A stretch of DNA of 63,737 nucleotides, filler included, from Octopus bimaculoides (lineage: Eukaryota), in assembly GCF_001194135.2 (NCBI RefSeq). It is 6 parts of 4 records of this genome, joined end to end, with 100 filler letters (N's around TTAATTAATTAA, not from the genome) between each part and the next. Parts side by side here need not be neighbours in the genome. Positions count along the whole stretch, not along the records: positions 1 to 13,908 come from NC_068995.1; 5 more parts are not named here. One strand, written 5' to 3'. The position numbers were made by a program, and so were the translations under genes. Of the stretch, positions 1 through 63,737 are shown one piece after another (the stretch's first letter is position 1; each line of letters starts with the position of its first letter). The notes below the pieces were generated by a model. The model was given only the letters and a program-made list of their open reading frames with translations. It was not told where the DNA came from and searched no databases.

Positions 1-107
1 GATTTTGTAGTTATTCTAGTATTATACAACTTCTACTCGTCAGTATAATATGGACCATATTATACTGACGAGTAGAAATTGTATAATACTACAATAACTA
101 CGAAATC
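1..107. repeat. Near-perfect inverted repeat (53-bp arms, 1-nt spacer)
   Basis: 1-53 is the reverse complement of 55-107 except at 3 positions (6/102 T-G, 16/92, 30/78). It may extend beyond the window start. Confidence 0.95.
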
Positions 108-246
108 ATGATTTATAATTTAGTTCGTTTTTTTAAGGGGTTGGCTTTGAGAGTTGCATTTCCTCGCATTCGGTAAAAATGTGTTTTTTTATAGTAGTCT
201 GACCTTAAAGTCCCTCATGGCGTGAGGCGTTATTATATAGTAATGC

Positions 247-284
<38 letters not shown>

Positions 285-879
285 AACTAGCTAGTCAAGA
301 AAATCTGTATGAGAGATTGAATCAGCATTTGTTCTAGGAAGTAGCGGTCAACACAACCTAAACACAGATGTTTCCTTGCAACCTCATTGAGGAAACCTCC
401 TCCAAGGTCTACAGCTGCGCTACCGTCTCTGTCCTGTTCCTTGTATTTTTAGGTGGCATTACACACTACTTCTCAGTAGGATTTTCTTCGTTAGCAAGAT
501 TGCTTGTTTTACCTGAAGAGTTGTACCTTCCGGCTTGCTCACGCTATTAACGTAACCCCTCTCACCCAAATCTTAACCACCACCTGATCAACCAAGCTAC
601 ATGTGTGAGTTTCCTCTTACTGCAAGGATGTCTCCTTAAGCAACTTCACCTTATTCGCTACTGGTTACATGTAACCCAGTACAACCTGTTACATGTTCGG
701 GTCGTCGGTGACTATACTGGCAAACCCACCATTCTTGCTTTGTGAGGAGGGTGATAGCTGGACACCCTGCAGGACGGAAAATAAAACCTGTCATACCGGA
801 CGGAGGAACTCATGAATAGTCAACGTCCATCCAACTATATATATGTGTGTATATAATTTTTTTTCTGATGTATTTAATT

Positions 880-3135
880 CCATATATTTGGCGGCAGATG
901 GGTCTCCTTAACCGTGGTGAAGGCATCCCATCAAGGAGAGGGAAACTCTGATATAAAACCAGGTCTTTGGTTGCTGAGGGTCTCCTTAACGGGGCTGTAC
1001 TACCAGCAAACTGACTCATAGGGTAGACTAGGCTCTCCAGTTTGTTTATAGAGGCTCGTCTAAGAGATGGAAACTTCTGAGAAAAAAGCCCGAGTTGTGT
1101 TGTTCTTGATATTGTGGCACATATGTGCACCATATTCTTGTTATCATCACTACCAAAAAGTGTGGCTGGTTTTACACAAGTTTCCAACACTGAAATCAAA
1201 TCATATGTGTGGGGTTTCTGACATCTTACATTTATTCATTCAATACGGCACATCTTTAACTTGAAAAGGGGTCAAACATTCCTCTGGCGAGAGAGTCAAC
1301 GCGGCAGGGCTGGTGAAGGATATTACTGGAAGTCTCTTGTTGGATCTCTACTCAGTCGGCGAACATTGGGTGATGACCAGTCCAATGCAGAACTTGTGGG
1401 TAACTGTGTTGTACGTATTTTCCAGTGGTGACAAAGCACTGCTTTCCCCTATAGGGCGGGACGAGAAATAGAGCCCCAAACATTGCTTACTCACCTTAAA
1501 CTTGTCAGCCCGCTGAAGCCGTCTGGATATTTAGTAATGCATTCAAAACACGAACAAATCTAAGAATATTAACCTTGGTTCTTGGAAAGTGCGCGCTCTT
1601 CAAGAAGGTCACTCAGCAGCAAAACGAAAGATAGCACCATTGGCTCTTGAACTAAAGTTAGAAGAATGTAAAGGTGGATATATATTTTTCTGGTGTGAAA
1701 GAAATGAAGACGAGCCACACCACTTTGGTTTTGGTTTAGTCATCAAAAGAGAAATAGCTAGATCCTTTCTTTCTCTGCCCAAAGGTATTTCTGGTCGCAT
1801 CATGACACTAACGTTTGAACTACACTCGTGCTATGCTTGTCAGCGATGGCCAGCACTAAGCAGAAAAAGAATGAATTTTACAGCCAACTCCGTGATGTCA
1901 TCTCCAGTTGTCACCATAGGGATAAAATTATCCTTATGGGAAACTTTAACGCCTGTGCTGGTACTGGCTGTCATGCATGGAAGTGTGTAATTAGTCGTCA
2001 TGGCGTAGGTCGAATTAAGTGCAGCGCTCTGCGTGTGCTCTCTATTTGCAGGAAATTCAGTCTAAACATCACCATTACATTTTTTAACAACGGCCCGAAG
2101 GCATCCTAGATATAAAGATTGGCATCTCATAGATTATGTTATCACTCAGAAACGAGATAATAGGAACCTTAACATTACACATTCATTTCGTAACACCTGC
2201 TATCTCTCTGACCATTCCCTTCTACGTGGTAAGGTTACGTTCCATCTGAAAAGCAGAAGACTACAAAAGTCATAAGTGCCTAAGCGTACTAATGTTCCGC
2301 CTTTGAAAGCCGTTGAACATCAGGATGAACTCTTTATCAAGTTGGACACTACATTCACTGTTGACATCATCGATGACATAGAATCATCTTGGAAGGCTCT
2401 GCGTGATGCAACGCAGTGTGCATCTGTAGACGTTCTTGGACTTCCTGTTCGTAAACAACAAGAATGGTTCAACTACAACAAAACAAATGTCCAACAGTTG
2501 ATAGATAAAATGCACAACTCTCACAAAGCATGGATACATGATAAGAGCTAATTCAGAGAAGAGAATGCCTGCAAGAAATACAGATTCCAGGCCCAACATG
2601 CTATGAGACAGATGAAAGGGGCTTGGTGGTCTTTCAAGGCTACTGAATCCCAAAAACGCTTGAGACAGAAATGATCCTAAAGCATTTCATGATGGCCTCA
2701 AGAAAGCGTATGTTCCTCAAGAGCATTGTGTTATTCCTATTTTTTCATCGAATCGAGAGACCCAACTGACTGATAAATCTGACATCCTGAAACGATGGAA
2801 AGATCACTTTGAAGCCGTGCTGAACTCCACCTCAGTAACTAATGACGATGCTATAATATCTGTTCCACAGCACACTGAAATGCCGGAACTGTCTCAGGAG
2901 ACAATCTTCATGGAAGTGGTAAATTTATTAAACAGGTCTCTTCTGGTAAAGCACACGGCAGGGATACCATCCCTCCTGGAGTCTACAAGTATTGTGGACA
3001 GAAACATTCGAAGAAACTGCATGGCTTCTTCATAAACATTGGAATGGTAGACCGTGTACTACAGGACTTCAAGGATGCCTCAATTCAACATCTTTATGAA
3101 AACAAAGGAAACAGAAGCTAAAGACAACAGTAACA
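880..3135 (+). mobile_element. Degenerate RTE-clade (BovB-like) LINE: 5' UTR, APE endonuclease and start of RT
   Basis: Frameshifted peptides GGYIFFW...GFGLVIK...PKGISGRIMTL, EFYSQL...DKIILMGNFNACAG, ESSWKALRDA...KQQEWF, RWKDHFEAVLN and QDFKDASIQHL match RTE ORF motifs. Many stops; ends at a (TA)n tract. Confidence 0.85.
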
Positions 3136-3185
3136 TCGTCCTCTATGGGATCGCCACATTTACTTGGGAAATATAATATATATAT

Positions 3186-3256
<71 letters not shown>

Positions 3257-3749
3257 GAGCAAGAGACAGAGACAGAGATAGAGAGAGATTGTTTATACCC
3301 ACTTTAATGTGGCTGTCTTGCAAGAGATCACGACGGTAGTGTCATTTAACCCAAGGAAGGTATCTTCTCTAGCTAGTTTATTCTATGTGCTTCTCTCACT
3401 CGATAATTATTGCAAGCGGTAGATAACTCCTGCCACCTTATTTCTGAAGCAACCAGACCACATATATATATGCAGGTATATCTATGTAGAGAAAGTTGGA
3501 TTCCTGCTCACCAAAGGATTCAGTATAACAGATACATTCTAGCCCGTTTTATGAAATGACTTCGCACAGTATCTTAGGTAATCTGACGCCCATCTAATAA
3601 AGACGCTCGTCATATATGGTATGTATGGAAACAATTTAGGCTGCCCTTTGTCATTGGAAGTGAGGAACTATCACATCCAGTTTGTGGGGTTTTGAAATGC
3701 ACAAAATGACGTCGCGTGAGTTAGTGAGTATTAGGATTCACTGAGTTAT

Positions 3750-4170
3750 GTCTCTGTGTTATTCAAGAGTTTTTTCTCTCGCGTCAACAATCCCGAGGGC
3801 GTCTTAATTGGCGGCAAAACTGATGAGGATTGGTATATGTTCCGGGGACTGGTAGAGGGTGATGTTTGGGTAGAACCGTTTGTTTATTGGGGACTAGACG
3901 TGTTTCTAAATCTTCAGCGTGATGTATCGTTGGCTATACATACATGTTCTATGCGCGTCCATTTACGTATAGTTAGGTCAACCTTTGCTGGACACTCAGT
4001 TTTTGATGGCGGAAAAACCGATGGAAGAGTTAGTTCGTAGCGCTTATGACCATGTTTAAGACGGTGTTCCAGCGATCACGTATTTTCTCTCGTGTAAGGA
4101 CTATCCAAAACGTTCGCTCTTGAAGTTTATGAACGTGTTCCAGTAAAAGGAATTTTTAAAAACTGATACA
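3750..4170 (-). mobile_element. Possible Penelope-like GIY-YIG C-terminal remnant
   Basis: Minus-strand frame reads SLEHRLKHGH...RKWTRIEHVCI followed by a Ser/Thr/Pro-rich tail, with stops. Weak motif match only. Confidence 0.3.
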
Positions 4171-4289
4171 CTCTCTTACATAACTTTCAGATTATGTTAC
4201 TGTTGAAATAATATATGTAATTTTCTAGGATTCTTCACTTGACGTTTTAATCAGTGCTGCTTTCCATCAAAGAACATTTATGCCTAGCC

Positions 4290-4790
4290 AGAGGCATTAT
4301 GTGTCGTGGAGATTAAAGAGAATTATCGTTGTTAAATGTTTCTGAAAGAATCTTTTTCTTGCCTACATACAGGAATTTCAGTCAAACTGTAAAAATCTCA
4401 CTTCTCCAGTGTACCGATCTAAAAGCGCAATATTTCGCATGCGAACACAAAAAATATTGTTTCTACTAATACAGTAAACAGTCTCATATCTACTGCCCAG
4501 CAACATTTTTGCCAAAATTTTTACACATATAAGCATCGACACCCACACATGAGGTTAAATGTATTGGCACTCATGTATGATCTGTTCCAAAAAGGCTGGC
4601 ACTCATCCAGTTTGTTCCAAAAACACTACAAGCATATCAACCTTTCCCAAAATACAACTGATTGAAATCATTGCTCAAAAGTTTTTGACATGGGATAAAA
4701 GTATTGATTATAATATATTTTTTTGTCTTCCACGATTTGCTTTCGTCCATTTCGCAGCAACCACAAGCACACCTTCCTCTGCAGTAACAA
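4290..4790 (-). pseudogene. Decayed Cys-rich ORF resembling the P2X7 ballast-like domain (probably a transposon accessory ORF)
   Basis: One minus frame reads RCACGCCEM...NDFNQL...HAKYCAFRSVHW...YVGKKK with in-frame stops. This recalls C.CG.C..M...F..L...R..AYR.F..W...LGK of ballast-like proteins. Confidence 0.4.
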
Positions 4791-5274
4791 AGGGCCGTCA
4801 ACGTTTTTTCTCCATAATTACCATCATTGATGAACTTGTTATTAACTAACCGACTAATTACCTAAAATTCTTTTTGAAATCTTTTGGTAAATTTAGCTGA
4901 AATGCATGTGAAAGAAAGCGTATATTTCTTGATATACATATATACATGTATATAAGTACGTATATTGATACACGCACATACACACACACGCACAAACACA
5001 TTTATAATTGTATGTATGATCTAAGTGCAATTCCAGTGCAATATTGACAAGCCACAGGAAAATATATATACAATATGGGTAAGGAATATAATACAGCGGT
5101 TTGTACTCTAGTATTAGGAGAGATTGACTTCGGTGTAAAAGTTTTAGTGTGTCAATATGATTCCATAGATATATTTTACGTAATAATCTAACATTATGCA
5201 CATATAATGTCTGTGGGCATAAATTATATGCACATATATACGTATATTGCTGACCACTACACACATTCATTTTC

Positions 5275-5435
5275 TCTCTTTGTTTCTCTCCTTGTTTCTT
5301 TCCCTGTTCCTTTCTGTAGAAGAGCGTAGGCTCAAAACGTTAAAGACTTTCTCAATTCCCGACCGTTATACTAATACATCTATTTGTTTTCAACACCACC
5401 TTTCTTCGTCTGTTGTCATTTTGTGAATTCTCCCT
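5275..5435 (+). repeat. Penelope-type terminal repeat with a degenerate minimal hammerhead-like core
   Basis: gaagagcgtaggctcaaaacgt resembles the GAnGA-stemII-GAAAC layout; a homologous copy lies on the minus strand at 5460-5620. Confidence 0.5.
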
Positions 5436-5459
5436 ATATAAATAGTTATGTATTATGTA

Positions 5460-5620
5460 GTTGAAATTTATAAGAGAGACAACGATGACAGGTTTATGAA
5501 CAACAAGCATGTGCATTAGTTTGAAGCTCAGGAAACATGAAAATGTCTTGTAGGTTTCGAGCCTATGCCCTTAAACCGAAGGGAATAAAAGGAAATAAAC
5601 GGTGTGAGAATGAAAAAAAA
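5460..5620 (-). repeat. Second, inverted copy of the 5275-5435 repeat
   Basis: The reverse complement aagggcataggctcgaaacctacaagac...actaatgcacatgcttgttgttca aligns to the plus copy. Confidence 0.6.
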
Positions 5621-5650
5621 AAGCGTGTAGATTTTAGCGGTCCAGCATAG

Positions 5651-6350
5651 CCAGCTGAATTACCCGGCCTTACTCGGTTTACTGTTGTTCTTATTCAGAT
5701 TAGTAAACAATAAATATGAAAATGTATTTTTTTCTCATAATTATTTCAAAATATGCACATTTTATTAACAAAATATCGAAATTCTAATGATATTACAATT
5801 TAGAATTGAAAATCTGTCAATATTGATGCACCTGAGGGTAATCAATATTCATTTTGTAATTTTTTTTTTTTTGGTGTCCAAATGGATACATTTTGCTGCT
5901 TCCAACTTGCGAGCAACCAACATATTGTTGACCGTAGGAGAAGCATGTACTAGAGAGATGAAATCCAAATACCTTCAAGTACTGACCCTGAAATTTGTTA
6001 GTTGAAATGCCAAAAGTTAGTTTGAATGAAAACTAAAGCCTCTTAAATTCAAGAGGAACATTAGAGAATATTTTGGAATAAAGACATTTTCTTCTTTGTG
6101 AATACCTGTTATGATAGTTGTCTGTAGGACATGCGGCTTCACGGAAGTAACAATTAAGTTATTTCCATTACACAGGCGAGGTGGTCAAGAATTCTAAGCA
6201 ACATAACGGGAGCATCCAGCGTTAGTGCCAAGTTACGCAGTGACATCCCAGTGGGTTTGTGTTTGTTCAGAAATTCCACAGAGTGTTGAACAAACTTACC
6301 TTGATCGACTGTTGTGTGAATTGATGGTAAAATAATTTATGATGTCTCTT
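5651..6350 (-). mobile_element. Helitron remnant: PIF1-helicase C-terminus plus 3' end
   Basis: VEFLNKHKPTGM...APVMLLRILD, PRLCNG...VFIPK...FKRL...NKFQGQYLKVFG...CFSYGQQYVGCSQVG are Helitron helicase motifs. 3' hairpin ccgagtaaggccggg then CTGG (degenerate CTAG) at about 5651. Confidence 0.9.
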
Positions 6351-6366
6351 TTAATTTTTAACGAAA

Positions 6367-6428
<62 letters not shown>

Positions 6429-6899
6429 GCACATATACACTCCTCATATACAAAATGTGTCGTGCTGGTGGTAGTGGTATAACATGTCCTTTACTATGTG
6501 GTACGTAACGAACGCGCAAACAGGTATGCACACACACTCACAGACACATATACACACATATACAAAATATGTGGTGGTGGTGGTATAAAAATGTCCTTAG
6601 TATAGTTGACTAAAGAAAGATTATTTTCGAGAAAATGTTATATTGTTTTGATCGAAATGAAAATAGAAATTACATGTTGATACTCGTAGGGTCTAATATT
6701 ATTTACCTTGTAAAATTTGATTTGATTTGCTGGAGCCGTTTGAGAATGAATAGGGACAGAAACACAAATAATCTTATAAAAAGAGAGATATATGCATTAA
6801 TGAACGAAATTCCAACTCAGTCTGATATTCATGTTTTATTATTTGCAATTTTTACAAATGTAACAACTTTACAATTTTACAATATCAAGATCTACTAGT

Positions 6900-7810
6900 A
6901 CTGTTATGCTTTCATGTGTTACGAAACCATCAGATTTATTCAGTGACAGTTACGTTCCACGATTGACAACTGTAGGGAAGTAGTTGGATTTATCCTTTAA
7001 TTTGCTGTCGGTGCACTCGTAAATGATCCGATAATGCATTGCCAGTCTGACCAATGTATATCCCCTCACAATTTGGGCATTTGATGTAATACATTATTTT
7101 TTTACGTTTGCAGTTCGTATATGATTTGTAAATATTCTTCTGGTTTCCGTGTTCATATATTGACTTGTATGTATGAAATGATATGAACCACATCGATTAT
7201 CATTGCATTTAGAAACAATGAGAGATTCGTCATTGTTGCTTGTGTAAAAGTTTGACTTTGTTAGTAATTGATTCAAGTTCTTCAGCTATCTTACTTAGAA
7301 TCATAGCCTGATCCGTGATTATATCATATAATTCATTGCTTTGAGCAATGATTAGCAAGTTTGCTTTATTGATGCTAAAGTTATTTTGGAGACACGGATT
7401 GTGTATCACTAAAAATGGTTTGACCGCTTCTTGCTTTCCAGTTTTTGGGGTTCCATTAAGTTGTATGTGTATTTCTATAGTACGCCGAATACCATTTTCT
7501 ATAAGTAGAAACGAGTACTTTTATTTGAGCTGAAATCTTTTGAGATTTGTATGGCGTTTGCCTCTGGTATTTACAACTTCCACAATGGTACACATTTTTC
7601 TGGCTAGGCAGTATCGATTACTGCGTTTCGTATGTGTTAAATGGCACAATTCAAAGTTCGAGTATTTATACGTGTCTATGTGTTTATAGTATATAGCTGT
7701 GGTGATGGTGGTGTCGCTATTAATTACCATTACGCGTAGAAATGGTAATTTGGTATTACTCATCTCCTTTCTAATTTCCAAAGATGTGTAGTAAAAACTT
7801 ACCAAGGAAG
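6900..7810 (-). mobile_element. Penelope-like element remnant (RT thumb plus GIY-YIG)
   Basis: ORF track 7521-7805 (TAIYYKHIDTYKY...CHLTHTK) and 6990-7193 (MYYIKCPNCEGIYIGQTG...RVHRQQI). Confidence 0.9.
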
Positions 7811-7849
7811 CGAGTATTCAGAATTAACATTTCTAGACTTAATGGTAAT

Positions 7850-9230
7850 TAAATGAGACCGCTATCACCACGGATGAATGCGTAACGCTTGAAAGTCCAA
7901 GTTTATTTCAATAGAAAGTAGAATAGATATGGATTCTTCCGAGCACAATCCACAGCTCCTGGAATGTGTATCATAAGCTTGCGCGTGCCTTACAATTAAC
8001 CAGGATAGCTCATAGCTGGTGCTCTCAGTTTTCAGTTGCCAGAGAAAGTCCTCCAGCGATGTTACGCGTCTCTTGTTCGCTTCTTTCAAGCTAGAGACAT
8101 GGTTGCAATATCAATCCTTGAACGAATCGGCTATGGTGCCTACGTACATGTACAGGCCTCTCCGTGTGTGCGCTGTTCATATATAAATGATGTTGCGAGT
8201 CATGCAGAAGTTATTGAGTGGGCATCCCTACACGATTACCTATTGCTGGCCATTGTTAATGTCCAGTGATAGTATCGAGCTATTCCCGTCGTCACAGTTA
8301 CGTGTGGGTGCGCTTTCTCTGTGCTGTTGCGATTCAGGTTGTGTGGGTTACTTTGTATTGGAATTTTATTAGTTCTGGTTTAGTCTGGGCTATGGGATCG
8401 CGTGGTTGTCGCTTCCTCGGTGAGGATTATATACTAGTTCATTGTTTGTGCATTCAGAGATGGTCTTTTTCAAGTCTTGTTAAGCTTGGTGCTATTTATC
8501 CGATGCTTATGTTGCTTCAAGTGGTATCTATGCCATTTCTGGAAGTATCTGTCAAGTGCTACCAGACACTATCTAGAGATCTCGGAAGATATATTGCAAG
8601 CGTGAATCCCTAACACCAAATACAGAAAAGTTACCAGAGAATTGTACGCTTTCTGTATTTCGTGTTATGTTTATTGGTCCGCAAGTGTTGTGTTTGTTCA
8701 ATGCGATCAATTTTGTTGCGTGTATCTTTGTTTAGATAGGAGATTTTGTGGATAGACGTGTTAGTATCACTGTTATTGTAATAGTTGGGTGCTACCCGTC
8801 TATGCTGGTGTGCCAGTGTAATTTCCTTACGTGTCTGCTCTAGGATTTTGTGTGTCGGTGTTGGTGGTGTGTGTTTCGTTTGTGTGTGAGATGTGTGTGT
8901 GTGTATGAATCCCGTCTGTTCTTTGTATCCGGTCCTAGCTAGTGTCTCGTTTTAATAGGGTGCATGTAGATCAAATAATTTGGGATTGGCAGACAATCGG
9001 GAAACCCTCGTTTGAATATTGCCCAAATGTTCCCGAATAATGGAAGGTGACTGGTTCAACCTGTTGCTAATGTACTTTAGGTTAGAATTTGGTTTGTGGA
9101 TGGGCTTCTTCAGACTGGTATCAAGGTTCAATGTGGCATCCAGGAAGTTAACCTTGCAGAATACAATTTCGAAAGTTATAGCTAGTCCTATACTTCTAAC
9201 TATATCTTGAATAGATTTTTCTTACGTCTT
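7850..9230 (-). mobile_element. Second Penelope-like family remnant(s) with a CxLC-type GIY-YIG end
   Basis: KPIHKPNSNLKYISNRLNQSPSII, RLSANPKLF...LARTGY, CPLNNFCMTRNIIY and LWQLK...SWLIVRHAQAY...SCGLCSEESISIL; frameshifted. Confidence 0.8.
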
Positions 9231-9233
9231 TCA

Positions 9234-9346
9234 GTTCGCCTATATTGATTGAAATATGTTATTAAAGTGTATATATATATATACTATATATATATATATA
9301 TATATATATACTCTTTAAGGACATGTTTGAATCAATATAGGCGAAC
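9234..9346. repeat. Imperfect palindrome centred on (TA)n
   Basis: gttcgcctatattgatt (9234-9250) and aatcaatataggcgaac (9330-9346) are exact reverse complements; pairing continues inward with a few mismatches. Confidence 0.9.
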
Positions 9347-9609
9347 CTCATGTCGAAGAGGAAAAGAAGTGTTTATGACGTAACTTGTGTCTCAAGAGTA
9401 TAGTATCTTTATCTTTGCACTCATTGATTATCATCAATATATTTACTCTTCATGTATTCAGTAAACGCCTGATGCAATGAAATGCTCTGTCTGTACTATA
9501 CATATGTGTATGGAATAATTCTACTATTTACATGCATACACACACACACGCACACACACACACACACTCACACACACACACACATATGTATATATACAGA
9601 CATAAATAT

Positions 9610-9647
<38 letters not shown>

Positions 9648-10628
9648 AATNNNNNNNNNNNNNNNNNNNNNNNNNNNNNNNNNNNNNNNNNNNNNNNNNN
9701 NNNNNNNNNNNNNNNNNNNNNNNNNNNNNNNNNNNNNNNNNNNNNNNNNNNNNNNNNNNNNNNNNNNNNNNNNNNNNNNNNNNNNNNNNNNNNNNNNNNN
9801 NNNNNNNNNNNNNNNNNNNNNNNNNNNNNNNNNNNNNNNNNNNNNNNNNNNNNNNNNNNNNNNNNNNNNNNNNNNNNNNNNNNNNNNNNNNNNNNNNNNN
9901 NNNNNNNNNNNNGTGTGTGTGTCTGTGTGTGTGTGTGTGCGTGATTATGTATGTATATCTATTGATAAACATGTGTGGGTGTGGGCCATTGAAATATATA
10001 TTTCCCGGGAACTATGAAGGCACGCACGCGCGCGCATTCGCGTGTATATACTTATATAATGTGTGGCTGTCTAGTTTTTATATTATCTCTCCGTGTAGCT
10101 TCTATGTTATTGCGCTTCAAGTTACAACCTGAATCCACTTGGAACAAATGGATTCAAAATATGGTTAGTACCAGATTTTCATGACTTGTTAAACTTTTCG
10201 TTCATGACAGTTACATAACAAATTATAGAAATGAATGAACATAATTTTATATGCATATTTTGCAGAACTTTCTGTTATTCTTTTCTTTGAGTTTTATACA
10301 TGTAAGTCCAAAATATCTTATAAGGAAAATAATGCTACGTTTATTTTAAGTATAAACTTAGCGGGTGATATTTTTATTCGACAGGATTATTAAGCAAAAT
10401 ATCATGTGAACATCATTTATACACTAACTAAACAGCATATTTTGATAAGGTTATTTCTACAGATATTCTATAGAGAAATAACCTCAACAAAATAATGTAA
10501 GAAGCACTGCCGACGCAGTAGAACTGTTTTATAAAAGCGATTAATATGCTTTATGTTTGCATAACGAAGTACCACGGACCTGCGAATCATTAACGTTTAT
10601 AAACATCATATGTATACATGTATACATA

Positions 10629-10670
<42 letters not shown>

Positions 10671-12057
10671 NNNNNNNNNNNNNNNNNNNNNNNNNNNNNN
10701 NNNNNNNNNNNNNNNNNNNNNNNNNNNNNNNNNNNNNNNNNNNNNNNNNNNNNNNNNNNNNNNNNNNNNNNNNNNNNNNNNNNNNNNNNNNNNNNNNNNN
10801 NNNNNNNNNNNNNNNNNNNNNNNNNNNNNNNNNNNNNNNNNNNNNNNNNNNNNNNNNNNNNNNNNNNNNNNNNNNNNNNNNNNNNNNNNNNNNNNNNNNN
10901 NNNNNNNNNNNNNNNNNNNNNNNNNNNNNNNNNNNNNNNNNNNNNNNNNNNNNNNNNNNNNNNNNNNNNNNNNNNNNNNNNNNNNNNNNNNNNNNNNNNN
11001 NNNNNNNNNNNNNNNNNNNNNNNNNNNNNNNATATAAAAACATCACATGTACACGTAAGGTGATTTTCAGATGAATGTTTTTCAACAACGTTTTTGAAAT
11101 ACAGGATGGCAAATATGAGTTTATAAATAGACGCAGTGCGCAGTGTCTCATGTGTAATATCATTGTGCAGAGAACGCTAATTATGTATATCAATACTACA
11201 TGCGATGTAGTTTCTCTCTGCCGGTTCTAGAATGGCTTCTGTCATTCAGAGATGGCAGGTGATATGGTAGAAATACTGAGGCATTCCAGAGTCATATTAT
11301 TATCATTCCAATTTTCTGCACGGAAAACTATTTTTCTCCCTTCATCTGCAAAATGTCTTCTGATACAAATTCTTGCAACAGTTGACGACTTTGATTTGTG
11401 TGAAAAGTAGTTGACAGATATGGACATCCAAATAGACAACGACGATGTAAGTGACGTCTAGGAGTAAGGGAATAGAAGTTAAATCGAACCTTGAATGGCA
11501 ACAGATTTAATAAAGTTGTGGCACAGAAATGTCAATCACCAAATATTCACTCGTACGACGTGACATAAAACTACTGAAGTGATGAGAGAGAGCCAAAACA
11601 CCTCTGTAAGATGTTACGATACAAGATTTTTAGGACAGATCTTGAGGATCAAACCATTGCTTTTGCCATATTTTTCTAGTGTGAAAGTCCTCTAGAGAAT
11701 TACATAAACGGGTAACAATTCAATTAGTCTGATTTTCCTCCTCGCAATCATTAACTCTATGGATATAAAAATTAAAACCACACAATATGGGAGCAATTCA
11801 CATAAAAATTCATTGCAGTAATTTTCGTTTCAAAAGTTGTTTTTTTTACATATGACACTCATAGTGATATCCAATTCATTTTCAATAAAGAAGCATAATC
11901 CTGTTTCAGTTCTATACATTATATTCTTTTTTCTAATACAATGTCAAATACTTTTTAACAAATTATCGAATTGTATTAGAATGGCAATGCATTTGTCTAC
12001 TTCTATAGGAACATGGGTGGATTTGTGTCAAGAATCTTGATTCCCAATTATATGGTA

Positions 12058-12375
12058 CCGAGTTCAGTCCCACTGCTTGTCACCTTGTGTGTCTTCTACT
12101 AGAGCTTTGCCCCGACCAAAGCCTTTTGAATGGGTTTGGTCGACGGAAACTGAAAGAAGCCCGACGTGTATATATATGTTTGTGTGTGTTTATTCCCCAC
12201 CATCGCATGAGAATCGATGTTGGTGTGTTTAAATGCACGTAACTTAGCGGTTCCACAAAAGAGACCAATAAAATAAGTGCCAGGCTTACATAGAATAAGT
12301 CCTGGGATCGATTTCTTCGACTAAATTTGATGCTCCGGTATGGCCGATACGAAATAACTGAAACAAGTAAAATAA
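12058..12375 (+). mobile_element. tRNA-derived octopus SINE, family A (5'-truncated)
   Basis: B-box-like gttcagtccc, body ggaaactgaaagaagccc, tail ...gctccggtatggcc...ctgaaacaagtaaa. The same family recurs several times in the window. Confidence 0.85.
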
Positions 12376-13547
12376 TAATAATAGAATCTGCTTATAAAGG
12401 ATCTGTTGTGATATTTTACACATTTCATAGTTTGGAATATTTGAGTAACATACTATTACAGTGTTCAATATTGGAAATGCGACCATCTGACTTGGAACCC
12501 ATTGGACTGCAACAACTTTACATATTCATATATTATACCTAGTATAGTCACCAAATACTTTAATATACAATTAAATGACACAGTATTAAGATAGCTATCT
12601 CGAAGTTAAATCTTACTCATTTGCATGGGTATCTATCTCATCATTTAAATTACTATAAACTTGGTGAATGATTACACATTCAGTTGACGACCATAGGTGC
12701 TATGTTCGGAGGTATATTGCTATATTCTAGTGAGAGAAGGTTATTATCGTTCTATCTCGGAGTATTCGAAAATAATATAAATAGCTGGTCGTTTGAGGAA
12801 ATGTAAGGTGTTTCATATTTGTAAATTTGTGTCCGTTCGATCATTGAACTCTCATGGGTTTCCAAAAGGGTTGCCATCGTTATTCTTATTCGTGTTGAGG
12901 TAAACGTTTGTGAAATCATATTTTATTTGCAAACATAGATTCATATAAGCTCCTTCACTACTTATTTCTTTCAGATTGCTGAGCAACCTACTCACCATGT
13001 AAATTTTTGCCACCAAAAGACCACTTTCATTTCTTCGTGTGTATATTGTTTTGACACTGGAATTATAATACCAGATATATATTGAGATTTGTAAATAAGA
13101 AACTCTGACTTCTCTAAAATTTGAAGGGAATATATGATACAAATGAATGAATTAAACATACTTGACTATACAAGTGACAATCTAAGTTAACATTTTCAAC
13201 TTTGTTTAAATGATTAAATTGGTCGAGGTAACATTTTCCATAAAGGTATTTTACAAATAACAATGTATTTTAAAAAGAAATGGAGAGCATTTTGAGAAAA
13301 CTCATTATTTGTATACTGCTTGTAAAGTGGAAGTTGTGTCCTGATGTATGCTGGTAAAGTATTGGGAAAACGAAAAAAGCTTTCTGCTCTATGTATCTTA
13401 TTTTGTTATAACAGTAATAAAATGTACAACAGTTATTTACAGTTCAACAGAACTATTACAAAATTTAGACAAATCAATATTTACTAGGAATTATTACCTC
13501 AAACACTAGAATATATAAATATTTAACTCTTAAAAATATTACAGAAA

Positions 13548-13907
13548 ATGAAACTCATGAAATATTTGGTTTTTAGCTTGAGTTCAATGATATTGATAGT
13601 AAATTCCAACCCAACGCATGAGGATGAAGAGCGATTGAAAAATACCTTGCTTTTGAATTATAGAAAAGATATAAGACCTGTTACTAATTTGCTTACATCT
13701 GTCGACATAGTTGCTTCCTTGATTCTTCACACACTGTATGACTTGGATTTCGTAAATAACTTACTGAAGGCTCGTTATTTGATTGTCCCATCGTGGACCG
13801 ATGAATATCTGACCTGGAATCCATTGGAATATAACAACATTACACACATATATATACCAAGAGATTTAATATGGACACCATCTCTGATGATGTGTAATTC
13901 AGTGAAT
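13548..13907 (+). CDS. Chemotactile receptor (CR)-type divergent nicotinic acetylcholine receptor-like Cys-loop channel subunit, N-terminal 120 aa, truncated by an assembly gap
   Basis: Signal peptide, then ligand-binding-domain hallmarks L..LL.NY.KDIRPV, TLYDLDFVNN, SWTDEYLTWNPLEYNNIT and IWTPS..CNS. No introns across a region that is multi-exon in canonical nAChRs. The frame is open into the N-run at 13909. Closely resembles octopus CRT1 as I recall it (not a search result). Confidence 0.88.
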
Positions 13908-13908
13908 G

Positions 13909-14008
13909 NNNNNNNNNNNNNNNNNNNNNNNNNNNNNNNNNNNNNNNNNNNNTTAATTAATTAANNNNNNNNNNNNNNNNNNNNNNNNNNNNNNNNNNNN
14001 NNNNNNNN
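13909..14008. other. Artificial scaffold linker: 44 N + TTAATTAATTAA + 44 N
   Basis: Identical 100-bp construct at five places; TTAATTAATTAA puts stops in all six frames. Confidence 0.95.
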
Positions 14009-14327
14009 TGCAATGTGGTGCATAAATTGTCAAGTAAATGAGACGCATCTTTGGCTCCACTGATTCACTTGCAAAGTGTTAAGTAAAATTATTTCGTTGC
14101 AGACCTCCTTTGGGTCTTTTTATTATCACTACGACACACATAGTCCCCAGTTGGTAACATTGATTTCAAGGCCCTCCTAGATGAGAGACTGGCATTCCAC
14201 TTAATGTCTATGTTCCATGCTGGCATGGATTGGAGAGTTATTAATGTAGAAATATGGTATCGTAGCTACTAACAGTTGAGGGTTGCGTAGTCTAGACGGC
14301 GTTTTTAGATTTCATTATTCTCTTTAA

Positions 14328-14356
14328 CCCGGGCAAAGCCGGGTATTTCTGCTAGT
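14328..14356 (+). mobile_element. Helitron 3' terminus
   Basis: Hairpin cccgggcaaagccggg, short spacer, then CTAG followed by T. Confidence 0.7.
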
Positions 14357-14649
14357 ATATATATATATGCACATATTTTCATTCTCATCATTGTTATTAA
14401 AACAAAACCGCTTATATTAACGTATTCACTCAGTGACAATATCCATTATGATGTTAAAATTTTTCAATTAACAAATGCTTAATTTAAATTTAAATATGTG
14501 TTTATTATTAATTGTTCTTAATTTGAAAGTAATTCCTTTTCTTCATTGAATTTAAATTATATATAAATTTTCACAGTCAGCAGTACTACACTCTGGATGA
14601 TGACGATGATGGTGACGACGACGACGAAGATGATCTTTGCATTTCTATT

Positions 14650-14843
14650 TTCGACGATGCCTTCAGGTCGTACCAATGTTTTGTTTTCTGAAGTCCATAC
14701 TTGTTTCAGAGTGTTCAATGGACAAGTCTGGCTATATTGTCTTGGCGTCTCTTATATTCCTTCTGGGCTAGTGGCGTACATTGGCTGATAATATGCCACA
14801 CGGTTTCACCATTCTGTCCACAGATTCTGCACTTATCACTTTT

Positions 14844-14850
<7 letters not shown>
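14650..14850 (-). mobile_element. RLE-type (R4/Dong-like) LINE fragment, CCHC knuckle
   Basis: DKCRICGQNGETVWHIISQCTPLAQKEYKRRQDNIARLVH in the ORF track, next to an (ATC)n tract. Confidence 0.85.
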
Positions 14851-14880
<30 letters not shown>

Positions 14881-14887
14881 ACAACAA

Positions 14888-15075
14888 GGCGGTGAGTTGC
14901 CAGAAACGTTAGCACGCCGGACGAAATGCGTAGCGGTATTTCGCCTGCCTTTACTTTCTAAGTTCAAATTCCGCCGAGGTCGATAAATTAAGTACCAGTT
15001 GCATTCTGGGGTCAGTCTAAGCGACTGGCCTCCTCCCCAAAAATTTCGGGCCCCTTATTCCTCGAGTAGAAAAGA
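14888..15075 (+). mobile_element. tRNA-derived SINE family B
   Basis: ggcggtgagttgccagaaacgttagcacgcc...gttcaaattccgccgaggtcga...taagtaccag, followed by an (ATT)n tail; recurs at 43188, 48985 and 57050. Confidence 0.85.
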
Positions 15076-15102
15076 TTATTATTATTATTGTTGTCGTTGT
15101 TA

Positions 15103-15144
<42 letters not shown>

Positions 15145-15382
15145 GTTGAATGATAATAATTGTGATTATTATATTTGGCAGAAATGTTTTTATCGTTGTT
15201 GTAGTTGTGATTATTATTGTTATTGATGTTGTCATTCTGTCAAATAACTAAAACTAACGAAAATCAAATGAGAAGAAAATAGGAAGGAAAAAATGGGGTC
15301 CGAGAAGGAAACAAAGAAAAATCGCAGCAGCATCGGCAATGTTCCTATTTTAACAAATTCACGCGCATGCGCACACGCACAC

Positions 15383-15424
<42 letters not shown>

Positions 15425-16056
15425 ACATAGATGTGTAAATATGCATGTGCACGTGTTTATACACAAACTCATCCGTGTACAAACACACACACCTCCCTAC
15501 GCATAATATGTGCTTGTTTGTGTCTGTGATGTGAATGGTTGTGAAAACGAATGACAAACCCAATAAATATCGATCACTGCTTATTCGAATTGAAATAAAA
15601 CTCTCTTTCTCTCCCCCACCACTATCGCTCTTTGCCTCCCTGTCTCTTTCTTTTCCTCTTCTCTCTCTTCTCACCCTCTATCTCTCACTTTCTCTTTCCA
15701 CTGTCTCTCATTTTCTTTTACCTCCTCTCTTTCTCTCTTACTTCTCACTCCCTCTCTGTCTCTCGTTTTCTCTTCCCCTCTCTTCTTCCGTCAGTTTCTT
15801 TATCTCTCTCCTTCACATTCATATTCTAAACTAAGACTCAGTCAGACAGATGCACACTCCCAAATATTCACACACACACACGCACGCACCCCACACTGTA
15901 CCTTGGTACATTTAAATACAATAAAACAAAACCCTGGACACACAGGTCGACATTTCGGAATTCACCAAATTTTATTGCTTTTGCTTCCATTTATTACACG
16001 GCTTATTTTATCAGTTTACTCATTCTATAAGTTTCACTGTTACAACCGTTACAATC

Positions 16057-16120
<64 letters not shown>

Positions 16121-16345
16121 AATGTCCTTCTTAGTTTGGTCTACTCTTTTCCCTTTACTATGCTGTATCTTGATTAAAATTCTTATTAAATATTTAAACT
16201 TCTATTCGTTCTCTTTTTGCTGTTGTACTTGCTTATATTTTTTGTATAATTGTACGCATACCTATATTCATATATACATACTTATATACATCTACATTCA
16301 CAAGTGTATATATACAAATATATATACATATATATATACATATAC

Positions 16346-16426
<81 letters not shown>

Positions 16427-16559
16427 AATATATATAATACACACACACATATCTGTGTGCGCGTGTGTGCGTCCGTGTGTGAGTATATGACCGCTAGCTC
16501 CAAAAGTTCTTTTATTCTCTCTGAGACTTACTGAACTCCGTATATTAAAAGACTATGTC

Positions 16560-18265
16560 TCACGCACACACATTGAAAATACACGCATATACATGAATAC
16601 ACACACAATGAAAGACAGTGAAAATTCAATATTGTAAAAATCCCACCCCCCCTTAAAAAAACTTATTGAAAGTGAAACAAAACACTTATTTACGGCCGTA
16701 AATAGACTACACCCAGCAGCACAGAAAGGAAAACCTATGTAGGTTAGGTGTGACGAAGCAGTCGAACAATTTCTCCTGCGAAACAATACTGACGTAAGAA
16801 GGTCGAACCTTACGTTATAACAAACACTAACCAAAACCTGCAATATATGCCCTTTAATATATTAAGTTTTTTGTTAATGTTCTAAAATGTTATTTACCTA
16901 ATTTCTAAATTAATTCAATTCTTCGGTCTTTCTGGGCAAATATATCTATCATATTTTCATAGAAATCTTCTCTTTTCATCAAGTGTTGTACTAAATCTTT
17001 TTCAATTGACATTAGTGCTAACCCAGACAGTCTTCTTTCTCCTGTCGCACATCTTTGGTATGTTTTGATTCTACTTAATGCAGAAAAGGATCGCTCTAGA
17101 GAAGCAGTGGTAGACGGAATTGTCAAAATCAACTTGCACAGATTGAAGAGTTCTGGCATAGCTTCAACAAAGTCACTGCTGTAAATGTAACTCATTAAAT
17201 GACTTACACTTCGCTTTTCTAAAATCTTTAATTGAATACATCACATTGAGCTCACTTTGTAATGATATTACATCAAAAAATCTGCCATAAGCGATTTTTA
17301 AAGAATCTAAAGAGTCCACAGGAAATTGCATTTAAAAACATGTTAAGATAAAGCATTTTCAGATCGATCTGCACTAACATCACTGAAACCGATAAATCGT
17401 TCTTTCGCCACACAGTCTTCTGTAACAACGTAAAACTGTTGACAGTTGTGAATATGCTGAGACATCAGATGTCCCATCAACAAGCATAGAAACAAACTTA
17501 GCTTGCTCAATTTCCTTTTGCATCTCATTCAACATAACTGTATGAATTGCATCGATCAAGTCATTTTGAATTCTGTTTGACAGACCGGTGAAGATAGGAG
17601 ATGTATCTAGATGACTTTCCATTTTTTTGTCATATTTACTGATTAAATATACGAGTTCTTTATAATTTCCACGATTATTAGAACCTTCAGATTCAAAATA
17701 ACCCCTGGATAATTCCCGAAGGCCTAAAAAAATAACAACATCGATCAATCGTTGCAGAATGGATCAGTTTCGTCTTGCTCCTTATGATGTTGTATGCTTT
17801 GATTTTTACATGCATCTAATTGTCAGTCTATGCGAACATTCCCGAATATTTTAAGATCTATCAAAGATTTTATATGCCTTTGAGAACGCTCGTGCTTTAG
17901 CATAGCCATATGTAAATTGTTTAAATCCTCAAAGCCTTTATCATTCTCAACATTCTTTTCTAAGCAAAAAAGTAAACAAGGCCAACAGAATAATTTATTA
18001 AGTGTAGCACTTCCAGTCAATCATTTTTTATTTTCGTACAAATTAACCTGAAATTGTCTCGTGAATTTCTTGTTGTAGCTTCGCAAATTCGGTGTTGGTC
18101 TCCCACCGTTTATAATTAATTATTTTCCATCGAAGTCTCTTTTCGAAAAACTATTTCTCAAAATATCGTTTATAACACTCATTTAGAAAAAGGCTACTTT
18201 TATATAACAACACACGTGTAAGGGTCTGAGTAAATTGTAAGTTTACAAAATGGAAAAATAACGTT
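16560..18265 (-). mobile_element. Internally deleted hAT (ZMYM1-like) DNA transposon
   Basis: TTF-zinc-finger-like piece (17823-18020), DUF4371-like NNRGNYKEL...IQNDLI...VDGTSDVS (17380-17748) and dimerisation domain TIPSTTASLERSFSALSRIK (16905-17195). The catalytic middle is missing; TIRs not identified. Confidence 0.9.
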
Positions 18266-19037
18266 AGTCAAATTAATTTANNNNNNNNNNNNNNNNNNNN
18301 NNNNNNNNNNNNNNNNNNNNNNNNNNNNNNNNNNNNNNNNNNNNNNNNNNNNNNNNNNNNNNNNNNNNNNNNNNNNNNNNNNNNNNNNNNNNNNNNNNNN
18401 NNNNNNNNNNNNNNNNNNNNNNNNNNNNNNNNNNNNNNNNNNNNNNNNNNNNNNNNNNNNNNNNNNNNNNNNNNNNNNNNNNNNNNNNNNNNNNNNNNNN
18501 NNNNNNNNNNNNNNNNNNNNNNNNNNNNNNNNNNNNNNNNNNNNNNNNNNNNNNNNNNNNNNNNNNNNNNNNNNNNNNNNNNNNNNNNNNNNNNNNNNNN
18601 NNNNNNNNNNNNNNNNNNNNNNNNNNNNNNNNNNNNNNNNNNNNNNNNNNNNNNNNNNNNNNNNNNNNNNNNNNNNNNNNNNNNNNNNNNNNNNNNNNNN
18701 NNNNNNNNNNNNNNNNNNNNNNNNNNNNNNNNNNNNNNNNNNNNNNNNNNNNNNNNNNNNNNNNNNNNNNNNNNNNNNNNNNNNNNNNNNNNNNNNNNNN
18801 NNNNNNNNNNNNNNNNNNNNNNNNNNNNNNNNNNNNNNNNNNNNNNNNNNNNNNNNNNNNNNNNNNNNNNNNNNNNNNNNNNNNNNNNNNNNNNNNNNNN
18901 NNNNNNNNNNNNNNNNNNNNNNNNNNNNNNNNNNNNNNNNNNNNNNNNNNNNNNNNNNNNNNNNNNNNNNNNNNNNNNNNNNNNNNNNNNNNNNNNNNNN
19001 NNNNNNNNNNNNNNNNNNNNNNNNNNNNNNNNNNNNN

Positions 19038-19074
<37 letters not shown>

Positions 19075-19749
19075 CACACACGGACACATATTTATGAATA
19101 TATATATATTTAGGGAGATATACACACACACATATATACAGAGATAGATAGTTTGATAGACAGACAGATAGATAGACTGATAGATAGATAAACACACATA
19201 TGTATATATTTTTATTCGGTTGTATTTATATATACGTTCAGACACGTAATAATTGTTGCTATTTTACACGCTGGTACGAAATATAAATAATTGACTCAGT
19301 CCTCCAAGCCACAACGCATGCTATACAACACTTAAACACAAACATTTTAAATTACTAATGTCATTTAACGGAAAGAGGAGAATAACTCGTATTATTAGCA
19401 ATATATTTGATGTATCTTTGAGCCAAACTACCGGCGGCGGGTTACCTTTAATCGTAGTATAGATATCCAACTTCAAAGGCATCTCAGCGAAATAGCTGGT
19501 ATTTACTGGATTATACAACAATTACCAAACATTAAATGAGAATTTTATGATAGAAAACATGAAGTGAGGATCATTTCACTTTTATATTTGAGTTTTAATT
19601 GTTTTAGTGTTGTTTTTTTTTGTGACGATTATGTTGATTCTGCCTTTCGAAACAGAAGGGCCGTCAGGCACAGATTCACTCATATAAATGTACGTACATG
19701 TAAGCAAAATGTATATATATGCGTATAAATACCTATATATATATTAAAG

Positions 19750-20270
19750 AAGTGATTTTAAATTCTCAATCGCAGAATAATGCTAATAATATAGCCTGAA
19801 CAGGTTAAACTATCCCTATTTTGCAGAGAAAAGTGTAGGTGGCTAGCTGTGGATTCGAACTCACATCCCCGTGATTACATGCTTTGACCGATTAAGCTAA
19901 GCTACCCACTACAAATTCCTCTGCAAATTAAGGTATCTAAATCTCGCTTTATGAGACGCTCTCATATGTTAAATTCAAATTACGACAAACGTAAATAAAC
20001 AAACGAAGTTTGCTTTTAGAAGCGTTGAGATGTCTTTTAGAAAGTTAAAGCAGTGATTTTAAATTCTCAATAGCAGAATAATGCTAATAATATAGCATGA
20101 ACAGGATAAACTATCCCTATTTTGCAGAGAAAAGTGTAGGTGGCTAGCTGTGGACTCGAACTCACATCCCCGTGATTACATGCTTTGACCGATTAAGCTA
20201 AGCTACCCACTACAAATTCCTCTGCAAATTAAGGTATCTAAATCTCGCTTTATGAGACGCTCTCATATGT
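19750..20270. repeat. Tandem duplication, period 301 bp, each unit with a minus-strand tRNA-like head
   Basis: 19752-19970 is nearly identical to 20053-20270. Minus-strand tagcttaatcgg (A box) and gttcgaatcc (B box) at 19839-19907 and 20140-20208. The second copy runs into an N gap. Confidence 0.9.
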
Positions 20271-21959
20271 NNNNNNNNNNNNNNNNNNNNNNNNNNNNNN
20301 NNNNNNNNNNNNNNNNNNNNNNNNNNNNNNNNNNNNNNNNNNNNNNNNNNNNNNNNNNNNNNNNNNNNNNNNNNNNNNNNNNNNNNNNNNNNNNNNNNNN
20401 NNNNNNNNNNNNNNNNNNNNNNNNNNNNNNNNNNNNNNNNNNNNNNNNNNNNNNNNNNNNNNNNNNNNNNNNNNNNNNNNNNNNNNNNNNNNNNNNNNNN
20501 NNNNNNNNNNNNNNNNNNNNNNNNNNNNNNNNNNNNNNNNNNNNNNNNNNNNNNNNNNNNNNNNNNNNNNNNNNNNNNNNNNNNNNNNNNNNNNNNNNNN
20601 NNNNNNNNNNNNNNNNNNNNNNNNNNNNNNNNNNNNNNNNNNNNNNNNNNNNNNNNNNNNNNNNNNNNNNNNNNNNNNNNNNNNNNNNNNNNNNNNNNNN
20701 NNNNNNNNNNNNNNNNNNNNNNNNNNNNNNNNNNNNNATATATATATATATATATACGATGAGAACCTCAGAATAAAAATGTTTACTTTGAACTGAAATC
20801 AGTTCTCAATGTGCATCAGTCTCTTAAGTATAAAATGACTACCAGAGTGAGAAATAGGTTTCGGTTAGTAAACGTAGACAAGAGCCTCGTTGTAAAACGG
20901 TGTGGCTTGAATTAAAATCAGTTGTCAATCATTTTGTAGAAATGCCAAAGCTGCATGTTTTGGGTCAGATGAAGACAGCAAAATCAATGCCAAAAGCGAC
21001 ATTTTTGTCGCTGACCTGAATGTGGATTCTGTTGATATTTATAGCATTGATAGACAAACAGAGCTTGTCACAATGTTCGCACGAGACATTAGAACAGAGC
21101 TTAATCAAATTAAATATCGAGTAGACATTCAAGTTAAAATCAATGAAGCTAACGGCAAAAACGTTCCTATCAACGACCTATATTCTCTGTCTCTAGTTAC
21201 AAATGATTCAAGTTGTCTAGAATCTTTGTAAATATACTCCAATATCGCAAGCTAAACTCGAATAGAAAAGTTCTTCAAAACGCAAGTAAAAGTTATATGC
21301 CAACAATATTGTATCCCATAATTGATATTTGTATGTATCCAATACTTGCTCTCTTTTCTTCAAACGGTTTCTATTAAAAATGCTGGATATGTATTTATGC
21401 TTCCTTTTCTTTGCACAATATGTATATACGCTTTCTTCTCTGCTGAAATAAAGACTTTTTTTTTTCAACTTCCACTTCAAATATTTTGTTTCATCTGATT
21501 CATTTTGGGAATACAAAACTCGTTGTGTGACTAAAGTACAATGTCTATAAGATTGCTCTGAAGATATATTCCTTACTTTCATATGTCTCAGAGACACTGC
21601 AAAACTCTCATGGACGTTGTCCATCCGTCCATGATTGAGTCATAAAAAACAAAAGCGACAAAACCATACAAATAAACTACAAATCATAAATTCCGTATCA
21701 AAACTGATATGAAGAGGATCTCCATGGAACGAAGAAGAGGAGGAGGCACAGTCTTAACAGTCCAGCTCTTAAGTGAGTTTTTATTATTCCAGTACTACAG
21801 GAGTTAGAGTGGTTCATGATGTTGGGGTGGGGGTGTTAGACACATTAATGAAAACGAAAGTAGGGAATTATCAGGAGAAACGAGTGGGATGAGGGCGTCA
21901 CGTGACAGTTTGTTCCGAGTAGCGACTACAGTTGTAGTATAGGTGGAAAATGTAAGAGG

Positions 21960-22350
21960 AGGAGACGGCATATCCTGTAAGCCAGAGACTTGAGGGTATA
22001 TTAGGCATGTTTATGTCAACCTTTTATAGGGTACAGTTTCTCTGTAAGTGTAGAAACAACGCCATCTTAAATGCAAGACTAGCTTGGGATTCAAAGTCTC
22101 ACAGCTCTTTAATCTCCATTCACAAAATTTCAGAAACCTATACAATGTGGTCGTGGATGTCTTCAAAAAGTCGCTGCACACAAACCTGGACCAACCAAAG
22201 ACTCAATATGAGGCACAGAGGAGGGCAGTGGTGCGGAACTCCTTCATACACCAAATTAGCCAACAACCAGGGCGAAGGAATCAGCCAACGAAGAAAAGTG
22301 TGTAAAAAAGCAAAATCACGGTGGTGCTTCAGCCTGACTGCAGCCGCATA
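21960..22350 (+). mobile_element. CR1/L2-like LINE 3' end
   Basis: LGFKVSQLFNL...NLYNVVVDVFKK...DQPKT...RAVVRNSFIHQ, followed by a stem-loop tail. Confidence 0.75.
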
Positions 22351-22885
22351 GCTGTAACGAGTGAAAGAATGTGCATACACACATATATGTGTGTGTGTGT
22401 GTGAGTGTGTGCATGTATGCGTGTGTGTGTGTATATACATATATAACAATCATATAATATATTTATGCATCTATGTATGCGCTAGCGTATGGCTGACTTT
22501 CTGAGAGTATTTCTATATTTATGAAGAGACGAGAAGGAAATCAAAGAAAAGACAACCTCGAAACCGAAACCGAAATAAAATAATAATAAAATAAAAACAG
22601 AAAAAAGACACAAAAAGAAAAATCAAGATAATAAAGAAAAATAAGGGCCAGAAAGAATCTGATATCCGAGCATTGTTCAAACATCGATAAATCGTTGTGA
22701 ATAGAGGGATAATTGAAGCTTTCGAGATAGAAACGATGAACGAAAAAAAAAATTACTGTATCTAATGGGATATTAGATATCTATCAATACAATATTGTAA
22801 ATCTGGAGATTTCGATTTTTTATTTCATTCACATGTGACACACACACGCACACACACACACACACATACACGCACACACACACAT

Positions 22886-22927
<42 letters not shown>

Positions 22928-24089
22928 CGAGACTGTGTGTGTATGTATATATATATGTATGTATATATACAAATCTGTATATATATATATGTGTATGTGT
23001 GTGTGTGTGTGTACATACATATATATAGGCATGCATATATAAGTAAATATGAGTGGAAGAGGGGGTTAATGCGATTGTGTCTGTATAATATTATCATATA
23101 CACACACGCACGTATAATAAATAAATAAATATCTCTCTCTCTCTATATATATATATATATACACATAAATATATATACATACACACACACGCACACATAT
23201 ATATTATATGGAATACATAAATATGCGTGTAATATGTGTGTATGTGTGTTCATTTATTTGATAATATAAATATGTGTATTTGTATCTGAGTGTGAGCTGT
23301 GTGTATTTGTATACATACAAGTTCATATAACTATACAGAGACACGCGAAACACCCCTCACTCACACACACTCACATAAACAGACACATATTCTTCTACAT
23401 ACACACATGTTTCCATACAAGCACACCCTTATGCACACTGATATATTACCACACACACACGCACACACACACACACACACGCATACACTCAATTTATTCT
23501 GGATATCATATCATTTTAAAGTGAAAAAGAAAATTGCTGGAAAGGAAAGAAAAAATTCTTCATTACAATGGCGTCCGAATCATTATTGTGTCAGGTTGCT
23601 GTAGTTGGTAGCGTTGTTCTTATTATTGTTGCTGTTGTTGTTGCTGCTGTTGTAGTCGTTGATATTAATGACTTATGGTCGCAGAGGTAGTTGATCGAGC
23701 GAAGTTATTTCTATCGTATTTTCTAGATTAGTTATTCGTCTCGACTTTGTTATATTATGTATAACTTGAATACAAAGATATGAAGTTATATAGCGATGAT
23801 AGTGATTAGATACACGAAAACTAAATACCAGTTCGACTTCCCAAAAAGATCGGTGAATTTTCCCTTTAATCACAGCTTAGTAACTTCTAAATAAAGTAGT
23901 CTCAGTTACCATATTTCTAGTACACAAAAATTATTGGCTGATCATAGCTTACATGTTTTATGTTTAATAACTGTTCCACTGTTCCATGAGAGTCAATATA
24001 TGGCAAAATAGCACCGATAGAGATTTTCCCCTCCAGATCATTTCATCGTATTGGTTATTGCTCAAAGTTGGTATTATCATTTATAAAAT

Positions 24090-24645
24090 AGTTTGATAGA
24101 GGCAACCATACAATACACCCCACCTACACACAGTACATTATATAAATCTATCTGAAAGAGCTACAACTCTACTCCATGAAGCGACGACGGGAGAGGTAAA
24201 CAATCATCTATGTGTAGAGGTTGCTGGAAGGGTTGGCACCGAACTTTGGAATTGAGAGTTAGTTATACCAGACCTCGAATTAGATGTCGCTGCACTGTTC
24301 CAAAAGTCCCAGCAGTCTCAGCTAAGGTGAGGAACTTGTTATGCAATAGCTTGGGATTCAAGGGCCCACAGCTATCTAACTCCTTGCCAGAACATCTGAG
24401 AGATCTCCATGGAGTGGGAATAGATGTTTTCAAGAAACAACTTGACATCTTGCCATCCAAGATCCCAGATGAACCAATGTCAAGGCAGGAAACTTAAAAA
24501 AGGGCAGCGGAATCGAATTCCCTCATTAACCAAAAGCCTAACCCATAGAATTGGGCAATTAAAAGGTGTTTACACTTGCGGTGCCTCAGCGTTGCCCCAG
24601 CCTCAGGGCTGAAACATAAAAGAATAAAAGATAAAAGAATATATA
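24090..24645 (+). mobile_element. CR1/L2-like LINE 3' end (same family as 21960)
   Basis: LKELQLYSMKRRRER, NSLGFKGPQLSNSLPEHLRDLHGVGIDVFKKQLD...IPDEP, tail ggtgcctcagc...gggctgaaacataaaagaataaaag. Confidence 0.85.
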
Positions 24646-25195
24646 TATATATATATATAGTCAATTCAAATAAACAATCAATGCAAATAAATGAATAATA
24701 AAATTAACAGAGAAGAGGACGTGCACAAGGAATGTTCAGTAAAATGAGTAAAGGGTTTTGATGTTTCAATCAAAGCTCTTCGTCGGAAAGGAGAAAGGAA
24801 AAACAATCGCCAACACCACGTGTGTANNNNNNNNNNNNNNNNNNNNNNNNNNNNNNNNNNNNNNNNNNNNNNNNNNNNNNNNNNNNNNNNNNNNNNNNNN
24901 NNNNNNNNNNNNNNNNNNNNNNNNNNNNNNNNNNNNNNNNNNNNNNNNNNNNNNNNNNNNNNNNNNNNNNNNNNNNNNNNNNNNNNGTGAGAAAGGACAT
25001 ATTCTGTTTAAATGTAATTTCATTAAATTTCTATATCTTTGTGCAGCTGAAGATTGTTCTACATTTTATATTTGATGTAATGTTCACATTGCCTAATTGA
25101 ATGAAGTCGAGTCGCATGAAACGATCGTACTGCATTAACCTTGGATATCCTTGTTGCTTATTTTGACTATATATATATATGCATATAGGTCTGTA

Positions 25196-25245
<50 letters not shown>

Positions 25246-25603
25246 CACGCAGACACACACACTTACACATATATGTTTATAGATAGGCATATTTAATGAG
25301 TTCTTTAAAAGAATAACAAACAAAAATAATTTTGTTATTGGAATCATAATCTCTGATTATTTATGTTAATAATAAAGTCTTTGTATATTAGTTGTAGTTG
25401 ATTTTCTGGGAGAAAGACGGAAAGTAAAAAACCAAAAACAAAAGAAAACAAAAAAAAACAGTAGAAAAGAAAGAACTATCGAAGTGCGTGAGATTGTAAA
25501 GACTTACTTTAGACGTAATCAATAGTTTGGTTTCCGGCTTCTTAACTTCATATTTATGTATATCTATGTATTTATCCTATATTTGTATATTTACGTGTAT
25601 GTA

Positions 25604-25677
<74 letters not shown>

Positions 25678-25981
25678 TGTGTGTGTCTGTGTGTACGTAT
25701 ATGTATATATATATATATAAATTTATGTGAATATTTATATATACATGTATATTTACTTATGTACACTTATATATATATTTACATGTATGTTTATATATTT
25801 ATTTAATATTTTTATATATGCATATGTTTATACGTGTAATTACATGTATATATGTGTGTGTGTATTTCATATGTAACTATATATATATATTATATTATTC
25901 TATGTATTATATTTGTATATATATATATTTGTTCATGTATAATTACATGTCATGTATGTATATATGTATATTTATGTGTTT

Positions 25982-26028
<47 letters not shown>

Positions 26029-27355
26029 TTACTTGTTCTTATTTTTGCGTACATGATTACCTCCATGCTATTAGTTTATACTTCATTTTTTTCTTAACTC
26101 TACCTCCATGTGTTGTAAATCGTTTTTCATTTTTCATATATTTCTTATTTTATCTTTCTTTAATCTCCATATTCTCTACATTAGTTTTGTAGCCAACTTA
26201 TTTATTACACAATTTATTGTGTTTATATTTCTTCGTTTCTTTTTGCTTTTCGTTTTTTTTTCTTACTTTTAGCATTGCTTCTCCTACACGATTCTTCGTG
26301 ACATTCCTATTAGTAAGTTCACCAAAGTGTAAATGGATATTAATTTTGTTTAGTTGAAGGTTTGTTTTGCAATTTGTATATCGGGTTACTACTGTTATAT
26401 ACATTGCTTTATATGAAGAGTATTTGAAATCTTCTTCAGAAAACATAAAGAATAAAGCAATAAAGAATAACATAAAAAATATGGTAGAACTACAGGAAAA
26501 TAAAGACTAGGATCACACTGAAATAGTTAAGAAACCAACGGAAGTCATCTCCAGTGTAAACTAGTCAACAGTTACAAAACAAAAAAAACAAAAAACAAAG
26601 ACAAGAAAAATATATAAATAAAATTAAACTGTGTGTGAATGCAAATTACAAGAAGCTTTACAAGAGCCGCTCGTTTCAGTGACTTGAACCCGGTGTTGGT
26701 TACATAGAAAACTGGTGGCCATAGGATATAACATTCTCTTCGCAGATCCTATTAAATTTTGAAAATGAAATGTTTTGATAAACACTGACTTAAGGATCAT
26801 TCAATGTGTATCTGCATTTTTTAGACATGGATTATATATATATATAACAATTCCGATTTAGGCCAGATATTTGGATAATTTCAAATAGGTGGTGTGTAAA
26901 ATCACAGCCTTTACTGGAATTTGTATACGGGTATGTGTGACCCTACACACGTGCGCAAACACACACAAACGTACATACAAATACACATAAAATTCACACA
27001 CAAACAAACACATATGTACACGAAAACAATGATATGCATAAATATATGTATGTAGGTATGTTTGTATATAAATATATATGTTTATATGTATATAATCGTG
27101 CATCTATGAATGCATGAATATATGTACGTGTGAATGTTTGTATCTATGTAGGCATGCGTGTATATGTGAGTATGTATGAATGTATGTATGTATTTATTTA
27201 TTTATGTATGTACGTATGCATGCATATACGTTTCGATATAATCGATGGGGAAAGAATAGTTTGCCATGAAACTATTTTCTCTAATTGGAATTTCCAAAGC
27301 TAAAATTGCTGAGAATTGCATCTTCCTCAGCTGACAGATAGAAAATCCAATTTAC

Positions 27356-27524
27356 TTCATCTAAGACAGTTTTATGTATTTTTTCTTTTGCTTGTCGTCT
27401 TAAATTCACCAAAGTTATCAAGCTTAGCTTGTTAAACCTTAAACCCTTGATACTTTCACGAGATACACTTGTGACTGGAGTTGCAAAAACGGGCCTATAA
27501 TTTGTACTGGGAAGCTTAACAAGG
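27356..27524 (-). CDS. Candidate orphan coding exon (169 nt), product unknown
   Basis: Acceptor tatttcag, open frame LVKLPSTNYRPVFATPVTSVSRESIKGLRFNKLSLITLVNLRRQAKEKIHKTVLDE, donor GAA/gtaaat. No homolog recognised. Confidence 0.3.
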
Positions 27525-28148
27525 CTGAAATATATATAAACATAAATATGTATGTTTATAAATTTGCAAATAAACTCGAAGGTTGTAAGTTACGGAGAAG
27601 AGCGATACTCATAGGTCCTTTTAAATAATAACTATAATCGTATATTATTTATAATAATGTACGTTCCATTTAAGGAAACTAAACCTAAACAATTGGCTGA
27701 AAAACAGATGGGCGAACCGCTGGGATTTAAACTCGATATCAATGTTCCCATGGTTCCCTACACATCCAATTCACCCGCATAGTTTACCCATATATTTCAG
27801 TCAATTTTAATGTATAGATAATATATGTATGTATGTATGTATGTACGTATGTATGTATGTATGTATGTATAGAATTTGAAAATACTACACGATTAGGTGA
27901 AAAGCGCTTTATTTAATATGTGACATTAATAAAAATCTGTAAATGTACCAACATCCAGATTTCTGAGTACCTTAATTTTTTTCTATATAATTTCTGTACA
28001 TCACCTCCAAACCNNNNNNNNNNNNNNNNNNNNNNNNNNNNNNNNNNNNNNNNNNNNNNNNNNNNNNNNNNNNNNNNNNNNNNNNNNNNNNNNNNNNNNN
28101 NNNNNNNNNNNNNNNNNNNNNATATATATATATATATATATATATATA

Positions 28149-29029
28149 CAGGGTGTGGTGGGTAAATTATCGCCGTTTTATATTCTTAATTCCGCGCATG
28201 CACGATGCTTGTCTTTGATTTTGTCAAGCTACGCAGTATAGTAGAGTCAGTTGAGAACCGTCTGTAAGAAAATACAGCGCCATGATGCAACTCTCTCTAC
28301 CAGAAATTTGGAAACGAGATGCTGTACTTCTTAGCATTCGCGCCGGAAGTTCCAATACGAACAGATGGTGAACACACAGAAATGCCGTTGGATTGCCGTG
28401 TTGCCAAAACATGTACCAAGAGTGATAAAAATCCAACATCCAGTCAATAGCATGGAGTTTGTAGTGACCCCTAGTGATGCCGACGTTATGCCTTCCTACA
28501 TCTTCCCACATAGTCTCACACTCAATACGGAGGCCTACATAAAGTGCCTGGAGGAGGTAGTGTTGTCCTGGGTCAAGAGGCTGGCTGCTCGTAGATCCTA
28601 TATCTGGCAACAAGAATCTGCACCATGCCAAACAAGTAGAATAATCCAGTCATGGTTGTCAGACAATTTCTGCAACCACATCACCCCTAACATCTGGCCA
28701 CCAAACTCCCCAGACTGCAACTCCCTTGATTATTATGTATGGGGTGTAACTGAGTGAGAGACCAACAAAATTCCTTATAACACCAAAGATGAATTGAGGG
28801 CAAAGATTATGGCAGCATTCACCAACTTAATGGAGACCGGCCAGAAGAGTTGCAGGAGATTCCGTAGTTATCTGGAGGCTGTGATTGATACCAATGGTGA
28901 TTTTATTGAAAAAATTTAGTCTCTAGTATTTCAAAATATTTCTATGCAATTTTCGTTAATATATCTGTTAAAATGAGATGTCAGTATTATTTCATTTTTG
29001 CGAAATTTAGACGACAATATATTCACCGC

Positions 29030-29035
<6 letters not shown>
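28149..29035 (+). mobile_element. Tc1/mariner maT-type (DD37D) transposon, internally deleted
   Basis: WQQESAP...WPPNSPDCNSLDYYVWG with 37 residues between the second and third catalytic positions (the second is mutated to E). Degenerate TIRs cagggtgtggtg / caccgcaccct in TA runs. Confidence 0.85.
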
Positions 29036-29060
<25 letters not shown>

Positions 29061-30413
29061 NNNNNNNNNNNNNNNNNNNNNNNNNNNNNNNNNNNNNNNN
29101 NNNNNNNNNNNNNNNNNNNNNNNNNNNNNNNNNNNNNNNNNNNNNNNNNNNNNNNNNNNNNNNNNNNNNNNNNNNNNNNNNNNNNNNNNNNNNNNNNNNN
29201 NNNNNNNNNNNNNNNNNNNNNNNNNNNNNNNNNNNNNNNNNNNNNNNNNNNNNNNNNNNNNNNNNNNNNNNNNNNNNNNNNNNNNNNNNNNNNNNNNNNN
29301 NNNNNNNNNNNNNNNNNNNNNNNNNNNNNNNNNNNNNNNNNNNNNNNNNNNNNNNNNNNNNNNNNNNNNNNNNNNNNNNNNNNNNNNNNNNNNNNNNNNN
29401 NNNNNNNNNNNNNNTATATATATATATATATAAATTAAAAAAAGCTGGGATTAGACAATAATATAATCAACGATACCAACAAGAATCTATGTTGTGGTTC
29501 ATTCTACCAGAAACAGGAGCTTAATAGATCTCGTTATCTGTTTTCGTGCCATATTAAAACATTTAGATACATTTATGCATTAAATATATTTGATATATAC
29601 AAAAAAGTAAAAAACCAAAAACGAAAAAAAGAAAACAAAAATGAAATGAAAACCAAAAAGAAAATGCAGCAGGATCGTTAAGTTTGGAGTGACTTTTCAC
29701 GTGCGTTCAGTCGGAATTCAATGTGAGTGAAAAATAACAAGTTTTATGATGTGTAGATTGTTGGAAAAGAAGACATGTCTGGTTGGCTAAGATAGTGGAT
29801 CACGTCGTTGCCGAGATGGCACCTTTTGTGCCAACCATTTTCCCTCTACTCCGTAATTTAAAGATACAAGCATCACAAATGAGTATCGGTTGGTAGAATT
29901 GTACCATGCTTTCGCAAATAGCCAGTAGAGCATCCAAGATATAATGGAAAGAGGTGTGAATCAGCACCGGATTGGTACCTTTTGATGGTTCCCGAGAGGA
30001 AAAAGATGTAAAGTGCATCCCGGTTTATTTCAACTCAACGTGCAAGCAGTTAGAACAAATGATGCCACTCATTTTTTATCAGACATGATCAACGAATTGG
30101 TGGTTGGGTTACTTGTATTGAATTCAAATACAGCTCCAAACAATTCACCGAGTTTCTGTACAGATTACTGTGTTTCTACACGATCTAAGGAAGCCACATC
30201 TAGATGCTCTCTTAACCTGTTAGATATAGTAGACAAGTAGCTCTCAAAGCATTCTGTATGGTCTTATATAAGGGCAGGACATTTTCGTTAATATAATTCT
30301 ATATATCGTTAACAAGAAGAGATGTCGACGACAGAAAAACAATTTGATTATTGGTCTGTTCTATCGGGGTTGAGTTAGGTTCAATTAAATAAACAAACAA
30401 ACAAAACAACAGC

Positions 30414-30454
<41 letters not shown>

Positions 30455-31734
30455 CCATGTTAATAAAAATAATAACAACATGTCATTATCTGATCTTTAT
30501 ATCAGAAGAAAAAAAAAAGAGAAAAGCAAAAAGAAAATGATTATTTTTTATCGATGAAGTGATTGTTTAGAATAGAAAATCAACGAAAAATGAAAAAAAA
30601 GAAATGTTTGTTTTCTAATTTGTAGTTTCAAATAAAAACAAATGTAAAACTATCAGCAAACAACAGCAAAAAATACAAAACTAACAATTACAAAATATAT
30701 TAAAAAAAAAAATCTTTCTATCACTACTCGATTAAAAACTTGCAACAACAACAACAAGAAAGAAACAACAAAACGTCTTAAAAGAAAAAGAAAATCACGC
30801 ACAAAAAAACAAAACAAACACTAAATAAATAGAAATCGAGTGAAATCATCATTGAGCTCAACTACCAATGTTGTAGCAATTAGATATTAGTGCAAATTGG
30901 ATGTGTCAATTAACAGATTCTAACTAATGCTAATTTCACAGTGAAATCATATTAAGAAAGATGCCAGCAGTTTTTACTAATTACCTGAATGTCACACAAA
31001 GTTTTGCTTTTTCATCTTGCTGACCTCATTCCCTTAATTCGGTTACCTTCAAAGCAACAACAACAACAACAACAGTAACAAAACTCTTATTCAAATTTAA
31101 CAGATATTGGGGACGAATAAATATATTAATTATTGTTAATGTTTTTTTGTTTTTTTTGCTTCTGCTGTTGTTTTTGCTTAACCCAAGTTCAGACCAGAAT
31201 GCATGATCAAATGCGCTCCAGCTGTGACCATCAGTTGCGATTTTTAATTTTAATTTTCATTTTATTTTTCTCAACATAATTCAATTTCTTCCTATGACTT
31301 AAGATTGATCTTTGAAGAGGGGAGGAAATTCAGCTGCCCTATCTTGTTGATTAAGCGGCTGCATAGTGGCAATCCAAACCCATTGAACACTTGATCGAAA
31401 GCACTTGTGGTTGAAGGTGTTCCAAATGTGGCCATCAAAGATATTTTTTCTAGACTTTGTTACGCAATATTCTTGCGTTTCATGAGAATGGTGCGAAAGT
31501 TTAGGGAGATTTCCAGTTGTTATTTCTTGCATGTCAGTCTTCTCTGTAGATCTTCATCTGTTCAGCTCTCGTGAGAACTTCTTACCCCTTAAGGACCGAC
31601 GAGTAGGCTGTTTCTCGAGAGATTCTACGGCCTGTAGTTTCGCCAGACATACATACATATATATAATCAATGTATCTAGCAATGTTTAGACACAAAAACC
31701 ATCGCATTTATATAGCAAGATACATAGAGAGGTG

Positions 31735-31785
<51 letters not shown>

Positions 31786-32029
31786 CACGCGCGCATACAT
31801 ACAAGCATACGTACATGTATGCACACATACACACACATAAAGTGTTGGTGTGTGTATACATGTGAAGTGTATTTATGTGTACGCATATATAACTCGGTGT
31901 GTATCTGTGTGTCTCTGTCTATTAACCACACAGTAACACCGTCTCTCTTATCTCTCTCTGTTCAATCCTCCATAACAACATCCTAATCAAAAACAATCGC
32001 AAATTCCGCACTGTTTGCGCTAACACCAT

Positions 32030-32222
32030 TTACTATTATCATTATTATCATCATCATCATCATCATTATCATTATCATTATTATTATCATCATCATCATC
32101 ATCATTATTATTATTATCATTATTATTATTATTATCATTATTATTATTATCATTATCATTATTATCATTATTATCATTATTATTATCATCATCATCATCA
32201 TCATCATCATCACCACCATCAT

Positions 32223-32304
<82 letters not shown>

Positions 32305-32340
32305 GCTGTTGTTGTTGTTGCTGCTGTTGTTATCTCTATT
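32030..32340. repeat. Compound (ATC/ATT/ACC/GTT)n microsatellite
   Basis: Direct inspection. Confidence 0.95.
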
Positions 32341-32390
32341 TTTCCCATTGTTTATATTTCACACATTCCTAAATATGTCTAGTTTCAGTA

Positions 32391-32430
<40 letters not shown>

Positions 32431-32792
32431 CTGTCTCTGTCTGTCTCTCTCTCACACATACACACACACAATGTTTCTCTCTCTTCCTCTTTCTGATTCT
32501 GCTGGGTTTTTCTGTTGGCTTCTCTTTCTTTTCCGTTAACTACATTTTGAGATAGGAAAATCAATCAATCAAGCAATCAGTCAATCTACTGATATGATTG
32601 GTCGTCTGCAGACCCACACACACGTACACACAGACACTCACACAAACATACACACATACACAAGCACACATGCACACACAGACACACACGCACAGACACA
32701 CACACACACACAAACGCGTATTGATACTGGCACCATACTTACGCGTACATATATATGTGTGTGAATGTATACTCATATAGAATATGCGCATG

Positions 32793-32824
<32 letters not shown>

Positions 32825-33285
32825 NNNNNNNNNNNNNNNNNNNNNNNNNNNNNNNNNNNNNNNNNNNNNNNNNNNNNNNNNNNNNNNNNNNNNNNNNNNN
32901 NNNNNNNNNNNNNNNNNNNNNNNNNNNNNNNNNNNNNNNNNNNNNNNNNNNNNNNNNNNNNNNNNNNNNNNNNNNNNNNNNNNNNNNNNNNNNNNNNNNN
33001 NNNNNNNNNNNNNNNNNNNNNNNNNNNNNNNNNNNNNNNNNNNNNNNNNNNNNNNNNNNNNNNNNNNNNNNNNNNNNNNNNNNNNNNNNNNNNNNNNNNN
33101 NNNNNNNNNNNNNNNNNNNNNNNNNNNNNNNNNNNNNNNNNNNNNNNNNNNNNNNNNNNNNNNNNNNNNNNNNNNNNNNNNNNNNNNNNNNNNNNNNNNN
33201 NNNNNNNNNNNNNNNNNNNNNNNNNNNNNNNNNNNNNNNNNNNNNNNNNNNNNNNNNNNNNNNNNNNNNNNNNNNNNNNNNNNNN

Positions 33286-33357
<72 letters not shown>

Positions 33358-33479
33358 GTTTTTCTTGCAATACATCAGCATTCTCACGTTTGTCTGTTTT
33401 TACGTAAATCATTTGTTACATCGGTTTGTTCTGATTTCTGGTACAAATAGGAATCTGCGTTAAAAATACAAGTGTCGTC

Positions 33480-35110
33480 AGATTCTCCTTCATTGGACAC
33501 TCACATGTACTGGCAGCGGCATTCCTATTCAACTGGACAATATCTGACAAGGTTTGATATCAATATCTGGCAAGAACAATATCTGACAAGGTATTGATAC
33601 AAAATTGCTGTTTTTTATTGGAATATTCCACCAATATTTATCAAGACGGGAATACATTCTGGTTCTACTGTACATCGCCATTAAGACTATACTTTTTGCG
33701 GTTAGCATTGGCTAACAGTTTGACAACAATTTCATGTCTCATGGGAAAGTAGCACCTTTCGGACATTTTTGAACTTCTGTTAATGATGGGAGTGACATAT
33801 TGCACACTGCTATACCACAATGGACATTTTCTATTACAATGTAATTGTTCGCAGACATCCTTATATCTTTTATTGATCAGATATTTGGCAGTTATATCAT
33901 GTTCCGAAGTAAGGAAGGCATATTCTTGAAGGTGCAATCTAATGCATAATTCACAGATCCAAGGGAGGTTACTCTTTCTACCAATGTTCTTGGTATCCTC
34001 TTGCCTTCGTTTTGTGTGTTTATCTCTCCGCCATGAATGTTTTACCTCTGTGTTTCTGTTGAATTAGTATACCCACTCATGATTTCCTAACATCCTGTCA
34101 ATAGCTCTTTTGTCATCGATACGAAGCACCACACTCTGGATCTTTCGACTGATTTTATGTTTGTGCCGCCATCCCTTTCCTAACAGGTCCTGTCAGTTTC
34201 TCTGTTGATAGAATTCTACCCACTTGTGATGAGCATATTTGTAGTCCTGAGTCCAAATTACTGACCACTCAGGTGTCTTTGTTGATATAAATGCATCCTA
34301 TTGTATCTAGAATATTAATAGTTTTGATGCCCAAGTTGCAGATTGCTTAAAATATCCTGTTTAGTTTCCCAAACTTTGCTACTAGCACAAGCACTACGGA
34401 AAATATTAAGAGATATATTCTTAATATGTGTACATCTCTGGTTTTCATACGTACTGAATCTTGCTGATGTGTTGTTTTTTTTTGTCAGTCTAACTTTACT
34501 CAGAGCACCGATGTATTCTCATCAAATCCGAGACACTTGTAGCATTAGTTAATTGAGATGGATGGTGGGCACAGACATCCCATTGTCATCCATGTTTCTC
34601 ATTCGGTGATCATTCTTTATTCAAGTGATTTTCATATGGGAACATTTATCCATTCCTATGTTTCTAACAATGTGACCAGATCTAACTCGTTTTTAATGCG
34701 TAAATATTACAGCTTCAATTTGCCCACAAACATGGCGTGTGTAACATAAATTTCTGTCTAATTTACTATTCAAGAAATGTAGCTTAAGGCTTCTTTTCAA
34801 CTGTACTGACAAAGGGTTTACTGTAAGAACGAACAAAACTACAAACAAATTGTCAACAAAGAACATGCCTATGGGTAACCAGCTTCTGTCTGGGATTACA
34901 CTCGTTAGATCAGTTCCAGAAGATAGTTGTATACAATATGATGTAAAACAGTCTTTTAATAATATTCACTACAACAGATGGAAACTAAGACATGGCTCTT
35001 TGACTTTAATATTGAAGCAAAGAATCAAAGAGCTTTATATAAACTTGGTCATATTTTTAATAGACTTAGGCGATACAGAATTTGCTTCATTAAGGATTGC
35101 TTAAGATGTA
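33480..35110 (-). mobile_element. Highly degenerate RLE-type (R4/NeSL-like) LINE: RT, CCHC and RLE regions
   Basis: Minus strand: GMFFVDNLFVVLFVLTVNPLS (GIFQGDSLS-like), THAMFVGKLKL (THLLFVDDLKL-like), VQYVTPIINR...RHEIVVK (knuckle remnant). Confidence 0.7.
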
Positions 35111-35433
35111 CTATTCGGCTCATGAATGTATAAGTGGGTCACGTGAGTGATGTACATTTCAGTTGATGAACGCCTACATATATATATGTGAATATATGTG
35201 TGTGTGTGTGTGTGTGTGCCATTATGTAACAATATGTACCTGTGATTCTTGTAATGATTAAGTATCCTATGTTATTGTGTGTGGTGGTGGTGGAGTAAGA
35301 AATGAATCTAATCATTAGACAACATTCATACGTCATTTGGCATATATTGTGCATGATCGAGGTGAGCTGTGGTAAGAAAGAATCATAGGCTGTGTTCAGA
35401 AACCCATTCTTGATGCAAGTAACGGATTTGAAC

Positions 35434-35471
<38 letters not shown>

Positions 35472-35859
35472 TTCCATTTATTCTTTTATACGTATCAGTC
35501 ATGAGGCTGTGGCCATGCTGGAGCACGCATGCATACACACATTCATATTGTGTGTCTGTGTTTGTGAAATACGGTATATCTAGGGTTGTATAATCTCCCC
35601 GCCACCTGTTTTAGACATTAGAATGTATTTTAAATGAGTGTTAGCTGCTACTTCTAGCAGGTTGAATGACAGAATAGTAATGAATCTGTTGTATCGTTCA
35701 CTTGGGCACGTTTATTGATATTTCGCCACTTAGCACTACGTCCAGGGGCCAAACAGCTTCGATTCTTTAGCCATCGATGTAGAGCTGTGTTGTTGCTGAC
35801 AGGAAACGATCTTAGGTCCCTTGAGTGAACAAACTCTATTGCAGTGTTTATGCAATAAC

Positions 35860-36900
35860 ATTTTAGAATATCGAAGAAACTATTAAACTACGCCTTATTT
35901 TATGGAATGAAACTGGTGGATTCCTCAGAAGTATCCAACGAAACTATGAAATTTTACAACTCCATGGGATTAACTTGAACTTTGCTTCCATATTGAAGCC
36001 AAGCTGCATGATTATGCTTTCCTGTACAACAAGAGAAGTAGATTAATGTGAAATATCCCATGAAACTATAGGATTACACTTTGATAGCGAACAAAGTCGT
36101 TGCTATATGATATAAGATAAAATCCGATAAGCAAGCAAGGATTACGTTAGAGGATGTACAAAACGGAAGGTTTACTCAACGATATTACCCGTGACCCTCA
36201 AAATATGACCAACTCTCAATATTAAATCATTAATGTCTTCTAATGAATATTTAAGATTATATTATTATGATAACCAATAAAATCGAAGGCTGATTCTGAA
36301 GTAATCAAAGATATGATGAAGGTTACACAACAATATCAAATGCAAACCGATTATACCTCATACATTCAGTAAAATTAAATGATTAATAACTTGTGTCTAA
36401 TGAAATCGTATGGAAACTCTAATATCTGCTCGCCATATCTCGCAGAATTACTACAGTAGACGACGAAGATGTGTGGATACTCGGAAATTTCAACGGAAAT
36501 TGTGATCATTCTGTGGATATTAAGATAAACAATAAAGTATAGTTTTACGATATCCAACGCAAATAGATAATAATCGATAAAATCAACTGACAAGATCTCG
36601 TTAATAATTTCGTATTGTATAGTAGTGGAATATTTTGAAGGGAAGACTATCATATATGCTATGACGTCATCCGTGTTTGATTATCGAAACATATCCTATT
36701 ATATAAATTGTTTCTCATATTGATAGTCAAAAATATGGCGAGAGGGTCTAAGTCGATTAATTCGACTTTAGTACTTCACTAAAACTACTTTGATTTATGA
36801 AGCCCGGAGAGATGAAAGGCAAAGTTATGATCGGAGGGATTTCAATTCGGAAGATAAAGAGCTGAAAGAATTATCGCTAGGTATTTTGTCCGACGCTGTA
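35860..36900 (+). mobile_element. Degenerate L1/Tx1-like APE endonuclease remnant
   Basis: LRLILWNETGG, IEAKL, VWILGNFNGNCDHSVD (GDFN-like) and DLVNNFVL occur in the expected order, with many stops. Confidence 0.5.
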
Positions 36901-37189
36901 ATGAATCTATCAATCCACCTTGTGTACATACGTCTGCATATACATGTACAAATANNNNNNNNNNNNNNNNNNNNNNNNNNNNNNNNNNNNNNNNNNNNNN
37001 NNNNNNNNNNNNNNNNNNNNNNNNNNNNNNNNNNNNNNNNNNNNNNNNNNNNNNNNNNNNNNNNNNNNNNNNNNNNNNNNNNNNNNNNNNNNTATATATA
37101 TATATATATTTACATACATACATACATATACATACATACATACATACATATATACATATATATACACATGTATGTATGTATGTATGTGT

Positions 37190-38287
37190 TGTGTTGGAAA
37201 GAAAGAGTTATCGGGTTTCAAGATAAATAAATAAACGCTTCATTGGTCTTGTTAGATATATTAAATCAAGATGATACTTCTTTTCATTATTGATACAAAT
37301 CCCATCTGGTTGGCAAATCGTTGATCCTTGGCCTACAAAATTCTTCAGGTTTCAAAGCAAAGAAAAACGCTGTAACATTTTTTACTTCTCGAGTTATACG
37401 GTATTTCCTCTCTAAATAATGTTGCAATTGTCTGAGAAAATGATTTCCAAACAAAGCAAGGTCAGGTGAGTAGGGAATGTGAGACAAAACTTTCATATTT
37501 AATGCCATGATCTTTTCCTGGGTCACACTACCGTGTAAGAGCAACATTTTTTTTCCCGTTTGACCAATGACGGGTGTTTTTCCTGCAAATTTCTGCTGTT
37601 TTCCTAATGGATAACAATACTTCTCTCCAACTGTTTTATTTTGGTTTAACGCTTCCTGATAGAGAACGAGTTTCATCCCCAACCCCTCAAACACAGACTC
37701 ACTTGAGATGATATTATTCAGCAAGTCTACTTCTCAGCTTAATAAAAGAGTTGCCCTCGGTGCGAGGGCCACACTTTTATTAAACTGGGAAGCAACCAAT
37801 TGATGAGAGACTCATTGGCCAGGTTTAAACTCTTTTCTTAGTTTATATTATCGACGTGTGACTGAAATGCAAATGTCTTGTTAATTTTCGTGAACTTTCC
37901 TTTGCGTTGTCTTCATCTACGGTTTTCAGAATCTCAATACTGACACACCTTTGTCATCCAGATAAAGGATAGTGTGCCACTAACCAAACAATCGTTAGCA
38001 TATCTGCACACATAGAGCTTCTTTTCAATAGTCAGAACAAATATTTATTTCCGCTTCCATTCCTGAAAAATCGCTTATGAATTTATTCAGCATGCAAGGT
38101 CTTAGATGAATCTAAACTCTTTTTGAAAAGCTGCAATCGATGCAAATAGTATAAGGTAAATATGCGCAGAAAGAACAAAAAAAAAACAATATAAAAACTA
38201 ATGCTTCTTTTACTGTAAGGATTGAAAGGGAGGGCACGAAAATGATTATGTCATGCCTATGATGCGACACGACTTAGCTTCCAACGT
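37190..38287 (-). mobile_element. Mariner transposon remnant
   Basis: LLLHGS...KVLSHIPYSPDLALFGNHFLRQLQHYL (YSPDLAPSD-like); degenerate GTTGGAA terminal motifs on opposite strands. Confidence 0.8.
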
Positions 38288-38599
38288 TATATATATATAT
38301 ATATATATATNNNNNNNNNNNNNNNNNNNNNNNNNNNNNNNNNNNNNNNNNNNNNNNNNNNNNNNNNNNNNNNNNNNNNNNNNNNNNNNNNNNNNNNNNN
38401 NNNNNNNNNNNNNNNNNNNNNNNNNNNNNNNNNNNNNNNNNNNNNNNNNNNNNNNNNNNNNNNNNNNNNNNNNNNNNNNNNNNNNNNNNNNNNNNNNNNN
38501 NNNNNNNNNNNNNNNNNNNNNNNNNNNNNAAATGATGGTCTAATTCGACTAATAGACATGTAATACATCGGAGGATTGGAGGATTCCAAGTGCTAACCT

Positions 38600-39945
38600 A
38601 TCATGAAAAATTGGGGGTGAAGGTATGTAATTTTCTAACCCACCGAAAAGCTCCTTTGTGGCGGTCAGCGCTACGTCTAACACGACCCGTCGTATGGTTG
38701 ACAGTCAAATGAATGGAGGTGTAATGAAGATATTCTAGGTAAATGGGTACATTCTAGAAATGGGTTGCAATGGGAGACGGTAAGGAGCTGGTAGTGCTTG
38801 CAATCTAACCCTACCGCCCGAGCAGCACATGCCATTAGTTTCATTTTGAAATTTGAAAGCTTTGCAGAAACGACAATTTGAGTGTAGCTCACCATTTTGT
38901 ACAGAATTATCATTTTTATAGGAATAAGATGGATCATATCTGAAAGCAGCTCCTCGTGTTACGAAGAGTGAATTTACATGTGATCTATTTCTGAGAGCTA
39001 TTGTATTGGACCTCTGTCTAATCTGGCGTGTTAAACGTTGTTCTAATGATTCAGCATTAAGTATTACAGCATGCCTTAGCTGATATAGGGAAAACCTCAT
39101 CTCCCTTCTCTCTTGAGACTGACGTGCTGCGGCATGCATCTGCTGACCTTGAGAAAGTCTCGTCTCCTTTCTCTGTTGAGACACTCGCCTTTGTTTTCTG
39201 TAATCGTGCTCGCTTTATACGTGCTTCTGGAGGGATTACGTCTTTTCTATAGTGACATATTTTTTCCATATTGTAAACAAAAAATTATGAACATAGAAAA
39301 AATATACATTAATCTCTATTTTTGTAAGCAATTGTAAATATATATTATGTCCGTATTTTTGTATGCTGTGCAAATTTATGAAATATAAGCAAATGAACGA
39401 AATAGCACATGTATGGAACTAAATTAGCAATTTAACGGTGAATGCTACAATAATTATTAAAGAGAGACAAAGAATTTTATGTCTTACCTTGCAACTTCTG
39501 CTATAATTATCATCCAGCGGTAATGGAACCGTAAATATGTAAGGTTTTAAAGGAAATGAATATAAAATTTTGTAGTGACACTGGCCAACTCACACTTCAC
39601 ACATGTCAGTCGTCCACAAAGTATATAAAACAAGCAACACACAAGGACAAAGAGACAAAAATAAAATAACACGTGTCAAATTTTTTTTTCTTTTTTCTAA
39701 AAACGTTCAATGACGTTAACTGGAGTGTGGGGTTCGAGTACACGTCATTCCACCTTTTGATTTATCATTACCATTCTTTTCGTTCGATTTTATTTTTTTT
39801 TAACTAAAACATAACCGGGACCCTAAGTAAGGCATGTGTAAAATTTTAAAATTTGAATGAAATTGGTTGTGTAGTTCTGGAGTTTTAGGGATTCACACGG
39901 ACACATACAGACACACAGACATACATTCTCATTTATACATATATA
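38600..39945 (-). mobile_element. Helitron 5' portion with Rep N-terminal zinc-finger ORF (38735-39184)
   Basis: AAFRYDP...CRFCKAFKFQNETNGMCCSGGRVRLQALPAP; the 5' end tatataaatgagaatgtatgtctgtgtgtctg...aaccaatttcattcaaattt is typical of non-autonomous Helitrons. Confidence 0.88.
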
Positions 39946-39946
39946 T

Positions 39947-40046
39947 NNNNNNNNNNNNNNNNNNNNNNNNNNNNNNNNNNNNNNNNNNNNTTAATTAATT
40001 AANNNNNNNNNNNNNNNNNNNNNNNNNNNNNNNNNNNNNNNNNNNN
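39947..40046. other. Artificial scaffold linker (44N-TTAATTAATTAA-44N)
   Basis: Same construct as 13909. Confidence 0.95.
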
Positions 40047-40067
40047 TATATATATATATATACACAC

Positions 40068-40100
<33 letters not shown>

Positions 40101-40193
40101 CATATATGTATATATATATATATACACACATATATGTATATATACATACACATATATATGTATATATGCATGTATATATATAAATATATATAC

Positions 40194-40226
<33 letters not shown>

Positions 40227-40311
40227 CATCTATATATACACATATATATATGTATGTATATATACATCTATATATACACATATATATATGTATGTATATA
40301 TACATATATAT

Positions 40312-40351
<40 letters not shown>

Positions 40352-40384
40352 ATACACACACATATATATATTCTCAATTATTTC

Positions 40385-40560
40385 CACCATCTCTCAAACC
40401 ATCCCCCAAAACATCATTAACACTATTGCCAAAAACACCTGTCTCCAGCTGTCAAATCTAGTCACTAATAAGCCAATATTTAAAGACACCAAAACACAAT
40501 CCAATGTGCTTATAAAGAAAGAAATATCCTACATGAAGGAACACAATAGAACTAGTAAGA
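40385..40560 (+). mobile_element. Penelope-like thumb fragment
   Basis: [19 protein letters not shown]...PIF resembles the HP..I...I..RLS.LS.N..IF motif also seen at 8900-9150. Confidence 0.55.
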
Positions 40561-41254
40561 GTAACAAAAACTTGAAATGTAATACAGAATTGTGTTATCT
40601 CCAATATTTAATACTGCAAATACAACTTAGATAGCTTGTCTTTATTTAATGCTTTGCCTAAGGATTTTAGTCTATTACAGTGATAACAAAATGTTTAGTA
40701 AACACCATAAAATTTTCATACTCTGCCACACCTATCTCTGTATACGTACTTTCCTCTTTTTGTTTATTGCAAGCTTAATAAACCTAATACAATCTTAATT
40801 ATCAGAAACTACAACTAAAATTTTACTGGCAAGTACCCACTGAAGTCAAATTAATTTATATATTTTTGTGGATATATTACAAAGGACATTATCAGTGTGA
40901 AGTTTTGACACAAAAATTCTTCAAGCTTTTTTTATTAGCCTTTCATGTTATGCATTCAAATTTGATAGTTTTAAAAATACAAAAAAGAAAAAAGAAAAAG
41001 AAAACAAAAAGATGCAAAGATGTCGCCCTTTCATCATCTAAATTGCAAATAAAAACCAGTAATGGAAAACTGTATGCTTAGTCCTGTAATTGAAATAGAA
41101 GACCATGTAATTTGTGCACAGCTGATGCCTATGAAATTCTATTCAGCAAGAAACACCTCTAAATAAACATTCAGAAAGAAATTCAACATGTTGACATAAA
41201 ATATAGAGAATGTTTCAAAACGATACACCTATCATACTTCATCTTGCTATCATC

Positions 41255-41655
41255 ATCGGTCTGTGGTCATGCTGGTCAAGACAGGACCCCAGCATGAGGT
41301 ACTGCCTTGAAAGGTTTTAGCCATACGAGCTGACCCCAATGCTTATTTTCTTTTTTTAAAAGTCTAGTCCTTATTCTATCATTCTCTTCTGCTGAACCTC
41401 TAAGTTTACAGGGACGTAAGCAAACCAACACCAGTTGTCACCCAGTGGGAAGGACAGATGGACGGACACTCGTGTACACACACACACACACATGTAACAG
41501 GTTCTAGGCAATTTCCATCTACAAATTTATTCACAAGACATAGGTTAGCTTGCATATATAGCAGAAAACTCTTGCCCAAGGTGTCATGCAGTAGGATTGA
41601 ACCTGAAACTGTGTGGCTGGAAAGCGAGCTTTGTAACCACACAGTCACACCTGCA
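41255..41655 (-). mobile_element. SINE family A
   Basis: Reverse complement gives the head gtgactgtgtggttacaaagctcgc...gggttcaatcctactgc plus body and tail. Confidence 0.75.
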
Positions 41656-41699
41656 TGTACAAAATTCATATTTAAGGTTGCATCCCTTGGTGAAGAGGA

Positions 41700-41935
41700 T
41701 TGACCTACAAAAGTCCTTGTGCTGGTGCCACATAAAAGCACTTGTGTTGGTGCCACATTAAAAGCACCCAGCATTTTCTGTAAAGTGGTTGGCATTAGGA
41801 AGGGAATCCAGCTGTAAAAACCATGCCAAATTACACTGGAACCTGGTATGGCACTTGGGCTTGCCAGCTCTGGTCAAGCCATCCAACCCATGCCAGCATG
41901 AAAAACGGATGTTAAAAGATGATGATGATGATGAT
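41700..41935 (+). mobile_element. SINE/LINE fragment with RTE-type 3' tail
   Basis: Ends ccaacccatgccagcatgaaaaacggatgttaaaa(gat)n; the same tail occurs at 46325 (+) and 47535 (-). Confidence 0.75.
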
Positions 41936-43074
41936 TCTTTTTGCTCCACTCTGACTTCTTTTGCCTACATTTTTGACTTCCTGTGAATAATGTTAACCTG
42001 ATCAATGCGAAAACCTATCTACAGTGCAGTTGTAGAATTCTCAGTAGTGTTAGACAGAAATTCTTTACGTCAGTTATTCTAGCCTTTTACTTTTTGAGTT
42101 TCCAGAGGAATTGTCAGTACCAAACTTAATAAGATGGTGTCTTCTTAAAAAACAAAAAAAAAAAAATGCCTGAAGGAAAGCAATAAGAGATCGATAAAAG
42201 GAAAGCAATAAGAGATCGATAAAATAAATGCCTGATTGAAATAAGTACTGAAATTAATAGCATTGAATTATTCCCTTAAATGGGGTGACAACCCAGCATT
42301 ACTGAAACCGATAAGGCAATAAAAGAATATTTGTATTAATGGTTTAAGTGTTAGTGTAGATGTGTGGTTAAGAAGCTTGCTTCTCAACTTGTGGTCTTGG
42401 GTTCAGTTCCATTGTGTGGCACCTTATGCAAGTTTCTTTTACTACAGTCTTGGGTCAAGCTTTTGGGGTGGATGTATTGGTATGTGTCTATGTAAACACT
42501 CACATACAATTTTATTTTAACAAACAAGACAAAGGCTGTTTAATATATGCTATACAGTATATTTATTGGTATGAAACTGATTTATTCCATGTGATAACAG
42601 ATTATATATATAATAGATAAAGAATCCAATTGTATATATGTATATATTGTGTGTGAGTGCAAATATATATGTATGTGTACATATATTTATACATATTTTT
42701 GTGTACCTTTGACTAAGCATCATGTGATGGTCATAAACCAGAGTCATCTGAGAAAAACACTTCCTGTCACAGGGAAATATAACCTTGCTATATACAAAGG
42801 TTAGTGACAGGAAGGGCATCGAGCAGTAGAAACCATGCAACAACAGACAATTGGAGTCTGGACATCTCCCTCAACAAATTTTGTGTAACCCATACAAGAA
42901 TAAAAAACCAGGCATTAAATGCCTGCTTTTCCATTCTACCATAATTACCAGCTGAGTAATTATGGTAGAATTATCCAAGACACAAAGGCTTGCAAATGGT
43001 AACAAGTGGCAATGAATAAATCAATCAGCAAATTCAAGTACAGAATAATTTAAAATATTGCAGTTGTCTTTTAT

Positions 43075-43660
43075 CTTTTACTTGTTTCGGTCAATGGACT
43101 GAGGCCATGCTGGGGCACCACCTTGAAGTGTTTGGTCAAACAAACTGACCCCAGCACTCACTTATTTTAAAGTCTGGTACTTATTCTTTTCTACTCTAGG
43201 CACAAAGCCCAAAATTTTGGGGGAGCCGGGGGCAGTCGATTAGATTGACCCCAGTACACAACTGGTACTTAATTTATCGACCCCCGAAAGGATGAAAAGC
43301 AAAGTGAACCTCAGTGGAATTTGAACTCAGAATGTAATGGCAGAGGAAATACCACTAAGCATTTCTGCCAGCTTGCCATCTTAGTCTGGTACTTATTCTA
43401 TCAGTATCTTTTACCAAATGGCTAAGTTACAAGAACATAAACAAACACCAACTGTCAAGTAGGAACAAACAGAAAAACACACATATATATATATATATAT
43501 GTACAATGGGCATCCACACAGTTTTCCTGTAGAAAATCCACTCAGAAGGCTTTAGACAATCTGGGGCTTTAACAGAAGACATCCAAGGTGCCATACAGTG
43601 GAACTGAACCTGAAACTATGTGTTTGCAAAGCTTGCTTGTTAACCACACAACCATGCCTG
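43075..43660 (-). mobile_element. SINE family A interrupted by a SINE family B insertion (43188-43382)
   Basis: Tail at 43075, head at about 43660; 17-bp direct repeat agtctggtacttattct at 43171-43187 and 43383-43399. Confidence 0.85.
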
Positions 43661-44460
43661 CATCTATTGAAAATCTTTAAAAGGTACCATGCTGTAAACT
43701 GTTAGATTTCCAATATTACATTTAGCTGATCTTGATGCTATGAAGCCTGGACAAGACAACATGGTCTGACAAAATGGTAGACTAACGAGGATGAAATTTC
43801 AGCTTCTACTTTTCAGTTTTCAGACTTCCCTGTTCTTTCTCAAAACAATCGTTATATAGATTTAATTAATTACTTAAATAAATTAATTACATTAATTAAT
43901 TTAATTAATCTGTGTGCTTAAATGTGTGTTAAAAACCTTTCGTCATTTATTAATTGAAAAAAAAATCTACGTAACTTGGATGATTAATTATGGATACATA
44001 TACAAACACACATACACACAAATATATGTATAGGTAAGTGTGTATGTAAACACACATACAATTTTGTTAAAAAACAAGACAAAGGTATAAAACTGATTTA
44101 TTTCGTGTGGTAAGGCATACCAGGTTATGTGTGTGTGAGTATATATATATGAAATTCTATTTTTCATAAGTAAGTGTATGCTTCATCTCTCTTTCTCTCT
44201 AGATAGGATGACCTGAAAACTTCTGACAAGTAAATAAAGGCAGGTGAAACTAGTCAAGTTGTTCTTTACGGAGAGAGAAAGAGGGAGAGGAGACTGTGGT
44301 TTCATTATGCTTTCTATTTACACAGTAAGGCCACATTTTTTCTTATATATATATATATATATATATATGAGAAGAAATTTCTGGTGTGGAAGCAAGGCCT
44401 AGTAAGTAGGAAAACAAACGAATCACAAGTCCCTTCAGGGAGATGGCCCTTTTCAATATG

Positions 44461-45347
44461 TACAAAGCATTATCAAAAAATTCCCAGACTAGTTCTGTAG
44501 TGCACCAACAGATGGCAGCACAAGGTTGCATGCCCAGTGAGAGCTAGCAGTGACCTTCATGAGGCAGTGTGCTGAGTGAGATCTTGTGTAGGCTGTTGTC
44601 TGTGATTTTTGTCATGGACAGGAAGTTGGAGCAAAGATGACAACATGAAATTTTGTATTTAACTTGGAAAGTTTACTACAGAGACATTGAGCATGCTTTG
44701 GCAAGCTTATAGTCAGAAGGCAATGGGTTATATGCAATATTTTGAGTGGCATGGGTGCTTCGAAAGTGGAAGAGCGCCCCTAGAAGATGATGTGTGTTCT
44801 GGAAGATCTGCCTTGAGCGTCACCCCTCAGAAATGTGGAGAAAATTCATCAGTTTGTGCACGAGGATTGTCAGATGACAATCAATAATGTTTTGAAGTGT
44901 TTGAAGGTGGACATTCGGTGAAAGCAACCGGATCTGTAGAGTGTGAAGAATAGGATTCTTCACAATGACAATGGCACCTTGTCACTGAGCTTTCCTCCTC
45001 ACTCGTGGGTTTCTCGCATAAAACAATATGGTATCTCTTCTGCACCTGGCCTATTCACCAGATTTAGAACTTGCGGAATTTCATCTCTTCCCCAAAATGA
45101 AACTGCAGCTCAACAGTCACCATTTTAACATCCTTGTCGAGGTCAAGAGTGAATCATAGAAATCTCTCGACTTGCTTACAGAAAGCGACTTCCAGGCCAG
45201 ATTCCAAAAGTGGCAGGAACGCTGAGATGACCGGTGTATTGCTGTGCAGGGTAACTATTTTGAAGGAGATGATGTTAAAACCTAAGAAAATAAATTAGTT
45301 TTTATTAAACATAATTAGTCTGGGAACTTTTTTCGATACAGCCGGGT
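44461..45347 (+). mobile_element. Mariner transposon, internally deleted
   Basis: HTH region MLWQAY...YFEWHGCFESGRAPLEDD..SGR, ILHNDN, ...YSPDL-like segment; TIRs tatcaaaaaattcccagact / agtctgggaacttttttcgata. Confidence 0.85.
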
Positions 45348-45359
45348 GTTGATAGAAAC

Positions 45360-46327
45360 TCCATACATTGTATCCAGTGCAAGCTTTGGACACATACAAG
45401 GTATAACAGTATCACAGGAAGGTTAACAGAGAATATAATGTTTGTGTGTAGCAAATGTTCAGGTACAATAAGCACTAAAAATGCACAGGCAATAGACTCT
45501 CTTAAATCATTGGGGAGATCATTAGATGTAGCAGATAGCTTCTGTTACCAAGGAGATCAAGTTAGCAGTAGTGGTAGCAGTTTTGAAAGTGTACTTGCTA
45601 GAATAAGAACGGGCTAGACAATGTTCAGAGAATTTCTGTCTTTGTAGACAACTGAGGGCCTCTCCCTCAGAGTGAAAGGCAAATTGTATGATGCTGTGTC
45701 TACATAGAGCTATGTTACATGACTGAAACATGGATTTTGACTTCAGAGGATGTGCGTAAGCTTGGAAGAAATGAAGCTAGCATGCTCCATTGGATGAGTA
45801 AGGTCAGTGTTCATGCATAGCAGAGTGTAAATAATTTGGAGGAAAAACTGGATATGAGACATCAGATGTTGTGGGCAAGAGAGAAGACTGCACTGGTTTG
45901 GTCATGTGATGCATATGGATGAGGACAGCTACATGACAATGTGCTGAGCTCCAATTGTGGAGGATACCTGTGGAAGGAGTGGACCTAGGAAGATGTTGGA
46001 CGAATTGGTGAGAAAGGATCTTCAAATGCTGGGCCTCACTGACAAAATAACAAGGGATTGGGAGATGTGGCAATTTGCTGTACTTGATAGGACGATTCAA
46101 AGTGAATAAAATCGTTGTCTTCATCACATACAGGTTTGTCCTTTCAGGTGCCAGTGCCATGTGTAAAGCATCCAGCACTGTCTATTAAGTGGTTGGCATT
46201 AAGAAGGGCATCCTGCTGTAGAAATCAAGCCACAACAGGCAATTGGTGTCTGGCCAGTTCCTTGTCAAAACATCTAACTCATACCAGCATGGAAAACGGA
46301 TATTAAACGATGATGATGATGATGATG
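45360..46327 (+). mobile_element. RTE LINE 3' portion with (GAT)n tail
   Basis: DSFCY.GDQVS, LSLRVKGKLYD, ETW...EASMLHW motifs; tail accagcatggaaaacggatattaaac(gat)n. Confidence 0.85.
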
Positions 46328-46430
46328 ATATATATAAAATTAAATAATAAGGGTAGAAATTGATATTAATCAATTAAAACCAGTGGCTTAGCATATTTAA
46401 AAAATCTGAAGATTAAAAATTGTGTTACAT

Positions 46431-46609
46431 ACAAAATTAAGAGGAATGACCACTAAAGTGGACACCTAATATGCTCAGCAAAACGCCAAAATATTTTGGC
46501 GTTTTGCTGAGATTTTTCTTGAGAATACACTCTCCGTGGTAATGTCAATTTGATGTCTATGTTTAGCATATTAGGTGTCCACTTTAGTGGTCATTCCTCT
46601 TAATTTTGT
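46431..46609. repeat. Perfect 45-bp inverted repeat enclosing a perfect 38-bp palindrome
   Basis: 46431-46475 is the exact reverse complement of 46565-46609; 46474-46511 is self-complementary with no spacer. Confidence 0.97.
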
Positions 46610-46634
46610 GTATATATATACATATGTATGTATA

Positions 46635-47466
46635 TATATTAAGAATAACTAGGTAGTCAGAATGTTGGATAATCATATGTATTTTTATTTACATTTTTAG
46701 CGCTTTCTTCCATTATTAGATTTATGAAAAAAGTAGTTTACAGTAAGCTTGCTTCCCCTTTTTATATAAAATTGAAACTGATGTTTTAGAAAAAGAGAGA
46801 GGACGAGAGAACAAATTAGAAAGGAAGGTGCAGAGATGAGAGAGGAGGAGAGAGAGTGAAGATAGAGAAAAGAAAGTAGGAGTGNNNNNNNNNNNNNNNN
46901 NNNNNNNNNNNNNNNNNNNNNNNNNNNNNNNNNNNNNNNNNNNNNNNNNNNNNNNNNNNNNNNNNNNNNNNNNNNNNNNNNNNNNNNNNNNNNNNNNNNN
47001 NNNNNNNNNNNNNNNNNNNNNNNNNNNNNNNNNNNNNNNNNNNNNNNNNNNNNNNNNNNNNNNNNNNNNNNNNNNNNNNNNNNNNNNNNNNNNNNNNNNN
47101 NNNNNNNNNNNNNNNNNNNNNNNNNNNNNNNNNNNNNNNNNNNNNNNNNNNNNNNNNNNNNNNNNNNNNNNNNNNNNNNNNNNNNNNNNNNNNNNNNNNN
47201 NNNNTTTAGCTGTGTATGGCTATGTTTTTGAAAGAGTGATTTTTAAGTAAGTATAGTGATGATTGCACCTTGCTTTCTAATCTGTTCCCCTTCCTCTTTC
47301 TCTCTCTCTCCCTTCCTAAAACATCAGTTTCAATTTTATATAAAAAGGGGAAGCAAGCTTACTGTAAACTACTTTTTTGATAAATCCAATAATGGAAGAA
47401 AGCGCTAAAAATGTAAATAAAAATATAATCATCCAACATTCTGATTACCTTGTTATTCTCAATATA
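46635..47466. mobile_element. Foldback element with about 220-bp inverted arms flanking an N gap
   Basis: 46635-46855 matches the reverse complement of 47255-47466 at high identity (for example tttagcgctttcttccattatt...gcttgcttcccctttttatataaaattgaaactgatgttttag). Confidence 0.85.
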
Positions 47467-47684
47467 CAATATCTGTATATCACTTCAAAAACTCTCCCCC
47501 TCTCTCTCTCTCTCTACACACACACATATATTATCATCATCATCGTTTAACGTCCGCTTTCCATGCTAGCATGGGTTGGACGATTTGACTGAGGACTGGT
47601 GAACCGGATGGCGGCACCAGGCTCCAATCTGATCTGGCAGTTTCTACATATAAATATAAGAGAGAGAGAGAGGTGGGGGTATGG

Positions 47685-47960
47685 GCATGGCTGTATGGTT
47701 TAAGAAGCTTGCTTCCCAACCATGTGGTCTTTGGTTCAGTCTCACTGTGTGGCTCCTTGGGCAAGTGTTTTCCACTGTAGTCCTAGGCTGATAAAAGCCT
47801 AGTGGATGGATTTGGTAGGCAGACACCTGAAAGATTTTACTTTGCTTAGAAACAGGTGAGGGTTGGTGAGAGGAAGGGCATCCAGCTGTAGGAAAAGGAA
47901 ATCTGCCTCAACAAAACTTCTTCCATCTGACTGATGCAAACTTGGATAAGTGGACCTTAC
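47685..47960 (+). mobile_element. SINE with family A head
   Basis: ggcatggctgtatggtttaagaagcttgcttcccaaccatg...ggttcagtctcactg. Confidence 0.8.
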
Positions 47961-48984
47961 CTGTTTATCATTTAAACTGACCACATTCAGCCTAAATATT
48001 CTGCTTGTTTTATGTTCAAACTGACCAGACCCATCCACCCTTACAATGTCATCTTGAAATAAGCAATCACATCAAAGAAATCTTGAAGCTACAAGATGAT
48101 GCATGACTATTTCCAAACAGTGTGCAGAAATAAGCATCACATTTGATAAAGGGTTAAGTGATTCATACAATGGTAAAACAGATGTAAAACAATGATGCAC
48201 ACATATGATGTACTTTACAGCTCTACTCACCATTGCTAGCGAGTAGGCTAACATTGACTGCAAGGCTAGTCCATCACAGGGTTACACATTTACAGATGGA
48301 GTGGTCTGGAGCAAGTGAAATGAAGTGTTTTGCTCAAGAACACAACATGCTGCCTGGTTTGGGAATTGAAACCGTGATCTCACAACTGCAACATACCTAA
48401 CTAGCAGGCCACACACACAGACATATTTATATGACTCTTATCATAGGGCAGAGTAGGAGTTGGTGGGGGGAATTGGAAAGGAGGGGATTAAAAGTGAAAT
48501 GGAGTAGAGTGGACAGGTGTTAAATCAATAAAAATAAAGTTCAATAAATAGTAAATAAATTTAAATAATATAATAAATAAAAGAGAATGGAATAGAATAG
48601 GGTTGTCTGGTGGAGTGGATAAATGATGATAAATAATGGCTCCTTAAAGATATTTGTTGAGAAAAGAATTTGGTGGATGTATGTGTATACAGACACACAC
48701 ACACATATATATAGAAGGAGATGAATTGAGATAATAAAATTAAATGCAAAACCATTAATTGACAGACCATTAATTGACAAAGCATGCCCATTAAGAGGTT
48801 TGGCCCTTTAATTGTTGTTTATTTGCAGTGTGAATTCCTCCAGATTCGGAAAAAGCATAAGAATTTTAAAGATAAATTAGTGATGACAGTAAAGACAATA
48901 GATGCTTGTAATGATGATGATGATGATGATGATGCTGGTAAATTGTAGTAATGTTGGCATTGATGATGATGATTAATGATAATA

Positions 48985-49310
48985 ATAATTCTCCCTACTG
49001 TAGGTATAGGGCCTGAAATTTTTTGGGGAAGGGGAAAGTCAATAACATTGATGCCAGTACTCAACTGATACTTATTTTATCGACCCCAAAAGAAAGAAAG
49101 GCAATAATAATAATAATAATAATTATTATTATTATTATTATTATTGGTGTTATTATTGTTATTTATTATCATTGTTGTTGTTATTGTTCAACTGGTACTT
49201 ATTTTGTCAACCCCAAAAGAATGAAAGGCAAATTTGAACATAAAAGATAAAAGAAATACTGCTAAGCATTTTGTCCAGCAAGCTAACCATTCTACCAGCT
49301 CACTGCCTTA
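48985..49310 (-). mobile_element. SINE family B pieces split by (AAT/ATT)n
   Basis: ctggtacttattttgtcaacccc...ctaagcattttgtccagcaagctaacc. Confidence 0.7.
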
Positions 49311-49326
49311 ATAATGATAATAATAA

Positions 49327-49677
49327 TAACGAGCACTCAGAGAGTGCAGACCTCCACCAAGGCAACACCAATGTCTTCTCAACAATTAGCTGGAGATGAT
49401 TTTTAAAATGAGAATATCTGAAATAAACTTAAATGCTCTAACAAATGAGAATACTAAAAATGAACCCAACTGCTTAAAAAACAGGAAAAGTAATCCAGAA
49501 TCCTTGTCCAGTACCGGATCAATCCCAAAATCTAATCAGTTCGTGGCAGTTACAATGCCAAACATCCATGAAAGTTTCATCCGAATCCATCATGGTTCTT
49601 GAGATATCTTGTCTATGGACAAACAAACAAACATGACTGAAAACAGTACCTCTGCCTTTGCTAAGGTGGAGGTAATA
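49327..49677 (+). mobile_element. Non-autonomous Helentron/DINE-like element
   Basis: Subterminal repeat cctccaccaaggc, internal (CAAA)n, 3' hairpin cctctgcctttgctaaggtggagg. Confidence 0.65.
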
Positions 49678-49779
49678 ACACTTTTTACTATAGGCAAGAG
49701 ATCTGAAACTCTGGGGGAATCAATTACATTGATACCAGTGTTCAACTGGTACTTATTTTATCAACCTCAAAAGGATAAA

Positions 49780-50137
49780 GGGCTATGTTGGTCTTATTAC
49801 AGAGGCATCAAGCTGTTAGATCAGGTTATGAAAGTTACAGAGAGGGTCATAGCCCAACTAATTAGGGAGCGAATCAATTTAGATGAGATGCAGTTTGGGT
49901 TCGTGCCAGGTAAAAGCACTACTGATGCCTTATTTTTGTGGTGAGACAGCTGCAGGAGAAATACCTAGCTAAGGATAAACCTCTGTACTTGGCTTTCATT
50001 GACATGGAGAAAGCCTTTGACAGGGTCCCCCGATCCCTTATCTGGTGGTCAATGAGGAAACTTGGGATAGAAGAATGGTTAGTGAGAGCAGTGTGAGCCA
50101 TGTACAAAGATGCTGCCAGTAAGGTGAGGGTTGGAAA
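49780..50137 (+). mobile_element. RTE LINE reverse-transcriptase fragment, well preserved
   Basis: YRGIKLLDQVMKV...MQFGFVPGKSTTDA...LYLAFIDMEKAFDRVPR; cut by the linker. Confidence 0.92.
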
Positions 50138-50237
50138 NNNNNNNNNNNNNNNNNNNNNNNNNNNNNNNNNNNNNNNNNNNNTTAATTAATTAANNNNNNN
50201 NNNNNNNNNNNNNNNNNNNNNNNNNNNNNNNNNNNNN
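50138..50237. other. Artificial scaffold linker (44N-TTAATTAATTAA-44N)
   Basis: Same construct as 13909. Confidence 0.95.
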
Positions 50238-50279
<42 letters not shown>

Positions 50280-51358
50280 GTAAAATGCCCTGATGCCGTA
50301 CCGGGCGCAAATTCTTTTCTCATGAGAGTTCCGGACACCAGTTATGAACTCATTTGCATACAGCCAATCAAAGCTCAACTATCAAACTAATTTATGGGCG
50401 TATAACAAGTGATGGGCGATGAGATAAGATTACTTGGGTAAGGAATGACTATGCTTCTTTTCTCTTTTAATTATGTTCTTGTTCTTGTTTCAACCATGGC
50501 TGCCTCTGCGTAGTTATTTGTGTTGTTTACTTTGTAAAGCGGTAAGGGGAGAGGGTTGCTAGCACGTCACCCTCAACCCACATTTTTCCCTTCCACATCT
50601 TTACCATATGGTAAACAAAATCCGATAATAGGTATAGATGCAAATCTATCTAATAACTTATCTCCTTCTAAAATCAGGCATAACTTGACGATCGGTAGAC
50701 TTACAACACCGTTCTTCGTCTTGAGCTTACTTGGTAGATTGTGTTTGTTAACTTGACAACAAGGTCAAGGTGAGCTCTGATTGGTTGTATGAGTTCATTC
50801 CTGGGGTCCGGAACTCTCGCGAGGAAAAAATTCTCGTACCGCGCGGTGACTCTCATCGCTTCTCTCTTAACTCACTGGAAGTCTTATCATGTACATTATT
50901 TTGTCTTAGCATAAAAGATGGGTTACAGCAAATATTCTGCTAAGTACAACAGATTTGCTTGTCATTTGCTTGTCATTTGCTTGACCTTAACCAGTTGAGC
51001 ATGTCCTTTGGTGCATTACTGATCAAGACCAGAAGTAGTGGGGAAATGTCATAGCCATGTGTTGAGAGAAACTTTTTTAGGGGTTGAAAACGTGGGTGTT
51101 TTGCTCAATATCCTTAAACAACCATTATTCGAGGACCTTTTAAGGGGCATGGGCTACTTGACCTGAAGTAAACTCTAACTGATCTCCACTTGCAAGGTCA
51201 TGCGCTGTATATCTTGATATGAGATCACTATGTCACGCACATATGGTTGAGATGCATGTACCTCGTTTTGAGATGCATGCACCATTATGGGTATACTGGG
51301 CTTTGTATATTTTACCCCAGTGTCACTTTGATGGCATGCGCTGATCTCTCTCTCACTT
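50280..51358 (+). mobile_element. SINE-like family C (AAT-tailed), interrupted by a MITE
   Basis: Starts aaatgccctgatgccgtacc, resumes after 50844, ends ...ttttaccccagtgtcactttgatggcatgc...ctctcact(aat)n; second copy at 63538-63685. Confidence 0.7.
50307..50835. mobile_element. MULE-like MITE (529 bp, about 70-bp TIRs, 9-bp TSD)
   Basis: TIR core gagagttccggac...atgaactcat...ccaatca.agctca at both ends; flanks gtaccgggc (50298-50306) and gtaccgcgc (50836-50844). Confidence 0.8.
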
Positions 51359-51359
51359 A

Positions 51360-51579
<220 letters not shown>

Positions 51580-51580
<1 letters not shown>

Positions 51581-63697: not shown

Positions 63698-63737
<40 letters not shown>

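What the first reader, a model, noticed from the sequence alone, without database searches (positions are those of the whole stretch)
13548..13908. Octopus chemotactile-receptor paralog hidden by an assembly break
Seen: an uninterrupted, signal-peptide-bearing ORF with Cys-loop ligand-binding-domain motifs running straight into an artificial linker. Known: octopus CRs are a lineage-specific, nAChR-derived family mediating taste-by-touch in suckers. Inference: the Cys-loop and four TM helices lie in missing sequence, so this paralog may be absent or fragmentary in annotations and could be an uncharacterised receptor.
Basis: partly seen in the sequence, partly recalled or inferred. Interest (0 to 1): 0.8.

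Follow-up and report, generated by a model that had tools for sequence, protein, structure and literature searches.

The report
Truncated octopus chemotactile-receptor gene copy
The open reading frame is the first 120 codons of a taste-by-touch (chemotactile) receptor gene of Octopus bimaculoides, a young tandem duplicate of an annotated neighbour that has no protein model of its own because the sequence breaks off; it is a real but ordinary new member of a known family.

Summary
Window 13548-13908 (+) is a 120-codon ORF, open to the piece edge. It encodes a signal peptide and the first ~100 residues of a Cys-loop ligand-binding domain (Pfam E=1e-18).

The best solved relative is O. bimaculoides CRT1 (60% identity, E=3e-39), against ~1e-14 for 5-HT3A and nAChRs.

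The window is O. bimaculoides chromosome CM046615.1, 37,857,489-37,871,396. The ORF is the fourth gene of a same-strand tandem array of single-exon CR genes. It lies 20 kb downstream of XP_052829360.1 and is 95% identical to it in coding sequence and 5' flank. Both copies are co-orthologues of one O. vulgaris gene.

Their six amino-acid differences fall in the family's most variable columns. One of them is the position of the CRT1 ligand-contact residue Y58.

No protein model in the searched collections represents this copy. The piece begins exactly at the end of a 3,072-N gap, so a real gap at its end is likely but unproven.

The 3' two-thirds of the gene could not be reached, so I cannot say whether the gene is intact. 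I also could not check whether it is one of the published 26 CRs.

Verdict: a real, probably unannotated member of a known family; modest interest.

The parts
13548..13607 (+). Codons 1-20, MKLMKYLVFSLSSMILIVNS: predicted signal peptide of the CR precursor
   Evidence: K2 and K5, a hydrophobic core at residues 6-18, and small residues at -3/-1. Aligns with the CRT1 precursor N-terminus, and the solved chain 8eis starts at the equivalent of residue 21/22. The same 13 N-terminal codons are present upstream of the RefSeq start of the sister gene.
13608..13908 (+). Codons 21-120: N-terminal part of the extracellular ligand-binding domain (alpha1 helix, beta1-beta2 with the CR motif LYDLDFVNN, the loop-D strand ARYLIVPSW, WTDEYLTWNP, and the loop-A region IWTPSLMMCNS). 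The frame is cut by the piece edge.
   Evidence: Pfam PF02931 E=1e-18. 60% identity to CRT1. 94-95% identity to XP_052829360.1. Motifs and canonical-residue replacements from the alignment.
12790..13547 (+). 5' flank duplicated together with the gene (putative promoter, 5'UTR or intron end). It contains the acceptor-like AATATTACAG at 13535-13544, three bases before the ATG.
   Evidence: 95.4% identical to the 762 bp upstream of the sister gene. The block 12790-13908, flank plus coding start, is 88.8% identical to the O. vulgaris orthologue. The ACAG|AAA ATG motif is shared by three paralogous loci but not by the P0160 locus. A regulatory or splice role is inference only.
12430..12706 (+). Decayed relic of a CR ligand-binding domain, with in-frame stops, about 0.85-1.1 kb upstream of the intact ORF
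   Evidence: Two collinear tblastn segments to CR residues ~69-108 and ~126-166 (E=9e-5 with P0002), with stops. 81% nucleotide identity to CR coding sequence in five loci.
8878..10366 (+). Upstream intergenic blocks collinear with the O. vulgaris orthologous locus, interrupted by the assembly gap 9651-9912
   Evidence: Window 8878-9650 and 10013-10366 match L008 6741-7495 and 7577-7932 at 82-90%, in the same order as the gene block. N run.

Best explanation
The ORF is the 5' end of a single-exon chemotactile-receptor (CR) gene of Octopus bimaculoides. It covers the signal peptide and the first ~100 residues of the ligand-binding domain.

Shown here:
- Position: chromosome CM046615.1, with the ATG at 37,871,036. 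It is the fourth member of a head-to-tail array of at least nine CR genes.
- Origin: a recent tandem duplication of about 20 kb in the O. bimaculoides lineage. Its sister copy is XP_052829360.1, and both are co-orthologues of a single intact 400-aa O. vulgaris gene.

Inferred:
- If the missing ~280 codons are intact, as they are in the sister copy and the orthologue, the product is a ~400-aa subunit with a Cys-loop and four transmembrane helices.
- That subunit would assemble into homo- or heteropentameric cation channels in sucker sensory cells, gated by poorly soluble hydrophobic ligands bound at the subunit interface. This is the mechanism described for CRT1.
- The few differences from the sister copy sit on the loop-D strand and other hypervariable pocket positions, so the two copies probably differ in ligand tuning.

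The gene has no protein model, most likely because the short-read-derived assembly breaks inside it.
For: Family:
- PF02931, E=1e-18.
- CRT1 is by far the best solved relative: E=3e-39 and 60% identity, against ~1e-14 for 5-HT3A and nAChRs.
- The NJ tree places the fragment with XP_052829360.1 (86% bootstrap) inside an octopus CR subclade. Identity is 52-94% to octopus CRs and 24-39% to canonical nAChRs.
- The CR motifs LYDLDFVNN and MCNS are present. The canonical loop-D Trp, loop-A Tyr and WxPD Asp are replaced by L78, C116 and S112.

Locus:
- Window 1-4300 is 100% identical to the DNA downstream of the XP_052829360.1 gene.
- All array loci fetched are on the same strand and contain uninterrupted ~400-aa ORFs.

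Duplication:
- 95.4% identity over the 758-bp flank, and 17 differences in 360 coding bases.
- Both copies are collinear with the O. vulgaris locus, at 88.8% and 87.3%.

Constraint:
- dN/dS is 0.28, with 9 non-synonymous against 8 synonymous changes (binomial P=0.015).
- The window copy is the more conservative lineage: 3 amino-acid changes against 6.

Pocket divergence:
- The six replaced sites rank 1, 3, 4, 5, 12 and 18 of 99 in column variability among 20 octopus CRs (permutation P<1e-5).
- Position 78 corresponds to CRT1 Y58, a ligand-contact residue whose mutation impairs responses. Position 59 corresponds to the positively selected Y39 (numbering offset).

No protein model:
- Nothing lies between 79% and 100% identity to the sister copy. 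Its 90% cluster holds only itself and an older model of the same gene.

Family properties cited: bioRxiv 10.1101/2025.03.03.641191, PMC11526382, PMC13174522.
Against: - Only 30% of the expected coding sequence is visible. The Cys-loop, loops B/C/E and all transmembrane helices are unseen, so a stop, a frameshift or a truncated duplication cannot be excluded.
- The array does contain dead CR relics.
- No expression evidence could be obtained.
- The constraint statistics rest on 17 substitutions shared between two lineages.
- The first single-fragment protein search missed even the 94%-identical neighbour. The index is therefore imperfect, and 'no protein model' is not absolute.
- That the piece edge is a real assembly gap is inferred, not seen.
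Confidence: 0.8

Rival explanations
1. It is a dead or truncated duplicate. Only the 5' part of the gene was copied or survives, and the ORF is a still-open remnant that encodes no functional receptor.
For: CR relics with stops lie 1 kb upstream in the window (12430-12706) and in locus L007 (16907-17564), so birth and death occur in this array. There is no protein model for this copy. The duplication is young (dS 0.11), so 120 codons could stay open for a while without selection.
Against: There is no stop or indel in 360 bases, while the adjacent 758-bp flank has 31 mismatches and 2 gaps. Synonymous changes are in excess (P=0.015). The window lineage changed fewer amino acids than its annotated sister, and only at family-hypervariable sites. 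The start codon, signal peptide and 5' flank are conserved with the O. vulgaris orthologue.
Confidence: 0.17
2. It is an assembly artefact: an uncollapsed haplotype or a misassembled second copy of the XP_052829360.1 gene, not a separate locus.
For: The region comes from a heavily gapped, short-read-derived scaffold, with N runs every 1-3 kb. The two copies are very similar (95%).
Against: 4.6% divergence, with 6 amino-acid differences in 120 codons, looks too high for allelic variation. That judgement uses my recollection of very low heterozygosity in this genome, which I did not check here. Similarity between the two loci is limited to ~1.1 kb plus one 0.75-kb block out of 14 kb. The window copy has its own collinear match to the O. 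vulgaris upstream region, and it keeps ancestral states where the sister copy is derived.
Confidence: 0.02
3. It is a canonical acetylcholine-gated or serotonin-gated Cys-loop subunit, as the automatic names of its neighbours suggest ('acr-2-like', '5-HT3A-like').
For: RefSeq names of the closest proteins. It shares the Neur_chan_LBD domain.
Against: Identity is 24-39% to canonical nAChRs, against 52-94% to octopus CRs, and the fragment clusters within octopus CRs. The canonical loop-D Trp, loop-A Tyr and WxPD Asp are all replaced. CRT1 matches at E=3e-39, against ~1e-14 for 5-HT3A and nAChR.
Confidence: 0.01

Closest known systems
XP_052829360.1 (O. bimaculoides 'acetylcholine receptor subunit beta-type acr-2-like'; older model UniProt A0A0L8GN14)
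   Same: The neighbouring gene 20 kb upstream on the same strand. 114 of 120 residues are identical once its true upstream ATG is used. The signal peptide is identical and the 5' flank is 95.4% identical.
   Different: Six replacements: N32K, V55N, L78V, V80M, S82R and M114L. Three of them lie on the loop-D strand. Codons 55, 80 and 82 changed independently in both copies. The sister copy is complete (400 codons). The window copy is visible for 120 codons only.
O. vulgaris 'acr-2-like' protein of 400 aa (P0159; locus OX597828.1, gap-free)
   Same: Positional (co-)orthologue. It is 86% identical over the 120 residues. The locus is 88.8% identical over 1.1 kb, with collinear upstream blocks, and holds a single-exon intact gene.
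   Different: One copy was found at this O. vulgaris locus, against two in O. bimaculoides. It has W at position 82, where the two O. bimaculoides copies have S and R.
CRT1 (chemotactile receptor for terpenes 1, O. bimaculoides; PDB 8EIS, 9E6B-D)
   Same: Same family and the same domain layout over residues 4-119. 60% identity, with shared CR motifs (LYDLDFVNN, MCNS).
   Different: A different paralogue. The pocket residues differ: CRT1 Y39 corresponds to I59 and CRT1 Y58 to L78. Ligand specificity is therefore expected to differ. CRT1 is functionally and structurally characterised; this copy is not.
Canonical nicotinic acetylcholine receptor subunits (e.g. alpha7, alpha4) and 5-HT3A
   Same: Same superfamily fold and Pfam domain. 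The conserved WxDxxLxWNP motif is present.
   Different: Only 24-39% identical. The loop-D Trp, loop-A Tyr and WxPD Asp are lacking.

Membership tests
Cys-loop / pentameric ligand-gated ion channel superfamily | N-terminal extracellular ligand-binding domain (Pfam PF02931) | tested here: met
   E=1e-18, 68 bits against a cut-off of 26, profile positions 1-93 of 216. 98 PDB pLGIC sequences match at E<=0.01.
Cys-loop / pentameric ligand-gated ion channel superfamily | Cys-loop disulphide (C-x13-C) and four transmembrane helices (PF02932) | not testable with these tools
   These lie beyond the piece edge at 13908. They are present in the sister copy and the O. vulgaris orthologue, which says nothing certain about this copy.
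Octopus chemotactile receptors (CR clade) | Groups with known CRs, apart from canonical nAChRs | tested here: met
   Best solved relative is CRT1. NJ tree on 99 mature residues: sister to XP_052829360.1 (86% bootstrap) within an octopus CR subclade (79-80%). Canonical nAChRs form a separate cluster. Caveat: this is a short-fragment distance tree, and the deep split has low support.
Octopus chemotactile receptors (CR clade) | Canonical acetylcholine-binding residues replaced, giving a hydrophobic pocket | tested here: met
   Met for the two binding loops inside the fragment: loop-D Trp is L78 and loop-A Tyr is C116. The WxPD Asp is also replaced (S112). Loops B, C and E lie outside the piece and could not be tested.
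Octopus chemotactile receptors (CR clade) | Intronless coding sequence, in a tandem array of CR genes | tested here: inconclusive
   The ORF lies in a same-strand array whose other members are single uninterrupted ~400-codon ORFs. Intronless structure is cited from PMC13174522. Only the first 360 bases of this copy are visible, and they are uninterrupted.
Octopus chemotactile receptors (CR clade) | Expressed in sucker sensory epithelium; forms cation channels gated by poorly soluble ligands | not testable with these tools
   No transcriptome or functional data could be reached. The properties are known for CRT1 and CR840 only.
Octopus chemotactile receptors (CR clade) | Is one of the published 26 O. 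bimaculoides CRs | not testable with these tools
   The primary papers and supplementary tables are not held. An accession search found nothing.
Canonical nicotinic acetylcholine receptor subunits | Conserved aromatic box residues (loop-D Trp, loop-A Tyr) and clustering with nAChR subunits | tested here: not met
   L78 and C116 stand in place of Trp and Tyr. Identity is 24-39%, and the fragment clusters elsewhere.

The most novel reading that the evidence does not exclude
The window copy is an intact, expressed, O. bimaculoides-specific receptor that is missing from every protein catalogue, and possibly from the published set of 26. It and its 95%-identical neighbour are diverging by independent substitutions at the same three pocket-lining codons (55, 80, 82). 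That would be a very young pair caught in the act of ligand-pocket neofunctionalisation, and a natural minimal pair for mapping CR ligand specificity.
Probability: 0.3. Interest if true: 0.45.

Novelty: new member of a known kind. Interest (0 to 1): 0.27.

Why it matters
CRs are a recently discovered, lineage-specific sensory receptor family, and only two members (CRT1 and CR840) have been cloned and characterised. A copy that annotation pipelines miss because of assembly gaps means that family counts and selection analyses built on RefSeq models are incomplete.

A 95%-identical pair whose few differences sit at the loop-D/pocket positions would be a convenient natural experiment on how ligand tuning evolves.

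Beyond that, the result is expected: CRs are already known to be tandemly expanded and to diversify fast in the pocket.

Tried and rejected
- The single-fragment protein search found nothing. It missed even the 94% neighbour that the profile search found later, so that negative result was discarded as an index limitation.
- I tried to reach the sequence beyond 13908 through neighbouring annotated genes. The nearest downstream locus starts at 37,879,003, which leaves 37,871,397-37,879,002 unreachable. The first 9.9 kb of that locus hold no CR 3' fragment.
- The 90% cluster of the sister protein was checked for a hidden full-length model. Its second member is only an old chimeric model of the same gene.
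- Logan and ENA proteins in the family are from other species; none matches these loci at 100%. They give no expression evidence for O. bimaculoides.
- The primary CR papers (Cell 2020, two Nature 2023 papers, Curr Biol 2023) are not held. No supplements are held. Accession numbers are not mentioned anywhere in the library. No accession or gene identifiers for CRs appear in the two 2025 preprints.
- Pfam and PDB searches of the other long ORFs in the piece gave nothing significant.
- No Rfam family and no tRNA.
- The bacterial promoter/terminator scan was not used, because it does not apply to an animal genome.
- Structure prediction was not run. A 60%-identical solved structure already fixes the fold.

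Full report
**1. The observation**

Window 13548-13908 (+) starts with ATG and stays open for 120 codons up to the last genomic base. The other two forward frames are full of stops.

In the local AT-rich composition, 120 stop-free codons in a given frame has P about 4e-5. Even so, five stop-free runs of at least 120 codons exist in the piece, so length alone proves nothing.

Homology is decisive. Pfam Neur_chan_LBD matches at E=1e-18, covering profile positions 1-93 of 216. The best solved relative is the O. bimaculoides chemotactile receptor CRT1 (9E6B, 8EIS) at E=3e-39 and 60% identity. The next group, 5-HT3A and nAChR subunits, stands at about 1e-14.

Residues 1-20 (MKLMKYLVFSLSSMILIVNS) look like a signal peptide. 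They align with the CRT1 precursor, whose solved chain begins at the equivalent of residue 21/22.

**2. Where it is**

A profile search found an annotated O. bimaculoides protein, XP_052829360.1 (P0158), 94% identical over 107 residues.

Fetching its locus showed that window 1-4300 is 100% identical to the DNA just downstream of that gene. The piece is therefore CM046615.1:37,857,489-37,871,396 of GCA_001194135.2, and the ORF starts at 37,871,036.

Further look-ups place it in a same-strand array. Start positions are:
- 37,808,365
- 37,835,829
- 37,850,586
- 37,871,036 (the window ORF)
- 37,888,904
- 37,933,502
- 37,938,886
- 37,956,736
- 37,982,856

Every visible member is one uninterrupted ORF of about 400 codons. 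This agrees with the intronless structure reported for CRs (PMC13174522).

**3. Is the break real?**

The Ns after 13908 are the scan program's linker. However, the piece begins exactly where a 3,072-N gap of the assembly ends, and this region has N runs every 1-3 kb.

A real gap at the 3' edge is therefore likely, but I could not see it. The nearest reachable downstream DNA starts 7.6 kb further on and contains no CR 3' fragment.

**4. Origin**

The window copy and the P0158 locus are 95.4% identical over 758 bp of 5' flank. They differ at 17 of 360 coding bases, giving 6 amino-acid differences, dS 0.11 and dN/dS 0.28.

The P0158 locus carries the same upstream ATG and signal peptide, so the RefSeq model of 387 aa merely starts at an internal Met.

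The gap-free O. vulgaris locus of a 400-aa orthologue is collinear with both O. bimaculoides copies. It is 88.8% identical to the window block 12790-13908, with further upstream blocks at 82-90%, and 87.3% identical to the sister locus. The older paralogue P0161 matches it only across the gene, at 82%.

The duplication therefore happened in the O. bimaculoides lineage.

**5. Family membership**

On the 99 mature residues, the fragment pairs with XP_052829360.1 (86% bootstrap) inside an octopus CR subclade. Octopus CRs are 52-94% identical to it, and canonical nAChRs 24-39%.

It carries the CR motifs LYDLDFVNN and MCNS. It has L78, C116 and S112 where canonical subunits have the loop-D Trp, the loop-A Tyr and the WxPD Asp.

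No identical characterised CR was found.

**6. Constraint and divergence**

Synonymous changes are in excess (8 synonymous, 9 non-synonymous; binomial P=0.015).

Polarising with two outgroups, the window lineage has 3 amino-acid changes (V55, V80, S82) and 3 synonymous changes. The sister lineage has 6 amino-acid changes.

Codons 55, 80 and 82 changed independently in both copies. By my own arithmetic, the chance that all 3 codons changed in the window lineage fall among the 6 codons changed in the sister lineage is about 7e-5.

The six replaced sites rank 1, 3, 4, 5, 12 and 18 of 99 in variability among 20 octopus CRs (P<1e-5).

With the CRT1 mature numbering offset of 20, position 78 is CRT1 Y58. 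That residue is a ligand contact whose mutation impairs responses. Position 59 is the positively selected Y39. Positions 78/80/82 correspond to alpha7 W55/Q57/S59 of loop D; the alpha7 numbering is from established knowledge, and the alignment is.

This fits the reported concentration of positive selection in the CR pocket (PMC11526382).

**7. Annotation status**

Three protein searches and two cluster look-ups found no model for this copy. Nothing lies between 79% and 100% identity to the sister protein.

CRT1 itself is in that collection only via UniRef. Absence from RefSeq therefore does not mean that the field does not know the gene.

Whether this copy is one of the published 26 CRs could not be checked.

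**8. Mechanism**

Shown: the ORF encodes the N-terminus of a CR ligand-binding domain in the CR array.

Inferred from the sister copy, the orthologue and the CRT1 literature: a ~400-aa subunit forming pentameric cation channels in sucker sensory cells, gated by hydrophobic contact ligands, with tuning that differs from its sister through loop-D changes.

Main rival: a truncated or dead copy (about 0.17). This is plausible because CR relics occur in the array.

**9. Verdict**

A real, probably unannotated young member of a known receptor family.

Noticed in passing
window 12430-12706 (+): A decayed chemotactile-receptor ligand-binding-domain relic with in-frame stops lies about 1 kb upstream of the intact ORF. 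It has two collinear protein matches and 81% nucleotide identity to CR coding sequence. This indicates birth-and-death turnover in the array.
   Followed up: partly
window 2303-2452 and 2679-3032 (+): The old UniProt model A0A0L8GN14 (496 aa) of the upstream CR gene ends in two 'exons' taken from these window ORFs, 6-7 kb downstream of the real stop. This is a chimeric gene model. The surrounding ORFs (1589-3035) look like a decayed retrotransposon, but only a sub-threshold Exo_endo_phos_2 hit (E=0.065) supports that.
   Followed up: partly
window 1-107: The first 107 bases form a near-perfect palindrome: the reverse-strand self-match is 93.5% identical. It directly abuts the 3,072-N assembly gap. 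It may be a foldback element or an assembly-end artefact.
   Followed up: no
L001 9962-11161; L006 9902; L005 9830; L004 9935; L003 14183: Several RefSeq models in this array are N-terminally short (387, 363, 342 and 374 aa), although each locus has an upstream in-frame ATG giving ~400 aa with a signal peptide. XP_052829359.1 instead has a 71-aa foreign N-terminal extension spliced into the signal-peptide coding region, although a native start (MMSITYFVFSL...) is present.
   Followed up: partly
window codons 55, 80, 82 (13710-13712, 13785-13787, 13791-13793): Both young copies changed these same three codons independently, to different amino acids. One example is ancestral W82 (TGG), which became S (TCG) in one copy and R (CGG) in the other. 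These are among the five most variable columns of the family.
   Followed up: yes
window 9538-9650 and 10624-10670, next to N runs 9651-9912 and 10671-11031: Both internal assembly gaps open inside (AC)n/(AT)n microsatellites. The block between them (9913-10654) has an 87% copy upstream of the sister gene (L001 4445-5174), so the duplicated unit extends several kb upstream, with indels.
   Followed up: no
L007 15388-16563 and 16907-17564: A second full-length CR ORF in this locus is annotated only as a 177-aa C-terminal product. A further decayed CR relic follows it. These are more examples of incomplete CR annotation in the array.
   Followed up: no
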